This document shows positions 1 through 64,000 of a stretch of 64,000 nucleotides of DNA, piece after piece. Each line of letters starts with the position of its first letter. Positions within the stretch are counted from its first letter, which is position 1. Position numbers and translations under genes: made by a program. Location of the stretch: IMG/VR virus record IMGVR_UViG_3300048837_000984, positions 64,001 to 128,000 of that record; one strand, given 5' to 3'. Below the pieces are notes generated by a model that did not search any database, had not been told where the DNA came from, and was given only the letters and a program-made list of their open reading frames with translations. Origin of the DNA: a virus.

Positions 1-3000
1 AGTAAGGACCCTGGTACAACCGGGCAGCTTCTTGACGACCTATATAGGCAGCGAAATCTCCGTGAAATAAGAAAGCCGCGCCGCACCTTTTCAAGCTGGC
101 TGAAAACAATCGCGCGGAAAACACGCCACCTGAAGAAAGAATCGCGCCTTTCATGATTCCTCCGTGTGTGCCGGCATAGCTGCTCCCTAAAAAAGGTACG
201 CATACCGGGAGTATCCGAGAACAGCTCCAGTAGAAAAAAAGCTGGGGGAGTCAAGCCTGGCAGCAGGCGGGTTTCGGTTAGTTATGGATCCGGACCGGTC
301 ATTGAGCACAGCTCTGTCTTGACGAACAACAATTCTCAGGTCGGCGAATCGCGCATACGGAAAGGTCAAGGAAGCTGGCATGTTTTACCCCTGCAGTAAA
401 CGGGCTCTGCGGCCCTTGCGCAAGTCAGCGTCGGCCAAACCTTTCAACATTGCGTCGCTATACCACAGACACCAGGCCCAGCCGTGATAAGACAACCAGG
501 CTCGAGAAGATAGCCATAGAGTGTTTGACCCGGGTACACAGACAACCAGGTATGCACTCATCTTCGCCTCCATTGACAGAGATGGGCTTGAAAGAGAAAG
601 TCCAGCGACGCTCGCTCAGACGGCCACTCACCGAAAAATAGCCGGGCCTCCTGTCCGGACAGTGAGGAAGCCCGCCAACAAAAGCTTAGCTCGGCAAAAG
701 AGCAGAACTGTCGATTGATCCTAAGGACTGCACTCATCTATGTGCTCCCGGCATGAGGTAGGCAGCTGAGATTTCTGAAAGACCGGCTCTAGCGTAGACT
801 TGTCTGTGCCCACACCAAATCCAGGCGCGGCAGTCAAACAGGTGCGCGTAGCCCCGTCCAAGCAGGGAAGCGACGGAGTATCTAAAGTGACCGATTCTCA
901 GTGTCGCTCGCATTAGCGATTTCCTTGCTGTAGATAGGCCTGGGACAGCCACATAAGATGCGCCCGCGAAAAAAATTGATTGGGACCGAACCAGAGGTAC
1001 GGTACACAAAGCCGAGCATGTGCATGGTACCGCCCCCGCAAAAGTGGTCGGTCGGCCGCTGAGAATGGACTCACACGAAGTGTTGCACCCATTAGAACCT
1101 CCACTGGTGAAGAAACGCAGTAAAACCGCTCGACGTCTTTGCAAAACAGGTGAGCTGGCTACTGCGCCTACCAAACCGCAGCCACGGGCCGGACCAGTTC
1201 GAAAGGGTTGCACAAAATTCGTCTCGGTGACACGCCTCGGCCGCGTAACGTCGTCCGAAACAGAGAAAAGCCATCTAGCCACCTACTCCTTAAGAAAGAT
1301 GCGCACGATAAGAGTGCGAAGCCTCGGCATCGCAGCAGCACCGGATAGGTCCGTACCAGAGCCAGCCTCGGTCCCACCAAGGCATAAGTGCGCCACAAAA
1401 AGAACTGAGTCTGGCCTGAAACTGGTACCGGACGCCTGGCTTGAGTATTGCTTTCATCCGAACCTCCACTGGTGAAGGAAGGCGTCGCACTCCAAGCCGA
1501 GCACGGCGCGACAATATACGTGGCGAGTACGCGAACACAGGAAAGCGCCACTCAAGTCACGCAACGCCGCGTCGTTGAATCCGTCATGAGAAGCTTCGGC
1601 GAGATAGTTGTTTGGGCCAAAGAACAGAAACGCCATCGTTAGCTCCAGTTCTCTTGGTTTAGGTGGGAATGAAGGCAGCCCGTCGGTACCTCTGCTGCCG
1701 CATAACCGCGCTGTATCTTTTCTTCACCAGAGCGCGCTGACAAAGCTCGAAGCTGCCCGAAGATAGCCAGGCAAAACCGTTGCGCTGGGCAAAGGCATGC
1801 GCCTGGAAATTGAGATAGGCCCTCCCAAGAGGGCCAGCCACATTGCATAGATACGCGGACATACCTATAACCTCCCGCGAACAAGTCTCGCAGCGCGGTT
1901 ACCACGCAAGATGCTACCACGCATGACGACACGGAACGAAACCCACGCAGCTGGGGTTCTTAGCCCCAGTCTGGCAGCGTAGTCGAGACCGATGTGAGCC
2001 CGAGCACGAAACGACGGAAAACCGGAGCGCCAGTAAACGAGAAAGGCGTTATCCACAATAGGACCCCCACTGTAACAAGTATGGGATGGCCGTGTGACCA
2101 ACCCAGGCCCGTGAGAGATGGATACGCCCGGACTGGAGCCAGGCAGACCTGTGTTGGTCCAGCCTGGCTCCGCAGCCCTGGTAGTAGCTTGAACCGAGAA
2201 CCGCGTGGTGCTGGGAAGAGATGTCCCAGTCGCTGTTGAAGATCGTTAAGACAGCTCCGTGCATAAAGTCATCCCCTGGTCAAGAAGTGCGACTGCCGAG
2301 TCGCCCAGATACGCTGCATAGAGCAGCCACGGGTATGCGCCGCACATGAAGGCCACACTGTCCCCATCGTGGAGGGCGCGGCAACAACCACCGAGGACGG
2401 CACCAGAGCCTTCCATGTCGTAGCGAAAAACGCCAGCGTAGCCGGAATAAGAAATAATGGCACCGGACATCAGAACAGCCTCCGCCTATGCCGAAGAATC
2501 GCCTGAGAGGCGTAGTTAGATATCGCTTGGCAACTAGGCAAGCCATACTTACCCGACCCAAGGAAGGCCTTGTTTCTGTACAGCGTTGTGTAGCGGCTGC
2601 GTGACAAACAAGCCCACGCCGAACGGTCATGAAACAGGAACGGGTAGTTGAACCTCTGATAGACAAGAAAAGCCCGACGCATTGTTAGTACCTCACCAGG
2701 AAAGCGCCCGGCCTTTTGTCGTCCAGGTTAGCTGCGGCGACTCTTTTTACCCAGCCGAAAGACATAACACAGCCGTGGACGTACCACAACCTGTTGAGGG
2801 AAGCTCCGACAATGGTAAGATTTGAAAGGACCGGTCGACTAGGTCCGTAAATAATCAGGCCAGTAAAACCGAGACTTGCAGTATTGTTTCTAACCAAGCC
2901 TGGCTCCAGGAAAGGTGTTTAGGGCTGCGCGAGACATGTAGCCGACTTTCCCCACCGGTCGGCGAATGTTGGCCTTTGCATCAACCCACGTGGGTCGTAG

Positions 3001-6000
3001 CGCAGCCTCAGTATTGACAGTGCGCGTCATGGCACGACTGCGATCAAAGTAGCGTGACCAGTTGAAGTAGCTTTGCCAAAGGTTGGCACAACACAATCCC
3101 ATGGACTCTCCTAGAAACGGAGGTTTGCGCAGGAAATATCAAACAGGGCGGCACCGTAGACGGAGTAGAGACCCTGGAACAGGCTGCTACTTAGCTGGAG
3201 GTGACCCTGGTGCAAACCTGCCAAGTCACAATACCGTCGAAGAATGGCGGAACTACAGATTCTACGTAAGGTGCCTGGGTAGTAAATGATTGCTGAGTGA
3301 CTCATCTAGGACAGATCCTCGCGCTTACAATCCACAAACCGTTAAGTCCGGTTGTGAATTTTGGAACATGGATGGCGCTGTTTACGGCCGGACCCTGGTA
3401 CAGGATCGCTCTCCTGAGACCGGGCCACGGCGTACGGGAATGGCGGTACAGCCGAGCGTCACAGCTCAGCTGCGTGTAATTCCCCCATCGGACTTCTCTG
3501 GTCAGGTAGGCTTTACTCATTTTCACCCCAGGTTTGTGCGAGCCTGCCTTACTAAGTAAGAAACTCGCACAGCCAAGTACGCGTTGTTCATTGTTGTCTG
3601 AGTTTCGCCTCATGTGAGTAGCGCGGAAAAACGCCCGTTATTGACCTAATAGCGCCACGCCGTCCGGCCGAAAGGAAACTTCGACACAATTGCCAGTGAA
3701 AGGCTGCGCCGAAACCACTCAGAAAGGCTCGCGAGTACGGAATATATCGCAACGTTGCAGCCACAGAAACTCCTACTGTTAGTCAAGGTAAGCCGCGCTG
3801 CGATGGTTGAGTCGGGCATTTGCCGCCAGACTGATCCAGGCCGCTGGGTACTTTTTACCGATGATCGCGCAGCTCCAGGTAAGAATCGCTCGACAGGAAA
3901 GGTAATTTAGACCGACCAGATAGGCACCCATACTACCTCCTTAACCCGAACTTTAGAACAGCTTCTGCCAGATATAACCCCAGGTAAGCCCGATGCCAGT
4001 TACTGCGCAAGTTGCTTTGCGCCGAATACCTTCGAGGCAGCTGGACAAGTATCGCGCGGCTACGAAACCACAAATTAGCTCGAGTCTGACACCAACCGCC
4101 ACGAAAGGGAGAATGCCTGGCAGCCATCATCACATCCTTAGAGTGGCATTTGTACGGTTGTTAAGGAACGGCCGACAGTTCTTGTATGTCCATCCCCAGC
4201 CCTGAGCCAGGTAAGTTCGACAGTGGTGTTGATGAGCTGCCGCAGCCCAGTGGTTAAGCGCAGCAAAGGCGCGGGCAAATCCGCCGCCCGTTAAGCAAGC
4301 ACGCAAGGGTCAGCTCCAGTCAATGAGGTAAGAAAAGGAATTACCGCTGAGCGCAGCTGAGGCTTTACGAAACAAGCTGTTGTGGAGCCAGGCCGCAGAC
4401 CTTCCGTGTCGTGGATAGGACCGTAACCCGTGTCGGAGAACGGCCTGGTTGGTAAACCAGCCGGGGAGTGAGTCGATAAAAGCCCCTGTACTCACAACCT
4501 TGCTCCGAAAAAGTGATTGAGGCGTGCCTGCGACTTCGTAAGCTGTCCGACTGTTTCGCCTTGTCGGAGGTTACTGACCAGGACAGCCCGACCCAACCAG
4601 GCTCCGGTTACCGGGGGCCAGCCCGTCAGGCGGGCTCGTGACTTTCTTGGATAAAGCCAGGCTCTGATCATAGGAAAGCACCCACTAAAAAATTAAGTCG
4701 TGGTCTAGCCCGCCAGTGCTTACCACATCTACCGGTGTAGACGAGGAAAGCATGAGAATTCGTTCTCGAGTACGCTCTAAACGCCAGAGAGTTACGGCGT
4801 TGGTCCGTCCGGAAAGCTTAGCACCCATTCCTTTGCCTCATGCTTGCGCGGAAAGAGAAAGGAAAGCAGATAGACGCCGCCCACTTTTTAGAGAAACCGT
4901 AGCTGAGGGCAGCCCGCCGGTAATGGCCGCAAATAGCTGCATACAGCGAGTTATGGAGGGCCTTAACGTTCGCCTTCAGTACGTTGGCCATCGGAAACCT
5001 CCCGGTTCGAGCCATGCAGTTGGGTGGACCTCGCTAAGAGAGGCCCGATAATGGAATGACCAGTCTTGCGAATCCAGCGTAACAAGGTAAGCGACACTCC
5101 TGTATCGATGCGAGGCGTAATTTTGTCCGGTCAGCCTGCAGCGGCTGAGACCACAAAGGATTGCAGAGTAGAATCGCATAGACACCTTTGTTAGATCCAT
5201 CCAGTCGGGTACAGCAAAGCCCGGCGGCTACCCGAAAGTCTGGGATAACACCTAAATATAGGACCCAAGCGGAGAAAAGCCCGGCGCCTGTAGCAAAGCC
5301 AGGCTCCCGGCTGATGGCCGCGATAGCAACTGGAATGACTGGGGACAGCCAATTTAGCTTCGGTCAAGTTGTTTACCCTGTTAGCGGCTCTGGACGCAAC
5401 GAGCCCCGATTCGCCAAAACCTCAAATACGCTGAAGAAACGCCACGCCAGTAACGGCTCTGGCAGTGATGGAGACCCGGCCGACAATGGGGATAGGCACC
5501 GAAACGGGTCCAGGCACGGCCAACCGTATACAGACTGGCACCGTGCGGCCAACTATTGAGTACAGCTCGGTTCACGTTAGTTATCCTCCGCGTTGTCTGG
5601 GTTCAATGTCGTCTTCGTGGAGCGCCAGCCGCGAGCCAGGCCGCAGACATATGCAACCCGCTCAAGTAAGCCTGACAGCGTAACCCACCGACATTCAGGT
5701 ATGCGTGTCTGCTTCCGTCAATCTGGGCGCGATACAGGTGACGGTTTAACCGGCTTCGATCAAACCGGCCGAGTAAAGCCGTGTGACGTACCATAGTGCC
5801 TCCAGCTAGGCTTAGTTAATCTGCCACAAGCAGGCCTGGTAGTTAAAGGTCAGCCGCGTGTAACACCGAAGCCTATATCCGAAGGCCAAAAACGCATGGC
5901 ATTCGGAGGGCAGGAGGGCTCCCGTTGCGTATCTGTACATACGAGCTCTGGATTTTCTTGACAGTCTAGCTGTGTTTAGCATTTCTTTTCCTATCCGACA

Positions 6001-8426
6001 GAATAGAACCCTAACCAAGCTCCAGACCGTACCACGTTGTCTCCTGAAGTATTAGAAGTTGAGTTCCGCATACCGAGAGGCAAGCAGCCATGGTCCGCCG
6101 ACATAAGGAGACTCGGTAACCAGGCCAGGAACACAACATCGCATAAGCCAGGCCCGAGGAAACTTGCTTCGCAGATAAGCCTGATTTCGACACAAAAACC
6201 GAAGACCGGCGCTGCTCATAGAATAGCCGCTCCTCTTTTGGAATTGAGTAAGGCACCGTAGCCGAACCAGAGACTCCAGGCTAATGGCCGTAAAACAGCC
6301 AGAGGGGTGTCCATGCGAAGTGCGCCCGGAAACCGCCCAGCCAGTCGAGGGTACGACCGACGGCGAAGTTTGGCTCGTTTCATTCCAGTAAGGCTCCGCT
6401 TCTTTTGTTGAGACAGGCCAAACACTCCCGATGCCAATAAGCAGAAGAATGTTTAATGGCAGCCCCTGACCAAGGCAAGACCGTCCGCAACCAGGCTGCG
6501 CCGAAGGTGCCAGACAGGTCTGCTCGATCAATACTTCCATATAAGAAAGCTCTGTTCATGCCAGGTGTGACCCCGTCTGAGGCTCGAGAAGGTAAGCGGC
6601 CGAGTACGCTCTGTTACGCCATCGTAAAATTTGGCAGCACAGCGCGCTGCTTCGAACCAGTCGCGTTCGAGGCCGGCTGTGAAACAACCAGGCTCGTGGG
6701 ACTATGCGATGCAAAACAGGACCGTAGGTCCACCGGCCGACTGTTGCAGTGTTCACCGCAGGTAAGCTCCATAAATAGACCGAAGGCCGGCTCGTTGTAC
6801 ACGTCGACCAGAATAATCCACGCAAGATGGTCGCCCGAAAAGTGCGTGCCGGCCCGCATAGCTGTAGCCAAACCAAAGCCAGGCGTTGGCAGTTCGCTCG
6901 CTCAACACGGCGCCTACGCAGGACCTGCAATTGTGCTGACGCAAGGATACGTTCATGCTATCTTCGCTCCTGTGACAGATGAACCCAGGACAGCTCCTTC
7001 CGATTGCCCGAGAGCTGCGCACGCCCAGCCAGAGTCTAACCAAGCTCGATGGAAAATAGAGAACTCGATGAAATGAATGGCAAAAACTCTTCGGTTAAGA
7101 AACGCTAACAGCTTACCACCTGCTCTTTCCGTGGCTTAAATCCGCATCGCGGCGGAATCGGTGAAGGGCGTAGACGAAGAAGTACTCAGGTCTGTACATA
7201 AGCCAAGGCCGAGATTCCAGCCCAAGAAGGGCCGAAGCAAATCCCGTTCGACTGCTTAGCAGAGCCATGTTTGTGCTGTTCAAAATTGCTTTGTTCATCT
7301 TACATGCCACTCCGGTTTTCCGGGGTACAGATACGCCTCTTGCTTGTCACAATGCAACGCCCCAAAAACCCGGTGGCTGCCTTGTCGCAGCGACGGATAC
7401 AACTTTCGACGAAGCATTGCGCCGCCTGTCCACCACGGAGATATGTGCAGAGAAGCAAGGTTCCACTGCTCGAGAAAGGCTCCACTCACGCTGCCCCCCA
7501 CCAGTAAGGACCGAAGCCGAAGAGCCGGGCCTCGTATAGAGCGCCGAGTGTTGCTCTCTGCGGGATAAATAAGTCCCTCTGAGCTCTGGCCGTACATCGC
7601 AGTCGCAAGAAGGCCGCACCGAAACTGAAACGCCAGCGGAGCCGGGCACCTTGCTGTCCAGATAAGTAAGCTCCCATCGCGTCACTCCCACAGATAGCAA
7701 CCGGGGCTCATGCAGGCCCCGACCCAATGATCGAGCCACGGAAAGGAGTAATTGAAGTAGAACCGTAGACAGGCTCTGTCTCGCCGAAACAAGACGGCTA
7801 AGCCGAAAAACTGACCGTATGCGCCTATAGCGCTCGAATAGCCCCGCAACCTGGCCGTATTCAACGTAACCTCCCTGCGGTCAGAAACGCTCCCGGGTTT
7901 TTTCGGTTAAACAAAATCCACGCCATACTCCAGCCAGTCTCACCGTGGGCCGCGTACGCCCAGGAAAGGCTGCCCAGGTGCGCCCGACACAGGCTGGAAA
8001 GCCATGTACGGGACTGACCTCTTGCTACGGCTCGATTCAATTTCATCTCCTTCCTCCTGAGAGCCAGGCCGCTTTGCGCCATACTGGAAGCCCGGACAAC
8101 ACGGGAACGATACAAACCGACCCCGACCGGAATCGGGCGTAACTGTCGCCGAACCATGCTCTGGGAAACCGCGAAAAATGCCGACTATGACCCTGAAGAA
8201 GATACGCGGCACAGAACCACATTTATCGACCCTCCTGAACGAGCCAGGCGCGGGTGGATTCCATCAAACGCGCTCCGGATCGCTTCAAAGGAGGCCGACC
8301 CGCAACTTGAAGTAACCTGGGCCATGTGAAGCCAAACCACCTAATGTTGGCTCTGGCGCTAGCAATAGCTGTGCGCCGGTTCAACATGGCTGAACACTGC
8401 CAGACTTTATGCAAAGCATGACTCAT
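1..8426 (-). other. Array of about 46 tandem, translationally coupled micro-ORFs (mostly 50-80 aa) with recurring (R/G/S/A)-A-x-(L/I) motif
   Basis: Manual tiling on the minus strand (approx.): <1-154, 187-381, 385-561, 558-737, 734-913, 913-1092, 1092-1274, 1290-1457, 1454-1636, 1659-1862, 1865-2055, 2049-2264, 2246-2470, 2470-2682, 2685-2897, 2890-3102, 3111-3305, 3302-3520, 3523-3591, 3588-3764, 3779-3931, 3933-4130, 4130-4306, 4310-4495, 4492-4671, 4668-4828 (frameshifted), 4818-4991, 4976-5179, 5191-5367, 5381-5575, 5603-5794, 5812-5982, 5991-6034, 6052-6219, 6216-6383, 6380-6559, 6556-6756, 6753-6956, 6953-7111, 7113-7298, 7295-7489, 7486-7677, 7682-7864, 7861-8046, 8043-8222, 8223-8426. 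Many ATGA/GTGA/TAATG overlaps and GGAG(G) RBS. Starts include MSAYL, MSAVL, MRATL, MGATL, MKAIL, MNRAFL, MGAYL. The array runs off the window edge. Confidence 0.8.
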
Positions 8427-8677
8427 ATAGTGCTCTCCAGAACCTCGACGGAGCTTTTCGGAGGGTAAAAGGTAAGGTTGTTATCGGAACCGAGGTAGAA
8501 CTCGTTCTTGTCATCAAAACCAGCTTCTCTGCCAGAGAGGTGAATATAACGGAACCAGACGGCGATATGTCCGCTGCTACTTGTCTCGACCCGGACAGCG
8601 TACCGATACTGGTAGCCGTCAAAGAAGGTATCTCCCTTCTGCAGATCCTCGACTTGCTTCCACACGACGAACTCCAA
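8423..8677 (-). CDS. hypothetical protein, leading gene of the micro-ORF operon
   Basis: 84 aa, ordinary globular composition, ATGA-coupled to the 8223-8426 micro-ORF. Confidence 0.7.
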   Translation of the reverse strand: MEFVVWKQVEDLQKGDTFFDGYQYRYAVRVETSSSGHIAVWFRYIHLSGREAGFDDKNEFYLGSDNNLTFYPPKSSVEVLESTI

Positions 8678-8682
8678 AAGAT

Positions 8683-8711
8683 AGGCCCGACTTAAAATTT
8701 AAGTCGGGCCT
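8683..8711. promoter_or_regulatory. 29-bp palindrome containing the ACTTAA-N3-TTAAGT motif
   Basis: AGGCCCGACTTAAA-A-TTTAAGTCGGGCCT, perfect 14-bp arms, just upstream of the micro-ORF operon. Confidence 0.6.
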
Positions 8712-8731
8712 CGCTAGGTAATCTGTTACCG

Positions 8732-9643
8732 CTAACTATTTCCGAGGACAAGATCTAGAGACCACATTCCTTTCCAGTGTCGGCCGGGTCTCCGGAGGTG
8801 TTTGAGGACTGGGTGCTCGATCTTACCGGTGCCAGCACAGTTCTGGCACCAGATGGAAATGCTTTCCGGCCAGCTGGCTGAACTTGCTGCACTTTTTCTG
8901 AACGTGTAGACAGTCGTTGGGAACCTTTCAACTTCGGCTGATGTGTAAGTCTGCTCACCTTTTCCGGCGCATTTTGGACAGGCGCCAGCTTCCAGACCAG
9001 CTTCCTCCAGAGCGTCTGAAAGAATCGCTAGTCGGTCCGGATCCAGACAGCCGGTAGACAGTTGTGTTGAATAGGCCGTCCTGGCCAGGTCGAGAACTGT
9101 ATCAGTAACGATCGGCGATAGCTTCGTGCCACGCCCACTGCAGGCTTTGCAACGCAAGCGAAGATTTCGGTGTGGAACCGCGCCACCGGCACCGGCAGGA
9201 ACAGTGCCCTTACCTCGACACTTCTTACATTTATCGCCCGGCGGTAAGGCAACCGGCGCCTCTGGATATCGCACGATATCTCTGATGACGTCGGGGACCA
9301 CTCGCCTCTGATTCTCAGTACAACTAAACGACTGTCGAAAGGAGTCTACAGCGGAAGCAATGGTCGCCCAGTACGCGCGTGTCTTAGCGGGTGCCATGAA
9401 CTTCTCTACGGTCGCCCAGGACGATCCGTCGGCCAACATTTCTGCGGCTGTACCGAGCGTGTTTTTGTGTACGGTGCCTTCTGAAGACAGCAACCGAACA
9501 GCTGCCGCGGCGATCAGTCGCATCTGTCTTTCTGTGATCCTGAAAGGCTCTTCGGGTGCAGTTAGCCCCGTCGGATCGCGTTGTGTGAGCCAGTGGTAGA
9601 GCTCGTCTGGGTTCTTGCAGGCCAGCCACTCTGCTTCTGTCAT
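8732..9643 (-). CDS. Gemmataceae-type paralog-family protein with two CxxCxGxG Zn-ribbon inserts
   Basis: Starts MTEAEWLACKNP; LAILSDALEEAG; ends HLRRPGRHWKGMWSLDLVLGNS; start reassigned to the ATGA-coupled ATG at 9643. Confidence 0.8.
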   Translation of the reverse strand: MTEAEWLACKNPDELYHWLTQRDPTGLTAPEEPFRITERQMRLIAAAAVRLLSSEGTVHKNTLGTAAEMLADGSSWATVEKFMAPAKTRAYWATIASAVDSFRQSFSCTENQRRVVPDVIRDIVRYPEAPVALPPGDKCKKCRGKGTVPAGAGGAVPHRNLRLRCKACSGRGTKLSPIVTDTVLDLARTAYSTQLSTGCLDPDRLAILSDALEEAGLEAGACPKCAGKGEQTYTSAEVERFPTTVYTFRKSAASSASWPESISIWCQNCAGTGKIEHPVLKHLRRPGRHWKGMWSLDLVLGNS

Positions 9644-10188
9644 GGAATTATGTCGTCCTCTGGGTTTATTGCTCGGGTTGGTAGGTTTTCCGGCCTGTCC
9701 GGAAGGAGCGTTAGAGGTGCAATTTTGTGCCAGGCTGTCTCCCGAGCCTGGGCTTCCTTCATCAGCGCTTCTAACTTGGGTCGGTTCTCTTCCTTGGCTA
9801 GCCAAGCCCGCAGGAAATGTTCCGTTGCCCTACGTTCGACTTCCCTGCCCCAGCGACCCGTGTTGACATAGCCCTCAGCTCTGGCCATTTCCAGGTAGGG
9901 CTCCGTGTCGACAACTTCCTCGATCGGGACCTTGCTAATCATCGGCAAGACAACCCAACCCTTGGGGATAGCTGCAGCTACCCACACAGCTGTAACGCGT
10001 TCATCGTGAACTGCCTTGATTGCTCTGCACCGCCTACTGACTTCTCTGTCTGCGTCCTTGACACCCAGTTCGACTGCCGGCATGGATGCTGGCAGCCCAG
10101 CTAACAGAATCGCTTCACCTCTCTCGCGGTCCTCAAACGAGTCGCTACCCAGGAGGATCAGCGCAGCCACAAACCATAGATTCATCAC
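9640..10188 (-). CDS. putative exported or membrane protein with HEAT-like 'LGSDSFEDRE' motif
   Basis: Hydrophobic N-terminus; motif recalled as common in planctomycete proteins. Confidence 0.6.
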   Translation of the reverse strand: MMNLWFVAALILLGSDSFEDRERGEAILLAGLPASMPAVELGVKDADREVSRRCRAIKAVHDERVTAVWVAAAIPKGWVVLPMISKVPIEEVVDTEPYLEMARAEGYVNTGRWGREVERRATEHFLRAWLAKEENRPKLEALMKEAQARETAWHKIAPLTLLPDRPENLPTRAINPEDDIIP

Positions 10189-10215
10189 GGTAGAATCCCT
10201 CCACTGAATCTCTGA

Positions 10216-10980
10216 TTAAACACCCCTTGCTAAATCCACAGCCCAGCAGCCCACGTAATGCGGACCAGGGCTGCGTAGATGCTCTAGAACTGGATCGGCG
10301 ATCTCGATGTTTGCCAAACCGCGACAAGCAGCGCACTCAACCTGATGCGTGTTAAAGCCAGCCGTGCAGGCGGGGCAGTAACTGGTCGAAGAAAGAAGAC
10401 CAGCTCCGCCACAAACACCGCACGCCGACTTGTACGACACGCGGCCAAAACCTCGGCAGTTCTGGCATACTCTCCGTTGGTTCGACAGACCAGCGTCCTC
10501 CAGAGCATCTGAAAGGATAGCCAACCTTTCGCCATCCAGCGTAGCGTCCTGCTCGCAATTTTCATAGGCGGTATTGGCCAGATTGCGGACCTGAGGTGTC
10601 AGGACGCTCTCGGCAAGCCGGTCTACTGGTGAGCCGAAAATGTCCAGGAACAGGTGTTCAATCTCTTCTGGTGAAAGAGGCCTGCGCATGTCTTCAGAAG
10701 GATATGTGCCAGCAGAGTAGTGGCGAATCGAGATGCGAGCAAACTCCGCAGCCTCGTGAAGACGTAGGTTCCACCGCGGACTCTGCTGTGCCCCAGGTAT
10801 TTTGTCGATGAAAGCCAGATCTCCTCTAAAAAACTGGTAGGTAGCTAAAGTAAACCTTTGGTAGAGATTCAGACCGAACAGCATAAGCTGTCGGTCTAAT
10901 TTGGGACTCGGCCTTACCTTTTCCAGGTACTCGGCCAGCATTCTCTGTATGTCGTCGACAGTAAGAGATGTTTCAGCCAC
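10216..10980 (-). CDS. Gemmataceae-type paralog-family protein with Cys-rich insert
   Basis: LAILSDALEDAG, four CxxC pairs, HLRSPGPHYVGCWAVDLARG. Confidence 0.8.
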   Translation of the reverse strand: MAETSLTVDDIQRMLAEYLEKVRPSPKLDRQLMLFGLNLYQRFTLATYQFFRGDLAFIDKIPGAQQSPRWNLRLHEAAEFARISIRHYSAGTYPSEDMRRPLSPEEIEHLFLDIFGSPVDRLAESVLTPQVRNLANTAYENCEQDATLDGERLAILSDALEDAGLSNQRRVCQNCRGFGRVSYKSACGVCGGAGLLSSTSYCPACTAGFNTHQVECAACRGLANIEIADPVLEHLRSPGPHYVGCWAVDLARGV

Positions 10981-10995
10981 TAGGTTTCCTCGAAC

Positions 10996-11487
10996 TTAAT
11001 TTTTAAGTGGTGCGACGCCGAACATTATCCGGATCTGGTCACAGCCCCAATCCCAGCAGGCCCGAGCCAGATACTCTTCGTGAACCGTGTCCGGTATCTC
11101 TCGGTGATAGGCTACACCTTCAGCTTGCTCAGACCGGATGTAACCAACCAGGTACCGCAGAATGTCTTCGGGTACCTCAGACCGGTCTACGGGGATAAGA
11201 TGACTCGTCCACGTAAACCAGCCATCGCAACAAGGTGCCCGGTCCGTGATGCGCAGCGTGTCCCGGGTAACCTTGCCGCCGATGATGCACGAGGCGTAGA
11301 CCTTCATCCAGGCCTGCAGCTCGAAACCGGTACTTGCGTGCCATACCTTGGGGTTGGATATGACCCGCAGCCTCTCGGCTTGATCTTCTTCGTTATGGTC
11401 CAGCAGCCAGTCCCGGAAGACAGCTGCTGTCGCGATCGTTTCTTTCCTGGCGATCAGGTCTTCCACAAACACCTTCCTCGCGTCCAT
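10996..11487 (-). CDS. TIGR02996-like domain protein (divergent)
   Basis: FVEDLIARKETIATAAVFRDWLLDH; paralog of 25142 and 25966; TAATG coupling. Confidence 0.65.
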   Translation of the reverse strand: MDARKVFVEDLIARKETIATAAVFRDWLLDHNEEDQAERLRVISNPKVWHASTGFELQAWMKVYASCIIGGKVTRDTLRITDRAPCCDGWFTWTSHLIPVDRSEVPEDILRYLVGYIRSEQAEGVAYHREIPDTVHEEYLARACWDWGCDQIRIMFGVAPLKN

Positions 11488-11795
11488 TAAGACCTCACAA
11501 TCCCGCCTTTGCACCAGATGCACGTCTCCCATTGCGCTTCCTTGTTCATGGCTCTGCCGCTGCCGCGACAGACTCGACAGGTTTGAATCGTTGCGACTGT
11601 GTTGTCTTGCTCGTCGCAGATCTCTACAACATGACCACCCACCGTCTGTCGTAAGGCTTCTGCAAACGCATCGCGATAGGTGTAAGATCCCGGCAGCCAC
11701 CAGAAACCGGAACCGAGCACGATCTTCACACGGAAATTGTCCGGGCTACCGCTTGATTCTGGTCCCGGTTGGTTCGACTTGGTTGGGTCCGACAC
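11487..11795 (-). CDS. small Zn-ribbon protein
   Basis: CRVCRGSG...CIWCKG. Confidence 0.65.
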   Translation of the reverse strand: MSDPTKSNQPGPESSGSPDNFRVKIVLGSGFWWLPGSYTYRDAFAEALRQTVGGHVVEICDEQDNTVATIQTCRVCRGSGRAMNKEAQWETCIWCKGGIVRS

Positions 11796-11799
11796 GTCT

Positions 11800-12036
11800 T
11801 TATCCTTTCTTCCTCGCTAGCTTAACTAGCTCGAGACCGTCAACCTTGTTGAGCTTAACCAGCTGTGCCAGGAGCGCCGCCATGCACTTCGGACACAGAT
11901 CCAGGCGTTCGTAGTCCGGTTCAGCAGGTCCGCCAGCTGGACAGGCGCTGTGCCCAACACAGACCTGGAGCCAGCACTCTGCTGGTATCTCCTTGGCCTG
12001 ACATCTGTCGCAATCCATAACTTCTCTGCGTGCCAC
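11800..12036 (-). CDS. small Zn-ribbon protein
   Basis: CDRC...CPKC. Confidence 0.65.
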   Translation of the reverse strand: MARREVMDCDRCQAKEIPAECWLQVCVGHSACPAGGPAEPDYERLDLCPKCMAALLAQLVKLNKVDGLELVKLARKKG

Positions 12037-12048
12037 AGCTATCCTCCG

Positions 12049-12501
12049 TTAATCGAGACGCTCCAGCTGTTCTTTTGCTATCTGCATTCGGTTTGAGAAG
12101 ATCGCGTCTGCGTCTTCCTCAGAATCGTCCTGCTGGGCCTCATCCCAGGCTGCAACGGCCTCGCTGGCGATGTAATAGGCCAGCAAATCTCCCTCGTTCG
12201 GCGGCGGGACGATTAGATCCGCGGTGACACCGATATATTCCATGAAACCGCCTTCGTAGCGGGCAGACACGCTGTGCAGCCACCGCCACTTAGGTTCCAG
12301 CTCATCTCGACACGACAGGCACGGTGAGCCAGGTTCGCCAACGCATTCCCACCTGGTGCTGCAGACCGGACAGATCTCGTATCCACCGCACTCGTTACAG
12401 CAGGTGACGCGACCTCGACCCGGCCAGACCCACGCCCTTTCAAGCTCTTCTGGCGTTACACAGCGTTTGTCGCAGTATGCGCACTGAACTTCTGTCTCCA
12501 C
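12049..12501 (-). CDS. Cys-rich hypothetical protein
   Basis: Four CxxC pairs; GTG start after the upstream stop. Confidence 0.65.
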   Translation of the reverse strand: METEVQCAYCDKRCVTPEELERAWVWPGRGRVTCCNECGGYEICPVCSTRWECVGEPGSPCLSCRDELEPKWRWLHSVSARYEGGFMEYIGVTADLIVPPPNEGDLLAYYIASEAVAAWDEAQQDDSEEDADAIFSNRMQIAKEQLERLD

Positions 12502-12503
12502 AA

Positions 12504-13115
12504 TTAGCTCCTTCCAAGAACGAGGTCCAGAGCCCAGCACCCCCGCAGATGTGGACCTGGACTCCGCAAGTGTTCCAGAACACCTGGCAACTTTCTATTC
12601 TCCGTCAGCCCGGCGTCTTCCAGGGCGTCAGACAGAACCAACAAACACTCGTTGTCGAGCGTGCCGTCAAGCTTGTGTCCACCGTACGCCGCAGCAGCAA
12701 TAGCCTGGACTGCGGGGGTTAAACACTCTTTGGGGATTATCACACTCTGGTAAGGGTTACACACGACCTCTCGAATGTTTTGGCAGACGATATGTCTAGC
12801 CCACGGTTCGGCGGCATGTGAGGCCGCGGCTAACGGTTCCCCGTAGATATGCCACACGGTCTCTGACCGCTCATCTTTCTTGTGGCCGGCATCTACCCAG
12901 GCGTCGAATTTAGCCATGCTGACAACGTAACTTTGAAGCCATTTTTCCGATCTACCGCGACAGACGACAGAGAAAAAGTTGGCGCGTGCGACCAGGTAAA
13001 GTTTCCGACCACTTGCCGGGGTCACAGCTTGTTCGCTGGTCGCCGTAGCCAACAGAGTCCTCGGGTCCGACACGTTCCACCAGGCTTCCGAAGTCATACG
13101 CACCCTCCGGTTCAA
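12504..13115 (-). CDS. Gemmataceae-type paralog-family protein without Zn insert
   Basis: TSEAWW..SDP, LSDALEDAG, HLRSPGPHLRGCWALDLVLGRS. Confidence 0.8.
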   Translation of the reverse strand: MNRRVRMTSEAWWNVSDPRTLLATATSEQAVTPASGRKLYLVARANFFSVVCRGRSEKWLQSYVVSMAKFDAWVDAGHKKDERSETVWHIYGEPLAAASHAAEPWARHIVCQNIREVVCNPYQSVIIPKECLTPAVQAIAAAAYGGHKLDGTLDNECLLVLSDALEDAGLTENRKLPGVLEHLRSPGPHLRGCWALDLVLGRS

Positions 13116-13486
13116 ACGCGCAGATCTGCCAGGAATGCGGCCGGTTTGCTGACCATGTGGTTGAAGAGGTCCAGGAAGGCCAGGGTTCTGGTCGGATAAG
13201 CCCGACTAGTCCAGGTACTGGACAGGTTGCACGTATCGACAGGAACGAGGCTCTTCTTCACTGAAGCAGACTTCGACGCGTGTGTGTCCCACCGAAAATC
13301 GAGGTACGATTTCCGCGGCCAACGCTTGAACCTGTGGCACCAGCGACAGGCATCCGCATAGAGAGGTTCGTTGTAGTCGAGCCACAGGTCAGCCCAGACG
13401 AGGAGGTCGTCTTTGTGTGTGATGACAAAGTTTAGCGGCGATCGCGACCTAAACACGACCGTGCCCATGTTAAATGCTTCAGCCAT
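13112..13486 (-). CDS. hypothetical protein, weak TIGR02996-like segment
   Basis: KDDLLVWADLWLDYNEPLYADACRW. Confidence 0.5.
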   Translation of the reverse strand: MAEAFNMGTVVFRSRSPLNFVITHKDDLLVWADLWLDYNEPLYADACRWCHRFKRWPRKSYLDFRWDTHASKSASVKKSLVPVDTCNLSSTWTSRAYPTRTLAFLDLFNHMVSKPAAFLADLRV

Positions 13487-14231
13487 TGGCGTTCTCCAGG
13501 TTACGAAGGAGTTGAAGTGCCCAGCAGCCGTCAAAGTGAGTCTTGCCGTTACGTAAGTGAGCCAGAATCGGGTGGGTAAGGTGTCCCTCACCGTTGCAAT
13601 TGTCGCACGCGACTTCAGTGATAAATTGCCCAGGAGTTACCGGGACTCTGGGATCGTTTCCCTTCCCACGACAAACCCAGCACAGGTACTCCGTGGGGAG
13701 ACCGAACTCTTCCAGGGAGTCGGACAGGACCATCAGGGCGTCTGCGGGTAGCCTTGGATCAGTTTGCTTGCTGATTTCCTGGTAAATGCTCTCCGCAAGT
13801 TCGGTACTGCGCTTTGGGAACTGCTCCGGAACAAACATACCAGACAATCCCAAGCAGTTACATGCTCGATAGTCAGCGTGCCTGTCACAGCAGCCAAACA
13901 TAGTTGCCCGGGACTGGATGACTTCGGCTGCCTCTCGGCCATTACGGCTCCGAAGTGCGTACGGGTAAGGAGGTGCGTAAACATCCCGGATGGCCGCAGC
14001 TAGAGATGCACGGGGTATGGTGAAAACGTCACAACCGCCATCATAGTAGTCAGCGACGATGCTGACGTCTTTCTGGTTGTATTCTTCAATGTACGAGACG
14101 TTAACAAGAATGAACCCTCCGAACAGGGCTCGAGCCAATCCGCTCTTGTCCCGAAACGGGCTGCGGTTGATGCAGTTGAATAGAAATACAGCGTCATCAA
14201 TCGTCTCCCACTCAAGTGCCGTCACAGCCAC
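13479..14231 (-). CDS. Gemmataceae-type paralog-family protein with Zn ribbon
   Basis: LSDSLEEFG, CWVC...CDNC, HLRNGKTHFDGCWALQLL. Confidence 0.75.
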   Translation of the reverse strand: MAVTALEWETIDDAVFLFNCINRSPFRDKSGLARALFGGFILVNVSYIEEYNQKDVSIVADYYDGGCDVFTIPRASLAAAIRDVYAPPYPYALRSRNGREAAEVIQSRATMFGCCDRHADYRACNCLGLSGMFVPEQFPKRSTELAESIYQEISKQTDPRLPADALMVLSDSLEEFGLPTEYLCWVCRGKGNDPRVPVTPGQFITEVACDNCNGEGHLTHPILAHLRNGKTHFDGCWALQLLRNLENANG

Positions 14232-14679
14232 CCTCCCTTCTCGCCCATTGAATAGCTAAAGACGAAGCGTATTCGAGGGCCTCGTCCATCGAGGCAAAGG
14301 CGGGGGCTTCTTGGAGAGAACGACCGCTCGGAATCTGGACAACGGGTTCGAAATGCGCCGGAAGGTCTTCAGGCCCTGCAAGAAACCGGTTAGAGGACAG
14401 GGCATCCACATAGAAGAACCATAGGTATCCTTTTCGTGTAGCCGACCAGGCTGGCTCTCGGTCTGAAAACCTTACACGGAGAAGCGGGTACTCCTGGACC
14501 AGGTCGGGTCCTATTGCCATCCACTCTGCTAACGTACCGACCCAGGCACCAGAGACAGCAAACTCAGGTAGCTCGACACCACTGTCTTCACAAAGACCCA
14601 GCCACGCAAAGCGCGCAGCTGGGTCTCCAGAATAGTGGCAGTCAAGCAGGGACTTAGTTAGTTCCGCGCTTGGGGCCAT
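14212..14679 (-). CDS. TIGR02996-like domain protein
   Basis: LLDCHYSGDPAARFAWLGLCEDSG...GPDLV...VRFSDREP. Confidence 0.65.
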   Translation of the reverse strand: MAPSAELTKSLLDCHYSGDPAARFAWLGLCEDSGVELPEFAVSGAWVGTLAEWMAIGPDLVQEYPLLRVRFSDREPAWSATRKGYLWFFYVDALSSNRFLAGPEDLPAHFEPVVQIPSGRSLQEAPAFASMDEALEYASSLAIQWARREGGCDGT

Positions 14680-14938
14680 CTTCTTTCCTCTCCAGGTTAG
14701 CCTTCCGCCAGCCCCTCATCCAGGCCGACCTCGGCGTCTCTCGGTCGCTGTAACTGAATTGAAACGGGCACACCTCGGGAGGAGCACCTTCGAGGCCGGC
14801 TTCATAGCCCTGATTGAATGCCTCCTCTACCCATTGTTGATGTCCGCTAGAGCAAACCAAGGCAATAGGAACCACAATCAGGGTCAGGACGACACACACA
14901 ACTAAGAGGATCCAGAGAACTTCACGGAGATCGGACAT
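14654..14938 (-). CDS. ribosome-modulation-factor-like domain with N-terminal TM helix
   Basis: AFNQGYEAGLEG...CPF...RSAWMRGWRKA resembles the RMF core (GYxAG...CPY...WLxGW). Confidence 0.55.
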   Translation of the reverse strand: MSDLREVLWILLVVCVVLTLIVVPIALVCSSGHQQWVEEAFNQGYEAGLEGAPPEVCPFQFSYSDRETPRSAWMRGWRKANLERKEDGPKRGTN

Positions 14939-14943
14939 AATTT

Positions 14944-15150
14944 TTAAGTACCTTCCTGTTTCTTGGATTGGTAACCGGGCCAGTCCTTGTAACCCTGCCC
15001 AGGCTTCTTACCTTCCGTCCAGAAATGACCGCACGCCTGACAGACGTAAGCAGGTCGCCCATCGTAACCGGAAGTGTTAGTAATACCCCAGCAACGACAG
15101 ATCCCGCAGACGCGCCGTCGTTTAGGTTTCTTCTTGTGGTGCTTCGACAT
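14944..15150 (-). CDS. basic Zn-ribbon protein
   Basis: CGIC...CQACG, Lys/Arg-rich. Confidence 0.6.
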   Translation of the reverse strand: MSKHHKKKPKRRRVCGICRCWGITNTSGYDGRPAYVCQACGHFWTEGKKPGQGYKDWPGYQSKKQEGT

Positions 15151-15176
15151 TCTCCTTCCCGAGTTCCTTTCTGCTA

Positions 15177-15755
15177 TTAGACCGCCTCGAAACGAAGCAT
15201 CATCTCGCTGGCCATGGCTTCTGGGTTGGAAAGGATGTCCGCATCGTCCGTTTCCAGCTCGGCGTCACTCGCCCGCAGCCGGTCATGAACCTCAGGACGC
15301 GTGTGCCTGGCCCAGCGGATGAGAAATTCTTTATCCGCCTGGTCGTCGTTGCCGAAGGCTTTCTTGGTCGCGTAATTCCACACATTACCCTTCTGCGGGA
15401 TGTAGCCCCGGAACGTCTTGCCGTCCTTGTCCATGTAGATCGGGAAGTAGAGAGGGAACTCCCAGTCGCCACCCGCCAGGCAACCGATGTAGCTGAAACA
15501 GGTGAGCGGCAGTCTTGTCCAGAACTTTCGATAGCCCAGGAAGCCATCCGCCCGGCCCAGGTTCTCGTCCAGGTGGCTGTAGAAAAAGTTCTCGAACGAG
15601 AACGACACCTTTGAGATGTCCGCCATGAACTTCGGTCCCAGCCGGTCAAACTCGTAAGGGTTGACGCCATCTGGAAACTTGGCGTGAAAGGTCTCCCAGA
15701 GCTGCTCCGGGCTGACACGCGTGTGGTTAGCTGCCTTGCGTCGATTCTTGTTCAC
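15177..15755 (-). CDS. hypothetical protein
   Basis: 192-aa ORF in tiling order. Confidence 0.7.
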   Translation of the reverse strand: MNKNRRKAANHTRVSPEQLWETFHAKFPDGVNPYEFDRLGPKFMADISKVSFSFENFFYSHLDENLGRADGFLGYRKFWTRLPLTCFSYIGCLAGGDWEFPLYFPIYMDKDGKTFRGYIPQKGNVWNYATKKAFGNDDQADKEFLIRWARHTRPEVHDRLRASDAELETDDADILSNPEAMASEMMLRFEAV

Positions 15756-15760
15756 TGTGG

Positions 15761-16204
15761 TTATTTCCTTTGTCTTCTGGCCCAGATGATAGCCCTTTTG
15801 GAAGCGTCCTCAAAGGCAGCGTCCCGGGTGTCGTAGTAATGAAAGAGGCCTGGGAACGCCGTATCTTCGAAAAACTCTTCAGGTAAGTCGTCCGCTTCGG
15901 AGAGGCCGAGATACCCACCAAACCACAGGTAGTGGTTTTCTCGTATACTTGGTTCCTTGTCTGTGAACCGAACCGTAACGATAGCCAGCTGACGTACCAG
16001 GTCTGGACCTTCGCTAAGCCAATCGGACAAGCTGCCAGACCAGACGCCGCGCCTTCCGACGTGCCCGGGATCGATGCTGTTGTCCTCGCAGAAGTCCAGC
16101 CAGGCGTTCCTGGCCGCTTCGTCGCCCGCATAGTGTGCGTCGAGTAACGCAGCGATCATTTCCTCGGTGAATGTCGTGCCTGACGCCGGAGGGTCTGTAC
16201 TCAC
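15761..16204 (-). CDS. TIGR02996-like domain protein
   Basis: ALLDAHYAGDEAARNAWLDFCEDN...GPDLVRQL..VRFTDKEP. Confidence 0.65.
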   Translation of the reverse strand: MSTDPPASGTTFTEEMIAALLDAHYAGDEAARNAWLDFCEDNSIDPGHVGRRGVWSGSLSDWLSEGPDLVRQLAIVTVRFTDKEPSIRENHYLWFGGYLGLSEADDLPEEFFEDTAFPGLFHYYDTRDAAFEDASKRAIIWARRQRK

Positions 16205-16207
16205 TTT

Positions 16208-16330
16208 TTAGCCTTTACCTTTCTCGTCTCGGAGCTGAATGCATAGCAGGATGTAATCCTCCCACCACTTACCGTAGTGGCGAGGATACTTGCGGATGAT
16301 CTCCAGGGCCTCTTCAAGCGTCACAGCCAT
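16208..16330 (-). CDS. 40-aa hypothetical protein
   Basis: MAVTLEEALEIIRKYPRHYGKWWEDY...; fills a gap in the tiling. Confidence 0.5.
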   Translation of the reverse strand: MAVTLEEALEIIRKYPRHYGKWWEDYILLCIQLRDEKGKG

Positions 16331-16772
16331 GTTCCTTCTTGCTTTCCTCGACAGCCCAGTTCAGGGCATTTTGATTGATGATTTTCGAAACCTCAGAAAA
16401 ACGTTTCACCCCATTGCGATAAGTCCTGGATGTACGACCGCAGATAGACTCTGCCGGCGGAAACCACAGCGGGATGTAAATCGCTGCGTCCCCTGAGTCG
16501 CATCTGATGGAGATAAGCGGGTTTGAAAAGGTACCCGCTGAGAAGCACACCAGGTCGCGCAGCTTGAGCTCCCGGATCGGTTGGAGGCGTAACAGGTCTG
16601 GTCCCTCTGCAAGCCAGCGGTCGGCTGTCGTCGAAGCCCGGATAAAAACCTCGGGAAAGTTCTCGTCCTCCCCTAACTCCTCTTGTCGCCAGTCGTTAAA
16701 CATAGCGACCAGGAATGGAATGTCCTTCTCGTCGCAGGTGCGTATCCTTTCAACCCATTCTCGTCTGGTCAT
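16314..16772 (-). CDS. TIGR02996-like domain protein
   Basis: LVAMFNDWRQE...WLAEGPDLLRLQPIRELKLRD. Confidence 0.6.
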   Translation of the reverse strand: MTRREWVERIRTCDEKDIPFLVAMFNDWRQEELGEDENFPEVFIRASTTADRWLAEGPDLLRLQPIRELKLRDLVCFSAGTFSNPLISIRCDSGDAAIYIPLWFPPAESICGRTSRTYRNGVKRFSEVSKIINQNALNWAVEESKKEHGCDA

Positions 16773-16899
16773 GCCGATTCCGCTCTAATGAGTAGTGTTT
16801 TGACAGCTTCAGCAACGCCACGGACAGGGCTGCGTGGGCGGCGTCGGCGGTGGGGTTGGCGATGATGTCGTCGAGCAGTCCGGCCTCGGTGTTGGTCAT
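16750..16899 (-). CDS. truncated TIGR02996-like peptide
   Basis: MTNTEAGLLDDIIANPTADAAH; ATGA-coupled. Confidence 0.5.
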   Translation of the reverse strand: MTNTEAGLLDDIIANPTADAAHAALSVALLKLSKHYSLERNRHDQTRMG

Positions 16900-17150
16900 G
16901 GGGTAAGTACCTCGACAGTCAAATCGCGACGCAGAATGTTGAGCCCCGTTCGTGGCGTGTAGCAATCATTCTTGCTCCACCCGTACTCACGCTGCGACGG
17001 TGGAATAATCCATTCCGTGACGGTGATGCAATCGGGGGCAAGGTGGCACACACCAATCACCGACACGACCGACCGCCAATGGTGCCGGTGGTCAGGACGG
17101 TACACGTCCCCCTCCTTCAACTGATCCGCCCGCTTGGTCGTCGTGGTCAC
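16896..17150 (-). CDS. hypothetical protein
   Basis: 84 aa; KRADQLKEGDVY...VEVL, loosely like 8423-8677. Confidence 0.6.
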   Translation of the reverse strand: MTTTTKRADQLKEGDVYRPDHRHHWRSVVSVIGVCHLAPDCITVTEWIIPPSQREYGWSKNDCYTPRTGLNILRRDLTVEVLTP

Positions 17151-17154
17151 GGTG

Positions 17155-17931
17155 TCACTCCCTCCCCGTCAGCAGGTCGATTGCCCAGCATCCCCGGTAG
17201 TGCGGCCCCTCGGATCGCAGGTGGGCGAGCAGGGGGTGTGGTTGCCTTGCTTCAGCAAGCAGTTTGCTCTTTTCGTTGATGTTTCTTGCGTACCCTCTTG
17301 CAGCAGAATCGCTGTAACACCCCGACGCAATAAGGTGCAGGGTCTTGATGTCACGCTCCAATTCGGCGACATTTCCAGCCTGTGCAGGCAACCCCGCATC
17401 AATCAGCGCGTCACTCAGCACCAGCAGCCTGTCCGGGTCTAGGGTACCGTCCTCGCAGCGTTCCTGGTACGCGGCTTCGGCGAGGGACCGCACGAGGGGT
17501 GTGAGGACGGGTGAGGGTCCGTGTCCGGTGCCGCGGCATACCGCACAAGGTAACCATTGCAGACCCATGCCGTCAGGGGAAAGCTTCCCGTGAACGGGCG
17601 AGTCCTTGCACATTGGGCACTTCTCCCCCGCCGGCAGCGTAACCAGACGGAATGGATTGCCGACGATATCTCGAAGAATGTGTACAAATGCTGGGATAAA
17701 TTTCTGGTTCGGTTTATCCCGTACACATCCCGTCAGGTGCATTAAATCAGCCTCGGCTTTATGCAGCTGGCAAAAACCTAGCGCCCAGACTGCGTCCCTT
17801 ATCTGGTGCAACTTCTGCGCACTGGGTTTTGGCGGGCCTATCTGGTGACCGCCTGCGTATTGTTGTGGGCCTGTGAGAAAGTCTAGCATTAAGACGGGAT
17901 CACTACTTGCCAGCCATTCAGCCTCGGTCAT
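17155..17931 (-). CDS. Gemmataceae-type paralog-family protein
   Basis: MTEAEWLASSDP, RDIVGNPFR, LSDALIDAG, HLRSEGPHYRGCWAIDLL. Confidence 0.8.
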   Translation of the reverse strand: MTEAEWLASSDPVLMLDFLTGPQQYAGGHQIGPPKPSAQKLHQIRDAVWALGFCQLHKAEADLMHLTGCVRDKPNQKFIPAFVHILRDIVGNPFRLVTLPAGEKCPMCKDSPVHGKLSPDGMGLQWLPCAVCRGTGHGPSPVLTPLVRSLAEAAYQERCEDGTLDPDRLLVLSDALIDAGLPAQAGNVAELERDIKTLHLIASGCYSDSAARGYARNINEKSKLLAEARQPHPLLAHLRSEGPHYRGCWAIDLLTGRE

Positions 17932-18106
17932 CTTGGTTACCTCGAGAAGCGTCCACGAGAATCTCAACAATCGCCAGAAGCTCGTAAACAGCCCAACTGA
18001 TGCCCAGGGTTATGAAGAAAGAGTCCACGCCATAGTGACGGAAGACGTAGAACAAGATCCACGCAAACAGGCAGCCGACGATGAAGCCCTTACGAAAAAG
18101 GTACAT
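17918..18106 (-). CDS. small membrane protein
   Basis: Two hydrophobic segments. Confidence 0.55.
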   Translation of the reverse strand: MYLFRKGFIVGCLFAWILFYVFRHYGVDSFFITLGISWAVYELLAIVEILVDASRGNQDDRG

Positions 18107-18117
18107 GGGAAAGCTCC

Positions 18118-18144
18118 AAGGCCTACCCGATCTGGGTAGGCCTT
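18118..18144. terminator. hairpin, possible terminator
   Basis: AAGGCCTACCC-gatct-GGGTAGGCCTT, intergenic. Confidence 0.55.
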
Positions 18145-18157
18145 TTGTTACTGAGGG

Positions 18158-18781
18158 TTACTTGGGAAGGGAAACCAGAACGTGGCCAGTTTCGGCCAGG
18201 CCTTTCAGCGCTAACCGCCGCTCACCGACAAACAGCATAAAACCGAACCTGTCTTCAAACCTTTGGTACAGCGGGGCTGACTCGATAGTTGTCCCGTCAG
18301 CCAGGCGCAGGGTTAGGACTGAAAGGATTGGGACCTTCTTCGGGTCCAGGAGATCTTCCCGGGTCAAGACTGTCGGGGACTTGCGGAGTCTGGTAATGGT
18401 GGTAGTTGCGTGTACGTAGCTTGTCGACCGATATGCCGAAAGAGCTGCGTGACCACCTTTGAAAACGATATACGTCGATTCGACACGAAGGACTTCGCCC
18501 TCGTAAGAGTCGCAAAAGTCTGTGCCATGGTGTTCGATCCGGACGCGTACAAAGTCACCCGGTTGGACCTGGTCCAGAGTGATAACTTCCCCCTCTTCCG
18601 CAGGCTTGCCTGTCAGGGCGCGATTTAGGTCAGCCATTGCTTCTTCCTTCGTCGCGTACCTGCGGTAGAATTCGCATAGCTGACCGCCCTCGAGCCGGTC
18701 AAAGACATCTTCCGGGATCGCCTCAGGTCGTGTGGGCGAGCCTCCCCGAACCCAGCAGTTGAAAAATGGATCGTAATGCAC
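18158..18781 (-). CDS. chimeric hypothetical protein
   Basis: N-terminus resembles TIGR02996-protein C-termini; C-terminus shared with 23019 and 23853. Confidence 0.65.
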   Translation of the reverse strand: MHYDPFFNCWVRGGSPTRPEAIPEDVFDRLEGGQLCEFYRRYATKEEAMADLNRALTGKPAEEGEVITLDQVQPGDFVRVRIEHHGTDFCDSYEGEVLRVESTYIVFKGGHAALSAYRSTSYVHATTTITRLRKSPTVLTREDLLDPKKVPILSVLTLRLADGTTIESAPLYQRFEDRFGFMLFVGERRLALKGLAETGHVLVSLPK

Positions 18782-18802
18782 AAGCGCTCCTCACTTAATT
18801 TT

Positions 18803-19222
18803 TTAGTCGTCAGCGTACGGATCCGCGTTGATCGAGTAGGTATCGTACTTCACGATATTGGTAACTTCCAGATAGAACGTACAGCCGCAGTGCTCGCAGT
18901 CCGTTACGTAGCGGCGGTCGCTGACAAAGCCATAAACGTTCGGGTCAAACTCGTGCCCGCAGAACGGGCATATCGCCTCAGAACTGTCAAAGGAAGCCTG
19001 GTACTTCAGAACCAGGTGCTGCGCCGGAGTCTCGGAAAAGCACTTCCTGCAGAGCCCAGTACGGCACTGGGTTTGGTGGTCCGCCACGTTGACGTAGTGG
19101 ACGGCCTTATAGCACTTCTTGCAGCGAGGAAAGTCATCGGACGCTTTCGAGAACAGAACCCAGTACATTATCGCGATGGCTGCAGCCAGAGGGACCCACA
19201 GCGCAATTTCAGACATCGTCAA
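18803..19222 (-). CDS. membrane-anchored Cys-rich protein
   Basis: N-terminal TM helix, four CxxC pairs. Confidence 0.65.
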   Translation of the reverse strand: MTMSEIALWVPLAAAIAIMYWVLFSKASDDFPRCKKCYKAVHYVNVADHQTQCRTGLCRKCFSETPAQHLVLKYQASFDSSEAICPFCGHEFDPNVYGFVSDRRYVTDCEHCGCTFYLEVTNIVKYDTYSINADPYADD

Positions 19223-19844
19223 CTTTAGTCCTCCTAGCCAGGGTTAGCAGTGCCCGCGATAGAGCAGCATCGGCATCCTGCCTGGTGTAGTAATCCTTTG
19301 AATAGACAGCCGCTTCGAAGAAGCCGTCTAGCTCGCGCCAGACTCGCATAGGAAGGTCATTTGGATCCACCGGTTCCTCACCGATCTGTGAGTTGTAGAC
19401 ACACCGCCACCAGGTGAAGATGGTGGCCAAGGCGTCATCGGTTGTATTGCTGCCGTCCTCAGTGTAAGCTTCGGCAGATCTGTCTGTCACCACAACCCGC
19501 TTGACTGGCTGCTTGTGCGCCATCCATGGCAAATACTCCAGTAAAACATCCAACGGCGCGTGGACCTCCTCAATAAAGCCTTTCCTGAACACCAGCCGCT
19601 CAGGTACAAACCTCCGACTTGGCGCGCATTCCGCGACGATCGCCAGGACTTCCCCGTACTGGGGGACAGTAAGCCTTGTTTTTAGCAATTGCCCAGAGCC
19701 ATCTGTCTCGATTGTGTCCTCGAGACGGATGATCTCGGCACGGGCTGTAAAGCCATTCTCTTCCAGCCAATCAGAGTAAACCAGGCGATGAACGTCATCG
19801 TCAGGCTCTTCGAGGATCTTTTCCAGAAAACCTTCATGGTTCAT
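19209..19844 (-). CDS. TIGR02996 domain protein
   Basis: Canonical FLEKILEEPDDDVHRLVYSDWLEENG...RAEIIRL and FRKGFIEEV. Confidence 0.8.
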   Translation of the reverse strand: MNHEGFLEKILEEPDDDVHRLVYSDWLEENGFTARAEIIRLEDTIETDGSGQLLKTRLTVPQYGEVLAIVAECAPSRRFVPERLVFRKGFIEEVHAPLDVLLEYLPWMAHKQPVKRVVVTDRSAEAYTEDGSNTTDDALATIFTWWRCVYNSQIGEEPVDPNDLPMRVWRELDGFFEAAVYSKDYYTRQDADAALSRALLTLARRTKVDDV

Positions 19845-19847
19845 TCT

Positions 19848-20510
19848 TTACACCAGTCCGGCTGCCAGGTCGACAGCCCAGCAGCCTTGATAATGAGGTC
19901 CCGCTGACCGTAAATGGGCGAGAGCCGGGGGGAGTTGGCGTCCCGTACGGTTACACGCTTTGCACGGCTCGACTGTGTACCCGTGAGATGTCTGTGTCCT
20001 GCTTGTCAAAGCTCCTTTGCACTTCTTGCACTCAACCTCTGACAGTCCGGCCTCTTCTAGCGCATCCGACATGATCAACAACCGCTCTCGGTCCAGAAAC
20101 CCGTATTTATTGCGATTGTCGAAAGCTGCCTGAGCCAGACTGACCACTTGCCCAGTCAGAGCCTCTGGAGGCAAAACAACCGGATCCGATGGGTCGATGA
20201 AAATGTCTCGAAGGATCTGGGGTTGATTTTCTCTTTGTGGCTCTGTGTTGTGGATACGAATCGCCTCGTACAGCGTTTCGAGCACATCGTGGAGCTGCGT
20301 GTAACTGAATAAGTGCCCCTTCCAGTGCTTGCCGCGACCGTGTACGTTCCAGAAGTTGAACTCGATCGCGTTTATCGCCAGCCGCAGCTTCCGGTCGCTG
20401 GGCCGCTGCACCTTCAACGCTTCGTGTCCCGCCGGGTACGCATTACGTCGCGTCAGCAGGTCCAGCATCGCCACCGGGTCTGTGCCGACGCTCCATTCCG
20501 CTTCTGTCAC
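19848..20510 (-). CDS. Gemmataceae-type paralog-family protein with Zn ribbon
   Basis: TEAEWSVGTDP, RKLRL, SDALEEAG, CKKC...CKAC, HLRSAGPHYQGCWAVDL. Confidence 0.8.
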   Translation of the reverse strand: MTEAEWSVGTDPVAMLDLLTRRNAYPAGHEALKVQRPSDRKLRLAINAIEFNFWNVHGRGKHWKGHLFSYTQLHDVLETLYEAIRIHNTEPQRENQPQILRDIFIDPSDPVVLPPEALTGQVVSLAQAAFDNRNKYGFLDRERLLIMSDALEEAGLSEVECKKCKGALTSRTQTSHGYTVEPCKACNRTGRQLPPALAHLRSAGPHYQGCWAVDLAAGLV

Positions 20511-20722
20511 CCCCTCACCTCCTGCCTCCCTGTCCCACGGCATTCCCAGCATGGCACAAGCTCAACTGTTGGGCACCCGTTCCACCAGTCAGCCTTGCCT
20601 CCTGTCTCGTCACAGCCAAAGATAAAGCACCGGCAGACGTACCGCACCTTTCGCCCCAGGCAGTGGGGGCAGTCCAGGCGACTTCGCTCCGGTGCCGGGC
20701 TGTTGGCTTTTGGCTTGTCCAC
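20507..20722 (-). CDS. small Zn-ribbon protein
   Basis: CPHCLG...CWECRGTG. Confidence 0.55.
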   Translation of the reverse strand: MDKPKANSPAPERSRLDCPHCLGRKVRYVCRCFIFGCDETGGKADWWNGCPTVELVPCWECRGTGRQEVRG

Positions 20723-20725
20723 GGC

Positions 20726-21496
20726 TCACCTCCTCTCCGTCAGTAGGTCGATTGCCCAGCATCCCCGGTAGTGCGGCCCCTCGGATCGCAGGTGGGCGAG
20801 CAGGGGGTGCGGCAACTGCAGCCGTCCGCCACACTCATCGCACAATTTCGTCCGCGACGCAGGCACCTTCCTGTTTCCGCCAAGGCTCCCAGTGCCACCG
20901 CACCGGCAGCATGTCTCGTCGGTCGGCAACCCCGCATCAATCAGCGCGTCACTCAGCACCAGCAGCCTGTCCGGGTCTAGGGTACCGTCCTCGCAGCGTT
21001 CCTGGTACGCGGCTTCGGCGAGGGAGAGGACGAGGGGCGTGAGGACAGGGGAGGGTCCGTGCCCGGTGCCGTGGCAGGTGTCGCAGTTACGCGAGTCGGG
21101 CGGAACATCCCTTTGCTGGTAATACCGGAGGATGACCTTGCCGAAGCCCTTGCACTTCCCGCACACCTCCCCCACCGGCAGCGTGACCGGGCGGAAGGGG
21201 TTGCCGAGCACCTCACGGACAGCATCAGCGACCGTGCCCGCGTCTGTGTCCAGGGCGAAGTGGTAGTCGTCGTAATCGCCCTTGCTGCCTTCCCACTGGA
21301 CGTTGGCCGTCAGCCTGCGTCCGCCAGGAGAACTGGTCCACCGAATCCCGCGAATATTGGTAAAGTCCTCGTTGCGCAGCATTGCGTACCCGACCAGCAG
21401 CAATTTCCGTTCGCTGGGCTTGTACTGAGGTGTGTGAACGACGAAAGACATCATCGCCACCGGGTCCGTACTCGCCAGCCATTCCTGCTCTGTCAC
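20726..21496 (-). CDS. Gemmataceae-type paralog-family protein with two Zn-ribbon inserts
   Basis: TEQEWLASTDP, GNPFRPV, LSDALIDAG, HLRSEGPHYRGCWAIDLL. Confidence 0.8.
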   Translation of the reverse strand: MTEQEWLASTDPVAMMSFVVHTPQYKPSERKLLLVGYAMLRNEDFTNIRGIRWTSSPGGRRLTANVQWEGSKGDYDDYHFALDTDAGTVADAVREVLGNPFRPVTLPVGEVCGKCKGFGKVILRYYQQRDVPPDSRNCDTCHGTGHGPSPVLTPLVLSLAEAAYQERCEDGTLDPDRLLVLSDALIDAGLPTDETCCRCGGTGSLGGNRKVPASRTKLCDECGGRLQLPHPLLAHLRSEGPHYRGCWAIDLLTERR

Positions 21497-21500
21497 AATC

Positions 21501-21665
21501 TCACCTCCTGTCCCCTGGTGTAGTCCAGTCGTGCAGCCACTCACCGAAAGAATCCACAGAGCGAATGGTTCCGAACAAGCTGATAAAGCGGCACACCTGC
21601 ATTACCGGGTGGGCAATCAGGTTGTGTATTGCCCACCAAAATTCTCGATGCAGAAATTCCGTCAC
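21501..21665 (-). CDS. small phage hypothetical protein
   Basis: WWAIHNLIAHP...WLHDWTTP; GTGA coupling. Confidence 0.6.
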   Translation of the reverse strand: MTEFLHREFWWAIHNLIAHPVMQVCRFISLFGTIRSVDSFGEWLHDWTTPGDRR

Positions 21666-22114
21666 CCCCTCACCTCCTGCCTTTGTCCCTGTCCCCTCGC
21701 CCACCGGATCGCCCGGCGGGATGCGTCGTCGATGGCGTCCTGGCGGGTGTCGTAGGGATACCAGTCCCGTTTGCGAAACCACGCTGCCGGTAAGGCGTAT
21801 GGGAGTTCTAAGTGCTGGTAAGCAAACCAGGAATACTTGCCCGCCAATTCCTCTCGAATCCAGTCCGCATGTTCGTCGTCATACTCCGGCTCCCGATCCG
21901 ACAACTCCACCCGCTCCAGTGCCACCCTCCGCACCAGCCCCGGACCCACCTCCAGCCAGTCAGCCAGCGTCCCCCGCCAGACGCCGGTGATGCCCACCTC
22001 GGTGAGCCTCACGCCGTTGTCCTCGCACCAGCCCAGCCAGGCGAACCGGGCTACGGGGTCGCCCTGGTAGTGGGCGTCGAGCAGGGCGGTTTCCAGGTCG
22101 GTGGTTGGTGTCAT
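21662..22114 (-). CDS. TIGR02996-like domain protein
   Basis: ALLDAHYQGDPVARFAWLGWCEDNG...VELSDREP. Confidence 0.65.
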   Translation of the reverse strand: MTPTTDLETALLDAHYQGDPVARFAWLGWCEDNGVRLTEVGITGVWRGTLADWLEVGPGLVRRVALERVELSDREPEYDDEHADWIREELAGKYSWFAYQHLELPYALPAAWFRKRDWYPYDTRQDAIDDASRRAIRWARGQGQRQEVRG

Positions 22115-22194
22115 CCTCTCCCCTCCCTCCCCACCGTGCCGGTTAGCCGGTCGCGGCTAAACCTCCCGCGACACCCGGCGCGGCGGGGGTGGTT

Positions 22195-23022
22195 TCACTG
22201 GCCTTGTTTCTTTGCCGCCTCAAGTATCACGTTTAGGTCTGCGGCACTGATCTCCTGAGACGACGGACGCAGGGCCAGAGGCAGCCCCTCCCCGTACAAC
22301 TCTGCCCACCTCGCCAACGCCGCATCGACCATCTCGCCGAGCGAGGCGGGACTGTCCTCGGTGCCGATGCCGACGTGGTTCGGCTTGTCGCTGTCAATCG
22401 GCTTGTTCCACACGACCACCACTTCCCGCTTGTTCGTCGCCGGGTGGCAGATGTCGATCAACTCCAGCATCTCGGCGTCCTGGCAGCCTTCGACGCTGAC
22501 GACTGCCGTGCGGAATCCTTCGCGCTGCTGCACCCACGCCCGCAGCCGGGACAGGGCGGATTCCTCGGACTGCTCGCGGAGTCGGGCGTTCTCGGCACGC
22601 AGGCGGTCCAGTTCCGCCTTCATCCCCTCGAACGCGCCCCATGCGTACCCGCACAGCCACACGTCATGCGGGCAGTGTTCCGGCTCTGCCGATTCCGGCA
22701 AGCCGTCCTTCGCGGCCTGATAGCCCGCGTTGAATTCATCGATCTCCTCAGCGTACTCACGACGAGACTGGGCAAGTTCTGCCTCTACCGCCTGGCACCG
22801 CCTGATCCAGTACGGCAGGGCTTCGCGGGACTCACAGATAAAGCAGGCGTTGTAAACCATCTGCTCGACGGAATGCTCTTTGCAATCCATGTTGGCGATG
22901 ATTGGTCCGTAGCCCCGTTCGTCTTCCGGCTCTCGGACTGAGTACCCGCTGACGGATTCCCACGGTCCCGGCGTTGCCGCATTGCACAACTCCAGGTCCT
23001 TCTCGGTGTCTCGCTCGCTCAT
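22195..23022 (-). CDS. Ead/Ea22-like phage protein with an RMF-like segment
   Basis: AATPGPWE N-terminus; FNAGYQAAKDG...WLCGY; coiled coil. Confidence 0.55.
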   Translation of the reverse strand: MSERDTEKDLELCNAATPGPWESVSGYSVREPEDERGYGPIIANMDCKEHSVEQMVYNACFICESREALPYWIRRCQAVEAELAQSRREYAEEIDEFNAGYQAAKDGLPESAEPEHCPHDVWLCGYAWGAFEGMKAELDRLRAENARLREQSEESALSRLRAWVQQREGFRTAVVSVEGCQDAEMLELIDICHPATNKREVVVVWNKPIDSDKPNHVGIGTEDSPASLGEMVDAALARWAELYGEGLPLALRPSSQEISAADLNVILEAAKKQGQ

Positions 23023-23477
23023 CCCTGTGTCTCCTCCGTGTAAATCGCCTTGATGTTGTCGAGGGCGACTTCGGCAGTGTCGAATGGGCTCGCACCAAGG
23101 AAAACATTCACGCCGTTAGCAGAGCGTGTCACAAAGTGGAACGTGCCGTGAATAACGCCACCGTTGTTCTGGACCAGTTCCACCTTCGTCCCGATCGCCG
23201 TCTTCAGGATCAGGTCTTCCTTGCTGACCTCCACTCGCCTGGGTGGCCGGTGGAGGAGGAGAATCGTGACTGAACTGCGACCAGTAGTGACCGCATCGAT
23301 GGGTCTGTTGAGATTTGCGCCGGTGTCGAAAATAATTGAGTTGAACCAGAGGCAGTCTACCACGCCCTCGTCAATCTCCTTGTAGCCGCTGGGCCAGACC
23401 CGGGTAATCCGGACCGTGTCACCCTTGAGGACCTCATTCGGTGCAATAGGCTTGCCGCCGTTACATGCGTCAGTCAT
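23019..23477 (-). CDS. hypothetical protein (paralog of 23853 and the 18158 C-terminus)
   Basis: VLKGDTVRIT...ILLLHRPPRRVEVSKEDLI. Confidence 0.65.
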   Translation of the reverse strand: MTDACNGGKPIAPNEVLKGDTVRITRVWPSGYKEIDEGVVDCLWFNSIIFDTGANLNRPIDAVTTGRSSVTILLLHRPPRRVEVSKEDLILKTAIGTKVELVQNNGGVIHGTFHFVTRSANGVNVFLGASPFDTAEVALDNIKAIYTEETQG

Positions 23478-23856
23478 TGTCTTCATCCTTAGAAGGGGTT
23501 TCGAACAGGAAAACAGTGTCCTGGTTAGGGGCTGAAAGCATCCACTCAGCCAACTCGCTATCCGCGACAAAGAGACGTAAGACCACCTCGTCGGTGAGAC
23601 GCCATTCCAGAGCCACCTCGGCAGAGGGTTCCCAGAAATAGATGTCGTCAGGGTACCGCATCTTCTGAAGTCGCGGGAGGAGAGTCCGAACCAGGTCCTT
23701 CTGGAACTCGGTAAAGTCACCCTGCGAATCCAGGTCGGCGATCGTCGTCAAGATGGTCCCCCACCTCACGTCCTGCTCGCCGACCTGGAGTTGCTCGATC
23801 GTCTTATGTATTCGCCCGGGACGCATAAAGCGTAGGCCCTCAAAAAGTACTATCAC
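23470..23856 (-). CDS. hypothetical protein
   Basis: 128-aa coupled ORF. Confidence 0.6.
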   Translation of the reverse strand: MIVLFEGLRFMRPGRIHKTIEQLQVGEQDVRWGTILTTIADLDSQGDFTEFQKDLVRTLLPRLQKMRYPDDIYFWEPSAEVALEWRLTDEVVLRLFVADSELAEWMLSAPNQDTVFLFETPSKDEDND

Positions 23857-24263
23857 TCTTCAATCCAGAGCTTCTCGACATCGTCCAGGGAACACTCCGT
23901 TAATGATGCAAAATCGAACATCCAGGACTTGCTGCTGCGCCAGACAATGCCGAAGATCCCGGTAATGTCGACCGTTTTGTCCTTGAACCGAACGACCAGG
24001 GTAGCCCCCGACTGGACGTTGTAGATCAGCTCCTCTTTCGTGATCTCGCGTCGCTTCTTTGCCCGGTGGAGGAGGATAATCTTCGTACCAGAATCAACCG
24101 GGACCCATTGCTTCTGGTAGCTGTACTTGAGCCAGACGCCCCCGGGCCTGACGCCGACCAAAGTACCGGTCTCGGTCCTTGTGTACTCCCCGTCGAAGTA
24201 TGTGTTGGTGACCTGGATCTTGTCGTTGACCTGAAGCTCTCCGACCTTGACTTCCTTACTCAT
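23853..24263 (-). CDS. hypothetical protein
   Basis: LQVNDKIQVT...IILLHRAKKRREITKEELI. Confidence 0.65.
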   Translation of the reverse strand: MSKEVKVGELQVNDKIQVTNTYFDGEYTRTETGTLVGVRPGGVWLKYSYQKQWVPVDSGTKIILLHRAKKRREITKEELIYNVQSGATLVVRFKDKTVDITGIFGIVWRSSKSWMFDFASLTECSLDDVEKLWIEE

Positions 24264-24283
24264 TGCCGTCTCCTTGTGGTGGT

Positions 24284-24490
24284 TTACGAGCTGAAACGCA
24301 ACGCCACAGTCTGCTTCCGGAGTCGCCGATGTCTTACGGCTTCCTCTCCATTAAACTTGAACCGGCACCGCATCCCGTACACCGCCGCATACGACAGAAA
24401 CTGACCGGGAGCCTCTCGCTGAAGACGCTGGTTTCGCTTCAGCGCCTTTCTTGCCTTGAGGAGTTCCTCATCACTCTTCTTTTTAGCCAT
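24284..24490 (-). CDS. small basic protein
   Basis: 68 aa, Lys/Arg-rich. Confidence 0.55.
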   Translation of the reverse strand: MAKKKSDEELLKARKALKRNQRLQREAPGQFLSYAAVYGMRCRFKFNGEEAVRHRRLRKQTVALRFSS

Positions 24491-24744
24491 CAGACAGCCT
24501 CGTGACCCTGGTCGTTGTTCGCGCGGATTGCGTCGGCGATCTCTTTCTGGTTGTTATCCCAGTACTCACTGGCAGCTAAGAGATCATCGAACGTGAGAAA
24601 CGGAAAATAGTCTGGACCCATGACGTCTGTGAAATACACGTCATGGGTCCACAGCTCTGCCAGTTGCCACACGGCAACCCGGGTATCCCGGATACAGGCT
24701 TCCCCGCCCATCACTCCAGGAGTCTTCTTGATTAGACTACTCAT
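24490..24744 (-). CDS. DUF433 family protein
   Basis: IKKTPGVMGGEACIRDTRVAVW...FLTFDDLLAA.EY. Confidence 0.8.
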   Translation of the reverse strand: MSSLIKKTPGVMGGEACIRDTRVAVWQLAELWTHDVYFTDVMGPDYFPFLTFDDLLAASEYWDNNQKEIADAIRANNDQGHEAV

Positions 24745-24770
24745 CCTAACCCTTCCACTTCTTTTAGCTG

Positions 24771-25142
24771 TCAAGCGGTACCCGGATACCGTTGCTCCCA
24801 CTCCCGCAACGCCGCGTCGACCAGCTGACCGAACGTCGGCGGGTTCTCCGGGGAACCCACAACCGTGATGTTCTCGTCTTCAGCGTCCAGGCCCACAAAG
24901 ATGCTCAAGACCCGGTTATTGGCATCCGTGCCGATGATGTGGAGGAGCTGGTCGTCCAGGCTGTAGTAGCGACCGCTCTGGGCACTCTTCCACTCCCGCA
25001 GGCGAGCGTGGGCTGTAACCTCGAGTCGGTCTTGCAGATGTTGCTTGAGCCAGTAAGACAGAGCCTCAGCCATGAAGTCGAAGGCGTCGTTCTTCTCTTC
25101 GAACGTACCCAGCTTGTCCAGGTCTTCCTGTGCATTACGCAT
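24771..25142 (-). CDS. hypothetical protein
   Basis: C-terminal FGQLVDAALREW shared with 22195. Confidence 0.65.
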   Translation of the reverse strand: MRNAQEDLDKLGTFEEKNDAFDFMAEALSYWLKQHLQDRLEVTAHARLREWKSAQSGRYYSLDDQLLHIIGTDANNRVLSIFVGLDAEDENITVVGSPENPPTFGQLVDAALREWEQRYPGTA

Positions 25143-25702
25143 TACTCAGTCTCTTTAGGTTTGATAGGTGGCTGAAGCCTACATGGCTCCAGCTTTTCAC
25201 CTAGAAGAAATCGCTTTGTACGGTCGACCGCCCAGTGCCAACAGGCGTGAGCCAGCGCGTCCTGGGGGCTTGGGATCGAGGTTTCCGTGCCCGAGCTGGC
25301 ACGGATTTGCGCTGAATCGTCACCGGCGTAAAAGGTTTCCAACCGCCAGTTTGGCAGGAACTGCAGTACCTCGAGCGGCACTTCGGAATCGTCGTCTTCT
25401 ATGTCGTCGGCAGTGAAACTCCACCAGTAGCCGCGATAGGTGAGACGATCTTCAATGTACAGAGAGTCTTCATCCACAACACCTAGGACAACCGCATCCA
25501 TATGGTTGGCTAGCCAGTCCTCTATCGGGAACTCTAGCCGGTTGTGGGTCATTGTCAGCCAGGTCTGTAGCTGGTTGATCTGGTCTACCTGGTCAGGATA
25601 GTTCTCAACCAGGTAGTCATGGAAAACCGCAATGGTGGCCTGGGTGTCTTTCCGTGCTAGCAGAGACTCGACGAACGAGACCACCAGTGGGTCATCTTTC
25701 AT
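25142..25702 (-). CDS. TIGR02996-like domain protein (divergent)
   Basis: FVESLLARKDTQATIAVFHDYLVEN. Confidence 0.6.
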   Translation of the reverse strand: MKDDPLVVSFVESLLARKDTQATIAVFHDYLVENYPDQVDQINQLQTWLTMTHNRLEFPIEDWLANHMDAVVLGVVDEDSLYIEDRLTYRGYWWSFTADDIEDDDSEVPLEVLQFLPNWRLETFYAGDDSAQIRASSGTETSIPSPQDALAHACWHWAVDRTKRFLLGEKLEPCRLQPPIKPKETE

Positions 25703-25941
25703 ACGTAGTCCTCTGGTTTGGCCAACCTGGCTGAGACAGTCCGGCCGTTACGGTTGTCGATAACCAGCAACGCGATTCGCAGGATTTTTGCGCCCGTGAG
25801 TGTCGAATTTACCCACCGGGCGACACGTCGGATGGCGACAGTCATCCCGTCAGGACAGCCAAACACGTTCAAGGACAGACTTTTCTTCATTTCCTCGTGC
25901 AGGTAAAGAATCTCAGCCCGCAGGTGGGTATTACATTTCAT
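25699..25941 (-). CDS. hypothetical protein
   Basis: ATGA-coupled 80-aa ORF. Confidence 0.55.
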   Translation of the reverse strand: MKCNTHLRAEILYLHEEMKKSLSLNVFGCPDGMTVAIRRVARWVNSTLTGAKILRIALLVIDNRNGRTVSARLAKPEDYV

Positions 25942-25965
25942 ACTGGGTTCCTTTCTGCAGAGTGA

Positions 25966-26487
25966 TCAGTCTTCGATCTCGAAAAACTCCCTGAAACTGT
26001 GAACCGCCCAATGCCAGCACGCCTTGTTCAGGTCTTTCAGTGCCAACGCAAGCGAGTACGGATACGGTGGCTCAGCCTTAAAGTAAGATCCGCTGAAATT
26101 GGAAAGGTCTCGCAGCTGCCAACCCACGAGGAAATTCAGGATCTTCAGGGGAACGTGCGACCGGTCGTCTTCGAGTGACGGGTCTAGAAAGCTCCACCAG
26201 CCGGCACCGTAAGGAATCCGGTCCGTAATAACTAGCGTTTTCTCTGACAGGCCCGCATAAAGCACCACAGCTTCCTTGTGGAAGTTCAGCCACTCCTCCA
26301 AGGTAAAGAGCTTCTGTTCGTCTCGCTTGCTCAACAGATAGGGCACGCTCTCCAGGAACAGTGCCTGGCTTACAGCCTTTGGGTAGTTCTCCAGCAAGTA
26401 GTCGCGAAAGATGGCTGCAGTTGTCAGGGTCTCTTTGTGGGCGATAAGGTCGTCTACGAAAGCCTTAACCACGGGGTCATGACTCAA
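25966..26487 (-). CDS. TIGR02996-like domain protein (divergent)
   Basis: FVDDLIAHKETLTTAAIFRDYLLEN; TTG start. Confidence 0.6.
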   Translation of the reverse strand: MSHDPVVKAFVDDLIAHKETLTTAAIFRDYLLENYPKAVSQALFLESVPYLLSKRDEQKLFTLEEWLNFHKEAVVLYAGLSEKTLVITDRIPYGAGWWSFLDPSLEDDRSHVPLKILNFLVGWQLRDLSNFSGSYFKAEPPYPYSLALALKDLNKACWHWAVHSFREFFEIED

Positions 26488-26924
26488 GCTTCTTCTCCCA
26501 TTCTTCCAGGGCATCGCCCACCAAATGAGTCAAAGCCTCCACAGGGTTGTCTGAAGCGCCCAGGGAAGGACCCCGGACGATAACATCGTTCTGCTTGTCG
26601 TAGAGCTCCAGAAGTGCGTAACCGGTAGTGGTAGCGTCTGACAGGCAAAAGCCTCCCGCGGCATTGTCATGCTTCCAGGCGGCTAATCGCAGGACCGGGC
26701 TTTGACCCGCTGCGTCAGCCAGATCCGCATTCAGCTTTACCAGGCGCCAGTTGTCCTTGCGGAGCTCGTCGATTCGGGCTCGAAGCTCTTCGTTCAGTTC
26801 GGTTAGACAAAGGTAGCGGTTCTCAACCCAGGAGTCGACCCAGCGCAGAATCCCACCAGCCAGCCAGCCCGATGGCCAGGGCCATAGCTGCCGTGGCCAG
26901 CAACATGTAAACGATATCCATCAT
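26477..26924 (-). pseudogene. frameshifted membrane-anchored coiled-coil protein
   Basis: MMDIVYMLLATAAMALAIG continues as WLAGGILRWVDSW...VGDALEEWEKKLES only after removing one G near 26868-26870; span is 3n+1. Confidence 0.6.
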
Positions 26925-27235
26925 TCAACCGTCTCCTTGCGAATGTACTTGCGAACGATCTCATCGAACGTTAGCTCTCGCTCGTTGAGTCCGGCCCGGT
27001 TGCCAGAAATGACATCCAGGGCCGTCCAGCCGTCCACTGTCGAAGATCCGAACTTTTCTACCCGCTCAAGGCGCTCGTCGAGCTTTGCGAAGCCTTCCTC
27101 GCCGTACTTGGACTTGTAGTACTCCTTGAACTCCTCAAGCGACATGCCGTAGGTAACCGGAGCGTCCACGATTGTGGACCACTCCAGGTAGTAGGGTACG
27201 CCGTCATCAACAATCTTAACAATGTATCTGGGCAT
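26921..27235 (-). CDS. phage hypothetical protein
   Basis: YYLEWSTIVDAPVTYGM. Confidence 0.7.
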   Translation of the reverse strand: MPRYIVKIVDDGVPYYLEWSTIVDAPVTYGMSLEEFKEYYKSKYGEEGFAKLDERLERVEKFGSSTVDGWTALDVISGNRAGLNERELTFDEIVRKYIRKETVE

Positions 27236-27237
27236 GA

Positions 27238-27669
27238 TTACTCCTTCGGTCTCTTATGGGGTCGGGCCGTAAAATAGGCCCACAGTATAGCCGTCCGACT
27301 TAGCCAGGCGTTTGCCGCTCTTACGCTAGAAAATTCTTTGCACGCGGAATTGAGAAGATACGGCGGAAGGTGGATTGTTGTCCTACAGCTTGCGTTGTTG
27401 CAACAATACCAACGACAGATTCCGGGCTCGATAAGGTTTACTCTTCTTTCCTGGAAAACCACACGAACTATTGGCATAGCCAGAACCAAGGTCGGACCTT
27501 CGATGTGCCACAATGCCGTGGTCGTTCTGGTAACTATTCTGTCAGCGTTGTCCGGTAAGCTCAGGCCGTGATCCGTGTGGTAGTCCAGCCAGGCTAGCCG
27601 GGCAACTGGGTTGTTGTTGACATAGAAGTCGTGGAGCATCTCGTCCAGGATGTCGCTGTGGTCGGTCAA
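27238..27669 (-). CDS. TIGR02996-like domain protein
   Basis: MLHDFYVNNNPVARLAWLDYHTDHG. Confidence 0.6.
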   Translation of the reverse strand: MTDHSDILDEMLHDFYVNNNPVARLAWLDYHTDHGLSLPDNADRIVTRTTTALWHIEGPTLVLAMPIVRVVFQERRVNLIEPGICRWYCCNNASCRTTIHLPPYLLNSACKEFSSVRAANAWLSRTAILWAYFTARPHKRPKE

Positions 27670-27671
27670 CT

Positions 27672-28124
27672 CTAGGCCTCCAACTTAATTTTTAAGTCCG
27701 GACGTGCTTGGCTGTATGCCCACAGGATAGCCGTCCGACTCAGCCAGGCTTTCGCAGCATCCTTGGTCGGGAAACTCTTACTACTGCCTGCCGGGAGCCA
27801 GGCTGACGAGATATGGTAAGAGCAGGAACAGCTGTTAAAGGATCTACATCCGTGCCAGTAATACCTGGAGTCAGTAGGAGCGTTTTGGAGCGGCTCGAGA
27901 TCCCGAAACGTGACCACCAGCAACGGGCATTTCAGGACCTCGAGACGACCAGAATTCACCCATCTCCTGATGTCGCGAGTGATGCTTCTGCACTGCGCGC
28001 TTTTGTCTAGCTCGATGCCGTGGTCGATGTGGTAGTCCAGCCAGGCCTGCCCAGCCACTGGGTTTTCATTGACATAGAAGTCATAGAGCATGTCATCCAG
28101 CATCTTCTGGTGTTGTAGGTCCAT
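27672..28124 (-). CDS. TIGR02996-like domain protein
   Basis: MLYDFYVNENPVAGQAWLDYHIDHG; tandem paralog of 27238. Confidence 0.6.
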   Translation of the reverse strand: MDLQHQKMLDDMLYDFYVNENPVAGQAWLDYHIDHGIELDKSAQCRSITRDIRRWVNSGRLEVLKCPLLVVTFRDLEPLQNAPTDSRYYWHGCRSFNSCSCSYHISSAWLPAGSSKSFPTKDAAKAWLSRTAILWAYSQARPDLKIKLEA

Positions 28125-28608
28125 GGGATCCTTTCGATGGAAGTACTTGATTGGTCAGATACTTGCGAGGCGTGGGCGGATACATCTCTAGCAGGTGGAC
28201 AGGTTGATTGCGATAAAACCTGAGGTAGAAAGCAAGAGCGCCAGAGATATCGAGAAAGCTGTAATAAGGTACCTTGCTAGTCAAGTAAAAAGTTGAGTGA
28301 AACGTGGCTCGGGCGTATCTGTAATCCGTGTCGCTCTCAAAAGGTGTCGACCCGGGCCAGTAGTGGAACCAGTAGTCTTTGTGGGGTGGCCAGACCCACC
28401 AAATGCAGCCACTGTTAACACCCGCCAACTGAGGAGTGCGCACAAACGGCCAATGGTTGTGGTCGTACAGGAACCGCCAGGCTGCCGCAGTGATGTTATC
28501 GCCCTGATCTTCGCAGAAGTCTGACGCAACAAGAACCGTTGTCCAGTCAGGCTCACCTTCTTCAGAGGTCGCAGCGACCACAGCCTGGAACATGTCGTCG
28601 GCGGTCAT
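28093..28608 (-). CDS. TIGR02996-like domain protein
   Basis: FQAVVA...PDWTTVLVASDFCEDQG. Confidence 0.55.
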   Translation of the reverse strand: MTADDMFQAVVAATSEEGEPDWTTVLVASDFCEDQGDNITAAAWRFLYDHNHWPFVRTPQLAGVNSGCIWWVWPPHKDYWFHYWPGSTPFESDTDYRYARATFHSTFYLTSKVPYYSFLDISGALAFYLRFYRNQPVHLLEMYPPTPRKYLTNQVLPSKGSHGPTTPEDAG

Positions 28609-28647
28609 TGTGCCTCCGCTTGCCTATAGGTGCGATCTCTCACTGAC

Positions 28648-29286
28648 CTACTCCCGTCTGCTGAGAACCCTTTTGCACTCGCCCTGGTAATCGCTTGTTA
28701 AGTCTGTAACCCTTCCAACCCACTCATCCGAACAGGCATGCGCTGGCAAGATTACCCTGTCCCCGACCTTGACCGGAAGGTCTGTGTCGTAGGCATACTT
28801 GCCGTTGACGGTAATGCGTTTCTCGTAAGCTGGCGGGCGACCTACCTTTCTGGCCCAGCGGATAGCCCGCATGCTGGCGCTTTTTTTAGCCCTCTCATGC
28901 GAAGCGTAGACGGCTACGAAGCTCGTCTTCTGGAACGGCCACCACGCCATCGGCAAGAGGTTCTTGCTGTTACCGTAGCGGTAAGCCTCAAACGACTCGG
29001 TCAGGTAAACAGACCAGTGAAACGACAAGAACCCTGGCGTCGGCTGGGGTTCCCTGTCTGTGAACGTTACGGACGGTACCGGCTGCTCGTAAACAATCTG
29101 TGGACCCAGCTTCATCCACTCACTCAGGGTCACCTTGACCCCGTTCACGTAGGTCTTGTCTACAGGCAAGCTGTGCTCCTCTACGTAGTCCAGCCAGACG
29201 CTGCGTGAGAAGTCTATACGAATGCCACGATAGAAATCGTCCAGCATGGCCTGGGTAGTTGCCAGGTGTCTGGGATCTATGACCAT
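28648..29286 (-). CDS. TIGR02996-like domain protein
   Basis: MLDDFY...VWLDYVEEH...GPQIV...VTFTDREP. Confidence 0.6.
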   Translation of the reverse strand: MVIDPRHLATTQAMLDDFYRGIRIDFSRSVWLDYVEEHSLPVDKTYVNGVKVTLSEWMKLGPQIVYEQPVPSVTFTDREPQPTPGFLSFHWSVYLTESFEAYRYGNSKNLLPMAWWPFQKTSFVAVYASHERAKKSASMRAIRWARKVGRPPAYEKRITVNGKYAYDTDLPVKVGDRVILPAHACSDEWVGRVTDLTSDYQGECKRVLSRRE

Positions 29287-29363
29287 TCTCCAGGTTCTCC
29301 TACTTAATTTTTAAGTCCGAACGGGGGGTGGGGATAACCCCACCCCCCGCCACGGACTCAATG

Positions 29364-29630
29364 TTAGTCGTAATCTTCGTCGACGTCAGCATCGTCGTCA
29401 TACTCTGCGGCATCGTCGAAGTCGATGTCGCACGTCATGATCACCATCTTGCCCCCAGGAACTCCAGGAGGCTGGTCCTCGACCATCATGCCGACCGGAT
29501 GCAGAATGACCGCTTCGTCATCCTCGACGATTTGTTCGGCTGACTCGTCCGTCAACATCAGGCTGAACGGCACCTCATCGGGCACGTTCGCCAGGAACTT
29601 CTTGATGTCACCCACCGTCATCGAAGCCAT
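29364..29630 (-). CDS. acidic hypothetical protein
   Basis: MTVGDIKKFLANVPDE; Asp-rich tail. Confidence 0.6.
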   Translation of the reverse strand: MASMTVGDIKKFLANVPDEVPFSLMLTDESAEQIVEDDEAVILHPVGMMVEDQPPGVPGGKMVIMTCDIDFDDAAEYDDDADVDEDYD

Positions 29631-29707
29631 GTTTTCACCCTTTAATCGTTGACAATCGACACTGAACACAGTAGAGTGGAGCTCCACTCTACTGTGTTCA
29701 ACCACTT

Positions 29708-30187
29708 TTACAGAGAATCAACAGGAAGCTTCTTAGCCTCCTCTGCCTTCTTTTCCGCAACAGCGTAGAAGGCCTCTGCGGCCTCGTACGCCTCGAAAAT
29801 CAGTGATTCGTGCCGCCGACCCTGGCTCTGTCCGCTGGCAAAGCCAGCCACAAAGATCTGCGAGGCCAGCTGGTTAATCGCCACCTGACGCTCGTGTGCT
29901 TGGTAGTTGGGCGGGGTTAGAAACCGGTGCATGCACGCGGCCGATTCTGCCTTCGTCATGGGCACGATCTCGTATTCACCGACATGTGTGGTATCAAATT
30001 GTCCGTCCCAGAACCGCGGGTCCGTGATAACCTTTTCAAGCCAGGGCAACATGGCCCGCCGAGCTTCTGGAAGTTGATCCGTCCGAAGACCTTTTGTGCC
30101 CGTCAGGTGTTCGATGTCCTTGACGATGTCTCTCGTGTCCGTGTGCAGCCGACCGGTCGTCAGGTTCCGGAGACGCTGAATGTCCAT
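29708..30187 (-). CDS. phage hypothetical protein
   Basis: MDIQRLRNLTTGRLHT; RBS immediately after the palindromic motif. Confidence 0.7.
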   Translation of the reverse strand: MDIQRLRNLTTGRLHTDTRDIVKDIEHLTGTKGLRTDQLPEARRAMLPWLEKVITDPRFWDGQFDTTHVGEYEIVPMTKAESAACMHRFLTPPNYQAHERQVAINQLASQIFVAGFASGQSQGRRHESLIFEAYEAAEAFYAVAEKKAEEAKKLPVDSL

Positions 30188-30223
30188 CTGGCTACTCCTT
30201 ACTTAATTTTTAAGTGACTTCAA

Positions 30224-30330
30224 CGCTAAGGCCCCTAGAATCGCTTTTAACGAGTCTAGGGGCCTAAGACATCAAATCTATCTACCTACCTGATCGAAGG
30301 CCCGCAGAATCAATTCTAGGGGCCTTAGCG
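30224..30330. repeat. nested inverted repeats (4 copies of an AAGGCCCCTAGAAT-like unit)
   Basis: 18-bp perfect terminal IR CGCTAAGGCCCCTAGAAT (30224-30241 / 30313-30330) plus internal copies at about 30255-30268 and 30298-30310. Confidence 0.7.
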
Positions 30331-30337
30331 TCGATGC

Positions 30338-30556
30338 TCAGGGCAACAAAGGCGAAGCATCCGCAGAACCCTTCCGGATTGCCCCGATTCGGACCAGGGT
30401 CACGAACTCCCATTCCGTAAGCTTCTGACCGTTGCGAACTCGACCCTGGATCACGCGACGGCTACTTCCCGCCGCCGCAACAGCCGTCTCGTAAGTCTCG
30501 TAAGGCCCCCAAACGTATCGCTGGGGACCGGTACTGTCGACTACGTAAAACATCAC
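30338..30556 (-). CDS. hypothetical protein
   Basis: 72 aa, GTGA coupling to the upstream gene. Confidence 0.55.
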   Translation of the reverse strand: MMFYVVDSTGPQRYVWGPYETYETAVAAAGSSRRVIQGRVRNGQKLTEWEFVTLVRIGAIRKGSADASPLLP

Positions 30557-31308
30557 TCTTCCCCGACCACGAGCTTGTTGACCGAGATGCCGAGGGCATT
30601 TGCGATCGGGACCAGCTTGGAAACGTGAAGCGATCGAAGCCCGAACTCAATCCGGCTCAGATCCGACGCACGAAGATCCACAGCCATGGCCAGCTCGAGC
30701 TGGGTCAGCCCAAGCATCTCCCGGTAGAACCGGATGCGATGCCCGATACCCATGCTTTCCGGACTTGCGTTATTGCTTCGCCCAGGCAATGGAGTCGGGT
30801 TCGCTTCCTGGAGAAACGTGTCCAGAGTGACGTTGAACAGCTGCGCGGCCTTGACCGCAGATGCCCAGGTAGGTCCGGATCGACCACATTCCAGCCGACT
30901 GTACTTGACCATGGAAAATCCGAGCTTGGCTGCGGTTTCGACCTGGGTCATCCGGGCCGTTAACCGCAGCTCTCGAAGCTTTGCCGAGAACCGGGCATTG
31001 ACGCCGAGATCCACCTCAGCCAGGCCTTTTCGCTTTCTACGTCGCTTTGCCGAGATCGACGTAACATCTTCCTCTGCCTTGACTTCCTGTTTGACAGACT
31101 CTTCCGTTTCCATGAGCTCTTTGGCTGAGATACCGAGAGCTGCGCACAGCCGTGTCGCCTCGTCAGGGCCGGGAAGGCAATAGCCGTACTCCCAGCGATA
31201 GATGGACCCTTTGCCGACCCGGGCTTCTGTTGCCAGACGGGTCTGACTCAGGCCAGACCGTGACCGGAGTTTTCGAAGTCTCTCTGCGAACTTTAGATGC
31301 GGTCTCAT
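30553..31308 (-). CDS. XRE/Cro-C1 regulator with three tandem HTH domains
   Basis: Three repeats: LRKLRSRSGLSQ..LA...WEYG; LRELRLTARMTQ...LECG; IRFYREMLGLTQ.ELA...IEFG. Confidence 0.85.
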   Translation of the reverse strand: MRPHLKFAERLRKLRSRSGLSQTRLATEARVGKGSIYRWEYGYCLPGPDEATRLCAALGISAKELMETEESVKQEVKAEEDVTSISAKRRRKRKGLAEVDLGVNARFSAKLRELRLTARMTQVETAAKLGFSMVKYSRLECGRSGPTWASAVKAAQLFNVTLDTFLQEANPTPLPGRSNNASPESMGIGHRIRFYREMLGLTQLELAMAVDLRASDLSRIEFGLRSLHVSKLVPIANALGISVNKLVVGEE

Positions 31309-31760
31309 CCGTCCTCCCGTTCTCCCAGCGCCTTGCCGATCCGACGAGATCGACGAATTTGTTGCTCGGCAAGCCGGTTGGCTTGCAACTGTTGATTCAC
31401 TACGACCTGCTCTCGCAAGGAGAGCTCTTCCACCGGAGTGGACTTCAGATGGTCATCGGCCTTGCGATACTGTCGCAATGCCTTCTTCGTATGACTCTGC
31501 GGAAGATCCCGAATCTGTTCCGAGATCTCGGCGAGCTTGTAAGCTACGCCACGGACACACTTTAGGGAAATACCTCGCTCATCCTTGAGCCGCACTCTCA
31601 ACTTCGTGATGACATGGTTCCAGGAACCATGTCGACGTCGCATGCCCGCCAGTCGTTCGATGACGGTGTAGCGAACCAGCTTGCCGCGGTCAAGCGCCAG
31701 CGTGTACTGCCAGAGCGCCTCCACCGCTTTGGTGATTCTCTCACTCTTTGGGATAAGCAC
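31305..31760 (-). CDS. hypothetical protein directly downstream of the GGY-NN array (candidate accessory gene)
   Basis: GTG start at 31760 after GGAGG; the longer ORF call to 31991 only translates the array. Confidence 0.7.
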   Translation of the reverse strand: MLIPKSERITKAVEALWQYTLALDRGKLVRYTVIERLAGMRRRHGSWNHVITKLRVRLKDERGISLKCVRGVAYKLAEISEQIRDLPQSHTKKALRQYRKADDHLKSTPVEELSLREQVVVNQQLQANRLAEQQIRRSRRIGKALGEREDG

Positions 31761-31783
31761 CGATACCCTCCACAAAAGAAACA

Positions 31784-32142
31784 CCCATCCGCCGTCAGGA
31801 GGATGGGTCCTTGCCTCGCCGCGCCGTACCGGACCGGACCTGGCCTTGCCCAACCCGGCCAAGAAAATACCCACGTGACCAGTTAAGGGAACGTGGGTCC
31901 GGACCATACCTCGCATCGCCAAGCCCCGCCTTGCCTTGCCCTGCCGCGCTACGTTAAACGCAGTCAGTAAAGGCCTTGCGGAAATACCCACTCGACAGTT
32001 TCCTGGAGAGTGGGTCCGAGCCGTACCGAGCCTAGCCGCGCCTTGCCATGCCGAACCCTGCCATACTTAGCCAAGAAAGTGCCTACCTGACGGTTTCCCG
32101 TAAGGTAGGCCCAGACCACACCAAGCCCCACCACACCTAACC
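31784..32142 (-). ncRNA. Array of four (GGY-NN)n + hairpin units; candidate guide RNAs for the adjacent RAMP protein (VIPR-like)
   Basis: Unit1: 6 pentamers 32113-32142, hairpin 32081-32110. Unit2: 11 pentamers 32018-32072, hairpin 31987-32014. Unit3: 10 pentamers 31901-31950, hairpin 31870-31897. Unit4: 10 pentamers 31811-31860, hairpin 31784-31807. U-rich linkers (actttct, tatttc, tattttct, tgtttctttt). Confidence 0.85.
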
Positions 32143-32150
32143 TGGTGCAA

Positions 32151-32819
32151 TCAGCTCAAGGTGACTTCAAACTGGCCCCACGGCCCTGGCGTCGGACAGC
32201 CGGGGCGCCAGTCACCGAGACCCTTCTTACCGGCCTCAGCAAAGATCGCTTCGATTGCCGTTGGAGTCAGGACATCTTCGTTGATGATCTGCAGCTCTCC
32301 AGTCACCGCCCATGCCGTAAACTGTGGCCGCACACGGACATGCTTCGATTTGTTCGAAATCTTTGCCCGCTTAACGAAGAGCTTGAAGCCCATCTTGGCA
32401 ATAGCTGACTGGTGCTTTGGAAACACATCGTCGGGGCTGTCTCCCAGGTCTCGCAGCTTGAGGATCGGCTTGATCGGGATCTGCTTACCGCTGATGGTAA
32501 ACTTCAGGTGCTCGTCCGGGATGAAGAGGCCCGACTGCGACGCTTCCTTGAGCGTCTTACCGCGAGTACCTGGGATCGGGATGGTTGCTCCCGCTTGGCG
32601 CAAGCAGGAAGAGAGATTGTCAGCCGGCATGCTGATGTGCGTGCCGTCGTGGTAGAGACATCCAAGCCAGGACCACGGTGGCGAGCGGTCGTCGCCCTTC
32701 TTGGTAATCTCTTTCGGTGCCGCCGCACGAAATCGCGACAGCTCGTCCGAAAAGTCGATGTTGTCCGCGTGCATCAGCATGTCGGTCCGCCCGCGGCAAA
32801 CGAATCTCACCGTACGCAT
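32151..32819 (-). CDS. RAMP/Cas7-like protein
   Basis: N-terminal strand V.FVCRG...MLMH; helix MPADNLSSCLRQAG; RVRPQF..W; C-terminal Gly-rich loop AGKKGLGDWRP...GPWGQF typical of RAMP G-loops. Confidence 0.75.
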   Translation of the reverse strand: MRTVRFVCRGRTDMLMHADNIDFSDELSRFRAAAPKEITKKGDDRSPPWSWLGCLYHDGTHISMPADNLSSCLRQAGATIPIPGTRGKTLKEASQSGLFIPDEHLKFTISGKQIPIKPILKLRDLGDSPDDVFPKHQSAIAKMGFKLFVKRAKISNKSKHVRVRPQFTAWAVTGELQIINEDVLTPTAIEAIFAEAGKKGLGDWRPGCPTPGPWGQFEVTLS

Positions 32820-32831
32820 AGTTCGTTCCTT

Positions 32832-33053
32832 TCACTTGATAAACGCTTCCAGACTGACTTTGAGAGCGTTAGCTAGACATACCGCGGTAGCCAGCGAAGG
32901 TCCCCAGAGACCGTCTTCTAGACCGCGGATCGTTTGAAGGGTGATTCCAGATAACTTGTGAAGTTTCTGCTGCGTTAAACCAGCGTCGATCCGAAACTTC
33001 GCCAGCCGTTCACTGAAGAGTGAGTCGATTTCCTTCTTACGCTCGTGCGTCAT
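32832..33053 (-). CDS. XRE family HTH regulator
   Basis: LAKFRIDAGLTQQKL...TIRGLEDG..GPSLAT. Confidence 0.85.
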   Translation of the reverse strand: MTHERKKEIDSLFSERLAKFRIDAGLTQQKLHKLSGITLQTIRGLEDGLWGPSLATAVCLANALKVSLEAFIK

Positions 33054-33366
33054 AGAGCTCCGACAGTTTTCGTAAAACCAGTTCCGGCACCACGTAAGGG
33101 TCGCAGTCGATTGCCCAGGCCGTGCCCGTGCCCGTGCCCGAGATGCCGTACCACTCTGTGTCCTCGTAGGAATAGACTATCGCCTCGGCATAGTCGTCTC
33201 CTGCCTCCCAGGTCAGGTAGAACTCGTCGAGGCCGACCTCGTAATAGAAGGGGGAAAAACCAACTTCTCCGAACAACTCCTCAGACCACAGGAAAAGAAA
33301 GGAGACACGGTTGGCGAGCTCTTGCCCGAGGTGCTCTCGTAACTCCGGACTAATGAGTCGATGCAC
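33037..33366 (-). CDS. acidic aromatic-rich hypothetical protein
   Basis: Tiling ORF; start uncertain. Confidence 0.55.
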   Translation of the reverse strand: MHRLISPELREHLGQELANRVSFLFLWSEELFGEVGFSPFYYEVGLDEFYLTWEAGDDYAEAIVYSYEDTEWYGISGTGTGTAWAIDCDPYVVPELVLRKLSELYDARA

Positions 33367-33371
33367 GTGTA

Positions 33372-33776
33372 TCAGGCTCCCGAGAGAATGGTCCAGGCCC
33401 CGAACGAGTCTGGATCCCACAGGCCGCACGGCTCCAAGACATCCCTGACCGTGCGGATGGCATCCAGAACTTCCGCCGCGGTGATCTTAGTCGCGTCTTC
33501 GTCACCGCCGTTTAGGTAAACACAGCGAACTCCGACGTAGTACGTGTCCGGAGTGTGGTCTAGACCGGAGGCAACATCCAGGCCACGAAACTTGTCGCCG
33601 TCCAGCCCTTCGACCGCCACCTTGTAAACAATCTTGTAGGGCTTACCACAGTTCGGACAGAACCTGGGAGGGACCCGGTGAAGCTCACAGCCACACTCGG
33701 TCTCGGCCACCGGAACGATCTTGTCTGCGGCAACCGCACAGCCAATTATCGAGATGGCGTAGTAACGGTAACCCAC
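33372..33776 (-). CDS. Zn-ribbon hypothetical protein
   Basis: ECGC...FCPNCGKP. Confidence 0.65.
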   Translation of the reverse strand: MGYRYYAISIIGCAVAADKIVPVAETECGCELHRVPPRFCPNCGKPYKIVYKVAVEGLDGDKFRGLDVASGLDHTPDTYYVGVRCVYLNGGDEDATKITAAEVLDAIRTVRDVLEPCGLWDPDSFGAWTILSGA

Positions 33777-33973
33777 CCTTTTTGCCTCCTGTCTACTTAA
33801 AAATTAAGTCCCACCCCGAAAACGGCCAAACTACTGAACACTGTCCACCAGGTGGACAGCAGATCACTTTTTCGTTGTCACGTGTAAAACTGGTAAAGTT
33901 GCCGAGAGTTGAGTGGGACTTTTACAGAGAAATCTTACCCAGCGCGATAATCTTCCAGGAAGGTGACGCTGGT

Positions 33974-34516
33974 TCAACTTGCGTCGGAACTCTGGTCACC
34001 TTTTATGGCAGCCCGGCATCGAGCGCAGTAAACCTCTGGCTGAGGTTTTTCAGGTTTGCGCAGGAGACTCATCCAGCCCGGCTCTGACGCGTCAACTACG
34101 GACACCGGGACCGAGGGGGCAGCCTCCTTGTTGTGGAGACTCTTGTGTTGTCGCCGGATCAACCGGAACAACAGCTCGCGCTGTTGCAACCGCTCCTTGG
34201 CCCGCGGGTCACGCCAGTCCCGTGGGTACGGCGTCTGCGTGTATGGACCAGCGATGAAATGAAAGACCTTGGGCGGCGTTGTCGCACAGGGTTGCCAGAA
34301 AATCTTGTTCAGCCGTTGGATCTTGACCGTGACGAGCGGCGTGACTTCGAGACGATCGAACTTGTTATCGACCACGAACAGTTCCGGGTACGGTTGCGAC
34401 ATGACGTACGCCAGGACACGGTCGACCATGTCTCGGATGTCTGGCCAGGCTTCTTCAGCTTTCAGAATGGGAACCCGCATCCGGGTCAGTCTCAACATGT
34501 CTCGACTTGGAATCAT
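33974..34516 (-). CDS. hypothetical protein
   Basis: 180-aa ORF. Confidence 0.6.
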   Translation of the reverse strand: MIPSRDMLRLTRMRVPILKAEEAWPDIRDMVDRVLAYVMSQPYPELFVVDNKFDRLEVTPLVTVKIQRLNKIFWQPCATTPPKVFHFIAGPYTQTPYPRDWRDPRAKERLQQRELLFRLIRRQHKSLHNKEAAPSVPVSVVDASEPGWMSLLRKPEKPQPEVYCARCRAAIKGDQSSDAS

Positions 34517-34540
34517 AGAAACACTCCTCGTAAAAGGTCT

Positions 34541-35293
34541 TCAGGTAAGAACCTCTACACCAGTCTCTGTCACCAGGACCGTGTGTTCGTATTGCGCCGA
34601 CAGGGATCCGTCCACTGTTCTCACCGTCCACTTGTCAACCTTGTCGACAACAACCTCAGCCAGGCCAACGTTGACGGACGGTTCGATCGTAAACGTCATC
34701 CCCGGCGCCATGGTCAGGATGCTCTCCCACACGACCGTGTGGTTGACCTGTGGCGGTTCATGGAAGGCAAGACCAACCCCATGCCCACAGAACTGGTGAA
34801 CCACCGAATACCCGTGGCGGTTGACGTGCGGCTCGATCGCCTTGCCGATGTTGCTGAAGTACGCGTACGGCTTGACTTGCCGAATCCCCATTTGTAAGGC
34901 CTGCTCGGCTACCGACAACAATCTGCGAGCCTCGTCTGAAATGTCTCCGACGGCGAACGTTGTGCTTGTGTCTCCGTAGTAACCGTTGAGCACGGTCGTC
35001 ACGTCGATGTTGACGATGTCTCCTTCCTTGAGAACGTACTCCGACGGGATGCCATGGCACACCACTTCGTTGACCGAGATGCAAGTCGCAGCTGGAAACC
35101 CCTGATAACCCTTGGGAGCCGGAATGGCTTTGTTATCCGTGATGTAGGCCTCTAGCAAGTCGTTAAGGTGTCTGGTCGTAACACCCGGCAAGACGTGCGG
35201 CTCGATAAACTCTAGGCAAGATCTGGCCAGGCGACAACTCTTGCGGATCCCATCGATCTGTTCCGGCGTCTTTATCAACATGGGTGTCTGCAT
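34541..35293 (-). CDS. map: type I methionine aminopeptidase
   Basis: CISVNEVVCHGIP, GDIVNIDVT, GYYGDTS, FCGHGVG..FHEPP, FTIEP, SAQYEHTVLVT. Confidence 0.97.
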   Translation of the reverse strand: MQTPMLIKTPEQIDGIRKSCRLARSCLEFIEPHVLPGVTTRHLNDLLEAYITDNKAIPAPKGYQGFPAATCISVNEVVCHGIPSEYVLKEGDIVNIDVTTVLNGYYGDTSTTFAVGDISDEARRLLSVAEQALQMGIRQVKPYAYFSNIGKAIEPHVNRHGYSVVHQFCGHGVGLAFHEPPQVNHTVVWESILTMAPGMTFTIEPSVNVGLAEVVVDKVDKWTVRTVDGSLSAQYEHTVLVTETGVEVLT

Positions 35294-35311
35294 GGGTGAC
35301 CTCTAGAAGTG

Positions 35312-35342
35312 GAAACACCGCAGTTAGTGACTGCGGTGTTTC
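35312..35342. terminator. 13-bp stem hairpin
   Basis: GAAACACCGCAGT-tagtg-ACTGCGGTGTTTC, intergenic. Confidence 0.6.
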
Positions 35343-35355
35343 TGACCATCGCCGG

Positions 35356-36108
35356 TCAGCGTTCGACAAGGAATGTTAAGATTTTGGTCGCCTTCAAGTC
35401 AAACCGCGTGAGGTAGGCTTGTACCGCTTCTTTGGTGACGATATCTCCGACGAGCAGGTTTGCCCGGTCAGCCGCTTTCTTGTACAGACCTGCATTCGCA
35501 GCATTGTAGTTTTCGTAAACACCGAGAACCGCGTCAGTGTTGTCCGATCTAATGCCGACCAGAAGGCAGACATGTGTGAGTTCGTTCGTTGTTGAGCCCT
35601 CGCCGACAGCCTCAGCGGTTGTCTCTGGCGCCGACGGTACTCCGGGTCTCGAGTCATCTGCCGAAGAAAGGAGCTCGATGATCGGGACGTTGAGCGCTTC
35701 GGCTAGGGCACAGATGTCGTAAAACTCTGGGTACTGCTCGTCCTCCTCAACTCGGCTCAGGTCGTAGGAGATGATACCGGGTATCTCCCCGAGTTCTTCC
35801 ACAGTTCGACCGTCTTGCTCCCGGAGCTGCTTGAGTCGGCGTGCCAGGTGCGTCTTGGGTTTTTTTGCCTCTGGCTCTTCTTCGGGTTCGTTGTCCACCG
35901 GCACGACGAAGACCCCATAGTCTTTGAAGCCTTCCGACTCGAGGTATGCCCTTACGGGATCTCTCCGCATGTCGAATTCACCTTGCCGGTCCCGCCAAGC
36001 CGACACCAGCTTCTGCATGTACTCACGGGCCTTGGCATCAGACGAGAAGTAGCCCTTGGTCACTGCGCCACCGTCCAACAAGAAGTCCAGCTTGTAAACC
36101 GTTTCCAT
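35356..36108 (-). CDS. multi-domain protein with central XRE HTH
   Basis: LARRLKQLREQDGRTVEELG...LSRVEED..YP.F..I.ALAEALNVPI. Confidence 0.7.
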   Translation of the reverse strand: METVYKLDFLLDGGAVTKGYFSSDAKAREYMQKLVSAWRDRQGEFDMRRDPVRAYLESEGFKDYGVFVVPVDNEPEEEPEAKKPKTHLARRLKQLREQDGRTVEELGEIPGIISYDLSRVEEDEQYPEFYDICALAEALNVPIIELLSSADDSRPGVPSAPETTAEAVGEGSTTNELTHVCLLVGIRSDNTDAVLGVYENYNAANAGLYKKAADRANLLVGDIVTKEAVQAYLTRFDLKATKILTFLVER

Positions 36109-36110
36109 CT

Positions 36111-36386
36111 TTACTCCTTTTCGTTGATCATCGCCAGATTGTTGGGCGTTAGATAGTCGCCCGCGATCCATTCAGGCTTGAACGTCTTGTTGAGGTACAA
36201 GATCGCCAGGTTTCGGTCATCGAACGTCTTTATCGTTCCGTCGTCCTCTCTCAGGAACTTGTCGTCATCGTATCCGTACGTGTGTTCCGTGACTCGGACT
36301 ACGCGTAACTTGCCATCATCCAGATAGATCCTGAAATGCTCTTCCACTGTAACCTCCAAAAGATAGAGCCGTGACTTAGCTGTCAC
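36111..36386 (-). CDS. hypothetical protein
   Basis: 91 aa. Confidence 0.6.
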   Translation of the reverse strand: MTAKSRLYLLEVTVEEHFRIYLDDGKLRVVRVTEHTYGYDDDKFLREDDGTIKTFDDRNLAILYLNKTFKPEWIAGDYLTPNNLAMINEKE

Positions 36387-36412
36387 GGCTCTATCAATTG
36401 ACTAAAGAACTG

Positions 36413-36682
36413 TCACCAGTTCTTAAACTTGTTTTCCACACGGCCCTGCAAGTGAATCGCATACTTTGCAAGCCAACCGTTGGAGAAGTTGTAAGACTTG
36501 TGCTTCTCCGTTTCCCGCACCATCTCTTCCATTTCACCAGGCGTGACATAGTCCCTCATCAGCAGGTACAGCAGGCACACCAGTCGATTTTCCGACCCCA
36601 TGGCTCCGGATGCTTCCCGGAGATCCTCAGTTTTTTCCTCATCAAACGTCATCAACACGACTCCATAGACTCCTTGTTGCAA
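36413..36682 (-). CDS. phage hypothetical protein
   Basis: LYLLMRDYVTPG...FSNGWLAKYA. Confidence 0.65.
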   Translation of the reverse strand: MQQGVYGVVLMTFDEEKTEDLREASGAMGSENRLVCLLYLLMRDYVTPGEMEEMVRETEKHKSYNFSNGWLAKYAIHLQGRVENKFKNW

Positions 36683-36744
36683 GTGTTAACGCTTGTGTAC
36701 CTTACCGCAACCGTTGCGATCAACACAAGGCTCGCTCTCGCCAA

Positions 36745-36981
36745 TCACGTAGGGAAGGGCAGCTGAAGCTGTCTCGACAGCTGAACGATTTGGGCTAGCT
36801 TATCTTCGATAGGAAGGTCCGAGTTGGAGACCTCCTCAATCTTCGTCGCAGTTCTCTGCACCGTCTCCAGCAGGAGAGCAACCTTCTGCGGAAGCGTCGG
36901 GTAGCGACCCTTGACGTCCGCAACGTGTCCCAGGATGTTTGCCGCATGCTGAGTCGCAGCGGCCACAAGCAGTTCCTTCAT
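36745..36981 (-). CDS. hypothetical helical protein
   Basis: 78 aa. Confidence 0.55.
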   Translation of the reverse strand: MKELLVAAATQHAANILGHVADVKGRYPTLPQKVALLLETVQRTATKIEEVSNSDLPIEDKLAQIVQLSRQLQLPFPT

Positions 36982-37480
36982 CTTCGCCCTCCAGAACTAC
37001 CCAGGCTCCAACCAGGGTCTTACCGTTACGCCGAAGAATCGGCGCGTCCTCTTGAACTACAACGTTCTCCGGCAAAGATTCTCGAGCCTGCGCGATCGCC
37101 AGGCCGACTTTATCTTTAAGTGCCACCTCAGCTCGCTTGACCAGCTCCGCTAGAGTGTCGGCAGTCTGCCCAGGCGGCAGAAGAGACTGCAAGTAGCAAA
37201 GCACTCGCAGGTCAGCAGCTGTCAGCGACACCCAGGACCTCTCTCGATCTACCGTCAGGCCGACCAGACTGATTGCGAACACTGCCTCGACGATCTTCTT
37301 GAAGACGGTGCGCTTGCGTTCCTCACCGAACGCGGTACCAGCAAGCGCGTTGACGACGGCCTCTCGGACTGAGATCAATCCCTGGGCCTCTTCCGGCATG
37401 TAGGCGCAAATGCGCTCTACGGCCTGACGAATCTCACTGACAATGAGACTCGCCCTAGCCTTCAATCGGCTTTCGTCCAT
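36836..37480 (-). CDS. hypothetical protein
   Basis: Start MDESRLK with GAGG RBS; the C-terminal tail overlaps the next gene. Confidence 0.6.
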   Translation of the reverse strand: MDESRLKARASLIVSEIRQAVERICAYMPEEAQGLISVREAVVNALAGTAFGEERKRTVFKKIVEAVFAISLVGLTVDRERSWVSLTAADLRVLCYLQSLLPPGQTADTLAELVKRAEVALKDKVGLAIAQARESLPENVVVQEDAPILRRNGKTLVGAWVVLEGEDEGTACGRCDSACGKHPGTRCGRQGSLPDASAEGCSPAGDGAENCDED

Positions 37481-37511
37481 GGTCACTACCTCAGAGTTGC
37501 GAAGGGGAAAT

Positions 37512-37584
37512 GTGTAGCTGCCGGAGTTGAACCGACTTCTCCAGGGGTTTATGAGCCCCTCATGGTACCGACCACCCAACTACA
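37512..37584 (-). tRNA. degenerate tRNA-like gene, anticodon CAT, 8-nt anticodon loop
   Basis: Acceptor TGTAGTT/AGCTACA, D stem GTGG/CCAT, anticodon stem AGGGG/CCCCT with loop CTCATAAA, T arm GTCGG-TTCAACT-CCGGC. Confidence 0.65.
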
Positions 37585-37630
37585 CACGGACAGCAGGTCA
37601 CCCCCATAGCAGCGCCTGCTGTCGCCTAGC

Positions 37631-38137
37631 TCAGATTTTGTTCTCGACAACCGTCGCCGGTAGCGACGACATCATTGCTACCAGTCTGCGAACAAGATCG
37701 GCCGGCGTCAAGCCATGATTTGACTGCATCGGCCGACGAACCAGATACATCTTACTCTCGAAGCCCGGTGGCGGGCTGTACGAGTATGTCTCGCTCTCGT
37801 CTCGAATCAACTCCAGAACACCTCGCTCTGGGTCAGCCCTGAAGACCAGACCAGCTACCCGTACGGAGATTCGTTCGTTGCTGTAGCAACCGAGCGCGAC
37901 GTCGCCGGGTTGAAACCCGCCCAGAGTGAACTCTGGGAACGACCACGCATCATCCGTGACCGGAAGGAGGATAACCTCATCCGCGTCAGACGTACTGACG
38001 GTGAACGGCTCGTCACCGTTCTCGAAGGCGACCGAGTCGTCGGACACGCTGGCCAGAACGCCGATCGTTTCAGACGTTACATGGCCAAAGCGGACACCCA
38101 AAGAAATCTTCTGGCCGATCATGTTTTCCAGTTTCAA
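37631..38137 (-). CDS. hypothetical protein (two small beta-rich domains)
   Basis: 168 aa, TTGA coupling. Confidence 0.65.
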   Translation of the reverse strand: MKLENMIGQKISLGVRFGHVTSETIGVLASVSDDSVAFENGDEPFTVSTSDADEVILLPVTDDAWSFPEFTLGGFQPGDVALGCYSNERISVRVAGLVFRADPERGVLELIRDESETYSYSPPPGFESKMYLVRRPMQSNHGLTPADLVRRLVAMMSSLPATVVENKI

Positions 38138-38586
38138 GACAGCCCTCCTGGGTTGGTCAGGTTGAGTCGGTCAGCGATTATAGACGCCCGAGCCTGCGCC
38201 CGGAACGACGTGTCAGCAGTGGAGAAGATCAGCTTGACCTGTTCTGGCTCCACGATGTCGTACTCGAATCGCATGTCGCCTCCCAGACTCGAATCTGTCT
38301 GTTCGACGAAGGCGATGATTCTGGACCTGGAGTCCTCGTCCAAAGTTTTGTCCCCGTTCAACTTGACACAGATCGACAGGTACAACCTGCCACTGCCCAC
38401 GTCTTTGGCCAGAAAGAACCACAGCAGCCCGACCGCTGATGCAGCCACAGTCTCCGTCACAGACATCGGCGTGTGAAAATCGATCGGCGCGCCGAGTAGA
38501 AAACTGCGCGTCAGTCGGCTAATAAACAAAACAGCGCCGAACGCCAGGAACGCCGCCACAGCCGGTTTCAGATACGTGAAGTTCAT
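38134..38586 (-). CDS. membrane protein
   Basis: Two hydrophobic helices followed by a soluble domain. Confidence 0.65.
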   Translation of the reverse strand: MNFTYLKPAVAAFLAFGAVLFISRLTRSFLLGAPIDFHTPMSVTETVAASAVGLLWFFLAKDVGSGRLYLSICVKLNGDKTLDEDSRSRIIAFVEQTDSSLGGDMRFEYDIVEPEQVKLIFSTADTSFRAQARASIIADRLNLTNPGGLS

Positions 38587-38589
38587 GTC

Positions 38590-40078
38590 TCACCTCAAAC
38601 AAATCAGAGCACCACAGGAACGACTCAAAACCGCCACAGCAGAAAGATAGGGGTCCGGCATTAGCACAGACCCAGCCATAGAGAAACGACCTCGACCGCT
38701 ACTAGCCCACGCCAGCCAGAACCAGTTTGGACTACCGGCCCCGTGCCACAGGCGTGTGCCAGATAGCCCTGCTTTCAGAACCATTCTTCACCACGCAAGT
38801 AAGCTCCACTGAGCTTGCGTAGTCTCGCCGTCGCGGAAAATGCCAGCAACGGAAAGTATGCAAACGGTGAATGAACTAGAAAGGCCCTGTCTTCTTGAGC
38901 AGGACCTAGCCAATCCCAAACTCGGTCCGACCACTTGTTTGGTCTAGACAGGCTAGCTATATAACGCCGGTTCGCGGTCGCCCGGAAATTGTCGCGAAGG
39001 AAAGCACTCAATAATGGTTCCTCCTTTGCAGTAAGTTAGCTGTGTATTTATGGCGAAGTGTTGCAGCCGGTTCGTCCCAGCCTTCACCGCATAGAAACTG
39101 ACCGGCAAGTGGTAACTCGAGTCCGCCAAAAAGCCAGGCACGCCAAAAGTAGAGAAAGACGCCGGCACGCGGCAGCTCGGCGCCACTATTTCCTGCACAC
39201 ATAATCATCGTACGTATCCCAGCCTTGCACGGTGTTTTCCCCGTAAATTGGCAGTACAACCCCAGGGTGTAGCGGGTAATCGATAGGGATGATCGCGGTT
39301 GGGGTAACAGCCTAACAAGGCCCTGCAGCCCGACGGAAAACCGGTGGCATGGTAAACCGGCCAAAAGATGCGACCGATCACTGCAAACGGAAACTGACCC
39401 GCCATGTAGGCGCGCCCGTCGTAGTTGAGCAGGGCACTCATACGGGCCACCTCCAGACTTTTTGATACAAACGTGCGGTGAACCTGCCGCGCAGCATAGC
39501 ACTAGGTTCTCTGTCCTCGCCGTACCACAGAAAAGGGCCAGCAATGGGTATAAGACCGTCATGCACAAGCCATGTCCGCCATGGACAGAAAGATGCCAGC
39601 CGGTGCTTCATAGAGGCGCCGGTTGTGTTTCCCGAGGATAAACGCATAGTTCCCTCTAGATGCTGGCTACGCACCAACCGTCGAGTTTTGCCGCGTGTCC
39701 AACTGTCGGGATCCGGCGAGTTTCAAAATAAACCAGACAGGCGTGACTACCAGACGTGATGTCAGAAAAAAAGAATATCCGCAACGAAATCCGACCCAGG
39801 GTGGCTCGAGGGAACGAACCACTCAGGGTCGCCGCTTCGGACAACCCAAGGTAAGCTTTCACGGGGCCTCCTCACACGAGCTGCTCTAGCCGCGCTCGGC
39901 AATGCAAATACATGAAGCCGAGCCTACGCGGTCCCGCAAACGCTCTACCGTAGGACTTGTCCCAAACCAGAGACGCGGATTGTGTGTAGTAACGCGGGTA
40001 CATGACCGCAAAGGTGAGGTCATGTAGGTTGGCACCGCAAAAGGCATGAAACTCCCCTTGCCATAGCCAGGTGCTCAA
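38590..40078 (-). other. second cluster of x-A-x-L micro-ORFs (7 genes)
   Basis: 38590-38784, 38775-39011, 39008-39208, 39205-39450, 39438-39647, 39656-39862, 39872-40078; MSAFL, MKAYL, RAFL, GAYL, RAWL, TANL, GANL; coupled. Confidence 0.7.
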
Positions 40079-40857
40079 CTTTCAACTCCGTCCGGTTGGT
40101 TGACGCCGACCCCTGGATCGTAGGAAAACACCGACGTCCGGATGCTCCCGATGATCTGATACTTCTGGTCTGACGACATGTCTGGCCACTCGTCCGAGAA
40201 GAAGTCGAACAAGAGGTCTGTGTATTCTTCCTGCCAGCTCGAGACAAAAGCTTGGGCAGCTTCCTTGTTGGCCTTCTCGGCCTTATCGCAGCAGTGCGAG
40301 CTGCGCCCGATGTAGCCGTGGTAGACACGAACCGTACCGTTCGATACCAGCTCGACCACCATGCCGCCCAGAATCCATGAAACCCAGTCGTCACTGCGGT
40401 TTGGATTGTTGTTCCAGGCCTCATCCGCATTGACGCCATGAAATTTGCCGCCTTCGAGGACGATGGGCTTGCCGCAGAAGTCGCAGAGAAGAGGGCCACC
40501 GTGACAACCCATGGTTGCTAGAGGCTTGACAGGGGTCTGGCCCCTTCGGGATGTAGCAGAGACCACATCGTTGGCATACTTGCGGTAAGGGGCCATCATC
40601 TTTTCGTAGCACAAGTAGGCCGCGTAGATGTTACGGGCCAGTGAATGATCCTTCTTAAGTGGCTCGAACGTGACCTCGACCGTTGGTGGTGTCTCTGGCT
40701 TCGGATCGACTTCGCGAAGACGGGCATCGACCGGCTGTAGCCCGAGCTGTGCGCGGAGCTGGTTAATGATGGCAAGGTCTTCCTTTTGTGCATTCAGTGG
40801 CTGCGTCGGGTACTCCGACACCAGGAAGTCGAGCCGGTCTTGGATCTCTTTGGACAT
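40075..40857 (-). CDS. hypothetical protein with Zn ribbon
   Basis: CDFCGKP; 260 aa; ATGA-coupled to micro-ORF cluster 2. Confidence 0.7.
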   Translation of the reverse strand: MSKEIQDRLDFLVSEYPTQPLNAQKEDLAIINQLRAQLGLQPVDARLREVDPKPETPPTVEVTFEPLKKDHSLARNIYAAYLCYEKMMAPYRKYANDVVSATSRRGQTPVKPLATMGCHGGPLLCDFCGKPIVLEGGKFHGVNADEAWNNNPNRSDDWVSWILGGMVVELVSNGTVRVYHGYIGRSSHCCDKAEKANKEAAQAFVSSWQEEYTDLLFDFFSDEWPDMSSDQKYQIIGSIRTSVFSYDPGVGVNQPDGVES

Positions 40858-40881
40858 GTCTCTTTCTCCAGAAAGGAAAAG

Positions 40882-41486
40882 TTAGTTACCGAGTCGTGCG
40901 TCCGACCTGGCTCGCGATTTCGCGACACAGAAGAGCTTGATAACGGGATCGACGGCGATCTTGGCACCCGACCCGTTGCGCTGTTGCTTGAGCGCTTTTT
41001 TAAGTGCTGTCTCACCCAGTCGAGCCAGGCTGTTGGCATTCGAGCCGTGAACGGGAACGATCGTCACCATCTTCTTCTCCTTTGCATGGTACTTCTCAGT
41101 CCTCGTATTGACAGAGTTTAGCTGCTGAGAAGTAGTTCAGAATCGTAAGAAAGTTGTCTTCGTAATCAGCGCCAGGGAACAGAATCGGATTGTTCCACAT
41201 GTGTCCCCACACTCTAGCGCCAGAGTGACGACGCAGACTGGCACTCCGGCCGATTCGGCGACCAATGTTGAGTATCGTACCCAGGTACTGGATTCCGTCT
41301 CCCTGACAGAGCTTAGCTTTGTACACGTGACTCCTATCCGGGCCAAAGAGTCGCTCGGTAGCGTCCGCCGAGTTCGGCCGCGTTATTCAGGTGATAGGCA
41401 CCGAACCGCCACCAAGGTGTGAACATAGCTGGCCGGTTTAGGAAAGACGGAGCGCAGTAAGCAAAATCGTAATAGGGAATTATCAA
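40882..41486 (-). other. third cluster of x-A-x-L micro-ORFs (3 genes)
   Basis: About 41334-41486 (GAYH, RATL; TTGA-coupled), 41096-41326 (KAKL, SASL, AAKL), 40882-41070 (LARL, DARL). Confidence 0.5.
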
Positions 41487-41704
41487 CAGAACTCGTCCTC
41501 CTTGTATGCTTCTCTGTCAACGGTCAAGAGCGCCTCTTCAAGGACGCTCGTCGGATAAGATTCAATTGGGGGAAGCCAGCGATTGCCTACCTTGAGCAGG
41601 TAGACGTTGCCGAAACCGTGGACGTGAACGATGACTCTGGTCGCCCTCCAGTTCGACTCCCTGGAGGCGCCACTGAAAAGGACGACATAATTTTTAAGTG
41701 CCAC
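41483..41704 (-). CDS. hypothetical protein
   Basis: 73 aa. Confidence 0.55.
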   Translation of the reverse strand: MALKNYVVLFSGASRESNWRATRVIVHVHGFGNVYLLKVGNRWLPPIESYPTSVLEEALLTVDREAYKEDEFC

Positions 41705-41777
41705 GCCTGATACCTAAGAGGAACAGTAAAGCCTAAGCTCCTGCATAGGATATTGACGCATTCCGGGCACTTTTTCA

Positions 41778-42563
41778 TTACACGACTTCGGACCCCAGTA
41801 CACGCAGGTTACGTACACTGAACTCGCCAGAGCTATGCAGGTCGACCATGGCGAACCCGCGGAACCAGTTATTGATGGGCAGCCAGAATGGATTCAGACC
41901 GCAAGCGCAGCCGATGCTCCAGGCCGATTGAAGCTTTCCGGAGACAGTCGGCGCATTGTACTCGTCGGGTCTGTGAAAGTGGCTGGTGATGATTGACTGG
42001 CGAGCGCGCATGAACACGGTTCTAGCTGGACTGACCGGATCGCTGGCGCCAGAACGAAACTCGTGTCCGTGAACGACAGCTAACTTGCCCAGGTGAATGA
42101 CTCTGCGATCCCCCACGTAGTCGATATCGTTCTTCTCGAACTCGAACAGCTGGGGAAGTGAAATAGCATCCAGACCGAAAAGGGCTGGCGCTCGTCTGAT
42201 GATGTAACGATCGAGGCGTTCTTCGTGGTTGCCTTTGCGATAGATGATTCTGGATTTGGGGAACTGCTGGCGGAGATAGGTCAGGAATTCGATGGCTGAT
42301 TTGCGTTCTTCTCTATAGCGTGGAGCGCCGGGGTCCTGGTCGAAGTCTGACATTTCATGTGCATCGACTATATCTCCGTTCAGTATGATTCCAGTAGCCC
42401 TGTCTTTCTTGGCCCTCTTCACGGCCAGCTCGATTGTCTTGACATCGTGGTACCGGATGTGCGTGTCGCCCAGGATCAGATAGTGTCCGGGCTCTTCGAT
42501 GTGGACCTGTTCGTGGCTGGTGTAGACAGAGGAAGGAATCTCGGCTTTGGTCTTGCGTGACAC
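41778..42563 (-). CDS. calcineurin-like metallophosphoesterase
   Basis: GDTH, NGDIVD, GNHEER, HGHE, SHFH motifs. Confidence 0.9.
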   Translation of the reverse strand: MSRKTKAEIPSSVYTSHEQVHIEEPGHYLILGDTHIRYHDVKTIELAVKRAKKDRATGIILNGDIVDAHEMSDFDQDPGAPRYREERKSAIEFLTYLRQQFPKSRIIYRKGNHEERLDRYIIRRAPALFGLDAISLPQLFEFEKNDIDYVGDRRVIHLGKLAVVHGHEFRSGASDPVSPARTVFMRARQSIITSHFHRPDEYNAPTVSGKLQSAWSIGCACGLNPFWLPINNWFRGFAMVDLHSSGEFSVRNLRVLGSEVV

Positions 42564-42669
42564 GTCGGGCCTCCATGCGTTCTGTCTGTGGTTGCACTCT
42601 CCGTTCCCTGAGATAGAGCCATTCTAAACAATGGCCTGTCAAGGTTGTAGCAGTTCGGGTTCTGATAGA

Positions 42670-42707
42670 TAAAAACAAGAAAGAGAAGACCACCCCGAAG
42701 GGCGGTC
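42670..42707 (-). terminator. Rho-independent terminator
   Basis: GACCGCCC-ttcg-GGGTGGTC followed by a U-rich tract on the minus strand. Confidence 0.6.
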
Positions 42708-42712
42708 AAATT

Positions 42713-42991
42713 TCAGTCTCTACCAGCGATAGCAACTAGGGACTGAAATTCTTTGTGGCTGATCGGAAAGATCGCCACAAAGGCCGCTATCTGCAGCTCC
42801 AGCCGCTCTGGAATCGAGCGGGCTGGGCTGGACGTTTTCCCGTCCAGGAGGTCGCGCACGCTGCGCTCCCCGCTGACCTGCAACGAACCCTCCGGCAATA
42901 CGCAGGAGTGAGGAGTCGTCTGTATAACGACTCCAACGTAGCACCGGTCGTCTCGGCCCACGAAGATGTAAGCCTGCCCTGTCGCGGTCAT
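42713..42991 (-). CDS. hypothetical protein
   Basis: GGAGGAGG RBS; 92 aa. Confidence 0.6.
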   Translation of the reverse strand: MTATGQAYIFVGRDDRCYVGVVIQTTPHSCVLPEGSLQVSGERSVRDLLDGKTSSPARSIPERLELQIAAFVAIFPISHKEFQSLVAIAGRD

Positions 42992-43104
42992 TCTGTCCTC
43001 CTCCTTCACTACGCACCCGCCACGGTGGCGGGTGCTAGACTGTGGTCTGGAAATTCCCCGCATGCCCTACGACGGGCTACGCCTGAAGCGTGCGGGGATT
43101 AACA

Positions 43105-43389
43105 TCAATAATCCCGGTTCCCGCGACGGGGGATACCGGGGGCGTCCTCGTCCTCGACCTCGTCCCAGTCCTCTTCTGGGTCCGGGATCGCATGTTGATT
43201 GCACAGGAACGTGCGACCGTCTGCGGTCGCAACCGTGCGACCGTTATACTCGCCGAGGCGAGTACTATTTTCACAGCCGCACAGGGCTGTGAGAATAACG
43301 CGACCGTTTTCCTCACGCCGGACGCAGCCGTCGAACTGGTTGCGGTCGCGGGCAGCCAGAGCATTCTCGCAAATCAGGGTTCGGGGCAT
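43105..43389 (-). CDS. Cys-containing acidic hypothetical protein
   Basis: GGAG RBS; 94 aa. Confidence 0.55.
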   Translation of the reverse strand: MPRTLICENALAARDRNQFDGCVRREENGRVILTALCGCENSTRLGEYNGRTVATADGRTFLCNQHAIPDPEEDWDEVEDEDAPGIPRRGNRDY

Positions 43390-43456
43390 GTTGCCCCTCC
43401 TTTCATTAGAGAAACCCAGACGAGCGCAACGCACGCAAGTCCGGGTTCCTGGTTAT

Positions 43457-43528
43457 TGGGAACGGCGGGAGTTGAACCCACTTCCAAGGGTTTATGAGAC
43501 CCCTGCTCTACCGTTGAGCTTCGTTCCC
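43457..43528 (-). tRNA. tRNA, anticodon CAT (elongator Met or Ile2)
   Basis: GGGAACG/CGTTCCC acceptor, GCTC/GAGC D stem, GGGGT-CTCATAA-ACCCT, GTGGG-TTCAACT-CCCGC; CCA not encoded. Confidence 0.9.
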
Positions 43529-43536
43529 GGGTACTT

Positions 43537-43965
43537 CTACGCGTTGGGGGCAGCCAGCGCGTGTCCACGCCAGAACGCGATCGAGGCGTCGCGTTCTTCC
43601 TGACGCAACGTCGGGTCGTCAATCTCGCGGGGGCTGACCGGACCCCCGAAGACCGTGTAAAGGACACAGGGCTGGCCCTGGTGAGGGCCAGCAATGACAG
43701 TAACCGTCCGAGTCGGACGGCTCGGCCGGTTGGTCAGCCGACTTGGGTAAGCTCGACCTGGCCGAGCCCGCCACTCCACCTCGTCTTCAGTCAGAGGTGG
43801 GTCGCCCATCGTCGGGCCGTACAACCCGCACTCAACCTCCGGCAGATCCGCCGGGAGGTCGAAGGTTTCGATAAAGAACTCTGTGCGGTGGGCGAAACGC
43901 GACAAAACGAACTGGACGACCTGTGGCGAAACGTGATCGGTGTGGCTATCTGTGGTGACAATCAT
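43537..43965 (-). CDS. phage hypothetical protein
   Basis: GLYGP..GD.P...R.SRL...TVIAGP...LYT.FGGP. Confidence 0.7.
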   Translation of the reverse strand: MIVTTDSHTDHVSPQVVQFVLSRFAHRTEFFIETFDLPADLPEVECGLYGPTMGDPPLTEDEVEWRARPGRAYPSRLTNRPSRPTRTVTVIAGPHQGQPCVLYTVFGGPVSPREIDDPTLRQEERDASIAFWRGHALAAPNA

Positions 43966-43993
43966 CACCACTCCTCTCCCCCCTTCAAGGGGT

Positions 43994-44038
43994 AAAAAAG
44001 AAGTCATCACAAGCCGGTTTTCGGCCGGCTTGTGATGA
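43994..44038 (-). terminator. Rho-independent terminator
   Basis: 14-bp stem TCATCACAAGCCGG/CCGGCTTGTGATGA plus U tract. Confidence 0.75.
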
Positions 44039-44085
44039 TTACAGGGTTACCACATTATCTTGACGCAGAAAAGGCTGTTTTTTAG

Positions 44086-44862
44086 CTATCGGGCTATGGG
44101 TCTTTCCATACGAATCTTGTGTGCCAGTTCCTGGACCTTAGCAAGCTCCGGATAATACAACTTAGCCTGAACCATGTTAAGTGGACCGCCCCAAGCATTC
44201 TCTATCCCGTTGTAGATCTCCTGTAGGGCGGAGGCGTCAAGCTTCGGAAATAGCTGTTGCGCCATCGACAGCGCTTTACCTTGCTGGCCCAACAGTGCTT
44301 GCATGGCCTCTGTGTTTGGCTTGCCGTTTGGCATGACAAACTGCTTGCCCTCAGGTGTCGCTGCAAACTGCGCAATTGACAACAAGTTACCCGGCGCAGC
44401 TGGGTTGGCTGGCGGTTTCCGGTCCCAGTGTCCCAGGCTGGTCCGGGTCGGAACGTGCTGTGCTCCGGGTATGTTGAGAATAGATTCATCCAGTTCACCC
44501 ATCGCCGGTGGGGGCGGCGTCTGTGGCGCTTGTGGTTGCTTATTGACACCCATCCCAACAATCTTGCCCAGGTTGGGTAAGAGGTTGGAGAAGTTACCGC
44601 CAGAGAGTCCGTAACCGGCCGCACCTAGACCGGCCAGGCCGATGGCTGGGCTAAGCCAGTCAGGACCGGCATCGTCATCGCCGCCACCCATGAGTGAGTT
44701 GTACAGGCCGTAACCGGCAGCACCCAGTCCACCTACAGTAGCAATGCGCTGGGGCGTATCCATCTTGTTCCAGACCTCGCTTATCCCAGCTGGGATGTCC
44801 GCCAGGTCGGCCTGCTTGGTGATGTAGCCCAGGAGTTTCGCAAACTGGCTTTGCTGGTTCAC
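44086..44862 (-). CDS. putative virion/internal protein
   Basis: Gly-rich hydrophobic helices, K-x-A motif (TKQA). Confidence 0.55.
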   Translation of the reverse strand: MNQQSQFAKLLGYITKQADLADIPAGISEVWNKMDTPQRIATVGGLGAAGYGLYNSLMGGGDDDAGPDWLSPAIGLAGLGAAGYGLSGGNFSNLLPNLGKIVGMGVNKQPQAPQTPPPPAMGELDESILNIPGAQHVPTRTSLGHWDRKPPANPAAPGNLLSIAQFAATPEGKQFVMPNGKPNTEAMQALLGQQGKALSMAQQLFPKLDASALQEIYNGIENAWGGPLNMVQAKLYYPELAKVQELAHKIRMERPIAR

Positions 44863-44871
44863 GGGATCTCC

Positions 44872-45780
44872 TTATCCGCCAAAGTCGTCGTCTGCCATGG
44901 CTCGTATAGCCAATCGAGCCAGTAAGCGCATCGGAACCATGGACTTCGCGCCAACGCCGATCCCGGTGTGCGCGTACGTTGGTAGTGCATTCATGACGTC
45001 AAAGCGTCTCGGTCTCTCTTCACCTGCGCGGGTAGCCGTGACCTTGACGTCCTCGTTGCTGATGTGCCGAAGGAGTGCAGTAAGGCCTGCACCCAACCCC
45101 GCTCCACCCGCTGTAATCCCCGCAGCCGCGGCCGGATGCATATCTGTCGCAAAACTGAGCGATCCGAGACCACCACCAGCCAAGGCACCCAAGATGGCCT
45201 GACGACCCGGATCAGCCATCATGCCCTCAACCGGAGTGTTCATGTGCTGGATGATGTCCGGGATCCAGCGCTTCTCGCCCTTGCTGATCTGCTTCTTGAG
45301 GTCCTCGCTAGGTTCTTCGTGGACTTCATTTTTAAGTCCAAGTAGCTTCGCCACGCCGTCGCCGCTGTGGCTGGACGCAAACTTCACGGAGTCAGCGTAC
45401 ATTGCCAAGTTGTTGAGGATGTCGTACTTCTTCGGGTTCTTGGCCCCCGACCGAATAGCCGCCGCGGTGTTGTCCTGGTTCTTGATATACCGAAGTAGCG
45501 CAGCCATGCCTGCACCAAGGCCAGCCCCACCCAGTCCACCAACAGCAGCGCCAATGCCTGTGGCGTTGTTCTTGGAGCCGATCATACCACCTACACCAGC
45601 ACCAGCACCGCCGCCGACCAGGGCACCAAGCAAGGCCTGGCGAAGGGGACTCGCTAGCGTATTCTCGGCTGGTGTGTTCAAGCTCTGAATGATATCTGGG
45701 ATCCAGCGCTCCTGACCCTTTTCCAGGCGATCGAGGAGTTCTGGATCGACATCAGCGTAATCAGGGTCTGTTCGGTCCAC
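44872..45780 (-). CDS. putative virion protein with internal tandem duplication
   Basis: Two KG..RWIPDIIQ..NTP...RQA.LGAL.GGG modules separated by SVKFA. Confidence 0.6.
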   Translation of the reverse strand: MDRTDPDYADVDPELLDRLEKGQERWIPDIIQSLNTPAENTLASPLRQALLGALVGGGAGAGVGGMIGSKNNATGIGAAVGGLGGAGLGAGMAALLRYIKNQDNTAAAIRSGAKNPKKYDILNNLAMYADSVKFASSHSGDGVAKLLGLKNEVHEEPSEDLKKQISKGEKRWIPDIIQHMNTPVEGMMADPGRQAILGALAGGGLGSLSFATDMHPAAAAGITAGGAGLGAGLTALLRHISNEDVKVTATRAGEERPRRFDVMNALPTYAHTGIGVGAKSMVPMRLLARLAIRAMADDDFGG

Positions 45781-47416
45781 GGCTGTCTCCTGCGGTTGGG
45801 AACTCCAGTACGTGACCAGCCCCGGGTGAGAGCTGGTTGGCAAGGTTTCTGGTTAACTTCATGCCGTCCATGCCCGGAAGGCTGCCGAACTGTTTGAGAC
45901 CGCTCAAAACAGCACCAGCCTGCCCCTGGCCGGTCAGAGCATTCTGAATGAACGGGTTTCCGTACAGGTTGCTAAGGGCCTGCTGTTGAACGTCGCCAAG
46001 ACCGTACTTTCGGGCAAACGCTTCCACAGCCTTGGGATTGTTTTGGCTCGCTACATCAGCTAGCTCAGCCGACTGGATGATGTTCTGGTTCTCTGCTTCC
46101 TGTGCAGCCTGCATTCGAGCTTGCTGGGCTCTGTCTGATACGATACCAAGACCGATAAAGCCCGCTGCCGGTATCACCGAAGGCGCCATCACATCTGCCA
46201 TGTACTTGCCCCAGGTTCTATCCGGAGGCGCTTTTGGCGTTGCTGACCTAAAACCGGCCCACGGGTCTGTAGGCCCTGGTTTCGGCCCAGCCTTGCCCCA
46301 ACGGAAAAGATTGGCCAGCCAGCCGCCCGCTCTGGCCAACCACGGCCACATAGCGTTCTTCTCCAGATTCGGAAGGAGGTTGGTCTTAGCCGGCACCGGT
46401 GGCGGGTTTGTAGGTAGCATCGACGATCGCATTCTCTGGACCGGCCCCTTGGCCCTCAGCCCAGGAAGGATCCCAGCTCTACCAAACTCCATGGCTCCAG
46501 GAGAACCCTTGGCCAGGGTTGATGGCGTTGATCGAAACATCTTGGCGAGCAAGCCAGCCAGGCCAGGGATCCGGAACAAGGAAGCTAGGCCAGCCATGCT
46601 TTTCTTATCATAGGCCAGCTTAGGCTGCTCCAATGGCTCGGCCATCGGCTGGATGGGCGGCTGGTTCGGAGAAACGCTCTGGGCAACCGTAGCGCCTGGT
46701 TGTTCTGTAACACCGATTCCGTTGGGAGACTTCGGTGCGGGTGGTTTGGGTTGTGTACCTGGCTTCGTACCCGGTTGTGTCTGACCTTCTGGTTGCTGTT
46801 GCTTGTTGCCTGCCCACCACTGCCACAGCCACGGCAGAAGGGAAGCTACAGTCAGGGCACCGTTTATCCAGAAAGCAACCTTCTCGAACTCCTCCCGAGC
46901 CTCAGGGAGCAACGAAGCCTTTTTCACCAGAGGCGCAACCTGTTGCGGGCTCAACCCACAATCGAAGCAGCACTTCAGGAAACCAGCAACAAAGGGGTTC
47001 TGCTCCACAAAAGCCGCCAACTTGGCCTGGCTGGGTGGAGTCATCACTGGCTGGGGCTGTTGCATCTGTGGTGGCTGTTGCAACAGCTGCCCGCCGGGCT
47101 TCGGTGGATTGGGACCAGCCGGAGCCTTTAGCTGTGGTTGCTGTTGGGGCTGTTGTTGAGGCTGTTGCTGTTGTGGTTGTGGCGGTGCCTGAGCCTGCGG
47201 CATGTTCTCTGGCCGCGGCGGAGTGATCGGACCTTGCGGCGAACCGGCTATAGGGAAGGGAGATCCTGGGCCATCCGGCAAGAGGTCCTCAGGTCCACCC
47301 ACTTCAGCTGGCTGGTCTGTCGGTCGAGCCAACGGTGAAACAGCCCGGCCGGGGACAACAGGTCCCCGGCGTCCGGACTGATAGATGGCTTTCTTCAGTA
47401 GCGCTCGGTCAAGCAT
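45761..47416 (-). CDS. putative virion protein, Pro/Gln-rich
   Basis: Several K-x-A motifs followed by Trp-rich amphipathic segments. Confidence 0.6.
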   Translation of the reverse strand: MLDRALLKKAIYQSGRRGPVVPGRAVSPLARPTDQPAEVGGPEDLLPDGPGSPFPIAGSPQGPITPPRPENMPQAQAPPQPQQQQPQQQPQQQPQLKAPAGPNPPKPGGQLLQQPPQMQQPQPVMTPPSQAKLAAFVEQNPFVAGFLKCCFDCGLSPQQVAPLVKKASLLPEAREEFEKVAFWINGALTVASLLPWLWQWWAGNKQQQPEGQTQPGTKPGTQPKPPAPKSPNGIGVTEQPGATVAQSVSPNQPPIQPMAEPLEQPKLAYDKKSMAGLASLFRIPGLAGLLAKMFRSTPSTLAKGSPGAMEFGRAGILPGLRAKGPVQRMRSSMLPTNPPPVPAKTNLLPNLEKNAMWPWLARAGGWLANLFRWGKAGPKPGPTDPWAGFRSATPKAPPDRTWGKYMADVMAPSVIPAAGFIGLGIVSDRAQQARMQAAQEAENQNIIQSAELADVASQNNPKAVEAFARKYGLGDVQQQALSNLYGNPFIQNALTGQGQAGAVLSGLKQFGSLPGMDGMKLTRNLANQLSPGAGHVLEFPTAGDSRGPNRP

Positions 47417-50400
47417 TACCGCACCTTCCTTGGCTTGCGGAGGTCCTTGAGCAGGTCAACAACCTTCTCGACAGGCAGCTCTTCCTCAACAGGTGGCTTC
47501 TTCTTTTTCTTCTTCGGCCCAGGAAGAACAATCGTCTGGTTGCCGGACATCGCAGCCATGGCTGCCAGGGCTGGTACAGACACAGCTGCCTGCTTAGTAA
47601 CCGCCGTCATCATGCGAGAGAGGACGTCGGAGGCAATGTCGCGAGAAGACGAACCTCGGCGCACCCCTGGCTGCGGCGCGGGTGGCGTAGGGGGTGGCGT
47701 AGTTGACTGAACCGGTGGGGTCGGACCAACCGGTGCAACTGGCGGCGTAGTTGACTGAACCGGCGGGGTCGGACCTCCAGCTGCAGGCGGAGTTGGCGTA
47801 CCGCTAACTGGCGCCGGTTTGTTCTCGTAAGGAGAAGCACCAAACCGCTGCCGCTTCAACGGGTCGTTGAAGATCGACTTGTACTTTGCTTCGATCCGCG
47901 CCTTGTCTGCCAGCATCTTGCTTTGTCGAGCCTGCCACTCGGCGCGAAGCTTCTGTTCTTGAGCTTTGCGGTACGACTCGTTCCTTTTCGCAATGAGTTC
48001 ACGCATTGGATCCAGGGACAAGCTCTTTTCAAGATAGTCCGGCAGCTTGGAAGCATTACGTACTTTGTCGGTAAATCCGGCCGACATGGCGCTGTACGGT
48101 GAGTACGTCTGGCGAAGCCGATCTACAATAACTGGATCCAACCTATGCGCGTTCTGGTCAATCCACTTTTTCATCTTCTGGTGCTCAGCTGAAAGACCGC
48201 TGTAGCCGGTGTAATCGACAGCAGAGCCGAGCGTATTGTAACCCAGTGCGCCCAAACCCTGGAGAGCTGAGTAAGCCAGACTCGTACCACCGGACGGATC
48301 AAAATTCTCTGCGGCGTTCGCCAGAGCTTGCTGCCGTTCCTTAAACGTAGAAAGTATGTCTTCGTTATCGGCCGACAATTGTCTCATCTTGTCGAGAAGA
48401 TCTTTGTAATCTAGCGAGTCATCTTCTTTATTTTTAAGCGCCTCCAGCTGCTTGTTGAGCTCGGCCTCACCCGAGGTCAGACCCGACGCAGCCAGCTGGT
48501 ACCGTTCGATGTCGTCGGGGCTGATCTCGTCGACCTTGTCGGTCGCGACAGAGGACGAATTAGAGCTGCCGGGGTAGCCCCAGACAGGCTTATAGGCGTC
48601 ACCACTGGTTGTCGCCTGCCCGAGATTGAGCCGCTGGTTAATAGCATCAAGCTGGGCCTTAGCCTGCGGGTCACCGTCCATGGCCCAACGCAGCTGCAGG
48701 TCGCGTAGACGCTGCTCGATCTGCTGAGCCTGGCTTTGCGCGGGGCTTCGGTTGCTATAGCCCATAGGATAACCCGAGGGCGCAGCTGAATGACCGAAGC
48801 CTGGATAGTCAGCCAATCCAGAAGACTGCTGACCAAAGCCAGGGTAACCAGCCGAAAAGGCCAGCTTGGCGATTCTAGAGACAGGGTCAAACCCGTTACG
48901 CTTCTGCATGATTGGCTTGTCAACCGCAGAATCTGGCGGCGTTTTCGGAAGCGGCTTTGCATTAACGACTGTGGGAGGCGCCTGCGGCTTCGAAGCTGCC
49001 GGAAACGGAGCAAAGTCCTCAACTTCTTGAGGCGTCATTTGGTGCTCTCGCTGCAAATTCTCGCGCATAGCCGGCAAACGACTTGGGAGGTAACGCGGTT
49101 CCGACTGCGTTCCGGCGGCACCTATCGCAGCGACGCCAGAATTTTCTCGTCCGAAAGGAGCCACACCGGGGACCCCTTGTAAGGCAGCCGGCTGTCTTGT
49201 ATCTGCCTGCCCTGTGAGTGGTTGCTGGAACCAGCTCTGAAACGGTCGAGCGACATTATTCGCAAAAGTAGATACTCGACCCGCAACCGCTCCACCGATG
49301 TTGCGTGCAGCTTGATCTCGAATCCCGACCGCCTGGTTAGCCAGCCCTGTGATTGCGTCTCGGCCGGCGTCGATCATAGTTGGTTGCTCGGTCGCAGCGC
49401 CAGAACCAGAAAAAGCCAAGCTCGACCCAACAACCGGGAAGGTAGATCCCGGCATCCCAAAGCCCTGTTCGACCATATGTCTGTTGCGGGCAATTTGCCA
49501 ATCTTTCCGCGATTTCAGCGGAGCAACGGGTGGACTGGGGACCAGAGCCTGACCGGTTGCGTTCCCGAAAAACTCCGGCGATTTTTGCGTCGGTGTAGTC
49601 GGATCGGTCGTCCGGGGTGTCTGTGCGGCCTGACCTGGCTGCGGTGCAGGTTGCTGTGGTTTGTCTGAGCTACTCGGGCCTGGAGCAGGCGTAGCCAACA
49701 CGGCTGATGCGCCACCGCTCCACGGAGCGGACGCGTCGAAGGCCGATCCAGTCCCAGTCATGCCCTGACTTTGTAGAAACTGCTGTGGGTTCGTCGTCAT
49801 CAGTTGGTGCGACTTACTCAACTCAGCCAGTCTCTGTCGGATCTGTTGACTTTTGGCGAACCGGTCGCCAAAGTCAGCAGAAGTGTCGTTCTGCAGCTTC
49901 TTCAACTGTTCGACCAGCTGAGCCTCCTCAAGTCCGTTGTTGAACACAGCCGCATAGGCTGGACCCTGGCTCTGGAAGTACTTCTTAGCTCCCTCTTCGA
50001 ACTGCTTCTTCTGTGCTCTAACTTGCTCAATTTGGTTCTCTCGCGGAAGGAGCCAGGATTCATCTGCCTGGCCTTCACTGATGGCCTTCTCTCGCTCCGA
50101 AAACTTCCTGAGTGCGGTTAGGTAGTCGCCATAAGCCTTCTGTGCTCCGGCTACGGATTCGCTTGCACCAGGTTGGTTGGTATTAGCGGCACCCGCCGTT
50201 TGGCCAGCGGCCGCACGCCGCTTCTCGAGAATGTCGTTAAAGGCCTGCAGTCGAGTTCTCTGGGTCTCGTAACGCTTCTGCAGGGCGTCTAGCTGCCTAT
50301 TGACCTGGTCTTTGGTGTACCCGCGCTGAAGGCCGTGCTGGATCAACTGATGCTGGTGATACGTGTGCTGAGCATCCAGGGTTTCCGGATCCATAGCACC

Positions 50401-50640
50401 ATGACCGAGGACCGGCACGCCGTACTCGGTACGCGGCACCTGCGGTTGCTGCGGCTGCTGCTGGCCGTAAAAGTTTCCCTGAGGCTGGCCGAAACCCTGA
50501 ATACGGCGGAGGCCAAAAGGGACACGGGTGTACACAGGGTAGATCGCCTGCTTGGTCAGAACCGCGCTAGCGATCTTCTCGGCAGCCGTTGGGAGACGTT
50601 CGACAGTCTCAGACAGCAGTTGTTCGACCGTCCTGGTCAT
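47416..50640 (-). CDS. large low-complexity putative virion protein (about 1074 aa)
   Basis: Q/P/A/G-rich, coiled coils, EKIA/TKQA/AKLA motifs, PTPPVQSTTPP repeat. Confidence 0.6.
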   Translation of the reverse strand: MTRTVEQLLSETVERLPTAAEKIASAVLTKQAIYPVYTRVPFGLRRIQGFGQPQGNFYGQQQPQQPQVPRTEYGVPVLGHGAMDPETLDAQHTYHQHQLIQHGLQRGYTKDQVNRQLDALQKRYETQRTRLQAFNDILEKRRAAAGQTAGAANTNQPGASESVAGAQKAYGDYLTALRKFSEREKAISEGQADESWLLPRENQIEQVRAQKKQFEEGAKKYFQSQGPAYAAVFNNGLEEAQLVEQLKKLQNDTSADFGDRFAKSQQIRQRLAELSKSHQLMTTNPQQFLQSQGMTGTGSAFDASAPWSGGASAVLATPAPGPSSSDKPQQPAPQPGQAAQTPRTTDPTTPTQKSPEFFGNATGQALVPSPPVAPLKSRKDWQIARNRHMVEQGFGMPGSTFPVVGSSLAFSGSGAATEQPTMIDAGRDAITGLANQAVGIRDQAARNIGGAVAGRVSTFANNVARPFQSWFQQPLTGQADTRQPAALQGVPGVAPFGRENSGVAAIGAAGTQSEPRYLPSRLPAMRENLQREHQMTPQEVEDFAPFPAASKPQAPPTVVNAKPLPKTPPDSAVDKPIMQKRNGFDPVSRIAKLAFSAGYPGFGQQSSGLADYPGFGHSAAPSGYPMGYSNRSPAQSQAQQIEQRLRDLQLRWAMDGDPQAKAQLDAINQRLNLGQATTSGDAYKPVWGYPGSSNSSSVATDKVDEISPDDIERYQLAASGLTSGEAELNKQLEALKNKEDDSLDYKDLLDKMRQLSADNEDILSTFKERQQALANAAENFDPSGGTSLAYSALQGLGALGYNTLGSAVDYTGYSGLSAEHQKMKKWIDQNAHRLDPVIVDRLRQTYSPYSAMSAGFTDKVRNASKLPDYLEKSLSLDPMRELIAKRNESYRKAQEQKLRAEWQARQSKMLADKARIEAKYKSIFNDPLKRQRFGASPYENKPAPVSGTPTPPAAGGPTPPVQSTTPPVAPVGPTPPVQSTTPPPTPPAPQPGVRRGSSSRDIASDVLSRMMTAVTKQAAVSVPALAAMAAMSGNQTIVLPGPKKKKKKPPVEEELPVEKVVDLLKDLRKPRKVR

Positions 50641-52169
50641 TAGACAACCTCCGTGACTCTGCAGGCACAAGCCGCTTTCTTGAGAACTCCCATAATACCA
50701 CCGAAATTATCCGTTAGCGAGTGGCTGGACTGCTTCTGGGCCATATCTACTGAAGGCAACGGCACCTGAAGTCGTTTGATGCGGTCGACCAAACCACCCG
50801 GCAAAACTGGAATACCCGGCGCTGAGGTAAACTCAGACTTGAACAGCTCTGTCGGGGACATGCGCTGAGTTTTGGAGATAGCCGCAGCAGTCGATTCTGG
50901 TGCCAACCTGGCTATGCGTTCTACGTTTGAAGCGTCGTCTAGCGTTTTTACAGTACCCACCGGCGGACCAAACAGACTTGTTCGGAGGTTCCTCCAGGTC
51001 ATACCTTTGAGATATGGGACTTCACGGGGATTCGGCAACAACTTTTTGAACGGTCCGGCCTCTTCTCGGACCGTTTCGTAGATGTTAGCGGCCCGTACTT
51101 CGTCCGGCAAAGAATCGTACAAAGTCTTCGCCAGATTTGATTTGCCTTCGATTCCTTCTGCGACATCTCGCCCGTAAGCCAGGGGGTTTCTCCCGAATGT
51201 GTTAACCAGGTCGCTACGAAGCTCGTTCTCGTCCACGGGTTTAGCCGCCCCGTGCATTGCTGCCGTCAGCAATGCTCCGGGAATAGTCATAGACCGACTA
51301 GCATCCAATACCTTACCGAGATAGGGTGCGTACTCGTGGGGAACGCCCGGGATAGCCGGGCCGTATGTCGTTACGTTATGCAACTGCTGCCGGGCAAAGG
51401 GTACAGCGTTGTTGATAGCAAACTCTCGAGTTCTCGCCGCCAATGGGCTGTCTTCGGTTGCGACCTGACTAACGATTTTCGGAAAGTTTTTTCGCAGCTT
51501 CTCTTCCATGTCTACCGCGGCTGTATGATCGCCTACGTTCCGCAAGTGCTCATAGGCAATCGTATCCGACAGCTGATCGCGAAGGATCTTTGGTGCAGTC
51601 AATGCGCCCGCTAACAGTGACGCGCCAGCTAGGCCGGTACCGACTCGACCCAGAACCTTTGTCGTCACTGGCGCCGATTGGCGTGTAAATGGTGAGAACC
51701 AAGGGGTTGTGGTTCGGTTCCACATTCGGCGCAGGAAGCCAGGGGTTTGTCCGCTGTGCGTACCACCGAGATCCTTCCACCACCACTTCAGACCTGGGTA
51801 GATACGACTGAACGGCCGAACCAGGTTACTCAAGAAAGCTGGAGATGCAATCTTCTCCTGACCTCCCGACGAAGCTGCTCCAGTTGTTAGTCCGGGAGGT
51901 TTGCCTGTTCCCTCAACAGATCCAGGTACGCTAGCTCGGGCAGCCCGATTGATTTTGGCTGACGGCAACGGTTTCGGCTGCAAAGCCTTTGGTGGGCCGG
52001 GCGCCGTAGATGGAAGCATGGCTTGCTTCGGTAGTTGCGGGAAAATGTTCAGGCGACCGGACGGAACCAGCGTCCGAATGAGGGGCGCGCGGCGTACAGT
52101 CAAACCAGGCGCTTTGGCCTGGTTAACTGGTGAACCAACCCCATTCGTCTCGACAGCGTCTTTGCGCAT
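50640..52169 (-). CDS. putative virion protein
   Basis: PKQA, EKIA motifs; hydrophobic segment GLAGASLLAGAL. Confidence 0.55.
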   Translation of the reverse strand: MRKDAVETNGVGSPVNQAKAPGLTVRRAPLIRTLVPSGRLNIFPQLPKQAMLPSTAPGPPKALQPKPLPSAKINRAARASVPGSVEGTGKPPGLTTGAASSGGQEKIASPAFLSNLVRPFSRIYPGLKWWWKDLGGTHSGQTPGFLRRMWNRTTTPWFSPFTRQSAPVTTKVLGRVGTGLAGASLLAGALTAPKILRDQLSDTIAYEHLRNVGDHTAAVDMEEKLRKNFPKIVSQVATEDSPLAARTREFAINNAVPFARQQLHNVTTYGPAIPGVPHEYAPYLGKVLDASRSMTIPGALLTAAMHGAAKPVDENELRSDLVNTFGRNPLAYGRDVAEGIEGKSNLAKTLYDSLPDEVRAANIYETVREEAGPFKKLLPNPREVPYLKGMTWRNLRTSLFGPPVGTVKTLDDASNVERIARLAPESTAAAISKTQRMSPTELFKSEFTSAPGIPVLPGGLVDRIKRLQVPLPSVDMAQKQSSHSLTDNFGGIMGVLKKAACACRVTEVV

Positions 52170-52233
52170 GACGGCATCCTTGCCTCAAGAGGTTAACTGT
52201 ATGATCCACAAAACGAGTTGCAACCGCAACTGA

Positions 52234-52263
52234 TAGCTAAAAGAAACCGGGCTAGCCGGTTTC
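52234..52263 (-). terminator. terminator
   Basis: GAAACCGG stem plus TTTTAGCTA. Confidence 0.6.
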
Positions 52264-52272
52264 CGTGTGTCT

Positions 52273-53247
52273 TTAGTTGTCTTGCTTCCAGTCCGTATAC
52301 TGCGCCTCTGCTACCGTATCTCCGGCAGCAATAGCTTTCTTGAAAGCCACAGCCATCGGTCGCTGGTCTAGATCGACCAACAAGCCAGAATCTTTTACCG
52401 TCGCGACGAAAGCCGCAGTTCCGGCTGGGTTAATTCGACCGAAGCCGACATTGCCATACAGATCGGCTAGCAACACAGACATCTGTACGTCGCCGAAGAG
52501 TGAGATGCGTGTGCAGCAGCCATCCAGGCTGAAGCTCCAGACGCTGGCGCCTACCTGTGTCAAGGAAACGCAACGAGTGTCCCGTTTTAGCAGCTGCCTA
52601 ACCTGAGGCGCGTCGTCTCCTATATCGACTCGATATACCTCGCCCGAAGAAGTACCGACGAAGAGTGTGGAGCTGTCAACGAAGACAGCCGTTCGCGGAG
52701 CCGATACAGATTGGATCAAGTTTCGGTTTCCACTTTTCAGGTCAATCAACTCAAGACGATCGGATAGCCAGCAAATCGCCGCCCACCTGGCGTCTGGTGC
52801 CACCTCAACATGGACAGGTCCCATTCCGTAAGAAGGGGAGATACGATGCACTAACTTCGATCCACCCTGCGGTTCGAGAACAAGGACGCTCCCGTTCTGT
52901 AGGCAGGCCAGAAACCGGTTGTCGGGAATTCGCGCAACCGCACACACAGGTGACGTCTTGTCCCAAAATATGCGCTGGCTGTTAGCTTGCCGAGAAATTT
53001 CCACACGAACAAATTGGCGGTCCCAGTTTACGAAACTAACTTCACTGTTGTCGGATGAGAACAGTATCGGGGAACACCAGAGTGGATCTAACCCTAGCGA
53101 CGATTCACCTACCTTCACCAGACTCCTGGCATCAAAGACCGCCACTCCGAGTCTGGTAGCGACGGCCAGAAAGTTGCCGTCGGGGCTGAAGGAGGCGTTA
53201 AAACAGTTGAACGGCAGCTCAGTCACGCGTACGGTTTCATCTGGCAT
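52273..53247 (-). CDS. WD40-like beta-propeller protein
   Basis: ASFSPDGNFLAV, ILFSSDNSEV, VAPDARWAAI, AVFVDSSTLFVGTSSG. Confidence 0.75.
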   Translation of the reverse strand: MPDETVRVTELPFNCFNASFSPDGNFLAVATRLGVAVFDARSLVKVGESSLGLDPLWCSPILFSSDNSEVSFVNWDRQFVRVEISRQANSQRIFWDKTSPVCAVARIPDNRFLACLQNGSVLVLEPQGGSKLVHRISPSYGMGPVHVEVAPDARWAAICWLSDRLELIDLKSGNRNLIQSVSAPRTAVFVDSSTLFVGTSSGEVYRVDIGDDAPQVRQLLKRDTRCVSLTQVGASVWSFSLDGCCTRISLFGDVQMSVLLADLYGNVGFGRINPAGTAAFVATVKDSGLLVDLDQRPMAVAFKKAIAAGDTVAEAQYTDWKQDN

Positions 53248-53671
53248 AGTAGTCCTCCGGCAACTGTTCTTTCGGTCGGTAGTCCGGCTCGATCGGTGGA
53301 TTGCTCATCTCGACCACGAAAGCCAGTACTTTGGCTGGATCGTGCTCATCGAAGATCTTGTGAGCCAGCTTGGTTATCTGTTTCACGTTGAGTTGGCGCC
53401 AGATCCTTGCTGAGTCTTCTGGCGCTACGCCGGCCTTGAAACAGGTCACGTCAAAGGCATACGCCACGACGTGACAGAACTTTTCTCGCTCGCCATAAGC
53501 GATGTGTGCGTCTTCTAGCAGATCTTCGCGCCGGTCGTACAGACTGTAGACGTGCCCAGTCTCCGTCACGGCTGGGTAGATACAGTGTACGTACCACAGA
53601 TCCAGGCTTTCTCGGGTGACCTTGACATAAAATTTATGTGCCAAGATCTTGGCCAGGGATCGCTTTCTCAT
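53237..53671 (-). CDS. hypothetical protein
   Basis: 144 aa, ATGA coupling. Confidence 0.65.
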   Translation of the reverse strand: MRKRSLAKILAHKFYVKVTRESLDLWYVHCIYPAVTETGHVYSLYDRREDLLEDAHIAYGEREKFCHVVAYAFDVTCFKAGVAPEDSARIWRQLNVKQITKLAHKIFDEHDPAKVLAFVVEMSNPPIEPDYRPKEQLPEDYYAR

Positions 53672-53955
53672 AGCATGGCTCCGTTCTTATCAGCCGCTAT
53701 CGAGACCAGGAGCATCTGGCTCCCCTCCTCTTCCAACCACGCCAACTCCGAAAGCTCGACTTCCAGAGTCTCTCCGGGCGAACCACTCAACGTACGCAGA
53801 GCTAGCCCAAAACGCCGGTCGTCTGCAGTAAAGACTGCGCTGTCTGAAATGAACCACGCCCCGATACCTTCCGGTACGGCTGGCGTCCAGTTCTCCGCGA
53901 GGACCCAGTAGTAGCCAGTCCTCCGATTAACACCGACAACCGTTACAGTTGGCAA
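53668..53955 (-). CDS. hypothetical protein
   Basis: 95 aa. Confidence 0.55.
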   Translation of the reverse strand: MPTVTVVGVNRRTGYYWVLAENWTPAVPEGIGAWFISDSAVFTADDRRFGLALRTLSGSPGETLEVELSELAWLEEEGSQMLLVSIAADKNGAML

Positions 53956-53969
53956 GTTGGGCCTCCGGT

Positions 53970-54013
53970 TAGCTAAAAAAGAAAGAGGAGCAAGCCCGAA
54001 GGCCTGCTCCTCT
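53970..54013 (-). terminator. terminator
   Basis: AGAGGAGCAGGCC-ttcg-GGCTTGCTCCTCT plus TTCTTTTTTAGCTA. Confidence 0.75.
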
Positions 54014-54037
54014 GGTTACTTCACGAAACCGACGGTC

Positions 54038-54439
54038 TTACGAGACCGGCGGCAGGTCCGTGCGAGCTTCGCGCTCTGCGTGCGTCCGGCGCCGCAGACG
54101 CACCAGCGCCCCCGGGTGGAGGTGCTGGGTCGTCTGGATGTTCAAAAATGGAATCTCGAGAGTGTCGGTATCAATCGGCGTGATGTCGGTATCCGACGTG
54201 ATCACGCCGTGGAGGAACTGGATCAGATCGCCGATCTGACCCACAGCGGCAGCCGACTCAAGGATGCAGCTCATGGGGAGACGCTCCTTGACCCGACCGA
54301 TGTACCAGCGCTGAGCGCACTCGAAGAGGAGTTCGTTACCAGCCTCGATATTCTTGTAACTCATCCCGCATTCCTCCGCAAACTGATCGAACATCATCTG
54401 CACGTCGATGAAGTCGAAACACGGAATCATTTCTGCCAT
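54038..54439 (-). CDS. hypothetical protein
   Basis: 133 aa. Confidence 0.65.
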   Translation of the reverse strand: MAEMIPCFDFIDVQMMFDQFAEECGMSYKNIEAGNELLFECAQRWYIGRVKERLPMSCILESAAAVGQIGDLIQFLHGVITSDTDITPIDTDTLEIPFLNIQTTQHLHPGALVRLRRRTHAEREARTDLPPVS

Positions 54440-54440
54440 C

Positions 54441-54731
54441 TCACCGCTCCTCTAGCCACAAGCCAGCGAGCTGTTCTTCTGTGGGCCAACCGGCTGTCTT
54501 CGACAGCGCTCGAATCGTTGGCCCCAAGCCGCTTAACAACTCGGTACTTTCTCTCGCAAACAGCCTTCTGAGAATCGCATACAGCTCCAGCTTCGCTGCG
54601 GCGACCTCAGCGCCCAGATAGTCTGCATTTTTTATCCGGCCACGGTAACCCTCCAACAATTCCTCGACCGACAAATCCACGATGATCTTCTGGATGACCT
54701 TGTTGCGGTCACCCCAATCCGGGTCGATCAT
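54441..54731 (-). CDS. hypothetical protein
   Basis: 96 aa. Confidence 0.6.
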   Translation of the reverse strand: MIDPDWGDRNKVIQKIIVDLSVEELLEGYRGRIKNADYLGAEVAAAKLELYAILRRLFARESTELLSGLGPTIRALSKTAGWPTEEQLAGLWLEER

Positions 54732-54808
54732 GTCGAATCCCCAATGGGTAAGTCGACGGCAGACTGGTAAGGTCTACCAAACTATATTGACGCAGAAAAC
54801 AGGCTATT

Positions 54809-55102
54809 TTAGGACAGGGATCGGGCCAGCTCTTCTTCCGCAATGATCTCGGATAGACGAACCAGCTGGACCGTAGCGAAGGGAAGCAAGGACAGGTCAG
54901 GTCTTGATGCAGCCAGAATCATGGCAGCTGTGGTAGGGTCCGCTGCAACAAAGAAATCTTGCACGGGAACACCGCTAAGGCTGGCCTCGTAGTTCTCTCC
55001 GACGAACTCTACTTTCGACGGTGTAGAGCTCTGCGAATTGATCAAGCCCCTAGACGACAATGGCTCGACAGCAATCGGTTCAACCACAATCTCGTAAGCC
55101 AT
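54809..55102 (-). CDS. hypothetical protein
   Basis: 97 aa, GAGG RBS. Confidence 0.6.
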   Translation of the reverse strand: MAYEIVVEPIAVEPLSSRGLINSQSSTPSKVEFVGENYEASLSGVPVQDFFVAADPTTAAMILAASRPDLSLLPFATVQLVRLSEIIAEEELARSLS

Positions 55103-55104
55103 GG

Positions 55105-55725
55105 CTACCTCGACTTGGTTGCCTTGAGAACAGCTTCAACCCTTTTCCTGAGGGCATCAACTCTGGCTGCAACAGCTGGCGAGCGCCTCAACTCAGCCAT
55201 GGAGAGAAGGATCTCCTTCATCTCACTCAACAGCGACCGTACCTCGAATCGGTTGCTCGCCTTTATCTCCATGCCCTCAACCATTTCCAGGTCACTGCCA
55301 ATGTCAGCCAGCTTCACCGCCTTGGCAATAAGAGTAGCGTTTCCAACCCGGTTGGCCAGCAGAAATGACCGCTTAGAGTACGGTTCGCGGATGTCCGGTG
55401 TCAGCGCAGCCACCGTATTCGCCACCGCATCGTCCGCTGCGGCTACCACATCTTCGTATCTGCGACCTGACACGATGCTCTCATGTAGAAGGCCCGCGGC
55501 TTCGCAGACCTTGGTCCAGTAACGCTTAGCTGATAAGGACATCTCGTCCGCAGCTCGGTCAAACAGTGCGCAGGCATCCTTGCTAACGACCTGCAGGTGA
55601 CCAAATACAGAAGTCTGGTCCAGCCGGCGGTGAACAGAGAACCACTTAGCTGCCGTGTCTTCGACAGCCGGCAAAAGAAGGTCCGAACTCAGCCGGTCGA
55701 ATTCCAGGTCCTGATCCAGTTCCAC
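55105..55725 (-). CDS. degenerate HD-domain protein, (p)ppGpp-hydrolase/Mesh1-like fold
   Basis: LLHESIV...VANTVAALT.D...AKAVKLADIGSDL; HD appears as HE. Confidence 0.5.
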   Translation of the reverse strand: MELDQDLEFDRLSSDLLLPAVEDTAAKWFSVHRRLDQTSVFGHLQVVSKDACALFDRAADEMSLSAKRYWTKVCEAAGLLHESIVSGRRYEDVVAAADDAVANTVAALTPDIREPYSKRSFLLANRVGNATLIAKAVKLADIGSDLEMVEGMEIKASNRFEVRSLLSEMKEILLSMAELRRSPAVAARVDALRKRVEAVLKATKSR

Positions 55726-56751
55726 TTAGGCCTCCTGGAAAAATGTTGACCAGGTGCTGTTGAACACGGATCTCCGTTCAACAAGCTTCCGGTGTGTATC
55801 AAGGCGCATTCTAGCCAAATCGCCGGGACTGTTCAGTAGCAACCGGACCGATTTGTCGAAAGCTTTCCAGTCTGGAACTACTGCTGGCACACCACACCGG
55901 TTATTAACCAGATCGCAAGGCACCAGTAAACCATTACGGCCGTGTGTGACGATCTCTCTCGTTACTGGATGGTCAAATGTCACACAAGGCGTGCTCATTG
56001 AGAGAGCGCAGTGTCCGACGAGGCCAACGCTTTCTGCTGTGGTAGGCCAAACAACAAAGTCATGGCGACCGTAAGTCATTCTGTTCTTGGACATTACGTT
56101 CGAGTAGAGGATAGCTATCCGGTGCTCGTACTTACCCATGATGCGATTCAAACGACGAAGAAAGGTAGCAGTTAGACCGCCCGTATGAAGGACGGTGAGG
56201 TAAAGGTCCTTGAAGTCCTTGAGTAGAGGAGACAACAAAGAAATAAAGTCCATGTCCTGATTCGCAGCCTGGCTACCCTCTATGGGCCACAAGATCGCCT
56301 TATTCTTGGATGGTGCGTAGTCAGGTCTGGTCAGGTGAACTGCCGCGTCGAACGGCACATAAACAACTTTACCTGGATGCTTCTTGTGCAGAAGGTCTGC
56401 GGAGCACTTGGTAGGACAGACGATAACGTCGAACCACTTGAGTCGGCCTTCCGTCTCCTCGGTCAACGTGTCCCACAGAAAGAACAGGACCGTCTTGACG
56501 TTGGCCTGTTTGGCTTCTCGCATAACCTCTTCAGTGGTCGGTTCTGAAAAGACAACGGTGTCCATCTGGCGAAGCCACTTGAAAATGTTCGACACCTGAC
56601 TCAGGCTCGCATCAAAGTCAGTCGACTCGCTGACCGGACCCTCGACAAATATGGAAGTGTCGAGACCGCAGTCCTGCGCCACCTTTACCACAGGCAGTAA
56701 CGCATAGGTTGCGTCGCACTTGCGATAAGGCATCACAAACCCTGCGGCCAT
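55726..56751 (-). CDS. GT-B glycosyltransferase
   Basis: VIVCPT, HDFVVWPTTAESVGLVGHCALSMSTPCVTFD...EIVTHGRNGLLV. Confidence 0.8.
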   Translation of the reverse strand: MAAGFVMPYRKCDATYALLPVVKVAQDCGLDTSIFVEGPVSESTDFDASLSQVSNIFKWLRQMDTVVFSEPTTEEVMREAKQANVKTVLFFLWDTLTEETEGRLKWFDVIVCPTKCSADLLHKKHPGKVVYVPFDAAVHLTRPDYAPSKNKAILWPIEGSQAANQDMDFISLLSPLLKDFKDLYLTVLHTGGLTATFLRRLNRIMGKYEHRIAILYSNVMSKNRMTYGRHDFVVWPTTAESVGLVGHCALSMSTPCVTFDHPVTREIVTHGRNGLLVPCDLVNNRCGVPAVVPDWKAFDKSVRLLLNSPGDLARMRLDTHRKLVERRSVFNSTWSTFFQEA

Positions 56752-56762
56752 CGAAACCTCCG

Positions 56763-58670
56763 TTATTCGTCAAGAAGTACTGATCTCTTTTTCTTTCGAC
56801 TGCCTCCAGTCTTGCCGAACATCTGCGCCTGGAGCATTTCTCCTCCTTGGCGCTGGAGCTGTCGGCGCTTGTCGTCCATGATCGACTTGACGATCGGGTG
56901 GAGACTCGGGTCCTTCTTTTTGAGCTGGATGAGCGTCGAGTCTTTCTGACTCTCCGACATACCCATGATCTGGTTAGCCAGATACTCGGCTCGAGACCAC
57001 TGCTCTTCCGGCGTAGTGGACTGGTGCGGTCCAGTCGGCAAGTTGGCCAGAACATCCTGGTAAGCAGCGCCCGCAGGGCCAGCTGGCTGTCCGCCGGGTC
57101 CTGGCGGAGCCCCGCCACCCTGCTGGGCCGGAGCCCCCTGTTGCTGCGGTGGTGCGGGCGGCTGCATCATCTGTTCCTGGACGCTGGCCTGTTCCATACG
57201 CTCCTGCAGCTCGGCCTCGGACTTCGCCTGGAACTGCTGGTCGTCCATCATGCGGCGAACTTCCTCGCGGTAGTCCAGACCCACCGACTTCATACCGGTC
57301 GAGGGGCTGATCTGTCCGCCAGTCCAGAGCTGCAGCTTGGTCTGCTGCCGTTGCAGGTCGTCAGCGTGCGTGACGCGCGCCATTCTGGCTTTCACCGTCT
57401 CCCACGACAAAAGCTGCGAAATCTGTTTGACGAGGAAACGCAGGAATCCGTTGAAGTTGTGCGGCAGTGTGCTCCAAGAAGCCTCAAAAAGACGAAGGGC
57501 AGCTGGTGCCGCCTGGATCTGGAGACTGCCCTTGTAAAGCTCCACAGGCACGCCAATTGAGTTGAGCAGTGTTTCCATGCCCTGGTCCATAAGCTCTCGA
57601 GGGGCCAACTGCTTGGCGTCACCACCGATGGCCTGGTACTGAACCGGAAACGGTAGCGTGTTCCACTTGGCTGGGTCTTTTCTTCTGTCTCGCAACATGC
57701 GGTGAACATGGGACATGAAGCCGCCCAGGTTCTGGTTAAGCAGCGTATCGCCACCGCGTTCCTTGTCACCCGGGACGGGCGTTATCAGCCGGAACGGGAT
57801 AACGTAGTCCAGGGCGATGGCTTCGTTATAGCGGTGCAGAACCTGGACGTACCAGGCCTGGCGGAAGTTGGACAGGACGCGACTGATACCCCAGCCCCGG
57901 TTGTGGAGGCCAGCCAGAGCGTCCTCACGCATGTGATAGATAACGCCGCGCTCAAAGAGAAGGTGGCGGTTCTCCTTAACAGCCTGGATAACTTCCCAGT
58001 TAGCTCGTTCGAGGTGGTAGAGTCTGCCTTCTTTAATGAGGCGTCGGTAGGTATCCGGGATCTTCCAGATGTAGTCGCAGTCTTCTGTGAGTGGGTCCCA
58101 GAGAAGCTCGATCTCGTGGGGGTTCCACCTCTTAATTTTAAAGTCCGCCTCAGAGCCAGATCGCCGGTCAATGTGATTCCACTTGCCGGAGGTCTTGCAC
58201 TTGGGGCAGGTCGCGCGGAACTCGAAGTTGGACCAGCTGAAAGCGAAGGCCTGGTTAGAGTACACCTCAGCCAAGGGAGCTTCCATGCAGCCCTTGGGGC
58301 AGGCCAAATAGCGACGAAAACCGGGGAGGATACTAGTGAAACTGTTCCCGTAGCATGCGGAGTCTAACCCTATGATGTGTAAGGCGTTACGTATATCGAT
58401 GGTCTCGTCCAGGAAGGTCAGCCACTTATCTCGCTCGTCATCCGAGCAATCCGAAATGTCGATGTCGGTGATGAAGTAGCTAAGGACCCGGTCGATAGCC
58501 TGGCGATACGTACCGTTCGTGCAGAAGAGAAATTCACACCATCGCAAGACGTGCTGGTTTGCCTGCGGCATCGCCAGAGATGCGTAGTCCAGAAAAGGGT
58601 CTGGAAAGTTCTCCGACAAGGAGGACATCCAGCTGCTTCCTGGAGATAGCGAAGTTGACGAGCCGAACAT
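56763..58670 (-). CDS. probable portal protein (large phage type) with CxxC insert
   Basis: 635 aa; YGNSF, GWGIS, IPFRLI, SIGVPVEL, Q/P-rich C-terminal tail; lies upstream of the putative virion genes. Confidence 0.6.
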   Translation of the reverse strand: MFGSSTSLSPGSSWMSSLSENFPDPFLDYASLAMPQANQHVLRWCEFLFCTNGTYRQAIDRVLSYFITDIDISDCSDDERDKWLTFLDETIDIRNALHIIGLDSACYGNSFTSILPGFRRYLACPKGCMEAPLAEVYSNQAFAFSWSNFEFRATCPKCKTSGKWNHIDRRSGSEADFKIKRWNPHEIELLWDPLTEDCDYIWKIPDTYRRLIKEGRLYHLERANWEVIQAVKENRHLLFERGVIYHMREDALAGLHNRGWGISRVLSNFRQAWYVQVLHRYNEAIALDYVIPFRLITPVPGDKERGGDTLLNQNLGGFMSHVHRMLRDRRKDPAKWNTLPFPVQYQAIGGDAKQLAPRELMDQGMETLLNSIGVPVELYKGSLQIQAAPAALRLFEASWSTLPHNFNGFLRFLVKQISQLLSWETVKARMARVTHADDLQRQQTKLQLWTGGQISPSTGMKSVGLDYREEVRRMMDDQQFQAKSEAELQERMEQASVQEQMMQPPAPPQQQGAPAQQGGGAPPGPGGQPAGPAGAAYQDVLANLPTGPHQSTTPEEQWSRAEYLANQIMGMSESQKDSTLIQLKKKDPSLHPIVKSIMDDKRRQLQRQGGEMLQAQMFGKTGGSRKKKRSVLLDE

Positions 58671-58684
58671 CTGCAGCCTCCGTG

Positions 58685-58843
58685 CTACTGATCTTCCCGG
58701 TTAGACTTCGGAGGTTTCTCCGGTTTTGCGGCCTTTGCCATCTTCTGGTAAACGACGGACTCTTCCAGGTCCTTGGCTTCCTTCTCTGCAGAAGCTTGTT
58801 TGTCGAGCTTAAGGTCCGCATCCTCGACGCCGCGCTTTTCCAT
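58685..58843 (-). CDS. small charged protein
   Basis: MEKRGVEDADLKLDKQASAEK...; 52 aa with K-x-A. Confidence 0.5.
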   Translation of the reverse strand: MEKRGVEDADLKLDKQASAEKEAKDLEESVVYQKMAKAAKPEKPPKSNREDQ

Positions 58844-58849
58844 TGTAAG

Positions 58850-59617
58850 CTACTCCTCCATGAAACGCTCACGGTCCACAATCAGGATCGAAAACTCATA
58901 GTGCTGGAACTTGAACGTCGTTCCCGAGTAGTAAACCAGATACAGGACATCTGGCTGGCCGTTCTCTCCTTCCACTAGAGCAGCGAACGACTTGGGGTTC
59001 CCATCTTCGTCTTCCAGGACCGGCGGAGTATACCGCGGCGAGTCCTTGCGAGACGTATCCAGGACCAGCACGAGGGCAGACTCGGCCCGGATGACTTGGT
59101 GGTAGTAGGTCGCGATCTGACCAGCGCCAGGCAACTCGAAAGTAACCTTGCGCGGCTGAACCGCCGGTACAGTTGGAGCCACAGCCTTGGTCGCTTCAGC
59201 CATCAGGTGCCTCACTTCTGAAGACGCTTCCTTCTTCACCTTTGCCGGTTCCTCTGTCTGAACCTGGGTTGGTTGGGCGCTGGGGCTGTTCCGCAGCTTC
59301 TGCATCTCAGCGTCGAATTCCTTGTAGGTCTCGATCGCCGCCATCTTGGTGTCTGAGTAGATCTTGTGGTTTTTGGCGATCAACCGCTGCATGATGTGGT
59401 TGTACTTCTCAACTTCCTCAGCTCGGATCAGGATGCAGGGTCCACCGGCCTTGTCAGTCAAGTAAACCACAAAATCTCGCGGCTTCCGGACGTCATACGC
59501 GCTACTGCTGCCGTCCCGAGTGGCATCAGCGATGACAATTCCGTCCAGGCCGGCATAGTCCTGAGCGGTCCGGTAGTTGTTGTAAGCTACCTTTTCCTTA
59601 CGCACGTCGTAACTCAT
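58850..59617 (-). CDS. hypothetical protein
   Basis: 255 aa, GGAG RBS. Confidence 0.7.
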   Translation of the reverse strand: MSYDVRKEKVAYNNYRTAQDYAGLDGIVIADATRDGSSSAYDVRKPRDFVVYLTDKAGGPCILIRAEEVEKYNHIMQRLIAKNHKIYSDTKMAAIETYKEFDAEMQKLRNSPSAQPTQVQTEEPAKVKKEASSEVRHLMAEATKAVAPTVPAVQPRKVTFELPGAGQIATYYHQVIRAESALVLVLDTSRKDSPRYTPPVLEDEDGNPKSFAALVEGENGQPDVLYLVYYSGTTFKFQHYEFSILIVDRERFMEE

Positions 59618-59669
59618 GTCGTCTCCTGGTTGGTTCTAAGATTATTACACAAACGGACTTGGACAGCCA

Positions 59670-59707
59670 ATAGCTAAAAAAATGACCAGGGCAAGGTGCC
59701 CTGGTCA
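59670..59707 (-). terminator. terminator
   Basis: TGACCAGGGCA stem plus TTTTTTTAGCTA. Confidence 0.75.
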
Positions 59708-59712
59708 AACGG

Positions 59713-60951
59713 TTAGCTGTTGTACATCCACTCAAGCCCCGAAGGGCATCCAGTGAAGTCCCAGAGGGTCTGCCCAGCCAGACCACGCAAGGACTTATCT
59801 CGAACAGCGACCGCTGGTATCCAGACCAGCTCGTCCGAGATTATCGACCGCCGGAAGGCCGACGTCGGCAGCTCGACCACCGCACGGATGGCTTTGGTTG
59901 CCGGCCGCTGTGGGGACGACAAGCTGAAGAATCCCGTTGGGACGGCGTAAACGCCCCCGACCTTCTTCATGCTTGCTGCCCAGAAGTCGGCCACGGCAAA
60001 TTCATATGCCGCGTCGCCAATCTGTGACCGCAGCGCCTCGACGTCGCGGCAGGGCCGAACATTACCAGGGACGGCCTTCCCGATGGTGGCCCAGGCCGGG
60101 AAGTTCGCTGGCCTGCCTTGGCTCAGCCAGGCGTTCACACGACTGACCAGAGCCCGGCGGAATTCCGGGCTCTCTTCCGGCTGCACCGTATCCTCTTCTG
60201 GAAAGAGGAAATAGGTCGCCGGGAAGGGCACGACCTCCGACCAGTTGCTCTGTGTAAGCAACGTTTCGATCTCCATGTGGAGAAGGATGGCTGCCTCCAC
60301 GGACTCTGGGTGGGCCAGGTTCAGCGCCGCCTGGTCTTTGTTCCATCGCCCTTTAGGGGCGAAGTTGGCCATCCTGGCTGCAATCGTGCGGTTTTGCCCG
60401 CCGACGAGAATTTCGCCGGTGGTCTTGTCCGAACCCAGCAGGTGGACCTTAAAGTCCAGTGCGTGGAACGGTCGGCCGGTGTGGCCAACATGACGCCGCG
60501 ACACCAGCGTCACGCACCGGACGTCCTCCAGACCATAAAACCCTCCGATGGGCCAGTTGACACGGGCATGCGCCTTGATCCAGGACATGCTCAGCATGCC
60601 ATAGGACCGACGCTTGATGTCAGCTGGCACAGCGATCACTTGGAACGCGTGCCAGAGGACCAGACGGTCCTCAAGAGACAGCCCGGCCACAAGGGCACGG
60701 AACTGCTCCCGCACCGCCCGGAGCAGCAGCACGGCATCGTCGCCGCGCACCTGGTCCAGGCTGTAACCGCACATGGGGCTTTCGGCCCCGACAACGGTCG
60801 TACGAAGCCCGGTCTCTTCGAAGACCTTGCCTCGGTCGAACTGGCCCAACTTCAGCAGCTTGGACACCTGAACTTCGTCCAACGGCCGGCCGCGCTCAGC
60901 CGCCAGACGGATCGAAGTTGCGAGACCATCGTCCAACATGACTGGATTCAT
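59713..60951 (-). CDS. hypothetical protein
   Basis: 412 aa, GGAAGG/AGGA RBS. Confidence 0.75.
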   Translation of the reverse strand: MNPVMLDDGLATSIRLAAERGRPLDEVQVSKLLKLGQFDRGKVFEETGLRTTVVGAESPMCGYSLDQVRGDDAVLLLRAVREQFRALVAGLSLEDRLVLWHAFQVIAVPADIKRRSYGMLSMSWIKAHARVNWPIGGFYGLEDVRCVTLVSRRHVGHTGRPFHALDFKVHLLGSDKTTGEILVGGQNRTIAARMANFAPKGRWNKDQAALNLAHPESVEAAILLHMEIETLLTQSNWSEVVPFPATYFLFPEEDTVQPEESPEFRRALVSRVNAWLSQGRPANFPAWATIGKAVPGNVRPCRDVEALRSQIGDAAYEFAVADFWAASMKKVGGVYAVPTGFFSLSSPQRPATKAIRAVVELPTSAFRRSIISDELVWIPAVAVRDKSLRGLAGQTLWDFTGCPSGLEWMYNS

Positions 60952-61020
60952 GTTGGTTCCTCCTGGTATATCGGCAGACGTCAGCCGACTGGCTGACTCT
61001 TAATCTGCCGACACGAGACC

Positions 61021-61245
61021 TTAGCGGAACGAGCGCCTTACGGCCTGCTCGTAGACGCTTTGGTCAATAAACAAAATGACCCCCTGGCTTCCCCGGGGGC
61101 CGTTGTCATCGATGATGACCTTGATTTTGCCATCAAGTTTGACAGCTCGCTTAACCTTCCTGCCTTTGTAGACGGAAAGGTCGACCGTATTACCTGTTTC
61201 GGTTACTCCCTGCCCAAGGCCCGAGAGAATACGCAATTGAGGCAT
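61021..61245 (-). CDS. small hypothetical protein
   Basis: Start uncertain. Confidence 0.5.
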   Translation of the reverse strand: MPQLRILSGLGQGVTETGNTVDLSVYKGRKVKRAVKLDGKIKVIIDDNGPRGSQGVILFIDQSVYEQAVRRSFR

Positions 61246-61433
61246 ACGATCGCTCCAGTAACGGCCCAGGCCACAGCGTGGTAGCCCCAGCTACCACTGA
61301 GAACTCCCCACCCGAAGGTAAGGAGAAGCGCCCCCGACACCGGAATGTCCAGGAGCGCGAACTCGACAGAGGGACCAGCAGGGGCTGGCTCCTCATACTT
61401 TCTCGGTTTCCCTTTGAAGTTGTTTTTCCTCAT
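61203..61433 (-). CDS. small membrane protein
   Basis: Two TM-like segments. Confidence 0.6.
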   Translation of the reverse strand: MRKNNFKGKPRKYEEPAPAGPSVEFALLDIPVSGALLLTFGWGVLSGSWGYHAVAWAVTGAIVCLNCVFSRALGRE

Positions 61434-61451
61434 GGGAAAAAAATCCTCCTA

Positions 61452-61488
61452 AAGCCCTTTAACGCGCGACGTGTGCGTTAAAGGGCTT
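61452..61488. terminator. 14-bp stem hairpin
   Basis: AAGCCCTTTAACGC / GCGTTAAAGGGCTT. Confidence 0.55.
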
Positions 61489-61519
61489 CAGATTAAATTG
61501 ACACGAAAACAGGTTGTTT

Positions 61520-61894
61520 TTAGACCGTGTCTTCGCCTTCTGGCGCAGGAGGTGGTGACGGCGGCGCTTCTTCTTCCAGAAGCTTGGCGTTCAGTTTCTG
61601 GTAGTTCGAATCGATAGAAGAGCCAGATATGCTACCGCTCTCGTCGATCTCACCCGGAACATCTGGTTCGAACAGCGGAATCGGATCCTGCCCGGGAATG
61701 ACCATGAACTTTCGAGCACCACGCGTTAACCGGATAGGTTGCCCGTAGAAAAGGAAAACCTGCACATCATTGTCCGATGTCTCGGCCAAGAGACCCTTGA
61801 CATACGAAGTTAGGTAAAGAAGCGAAGTGAACGACTTCACCGACGCGTAGCCGTTCAGGACAGTGACAGCGGAGTAGCTTTCAGTTTCCGACAT
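61520..61894 (-). CDS. hypothetical protein
   Basis: 124 aa. Confidence 0.6.
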   Translation of the reverse strand: MSETESYSAVTVLNGYASVKSFTSLLYLTSYVKGLLAETSDNDVQVFLFYGQPIRLTRGARKFMVIPGQDPIPLFEPDVPGEIDESGSISGSSIDSNYQKLNAKLLEEEAPPSPPPAPEGEDTV

Positions 61895-62195
61895 CTGTAG
61901 CGTTCTCCTGCGATTCTGGTGGCTCTGGCTCGTCTTCGGCACCTGGTGGGGCCGAGTCAAAACCAGGGTCGACCGGCTTTAACGGTTGAAGGAGAAGTCG
62001 ACCGTCGCTGGCGTTAACTGACAGGATGAAGCTTCGGACGTTGCCGGCCTTACCCTCCACATCCAAGTACGCCACAGTCTTGACCTTCATGCCCTTGACA
62101 AATGATGGGCTAATCAAGACCTCTTCGACCGGCGGCTTGCTGTTGACCTGGACCTCAGTTCCAGGGTCAACCGGTAACGATAGACGAATCTTCAC
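61881..62195 (-). CDS. hypothetical protein
   Basis: 104 aa. Confidence 0.55.
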   Translation of the reverse strand: MKIRLSLPVDPGTEVQVNSKPPVEEVLISPSFVKGMKVKTVAYLDVEGKAGNVRSFILSVNASDGRLLLQPLKPVDPGFDSAPPGAEDEPEPPESQENATDVGN

Positions 62196-62814
62196 GGCCT
62201 TCTCCGCGTGTAAGTAGTGATCTTGTGAACTCCAGTGTCCGATTGTCTGGCGCCACCTTCATCAGAACGGGAAAAGCGGGCCACGGCTTTTCGTCCCTGG
62301 AGACAAGAAAGATGCCGTCGTTGGCAGCAACAGTAAATACCTGGATGGCAGCTTCTGGTTTATCATCACCACGAACCAGGTTCTTTTCAATGGCGAGAAC
62401 GTCTGGAATGAAAGCATTCTGCAAAATTGTCGACCAGGCCCTATTTCTCGCTGGATCGACAGCCGAGGTAGCTTGCAGGTGCTTCTTGACCTGGTCCCAC
62501 GAGGCGCGTTCGACTGCCCACAGTCCACTAAGCAAGTCAATAGACGCCGGGGGCAGCGTCGTCCTGGTGCGAAGAAACTGAATGCCGAGATTCACCCACC
62601 CGACCTCGATATCCGGGTTGATCTCCAGAAACTCGTCGAGCGGACTGCGATCCAGACCACCGCAGACGTGGAGGAGAGCGGTCGAGAAGATGACGAAGTC
62701 GTGAGACAGTTCTCTGAGCGTCGCCTTGGGGGACATAATTTTTTTGTTGATGGCATTCAGTGAAATCTTCGGCACGTCTGCCGTTGAGATTCCTTCTTTC
62801 TTGGGTAGTCCCAT
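62167..62814 (-). CDS. hypothetical protein
   Basis: 215 aa. Confidence 0.65.
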   Translation of the reverse strand: MGLPKKEGISTADVPKISLNAINKKIMSPKATLRELSHDFVIFSTALLHVCGGLDRSPLDEFLEINPDIEVGWVNLGIQFLRTRTTLPPASIDLLSGLWAVERASWDQVKKHLQATSAVDPARNRAWSTILQNAFIPDVLAIEKNLVRGDDKPEAAIQVFTVAANDGIFLVSRDEKPWPAFPVLMKVAPDNRTLEFTRSLLTRGEGREDSSIVTG

Positions 62815-62825
62815 GTCGCCCTCGC

Positions 62826-62857
62826 AAAAAAGAAATTCCCGGCCAGAAGGCCGGGAA
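62826..62857 (-). terminator. terminator
   Basis: TTCCCGGCC-ttct-GGCCGGGAA plus TTTCTTTTTT. Confidence 0.65.
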
Positions 62858-62880
62858 AGGTGAGGAGAAAACTCAGTTTC

Positions 62881-63393
62881 TTAGCAAGCCGGACTGAAAG
62901 TTCTTCTCCCGTACTCGGCCAAACATACTGCGTCTGCTGCACCGTCGTGGTCTTCGTCATCTAGCCGAATGTCGAAACCTGGATACAGGTTGCGAACAAA
63001 GGCTATCGTCGCTTTCTTATCCTTCGCCGTGCCTTTCAGGACGTTAGCTTTCCAGACTGTCGGCAAGACGGCAAGAATTGGTATGGTCTTCCTGGCTGCG
63101 ACGTAACCGCGTATCTCGCCGAAGTTTCTGAAAAGAGCCGCAGTTGCAAAGACACCGTTTCCTGGAATGAACGGCGGGTGCTCTACAACTACCAGGTCTA
63201 CACCCTCACAGTACTCGTCCAGAACCTTGACCATGTCCGGCAAGTGGACTTCCTTCTTGGCCCTGGCCTTGCCACTTGCCCGTTTGCCAGAAGAGACGTC
63301 GACAGCCGGCATCGGTGTCCACTTTTCTGGCTTGTTGTCACGAAAGAGAACAATAGCTCCCTTGTTACCCGGGTCGATCGCGCAGATCAGCAT
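62881..63393 (-). CDS. RuvC-like Holliday junction resolvase
   Basis: CAIDPGNKGAI, VVVEHP, NFG, PTVWK, DGAADAVCLA. Confidence 0.85.
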   Translation of the reverse strand: MLICAIDPGNKGAIVLFRDNKPEKWTPMPAVDVSSGKRASGKARAKKEVHLPDMVKVLDEYCEGVDLVVVEHPPFIPGNGVFATAALFRNFGEIRGYVAARKTIPILAVLPTVWKANVLKGTAKDKKATIAFVRNLYPGFDIRLDDEDHDGAADAVCLAEYGRRTFSPAC

Positions 63394-64000
63394 CAGTCAG
63401 TTCTCGCATCTTGTTGAACAGAAGATGGGTCACATAAGCGTCAAACCCGGCGTCGTGAGCCTCATTGACATCAAGATCGTGATCAGTAGCCAGATCATAC
63501 TTGGGGATGCAGTGTCGGTCGAGAGACCAGTGTACGCCCTTCAACCGACTGGCGGCGATCCTTTGCGCAAAGCTACGAGGCGTATCACCTTCGCGAACGC
63601 CCATCAAAGCCTGGGAGGCCTTCTCTACCATCCCCGTATCGAAGACCTCGTAATCGTTGAACCTGAAGATACCGCCGAGGGTTCGCTCAAAAGCTTCCTC
63701 AATGAACTTGCAATCGAACTGGTACCCGTTGTGGGTCAAAAAGAACAACCGGTCCTGGCGAGATTTCGTGAGAAGCTTCCAGTACCGGTCTAAGACTACT
63801 TTGGCCGGCTCTCCCGCCGCAACCTTTTCTACAGTGAGCTGGCTCTTGCGTCCTGAAGCCTCCATAGCGCTCGCCAGCTTGCTGATTCTGTTCACCAACC
63901 AGAGTCGATCGGTGGCTGGGTCGTCAAGCCAGTTGATAACGAACGATCCTTTGTCTTGCACTTCCCCGTCGTTAACAAGACAGTGACCGATCTGCCAAAT
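63365..64000 (-). CDS. DEDD (DnaQ-like) 3'-5' exonuclease, 5'-partial
   Basis: Frame open to the window edge (IWQIG); THNGYQFD, FDTG, AHDAGFDA. Confidence 0.8.
   Translation of the reverse strand: MWQIGHCLVNDGEVQDKGSFVINWLDDPATDRLWLVNRISKLASAMEASGRKSQLTVEKVAAGEPAKVVLDRYWKLLTKSRQDRLFFLTHNGYQFDCKFIEEAFERTLGGIFRFNDYEVFDTGMVEKASQALMGVREGDTPRSFAQRIAASRLKGVHWSLDRHCIPKYDLATDHDLDVNEAHDAGFDAYVTHLLFNKMRELTDADLRDRPG

Follow-up and report, generated by a model that had tools for sequence, protein, structure and literature searches.

A tiled array of putative micro-genes encoding basic A-x-L peptides in an uncultured freshwater phage

Among large phages, phage G and 121Q carry arrays of more than 30 genes described as 'very similar' (PMC5646251), and crAss-like phages contain blocks of short genes that are suspected to encode anti-CRISPRs (PMC7886860). 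In T-even phages, the internal proteins IPI, IPII and IPIII, encoded by polymorphic ip loci, are made late, packaged together with the DNA and injected into the host (PMC3012670); multidomain proteins of large phages that combine SET and 2H-type domains have also been proposed as packaged and injected (PMC5512222). Here, we describe an array of micro-genes in the 194 kb genome of an uncultured freshwater phage, analysed through a window of 64,000 nucleotides (positions 64,001 to 128,000 of the IMG/VR record IMGVR_UViG_3300048837_000984). The best reading of the locus as a whole, to which we assign a probability of roughly 55%, is that of an ancient translated micro-gene family providing a pool of basic β-strand peptides from a long transcript.

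The array ORFs, called by means of a dynamic-programming chain of minus-strand ORFs, comprise 62 tiled members that extend over 12.9 kb, from window position 8426 to window position -4466 (genome positions 72,426-59,535), with 4.47 kb of the array preceding the window (genome positions 59,535-64,000). The window part (1..8426, minus strand), delineated by the ORF chain, the shuffle controls and the frame-specific A-x-L motif, contains 42 complete ORFs and one straddling the window start. The count of about 46 ORFs given for this segment in the initial annotation was thus slightly high, and its extent of at least 8.4 kb holds as a lower bound. The ORFs display a median length of 65.5 codons (range 47-96, n=62) and are distributed over all three frames, in alternation. 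Only three gaps of 67-69 nt occur inside the array, among them that at 3521..3587 (minus strand), which contains an 8-bp GC-rich hairpin devoid of a T-run. The array sequence was also assembled in three further JGI samples and is identical across the four assemblies.

A family HMM searched against the phage's own genome gave 49 matches. HMM matches and ORFs define a second, smaller cluster of six members at 38590..40078 on the minus strand (38590-38784, 38775-39011, 39205-39450, 39438-39677, 39656-39862 and 39872-40078), each with 2-6 A-x-[LI] motifs; a motif-less frame of 62 codons (39008-39198, minus strand) lies between the second and third members, and the AT skew of the cluster is positive, as in the array. 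Two more members, supported by the same criteria, are located at 41096-41326 and 41334-41486 (41096..41486, minus strand), and an ordinary gene of 260 aa lies between them and the second cluster. The family is therefore spread over three loci, with 62 members in the array and at least eight copies at the two others.

The translation signals of the array stand out against 60 dinucleotide-preserving shuffles of its DNA. ORF coverage reaches 0.963 versus 0.70±0.05 in the shuffles, and comparable differences are observed for (i) junctions of -20 to +5 nt (44 versus 8.7±2.6), (ii) ATGA/TGATG-type overlaps of -4/-1 (25 versus 2.8±1.4), (iii) ORFs with a strong Shine-Dalgarno (SD) sequence, GGAG/GAGG or better (46 versus 4.9±1.9), and (iv) ATG starts (44 versus 12±2.8), whereas the plus strand of the same DNA is shuffle-like in the ORF-chain comparison. 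The tiling, stop/start coupling and GGAG ribosome-binding sites described in the initial annotation are all borne out by these figures. The signals are also at least equal to those of the ordinary genes of the phage, with strong SD sequences in 74% of the array ORFs versus about 55%, and ATG starts in 71% versus about 52%. Judging by these signals, the array ORFs very probably represent a real, translated micro-gene family. A composition unlike that of ordinary coding sequence could also suggest a non-coding repeat array, made of structured RNA units or protein-binding DNA sites, in which the ORFs would be incidental. That explanation appears highly improbable, given that folding of the array RNA is not more stable than that of shuffled sequence (mean z of -0.18±1.04 in 200-nt windows, versus -1.04 for ordinary coding regions), that neither an Rfam family nor a tRNA was found within the array region, that DNA repeats are absent, and that the sole recurrent element keeps to the codon phase, its middle codon being free and its leucine codons mixed.

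This recurrent element, the A-x-L motif, is found 232 times in the ORF frame, where residue shuffling leaves 54±6; the same comparison in the other five frames (41/30, 39/29, 15/14, 58/44 and 14/21) discloses no comparable excess. Elsewhere in the phage proteome, A-x-L is not avoided (O/E 1.18). Several early remarks on the motif agree with the complete set of ORFs: 3-6 copies of A-x-[LI] are present in most members (58 of 62), the first motif lies near the initial methionine, starting at residue 2-7 in 55 of 62 (M-x(0-3)-A-x-[LI]), and its leucine is encoded by both CTN (70%) and TTR (18%) codons, with isoleucine as a substitute in 11%. That conservation acts on codons or protein and not on the DNA is likewise supported by the frame specificity of A-x-L in units that lack DNA similarity. 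The extended motif reads S/C-R/G-A-x-L-x-x-G, with enrichment of Ser (50) or Cys (28) among 259 residues at position -2, Arg (61), Gly (42) or Ser (27) among 261 at position -1, and enrichment of Ile, Trp, Tyr and Val at position +1. The spacing of the motifs shows a floor of about 8 residues, a mode of 8 and peaks at 8, 12, 16-17 and 20; among 199 neighbouring pairs, 38 are exactly 8 residues apart, 2 are 5 apart and the others 9-50 apart, and the A-A autocorrelation is depleted at distances 3-7. An octad-repeat test found no long uninterrupted run of 8-residue repeats in the array peptides. The motif probably corresponds to a degenerate 8-residue strand-plus-turn unit, building a β-strand octad scaffold.

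No Pfam or PHROG family matches the array members, in keeping with the earlier impression that they belong to no described family. The search of the family HMM against 1.84 billion proteins yielded a single kind of outside match, the octad-repeat proteins (E 4e-7 to 3e-4). These proteins (P0001, P0003, P0004, P0008, P0009 and P0011) comprise 15-20 copies of (G/E/D)(N/S)S(R/S)A(V/E/D)L(R/W) and mostly carry a C-terminal DUF7666 domain (PF24703). They are predicted to form a β-solenoid, the model of one of them (pLDDT 85.7) showing a strand of 4 residues in each 8-residue period and aligning to the β-solenoids of TibA (Z 17.9), Ag43 (15.7) and CsgA (13.4). Both groups share the S-x-A-x-L signature preceded by R/S, the period of 8 and an Arg or Trp after the Leu; nevertheless, each octad-repeat protein is a single chain of 280-350 aa with many acidic residues, in which the repeats follow one another with perfect regularity and globular domains occupy both termini, whereas the array members, about 65 aa long, carry 3-6 units at irregular intervals and lack any additional domain. 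PF24703 has no match in the phage genome, nor in the control genomes, and the members are too short for this 95-residue domain. The match between the two groups could be a convergence of a simple repeat.

The resemblance to true octad-repeat solenoid proteins, combined with the alternation of the ORFs among three frames, raises the question of whether the array is the wreck of one or a few giant β-solenoid genes, fibre or adhesin-like, of which the ORFs would be fragments after frameshifts and stops. Such an origin is very unlikely: each fragment would have to gain its own SD sequence and a start only a few nucleotides from the preceding stop (46 strong SD sequences where 4.9 are expected), the ORFs have a narrow length range with the motif at residues 2-7 in nearly all of them, the octad periodicity is discontinuous, and the sequence does not vary among the four assemblies. 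Reading TGA or TAG through, as under stop-codon recoding, yields no long gene, which further speaks against a broken giant gene.

A pentapeptide-repeat identity was also rejected. PF00805 (Pentapeptide) returned no match at E <= 1 among the 62 members and none in a six-frame search of the phage genome, compared to matches in 9 of 14 control genomes, and no contiguous 5-residue periodicity of A-[DN]-L-x-x was detected. The absence of this periodicity had been recognised in the initial annotation; what does not stand is its comparison to isolated pentapeptide units, which are better described as degenerate octad units. Pentapeptide-repeat proteins do resemble the array peptides in having a small residue and a Leu two apart that would face the interior of a β-solenoid, and units such as A-D-L-S-G occur in the array, but they are acidic, with Asp/Asn as the middle residue, whereas the array peptides are basic and their middle residue is free.

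The divergence within the family is extreme. No DNA similarity was found between array units, nor any tandem or dispersed DNA repeats; the best protein pairs among members are 42-44% identical, and the mean column identity is 11%. ORF length, starts and motif phase have thus outlasted saturating divergence. Population variants in the array ORFs comprise nine synonymous and nine non-synonymous changes, with no stops, where a synonymous share of about 25-31% is expected (excess P 0.02-0.07, in a tiny SNP sample from low-depth contigs). As an example, the member at 6753..6956 (minus strand) differs in a second metagenome at five sites (6777, 6780, 6786, 6801 and 6804), all of them synonymous changes at third codon positions that form one linked cluster.

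Many short peptides, variable except for a brief constant N-terminus, might suggest that a dedicated machinery diversifies or modifies them, as targets of a diversity-generating retroelement (DGR) or as RiPP precursor peptides. The genome, however, contains no match to a reverse transcriptase (PF00078), while positive controls matched, and no template-like DNA repeat; as for RiPPs, no modifying-enzyme family was found among the flanking genes tested, and the constant N-terminal part spans about 3 residues compared to a leader of about 20 or more. Both options are accordingly most improbable. The 'diversified library' of the initial annotation implies active diversification, but as neither a reverse transcriptase nor inter-unit DNA similarity was found, ancient duplication followed by saturating drift, with only a minimal constraint on the scaffold, would account for the divergence just as well.

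Compared to the long ORFs of the phage, the array peptides are enriched in Cys (2.6x), Trp (2.2x), Tyr (1.8x) and Arg (1.7x) and depleted in Asp (0.41x), Lys (0.35x) and Glu (0.28x), confirming the Arg/Trp/Cys-rich, Asp/Glu-poor character first reported for them. They show a median pI of 10.4, above 9 in 51 of 62, and a median net charge of +6.5. The non-motif positions are near-neutral in composition, yet enriched in Tyr, Trp, Phe and Arg; relative to neutral expectation, Tyr is found at 2.15x, Trp at 2.0x, Phe at 1.74x, Pro at 0.63x and Val/Ile/Leu at 0.6x. The base composition by codon position is almost flat, without the RNY-type signature of the ordinary genes of the phage, and the overall amino-acid use resembles what an A-poor strand would give if translated at random. 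The A/T skew of the array strand (-0.156) is the same as at third codon positions in the rest of the genome (-0.157), for which reason most array positions may be nearly neutral. For one member, which has 61 paralogues, AlphaFold gives a weak model (pLDDT 64, pTM 0.33), and a protein language model did not recognise the tested member as protein-like.

These compositional features, together with the lack of relatives and of a recognisable fold, would suit a translated filler or timer, in which selection acts on the transcription and translation of 13 kb as such and the peptides are by-products; the benefit could then lie in protecting a long leader against decay and Rho termination, in holding back downstream genes by minutes, or in filling a headful capsid. 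The place of the array where a long same-strand transcription unit begins, past a terminator, and the proposal of tandem duplication as a route of jumbo phage genome growth (PMC5646251), count in the same direction. We nevertheless regard this explanation as unlikely, since neither a frame-locked A-x-L that obeys a spacing rule, nor the preference for β-formers at position +1, nor the aromatic enrichment would be required of a filler; the copies that lie among ordinary genes at two other loci do not suit a single spacer, and the synonymous excess among variants argues weakly against it. On the other hand, the near-neutral variable positions also weigh against a repertoire of individually specific binders or inhibitors, acting in anti-defence or host takeover, each with a variable surface for one host target on a strand scaffold. 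Extreme divergence on a fixed scaffold, the small size of the members, their location in a run of short orphans reminiscent of the crAss-like blocks (PMC7886860), and the neighbouring conflict-type multidomain protein (PMC5512222) speak for such a repertoire, but sixty-two targets are many and the modelled member has no confident fold, leaving it rather unlikely.

The genomic setting provides further indications. Past a terminator, the transcription unit opens with an 80-codon gene of ordinary acidic composition (8423..8665, minus strand), which matches neither Pfam nor PHROG families and shares 4 nt with the first array ORF. The terminator is a strong terminator-like hairpin with a 13-bp stem, a 3-nt loop and a T-rich tail (8683..8711, minus strand), located between the array operon and a Q-like gene. 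This 235-aa gene, P0012 (8732..9439, minus strand), includes a CXXCXGXG zinc-finger segment and gives weak matches to Q-like antiterminator PHROGs; its homologues in smaller related phages lie directly upstream of the terminase and portal genes. Downstream of the array are a SET and 2H-phosphoesterase multidomain protein and a fused RNA polymerase.

In the preferred reading, an ancient translated family, each micro-gene has its own SD sequence and start codon and encodes a basic peptide of about 65 residues with 3-6 strand units, in each of which a small residue, Ala and Leu would alternate on one face of a short β-strand, like a β-solenoid rung. Selection would hold only the strand-unit residues and the translation signals, the remaining positions having drifted to saturation with Tyr, Trp, Phe and Arg favoured over Val, Ile, Leu, Pro and Glu. 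The array would form one long polycistron, beginning past the Q-like regulator gene and the strong terminator and continuing into the SET and 2H-phosphoesterase and fused RNA polymerase genes, a kind that large phages package and inject. Large amounts of the peptides would be produced late, forming a heterogeneous pool that associates with nucleic acid or the capsid interior. That they are a packaged or nucleic-acid-associated pool is a tentative proposal, suggested by composition and gene neighbourhood.

A more speculative and quite unlikely extension is that heterogeneity itself is selected, with some 70 Arg/Tyr/Trp/Phe-rich peptides bearing S-x-A-x-L rungs co-assembling into a mixed matrix, by rung stacking between unlike chains or by condensation with nucleic acid, as a capsid-internal DNA-coating body or a viral-factory scaffold. 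With no single sequence dominating the matrix, runaway homotypic amyloid would be avoided, and host proteases and defence sensors would have no fixed target. If true, this would be a new viral way of making material from a gene array that selection keeps open while most residues drift.

Among known systems, the closest analogy to the proposed pool would be the T-even internal proteins, which are also small, basic and highly diverse, with only a short N-terminal tag in common, the candidate tag here being M-x(0-3)-A-x-L. T4, however, has three internal proteins compared to 62 array members, its capsid targeting sequence comprises about 10 residues ending at a protease site, and IPI* is compact with a defined fold; A-x-L in the array peptides also repeats internally. 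Such internal repeats are unnecessary for a pure N-terminal targeting tag. Curli-type amyloid subunits (CsgA), like other short β-solenoid subunits that stack, resemble the array peptides in their imperfect strand-turn repeats within a small protein, and CsgA is one of the structures matched by the octad-repeat model; they have no sequence relation to the array peptides, their repeat length differs, and the array peptides have no secretion signal. The small-gene arrays of other large phages share with this locus dozens of short, tightly packed genes on the same strand, without homologues outside the lineage, in genomes of about 200 kb, as well as suspected roles in host interaction. The units described here differ from those arrays in that, apart from a motif of 3 residues, they have almost nothing in common at the protein level and no similarity in their DNA, unlike the copies in phage G and 121Q; their composition is near-random, Arg/aromatic-rich and acid-poor, and their scaffold is a degenerate 8-residue strand unit.

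The source record of the phage genome comprises 193,694 bp with direct terminal repeats at its ends, and its minus strand is the overwhelming home of long open frames. A whole-genome composition scan discloses a single long anomaly, at ~59.5-72.4 kb, most of which contains no minus-strand frame of at least 120 codons; A is scarce on this strand there (A 0.15-0.21, T 0.24-0.28). A dynamic-programming ORF chain resolves this region into 62 tiled minus-strand micro-ORFs with a median length of 65.5 codons (range 47-96), running from window position 8426 to position -4466, before the window start (genome 72,426-59,535). The array spans 12.9 kb, ~7% of the 194-kb genome, and is flanked on both sides by small proteins that are normal and acidic; the initial annotation had described at least 8.4 kb of it, which is the window's share of the whole feature.

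The chance control consists of 60 dinucleotide-preserving shuffles of the array DNA, against which the array shows (i) coverage by chained ORFs of 0.963 vs 0.70 ± 0.05, (ii) 44 tight junctions vs 8.7 ± 2.6, (iii) 25 stop-start overlaps of -4/-1 vs 2.8 ± 1.4, (iv) 46 strong Shine-Dalgarno sites vs 4.9 ± 1.9, and (v) 44 ATG starts vs 12 ± 2.8. The tiling, coupling, and ribosome-binding sites described in the initial annotation thus lie far beyond the shuffles, including the start/stop coupling, whose excess over shuffled sequence that annotation had proposed as one test, and the translation signals equal or exceed in quality those of the phage's ordinary genes. Only three gaps, of 67-69 nt each, interrupt the array, which suggests one long late transcript; the gap at window 3521-3587 (minus strand) carries an 8-bp GC-rich hairpin with no T-run, which may serve in RNA processing or as a pause site. 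Among the listed sequencing runs, no RNA run contains the stretch. On an identical JGI contig, the public gene calls over this stretch (L009:10763-16719) include ~12 small genes on the array strand, along with three frames on the opposite strand (57, 206, and 81 aa), a concrete case of annotation failing on such genes.

The members share an A-x-L motif, which occurs 232 times in the ORF frame vs 54 ± 6 when residues are shuffled within peptides, with no comparable excess in the other five frames, so that the motif also withstands the frame comparison on which its reality had been made to depend. In an alignment anchored on A-x-[LI], position -2 favors Ser or Cys and -1 favors Arg or Gly; +1 favors the β-formers Ile, Trp, Tyr, and Val, +5 favors Gly, and the following Ala falls at +8. 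Neighboring motifs almost never lie fewer than 8 residues apart; the commonest spacing is 8 (38 pairs), with 12, 16-17, and 20 next in frequency, and the autocorrelations of both A-A and L-L dip over distances 3-7 and peak at 8, with weak harmonics. In the family consensus, A-x-L stands at five positions, the middle of which often reads A-W-L. Of the 62 ORFs, 55 start as M-x(0-3)-A-x-[LI], and the last motif is typically followed by x-[QPH]-[GW]-R, the codons of which hold the GGAG of the next gene. Avoidance of A.L in the remaining phage proteome, examined as a protease-site test, is not seen (O/E 1.18).

Outside these features the members have diverged extensively. BLASTN finds no DNA similarity among units, matching only trivial introduced overlaps, and Tandem Repeats Finder reports no tandem repeats in window 1-9000; mean column identity across members is 11%, and paralogues at 42-44% protein identity are already saturated at synonymous sites. 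Since divergence has erased all DNA similarity yet the signals, lengths, and phase are intact, and since their persistence is explicable only by selection acting both on translation and on a codon-phased motif, we consider the array, as judged from its sequence, to be probably a real, translated gene family (roughly 85%).

The products are not very protein-like by the usual measures. The codon-position composition of the array is nearly flat, whereas that of the phage's long ORFs is not (G1 0.36, A2 0.29), and the array has the same A/T skew as third codon positions in the rest of the genome, so that most of its sites look near mutational equilibrium. AlphaFold, supplied with one member and its 61 paralogues, returns a weak all-β peptide (pLDDT 64, pTM 0.33), and a language-model index of ESM Atlas look-alikes does not recognize the member and offers no usable match. 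A non-coding array, as which such a composition might be read, is nevertheless highly improbable, and the residues outside the motif are non-random: measured against the expectation from local base composition, non-motif positions are enriched in Tyr (2.15x), Trp (2.0x), Phe (1.74x), Asn (1.64x), and Arg (1.24x) and depleted in Val, Ile, and Leu (~0.6x), Pro (0.63x), and Glu (0.65x). With a median pI of 10.4 and a median net charge of +6.5, the peptides are strongly basic.

Several other candidates were rejected. For structured RNA, 200-nt windows of the array fold like shuffles, with a mean z of -0.18 vs -1.04 in ordinary coding regions; the array region contains neither a tRNA array nor an Rfam family. 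For recoding, the longest ORF with TGA read as W is 292 aa, and TAG read as Q yields nothing long. The diversity of the members could recall substrates of a diversity-generating retroelement (DGR) or RiPP precursors, a reading that we regard as scarcely credible; the genome contains no reverse transcriptase.

Three further JGI assemblies are 100% identical to the phage genome; the array is accordingly no assembly artifact, and these assemblies supply no variation. Two other metagenome DNA runs contain parts of the stretch as low-depth contigs that differ at a few sites. The 18 listed variants inside array ORFs comprise 9 synonymous and 9 non-synonymous changes, none of which creates a stop; a cluster of five differences within a single ORF consists entirely of synonymous changes at third positions. 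Relative to a neutral expectation of 25-31% synonymous, 9 of 18 corresponds to P 0.02-0.07 in a small sample with partly linked sites, which is suggestive.

The family profile has 49 matches in the phage's own genome, and those outside the array disclose a second cluster of six members at window 38,590-40,078 (minus strand) and two further members at 41,096-41,486 (minus strand), separated from that cluster by an ordinary 260-aa gene. The second-cluster region displays the same A/T skew and A-poor coding strand as the array, and one more detached copy lies outside the window, at genome 58,603-58,809. These copies bear on the alternative that the array is translated filler or a timer, with which the near-equilibrium composition would accord; their dispersal among ordinary genes speaks against a mere spacer, and we hold this alternative to be unlikely. 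As a separate observation, ARAGORN calls a candidate tRNA with a four-base anticodon (cata) at window 37511-37585 (minus strand), which overlaps the start of a 247-codon frame, is unreported by the Rfam tRNA model at gathering score, and could be either spurious or an atypical tRNA.

Array members match neither Pfam nor PHROG families, and no relatives were found by megablast searches of GenBank phages with the array or with a 15-kb structural stretch, by IMG/VR searches through flanking or conserved genes, or by a word-based protein search with the family alignment as query. The family HMM likewise finds nothing in 401 Planctomycetota genomes and five chosen MAGs, a search whose only positive control was the phage itself. 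The 62-member profile yields 11 hits among 1.84 billion representative proteins, two of them the phage's own frames; because that search required ~36 bits and members from the phage reach only 15-44 bits, it would have overlooked most diverged arrays in other genomes.

Six of the 11 hits, all from other genomes (P0001, P0003, P0004, P0008, P0009, and P0011), are proteins of 280-350 aa built from 15-20 perfect octads, (G/E/D)(N/S)S(R/S)A(V/E/D)L(R/W), e.g., N-S-S-A-V-L-R-G. The family is apparently without a name; three of the six match DUF7666 at the C-terminus, a domain of which the literature searched makes no mention. In the phage itself, Pentapeptide has no match and neither has DUF7666, the latter in a search without a positive control. 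The model of one octad-repeat protein is confident (pLDDT 85.7), with a four-residue strand per eight residues, and VIA-align superposes it on right-handed β-solenoids, among them TibA (Z 17.9), Ag43 (15.7), a β-helical antifreeze protein (15.7), and CsgA (13.4); Foldseek against the PDB returns nothing at E ≤ 0.001. In other phage-like proteins, then, the S-x-A-x-L octad is a predicted solenoid rung, and each array member resembles a small number of such rungs in degenerate form, through homology or convergence. A strand-octad scaffold in the array peptides is accordingly a reasonably favored reading. The likeness could also suggest that the array is the wreck of a giant solenoid gene, which is very improbable beside the regular lengths and intact start signals of its members.

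Upstream of the array, a 235-aa gene at window 8732-9439 (minus strand) comprises a CXXCXGXG zinc-finger segment and shows weak matches to Q-antiterminator PHROGs. Between this Q-like gene and the array operon lies a very strong intrinsic-terminator-like hairpin with a 13-bp stem (window 8683-8711, minus strand), followed by a gene of 80 codons overlapping the array's first member, a layout resembling λ Q and tR'. Homologues of the 235-aa gene directly precede terminase and portal genes in two smaller phages, and the homologue contexts L003 and L005 hold ordinary small genes and no array. In Planctomycetota and Gemmataceae MAGs, the family of this zinc-finger protein is present in multiple copies (18 loci, L013-L030, several per genome), which hints that the phage may infect a planctomycete. 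Downstream of the array, small ordinary genes precede a 1,057-aa SET and 2H-phosphoesterase protein at genome 54,386-57,559 (L012:14386-17559, minus strand) and then a fused β-β' RNA polymerase, a single polypeptide of 2,510 aa with two LAGLIDADG inteins, at genome 40,485-48,017 (L012:485-8017, minus strand). For multidomain proteins of this kind, packaging and injection have been proposed (PMC5512222).

A translated family of this kind is a natural example of selection keeping translation and a minimal strand scaffold while leaving nearly all other residues free. It bears on (i) the minimum sequence constraint tolerable for a functional peptide family, (ii) the way in which genes of this sort escape gene finders and protein language models, and (iii) the role of the tandem small-gene arrays emerging in several unrelated large-phage lineages. 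If the peptides are capsid cargo or a nucleic-acid matrix, they would be virion or factory components of a new kind; if translation itself is what matters, the array would amount to a novel regulatory device. A repertoire of specific inhibitors, with which the divergence of the members would also be compatible, seems rather improbable beside a composition so close to neutral.

The best analogy for the array peptides is provided by the T-even internal proteins, which are small, basic, and highly diverse and have only a short N-terminal tag as a common feature (PMC3012670). From this analogy, together with the Arg- and aromatic-rich composition, it is tentatively possible that the peptides are made late as a pool and would associate with nucleic acid or the capsid interior. 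Short orphan genes in tandem arrays have been described from crAss-like phages (PMC7886860) and from phage G and 121Q (PMC5646251); new here are the extreme divergence, the near-neutral composition, and the minimal octad scaffold linked to an unnamed solenoid repeat family.

What the first reader, a model, noticed from the sequence alone, without database searches (positions are those of the whole stretch)
31784..32819. RAMP/Cas7-like gene followed by an array of (GGY-NN)n + hairpin RNAs: candidate phage RNA-guided targeting system without CRISPR repeats
SEEN: 9 nt after the stop of a 222-aa gene come four modular units. Each is a U-rich linker, 6-11 strictly phased pentamers GGY-NN (constant GG(C/T), variable dinucleotide), then GG(A) and a 7-8-bp stem hairpin (three have CCCA...TGGG stems). 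KNOWLEDGE: the protein has RAMP/RRM hallmarks, namely an N-terminal strand with Gly and a C-terminal G-loop GLGDWRP...G.WGQF, as in Cas7/Csm3-type backbone subunits that oligomerise along guide RNA with fixed periodicity. INFERENCE: each subunit would clamp one GGY and present the NN for pairing, so the guide is an interleaved, non-contiguous code. The hairpins would be processing or terminator signals that release separate RNAs. I see no cas1/cas2/cas3/cas6 or CRISPR array in the window. From memory, this matches the recently reported 'VIPR' (viral interference programmable repeat) architecture; I cannot verify that here.
Basis: partly seen in the sequence, partly recalled or inferred. Interest (0 to 1): 0.96.

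Follow-up and report, generated by a model that had tools for sequence, protein, structure and literature searches.

The report
Phage VIPR locus: Vipr plus four vrRNAs
A complete 194-kb uncultured phage carries a genuine VIPR system, the CRISPR-like RNA-guided DNA silencer first described in 2026: a small Cas7-like protein, four guide RNAs built from GGY-NN five-base repeats and a DNA-binding helper gene. It is a real but not new kind of system, and what its guides target is still unknown.

Summary
On the minus strand a 222-aa gene (32151-32819) is followed 8 nt later by four units. Each has 6, 11, 9 or 10 phased GGY-NN pentamers, then GG, a covarying hairpin and a U-rich linker. These are the only such runs in the 193,694-bp genome; about 0.2 are expected by chance per 64 kb.

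VIPR is published (bioRxiv 10.64898/2026.04.26.720920, .720927, 2026.10.15.759431), and this locus passes every sequence-level membership test I could run:
- A profile of the protein's relatives hits the solved SUSP1 Vipr (E 1.3e-15).
- All five GG-contacting residues are kept.
- The predicted fold matches Cas7/Csm3.
- 107 of 113 homologous loci carry same-strand GGYNN runs beside the gene.
- NN positions vary about 6 times more than GGY among near-identical loci.
- The downstream 151-aa gene is a vap1 homolog, so the locus looks type II-like.
- No Cas1, Pfam RAMP domain or CRISPR-like tandem repeat was found.

I found no credible target in the phage's own genome, IMG/VR or the JGI metagenomes. 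The few exact hits are at chance level.

Verdict: a new member of a known kind. This scan has already noted VIPR loci in at least 211 other genomes.

The parts
32151..32819 (-). vipr gene: 222-aa stand-alone RAMP (Cas7-like) protein
   Evidence: A profile of 33 homologs hits PDB 36pp_D 'SUSP1 Vipr protein' at E 1.3e-15. The AF2 model has pLDDT 92.5. The top fold matches are all Cas7/Csm3/Cmr4, up to Z 9.8. H17, R164, D203, W204 and R205 align to the SUSP1 GG-contact residues H17, R138, D177, W178 and R179, and all are invariant in the family.
32081..32142 (-). vrRNA1: 6 GGYNN units (NN = TA GT GG TT GT CT) plus a hairpin tail with stem GCCTACCT/AGGTAGGC and inner stem ACGG-GAAA-CCGT
   Evidence: The sister phage L126 has the same tail type with a compensatory inner-stem change and 9 units of unrelated NN.
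31986..32072 (-). vrRNA2: 11 units (unit 2 degenerate, AGTAT) plus a hairpin tail ACCCACTC...GAGTGGGT
31869..31945 (-). vrRNA3: 9 units (unit 7 degenerate, TGCGA) plus a hairpin tail ACCCACGT...ACGTGGGT. It is preceded by a 40-nt spacer (31946-31985).
31783..31860 (-). vrRNA4: 10 canonical units plus a terminal hairpin tail ACCCATCC...GGATGGGT followed by GTTTCTTTTG
   Evidence: The tail is conserved in L126, with an A-to-G change that keeps pairing as G-U.
31305..31760 (-). vap1-like accessory gene: 151 aa, GTG start 6 nt after a GGAGGG Shine-Dalgarno sequence; predicted winged helix plus two long helices
   Evidence: It is syntenic and 35-36% identical in the nearest relatives. Homologs lie beside vipr on the same strand in 45 loci. 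The family profile matches the gene just downstream of vipr in SUSP2 (hhalign probability 96.1%, E 3.4e-9) and in LESphi2 (95.9%). The AF2 model has pLDDT 92.6. Fold hits are weak and are mostly winged-helix DNA binders.
32832..33053 (-). 73-aa HTH_3 protein 12 nt upstream of vipr. It is a neighbour that may share the operon and is not shown to belong to the system.
   Evidence: Pfam HTH_3 at E 9.9e-8. The same gene order is seen in close relatives L126 and L127, but not in L115, L123 or L124.
30553..31308 (-). 251-aa protein with three HTH domains. Its ATG overlaps the vap stop codon (ATGA). It is a neighbour and is not shown to belong to the system.
   Evidence: Pfam HTH_31, HTH_3 and HTH_19, each with 3 matching stretches.

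Best explanation
This is a bona fide, apparently intact VIPR (Viral Interference Programmable Repeat) locus of the vap1-bearing, type II-like kind. It sits in a complete 193.7-kb phage genome with direct terminal repeats.

The gene order on the minus strand is HTH73, vipr, vrRNA1-4, vap1-like, triple-HTH.

The mechanism below is taken from the characterised SUSP1 and P. fulva systems and is not shown for this locus. Vipr protomers polymerise along each vrRNA, one per pentamer. They flip out and sequester each GGY through H17, R164, D203, W204 and R205, and they present the NN dinucleotides. The NN pair with double-stranded DNA that reads NN-x-NN-x (one base skipped, usually the codon wobble base). 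This forms a gapped R-loop that blocks transcription of the target, most likely a gene of a competing phage, satellite or other mobile element.

The conserved 3' hairpin tail caps each guide. Only 8-nt U-rich linkers separate vrRNA1 from vrRNA2 and vrRNA3 from vrRNA4, and vrRNA1 starts 8 nt after the vipr stop. I therefore infer that the guides are made from a longer transcript by partial termination and/or nuclease trimming to the protein-protected footprint. The winged-helix Vap1-like protein probably enhances the effect, as vap1 does for SUSP1.

Shown here: sequence anatomy, homology, fold, family-wide linkage of gene and array, NN hypervariability and tail covariation. Inferred: expression, RNP formation, DNA silencing, and what the guides target.
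For: - Published definition and mechanism of VIPR.
- Protein homology: the profile of 33 relatives against the solved SUSP1 Vipr gives E 1.3e-15 over both the N- and C-terminal parts. The single sequence gives E 0.0086.
- Fold: pLDDT 92.5. The top 24 VIA matches and all listed Foldseek matches are CRISPR RAMP backbone subunits, up to Z 9.8.
- Contact residues are conserved and invariant.
- Arrays: four phased runs against 0.22 expected, and no comparable run elsewhere in the genome, only one 4-unit run.
- Family linkage: 107 of 113 homologous loci have same-strand GGYNN runs within 1.5 kb of the gene. Only 7 short 4-5-unit runs lie elsewhere or on the other strand.
- Reference loci SUSP2 and LESphi2 show the same design of GGYNN, GG(G) and hairpin.
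- NN turnover: in 102 pairs of loci with at least 90% identical vipr, the mismatch rate is 17.3% at NN, 2.9% at GGY and 1.7% in the CDS.
- A sister phage whose Vipr is 92% identical has 2 guides instead of 4, with unrelated NN but the same tails.
- Tail structure: 10 of 11 predicted pairs show compensatory changes.
- vap1 homology.
- No self-target: the best own-genome matches are 16/22 and 15/20, the same as the 0- and 2-nt skip controls and the non-array hits at 3-nt skip. The paper reports the same for its systems.
- Virus record with terminal repeats, 100% complete, no Cas1 and no Pfam RAMP domain.
Against: - No natural target was found, so the guide function of these particular RNAs is not demonstrated.
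- vrRNA1 has only 6 units, and vrRNA2 and vrRNA3 each carry one degenerate unit. The paper gives 9-16 repeats as typical, so some guides may be weak or decaying.
- The tail is a plain two-tier hairpin. I saw no consistent pseudoknot like that of the SUSP1 clade.
- No sigma-70-like promoter or canonical terminator was detected in the region.
- There are no expression data.
- The type assignment rests on vap1 homology only. The paper's phylogeny and supplementary tables were not available.
Confidence: 0.93

Rival explanations
1. This is a real VIPR locus, but it is used for something other than inter-phage conflict. The guides could silence host genes (host takeover or anti-defence), or they could bind RNA rather than DNA.
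For: No target was found in about 2.9 million viral contigs by exact-code scans of vr2, vr3 and vr4. None was found among 124 fetched loci. Earlier notes of this scan claim host-defence targets for other VIPR loci (unchecked). The structure paper shows that the filament can also pair with ssRNA.
Against: All experimentally mapped targets so far are mobile elements. ssRNA gave mostly incomplete filaments.
Confidence: 0.12
2. The locus is a decaying or inactive VIPR remnant. The array is shrinking and the guides no longer function.
For: vrRNA1 is short at 6 units. vrRNA2 and vrRNA3 each have a degenerate unit. A 40-nt spacer before vrRNA3 holds one in-phase GGCCT, which could be a decayed unit. 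The sister phage L126 has a 3-unit stump.
Against: vipr and vap are intact, and every functional residue is kept. The locus is base-for-base identical in a second sample. vrRNA4 has 10 perfect units. Internal degeneracy of vrRNAs is described as common in the paper's methods.
Confidence: 0.04
3. The pentamer tracts are not guide RNAs. They could be coding sequence, terminator or REP-like elements, or protein-binding DNA repeats.
For: A mechanical ORF (31305-31991, 228 aa) runs through vrRNA3 and vrRNA4. The hairpins followed by U-rich runs resemble weak terminators.
Against: A 5-nt period is incompatible with coding. Homologs of the real gene start at MLIPKSE, after the array. The tracts track vipr on the same strand in over 100 loci from many phyla. 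The experimentally verified vrRNAs of the SUSP1 clade have the same design.
Confidence: 0.01

Closest known systems
Type II VIPR systems of Escherichia phage SUSP1/SUSP2 and the Pseudomonas fulva prophage (bioRxiv 10.64898/2026.04.26.720920; structures in 10.64898/2026.04.26.720927)
   Same: Both have a single small Vipr RAMP with the H...R...GDWRP contact residues. Both have vrRNAs of GGY-NN pentamers ending in GG plus a structured tail. Both have a vap1-family winged-helix accessory gene, a viral genome context, no cas genes and no self-targeting.
   Different: - Only about 20-25% protein identity to the type II references.
- Gene order here is vipr, vrRNAs, vap1. In SUSP2 it is vrRNAs, vipr, vap1, vrRNAs.
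- All guides lie downstream of vipr here, packed with 8-nt linkers and no room for individual promoters.
- The tail is a two-tier hairpin with no evident pseudoknot.
- GGC predominates over GGT.
- The host and the targets are unknown.
- The phage is a 194-kb environmental phage.
Nearest environmental relatives: L126 (Vipr 92% identical), L115-L122, L123 and L124 (57-65% identical), from metagenome contigs
   Same: The vipr, array, vap order is the same. The tail design is the same. An AU-rich linker follows each tail.
   Different: Guide number and NN content differ completely. L126 has 2 guides. L115 has 3 upstream and 3 downstream. L115 and L116 encode identical Vipr proteins but differ at NN positions only.
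Class 1 CRISPR-Cas backbone subunits (Cas7, Csm3, Cmr4, type VII Cas7)
   Same: They share the RRM core, G-loop and thumb fold. They oligomerise along a guide RNA with a fixed period and flip out bases at intervals (fold matches up to Z 9.8).
   Different: There is no CRISPR array, no Cas1 or Cas2, no Cas5, Cas6 or large subunit, and no spacer acquisition. The period is 5 nt with 3 bases sequestered, against 6 nt with 1 flipped. The guide is non-contiguous. Sequence identity is about 10%.

Membership tests
VIPR system | A stand-alone Vipr protein homologous to experimentally characterised Vipr | tested here: met
   The profile A1 against PDB 36pp_D 'SUSP1 Vipr protein' gives E 1.3e-15 and 60.9 bits, in two stretches covering residues 2-79 and 133-202. 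tblastn also finds the LESphi2 Vipr at E 6e-6.
VIPR system | RAMP fold with RRM core, glycine-rich loop and thumb | tested here: met
   AF2 pLDDT is 92.5. Foldseek and VIA top hits are all Cas7, Csm3, Cmr4 or Cas7-11. The G-loop is GLGDWRPG at residues 200-207. A beta-hairpin at 145-167 carries R164.
VIPR system | Residues that read G1, G2 and Y3 of the repeat (SUSP1 H17, R138, D177, W178, R179) | tested here: met
   They align to H17, R164, D203, W204 and R205 (alignment, numbering). All five are invariant in 33 homologs.
VIPR system | vrRNA genes: tandem YNNGG/GGYNN repeats of at least 4 units (typically 9-16) next to vipr on the same strand | tested here: met
   There are four runs of 6, 11, 9 and 10 units starting 8 nt after the stop. 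One guide is below the typical range and two contain one degenerate unit each.
VIPR system | A conserved structured 3' tail after the repeat tract | tested here: met
   Each tract ends in GG plus an 8-bp stem with an inner stem-loop. Across 11 tails, 10 of 11 pairs show compensatory changes. A pseudoknot, reported only for the SUSP1 clade, was not evident.
VIPR system | GGY conserved and NN hypervariable among related loci | tested here: met
   In 102 near-identical locus pairs the mismatch rate is 17.3% at NN, 2.9% at GGY and 1.7% in the CDS. L126, whose Vipr is 92% identical, has unrelated NN.
VIPR system | Minimal locus without a CRISPR array or cas genes, mostly in viruses | tested here: met
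   No CRISPR-like tandem repeats. No Cas1 (PF01867) or Pfam RAMP (PF03787) anywhere in the genome. Other cas families were not searched. The record is an IMG/VR virus with terminal repeats, 100% complete.
VIPR system | vrRNAs are expressed and co-purify with Vipr | not testable with these tools
   This needs small-RNA sequencing and a pull-down.
VIPR system | Guides match natural dsDNA targets under the 1-nt skip rule | tested here: inconclusive
   There is no self-target. Exact-code scans gave 0 or 1 hits each, at the level I estimate for chance and in implausible contexts: L114, L125 and L130. Mismatch-tolerant searches of large collections were not possible.
VIPR type II (vap1-bearing) | Accessory gene vap1, a predicted DNA-binding protein, adjacent to vipr | tested here: met
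   The profile of the 151-aa gene family against the gene following vipr in SUSP2 gives hhalign probability 96.1% and E 3.4e-9 over 120 columns. Against LESphi2 it gives 95.9%. The model has a winged-helix topology.
VIPR type II (vap1-bearing) | Placement in the type II clade of the Vipr phylogeny | not tested
   The paper's tree and tables are not held. No tree with typed references was built.
CRISPR-Cas class 1 (Cas7 as part of an effector complex) | A CRISPR repeat-spacer array plus further cas genes (Cas5, Cas6, large subunit, Cas1-Cas2) | tested here: not met
   No repeat-spacer-like tandem repeats. No Cas1 or Pfam RAMP domain in the whole genome. Cas5, Cas6, Cas2 and large-subunit families were not searched individually. 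Only one vipr copy is present.

The most novel reading that the evidence does not exclude
In this large virulent-looking phage with terminal repeats, the guides are aimed at the unknown host's genes rather than at rival mobile elements. The system would then be an RNA-guided host-takeover or anti-defence tool. Alternatively, this clade makes its guides in a different way: tightly packed guides released from the vipr mRNA by hairpin and AU-rich signals, with readthrough controlling vap1. My data exclude neither reading, because no target and no promoter were found.
Probability: 0.12. Interest if true: 0.6.

Novelty: new member of a known kind. Interest (0 to 1): 0.35.

Why it matters
The result confirms that a reader working from raw sequence alone can recognise a VIPR locus. 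It also adds a clean, complete-genome example from a 194-kb freshwater phage to a class first described in 2026.

Three details may be useful to people working on VIPR:
- A sister phage with a 92% identical Vipr has a completely different guide set. This shows how fast guide arrays turn over.
- The tail here is a simple covarying two-tier hairpin rather than a pseudoknot.
- vap1 homology extends to very distant environmental clades, with the array inserted between vipr and vap1.

The result does not change what is known about the mechanism, and the targets remain unknown.

Tried and rejected
- **Self-targeting.** Scans of the 193.7-kb genome with 0-3-nt skip codes found nothing above the controls.
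- **Cross-targeting.** The four guides against 124 fetched loci, and 254 guides from all relatives against those loci plus this genome, gave no match of 90% or better at skip 1.
- **Exact-code scans of IMG/VR.**
  - vr4 gave 0 hits and vr2 gave 0 hits.
  - vr3 gave 1 hit (L114, an AT-rich contig, inside an apparently ordinary enzyme ORF I did not annotate).
  - vr2 units 3-11 gave 1 hit (L130, 45% GC, flanking units mismatch).
  - vr4 units 2-10 gave 0 hits.
  - Sister guides from L126 and L115 gave 0 hits.
  - I estimate roughly one chance hit for an 18-letter code, so I treat these hits as chance.
- **JGI metagenome scan with vr4.** It gave 1 hit (L125), on a contig with low ORF density, in a C2H2 zinc-finger-like ORF and out of wobble frame. 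I reject it as chance.
- **Guides decoded as NNx codons.** The resulting peptides (for example [FL]SAVGG[CW][FL][HQ]R and [DE]V[DE]YA[FL][IM][DE]L[IM]Y) resembled no motif I recognise.
- **Host inference.** The phage's methionine aminopeptidase has named best hits in Bacteroidota at about 60% identity, which is too generic to use. 'Relatives' cannot be drawn for a virus record.
- **Rfam.** No family matched, including hammerhead.
- **Promoter and terminator scan.** Nothing useful was found.
- **Pseudoknot in the tail.** Loop GGAAA could pair with the 3' UUUCC in vr1 and vr2 but not in vr3 or vr4, so I dropped the idea.
- **Pfam on Vipr and Vap.** No family matched. PHROGs gave only families of unknown function, 4652 and 5926.
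Full report
**1. The observation**

Read on the minus strand, the 222-aa ORF at 32151-32819 ends in TGA. After 8 nt (TTGCACCA) come four modular units.

| Unit | Pentamers | Position of pentamers | Tail | What follows |
|---|---|---|---|---|
| 1 | 6 strictly phased GGYNN | 32113-32142 | GG-GCCTACCT...AGGTAGGC | ACTTTCTT |
| 2 | 11 (second is AGTAT) | 32018-32072 | GG-ACCCACTC...GAGTGGGT | ATTTCC plus a 34-nt spacer |
| 3 | 9 (seventh is TGCGA) | 31901-31945 | GG-ACCCACGT...ACGTGGGT | ATTTTCTT |
| 4 | 10 perfect | 31811-31860 | GG-ACCCATCC...GGATGGGT | GTTTCTTTTG |

A GGAGGG Shine-Dalgarno sequence and the GTG start of the next gene (31760) follow unit 4.

A regex scan for runs of at least 4 exact units finds only these four runs in the window. 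First-order Markov shuffles give 0.22 on average. The whole 193,694-bp genome adds only one 4-unit run elsewhere.

**2. The system is already in print**

A full-text search found three preprints on Viral Interference Programmable Repeat systems:
- 10.64898/2026.04.26.720920 covers discovery, the code and the types.
- 10.64898/2026.04.26.720927 reports the cryo-EM structures.
- 10.64898/2026.10.15.759431 covers competition between phage and satellite.

They define VIPR as follows:
- a small stand-alone RAMP protein, Vipr;
- vrRNAs made of 9-16 GGY/NN pentamers followed by a conserved structured tail;
- usually one accessory gene, vap;
- no cas genes and no CRISPR array;
- a mostly viral or proviral location.

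The mechanism is also described. One protomer binds each repeat. GGY is sequestered and NN is presented. dsDNA is read with one skipped base per NN, which forms a gapped R-loop triplex and silences transcription.

**3. The protein**

The sequence alone hits PDB 36pp_D 'SUSP1 Vipr protein' weakly, at E 0.0086. A profile of 33 relatives (alignment A1) hits it at E 1.3e-15, with aligned stretches in both the N-terminal strand region and the C-terminal thumb and G-loop region.

The residues that the structure paper names as reading G1, G2 and Y3 are H17, R138, D177, W178 and R179. They align to H17, R164, D203, W204 and R205 here, and all five are invariant in A1.

The AlphaFold model is confident, with pLDDT 92.5 and pTM 0.87. 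All listed Foldseek matches are CRISPR RAMP backbone subunits: type VII Cas7, Csm3, Csm5 and Csf2. An independent scan of 48,161 chains puts Csm3, Cas7, Cmr4 and Cas7-11 in the top 24 places, at Z 9.8 down to 6.6.

Pfam has no model for the protein. PHROGs places it in family 4652, of unknown function. An exhaustive HMM search finds 3,819 50%-identity clusters at E <= 1e-3 and 757 at E <= 1e-10.

**4. Linkage of gene and array across the family**

I fetched 33 loci from species-representative genomes and 80 from IMG/VR. In 107 of these 113 loci, same-strand GGYNN runs of at least 4 units lie within 1.5 kb of the vipr homolog. In 83 loci they lie downstream. Only 7 short runs of 4-5 units lie elsewhere or on the opposite strand.

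The reference loci I pulled from GenBank have the same design of GGYNN tracts ending in GG(G) plus a hairpin. These are SUSP2, a close relative of SUSP1, and Pseudomonas phage LESphi2.

**5. NN positions are the variable ones**

Among 102 pairs of loci whose vipr CDS is at least 90% identical, the mismatch rates are as follows:

| Position class | Mismatch rate |
|---|---|
| NN positions | 17.3% |
| GGY positions | 2.9% |
| vipr CDS | 1.7% |
| Other flanking DNA | 8.3% |

The pairs are not independent, and the GGY class is defined on one member of each pair. Even so, the contrast between NN and CDS is large.

Two direct cases support this:
- L115 and L116 encode identical Vipr proteins and differ only at NN letters.
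- L126, a Logan contig, has Vipr 92% and Vap 90% identical to ours, yet it carries two guides instead of four. One has 9 units with the vrRNA1-type tail and unrelated NN. The other is a 3-unit stump with the vrRNA4-type tail.

L127, a 40-kb contig from another JGI sample, is identical to the window across the array.

**6. The tail**

Each tail folds as an 8-bp outer stem, a small internal loop and a 2-4-bp inner stem. The inner stem is capped by GAAA in vrRNA1 and vrRNA2.

Across 11 tails from the window, L126, L115 and L123, RNAalifold predicts 11 pairs, and 10 of them show compensatory double changes. Between the window and L126, the inner stem changes from ACGG/CCGT to ACAG/CTGT.

I saw no consistent pseudoknot. 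The paper reports one only for the SUSP1 clade. Rfam 15 has no matching family.

**7. The accessory gene**

The 151-aa ORF at 31305-31760 is syntenic with genes in the closest relatives. It is 36% identical to its counterpart in L115 (E 3e-35) and 35% identical to that in L124 (E 5e-26). With three seed sequences, tblastn finds homologs in 45 loci, always on the vipr strand and almost always just downstream.

A profile of 24 members (A3) matches the gene immediately after vipr in SUSP2, which is the vap1 position. The hhalign probability is 96.1% and E is 3.4e-9 over 120 columns. It also matches the corresponding LESphi2 gene at 95.9%.

The model has pLDDT 92.6 and shows a winged-helix topology followed by two long helices. 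Foldseek gives only weak hits (E 0.02-0.2), and they are mostly winged-helix DNA binders. This agrees with the paper's description of type II vap proteins as predicted DNA binders.

I therefore call the locus type II-like. I could not place Vipr in the paper's typed tree, because no supplementary files are held.

**8. Context**

The genome is an IMG/VR virus record of 193,694 bp with direct terminal repeats, and CheckV rates it 100% complete. It has one vipr copy, no Cas1 and no Pfam RAMP domain.

Nearly all genes in the window are on the minus strand. A 73-aa HTH gene lies 12 nt upstream of vipr. It is conserved in L126 and L127 but not in more distant relatives. A 251-aa protein with three HTH domains starts at the vap stop codon.

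Neither a sigma-70-like promoter nor a canonical terminator was found. Only 8-nt linkers separate vrRNA1 from vrRNA2 and vrRNA3 from vrRNA4, and vrRNA1 starts 8 nt after the stop. The guides must therefore come from a longer transcript. That they are released by partial termination at the hairpin-U tracts and/or by trimming is my inference.

**9. Targets**

I followed the paper's recipe of replacing GGY by one wildcard.

- The four guides have no match in their own genome above the 0-, 2- and 3-nt skip controls. The paper also reports no self-targeting.
- There is none in the 124 loci then held.
- There is no cross-targeting among 254 guides from relatives.
- Exact-code scans of IMG/VR and one scan of the JGI metagenomes gave three single hits, L114, L125 and L130. 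I estimate about one chance hit for an 18-20-letter code. All three hits are implausible: wrong G+C content, a eukaryote-looking contig, out of wobble frame, or mismatched flanking units.
- Two guides from sister loci also found nothing.

These scans tolerate no mismatch, and the host is unknown, so the negative result is weak. Read as NNx codons, the guides spell no motif that I recognise.

**10. Verdict**

This is a genuine VIPR locus and probably a functional one. It is a new member of a published kind, so it is not a discovery in itself. This scan has already recorded VIPR-type loci in at least 211 other genomes.

The points of modest added value are the complete-genome context, the fast guide turnover shown by the 92%-identical sister phage, the simple covarying hairpin tail, and the vap1 homology with the array inserted between vipr and vap1.

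Noticed in passing
L126:1158-1360 (Logan SRR31843394) compared with window 31740-32170: A sister phage has Vipr 92% and Vap 90% identical to ours, yet it carries only two guides. One has 9 units with unrelated NN. The other is a 3-unit stump. Both keep the window's two tail types. This is a natural example of array contraction or replacement.
   Followed up: yes
L115:2097-2372 compared with L116:537-812: Two metagenome contigs encode the identical Vipr protein, and their upstream arrays differ only at NN letters of one guide (GGCCA GGCAA against GGCCG GGCGG).
   Followed up: partly
L115, L123 and L124, the linkers after each tail: In the 57-65% identical relatives, each internal tail is followed by a conserved AUUU(U)GAAG-like motif before the next guide. 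The window has AYUUUCUU instead. This could be a processing signal.
   Followed up: no
window 31946-31985 (-): The 40-nt spacer between vrRNA2 and vrRNA3 contains one GGCCT that is in phase with the vrRNA3 pentamers. It could be the decayed 5' part of a longer guide, an internal promoter, or chance (about 1 in 5).
   Followed up: no
window 30553-31308 (-): A 251-aa protein has three consecutive Cro/C1-type HTH domains. Its ATG overlaps the vap stop (ATGA), which suggests translational coupling to the VIPR operon.
   Followed up: no
window 34541-35293 (-): The phage encodes a type I methionine aminopeptidase (Pfam Peptidase_M24). It is 60-65% identical to many cellular enzymes, and the named best hits are Bacteroidota (Salinivirgaceae).
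   Followed up: partly
window 37511-37585 (-) and 43457-43528 (-): ARAGORN calls a tRNA of undetermined identity with a four-base anticodon (cata), and a normal tRNA-Met (cat).
   Followed up: no
window 8732-9805 (-): A 357-aa protein has weak PHROG matches to anti-termination protein Q-like families.
   Followed up: no
L128 (Pseudomonas phage vB_Pae_LESphi2, OQ594955.1 4403-6329): This cultured P. aeruginosa LES prophage has an unannotated VIPR locus next to its cI/cro switch. Three vrRNAs lie upstream of a 'hypothetical protein' that is Vipr, followed by a vap1 homolog.
   Followed up: partly
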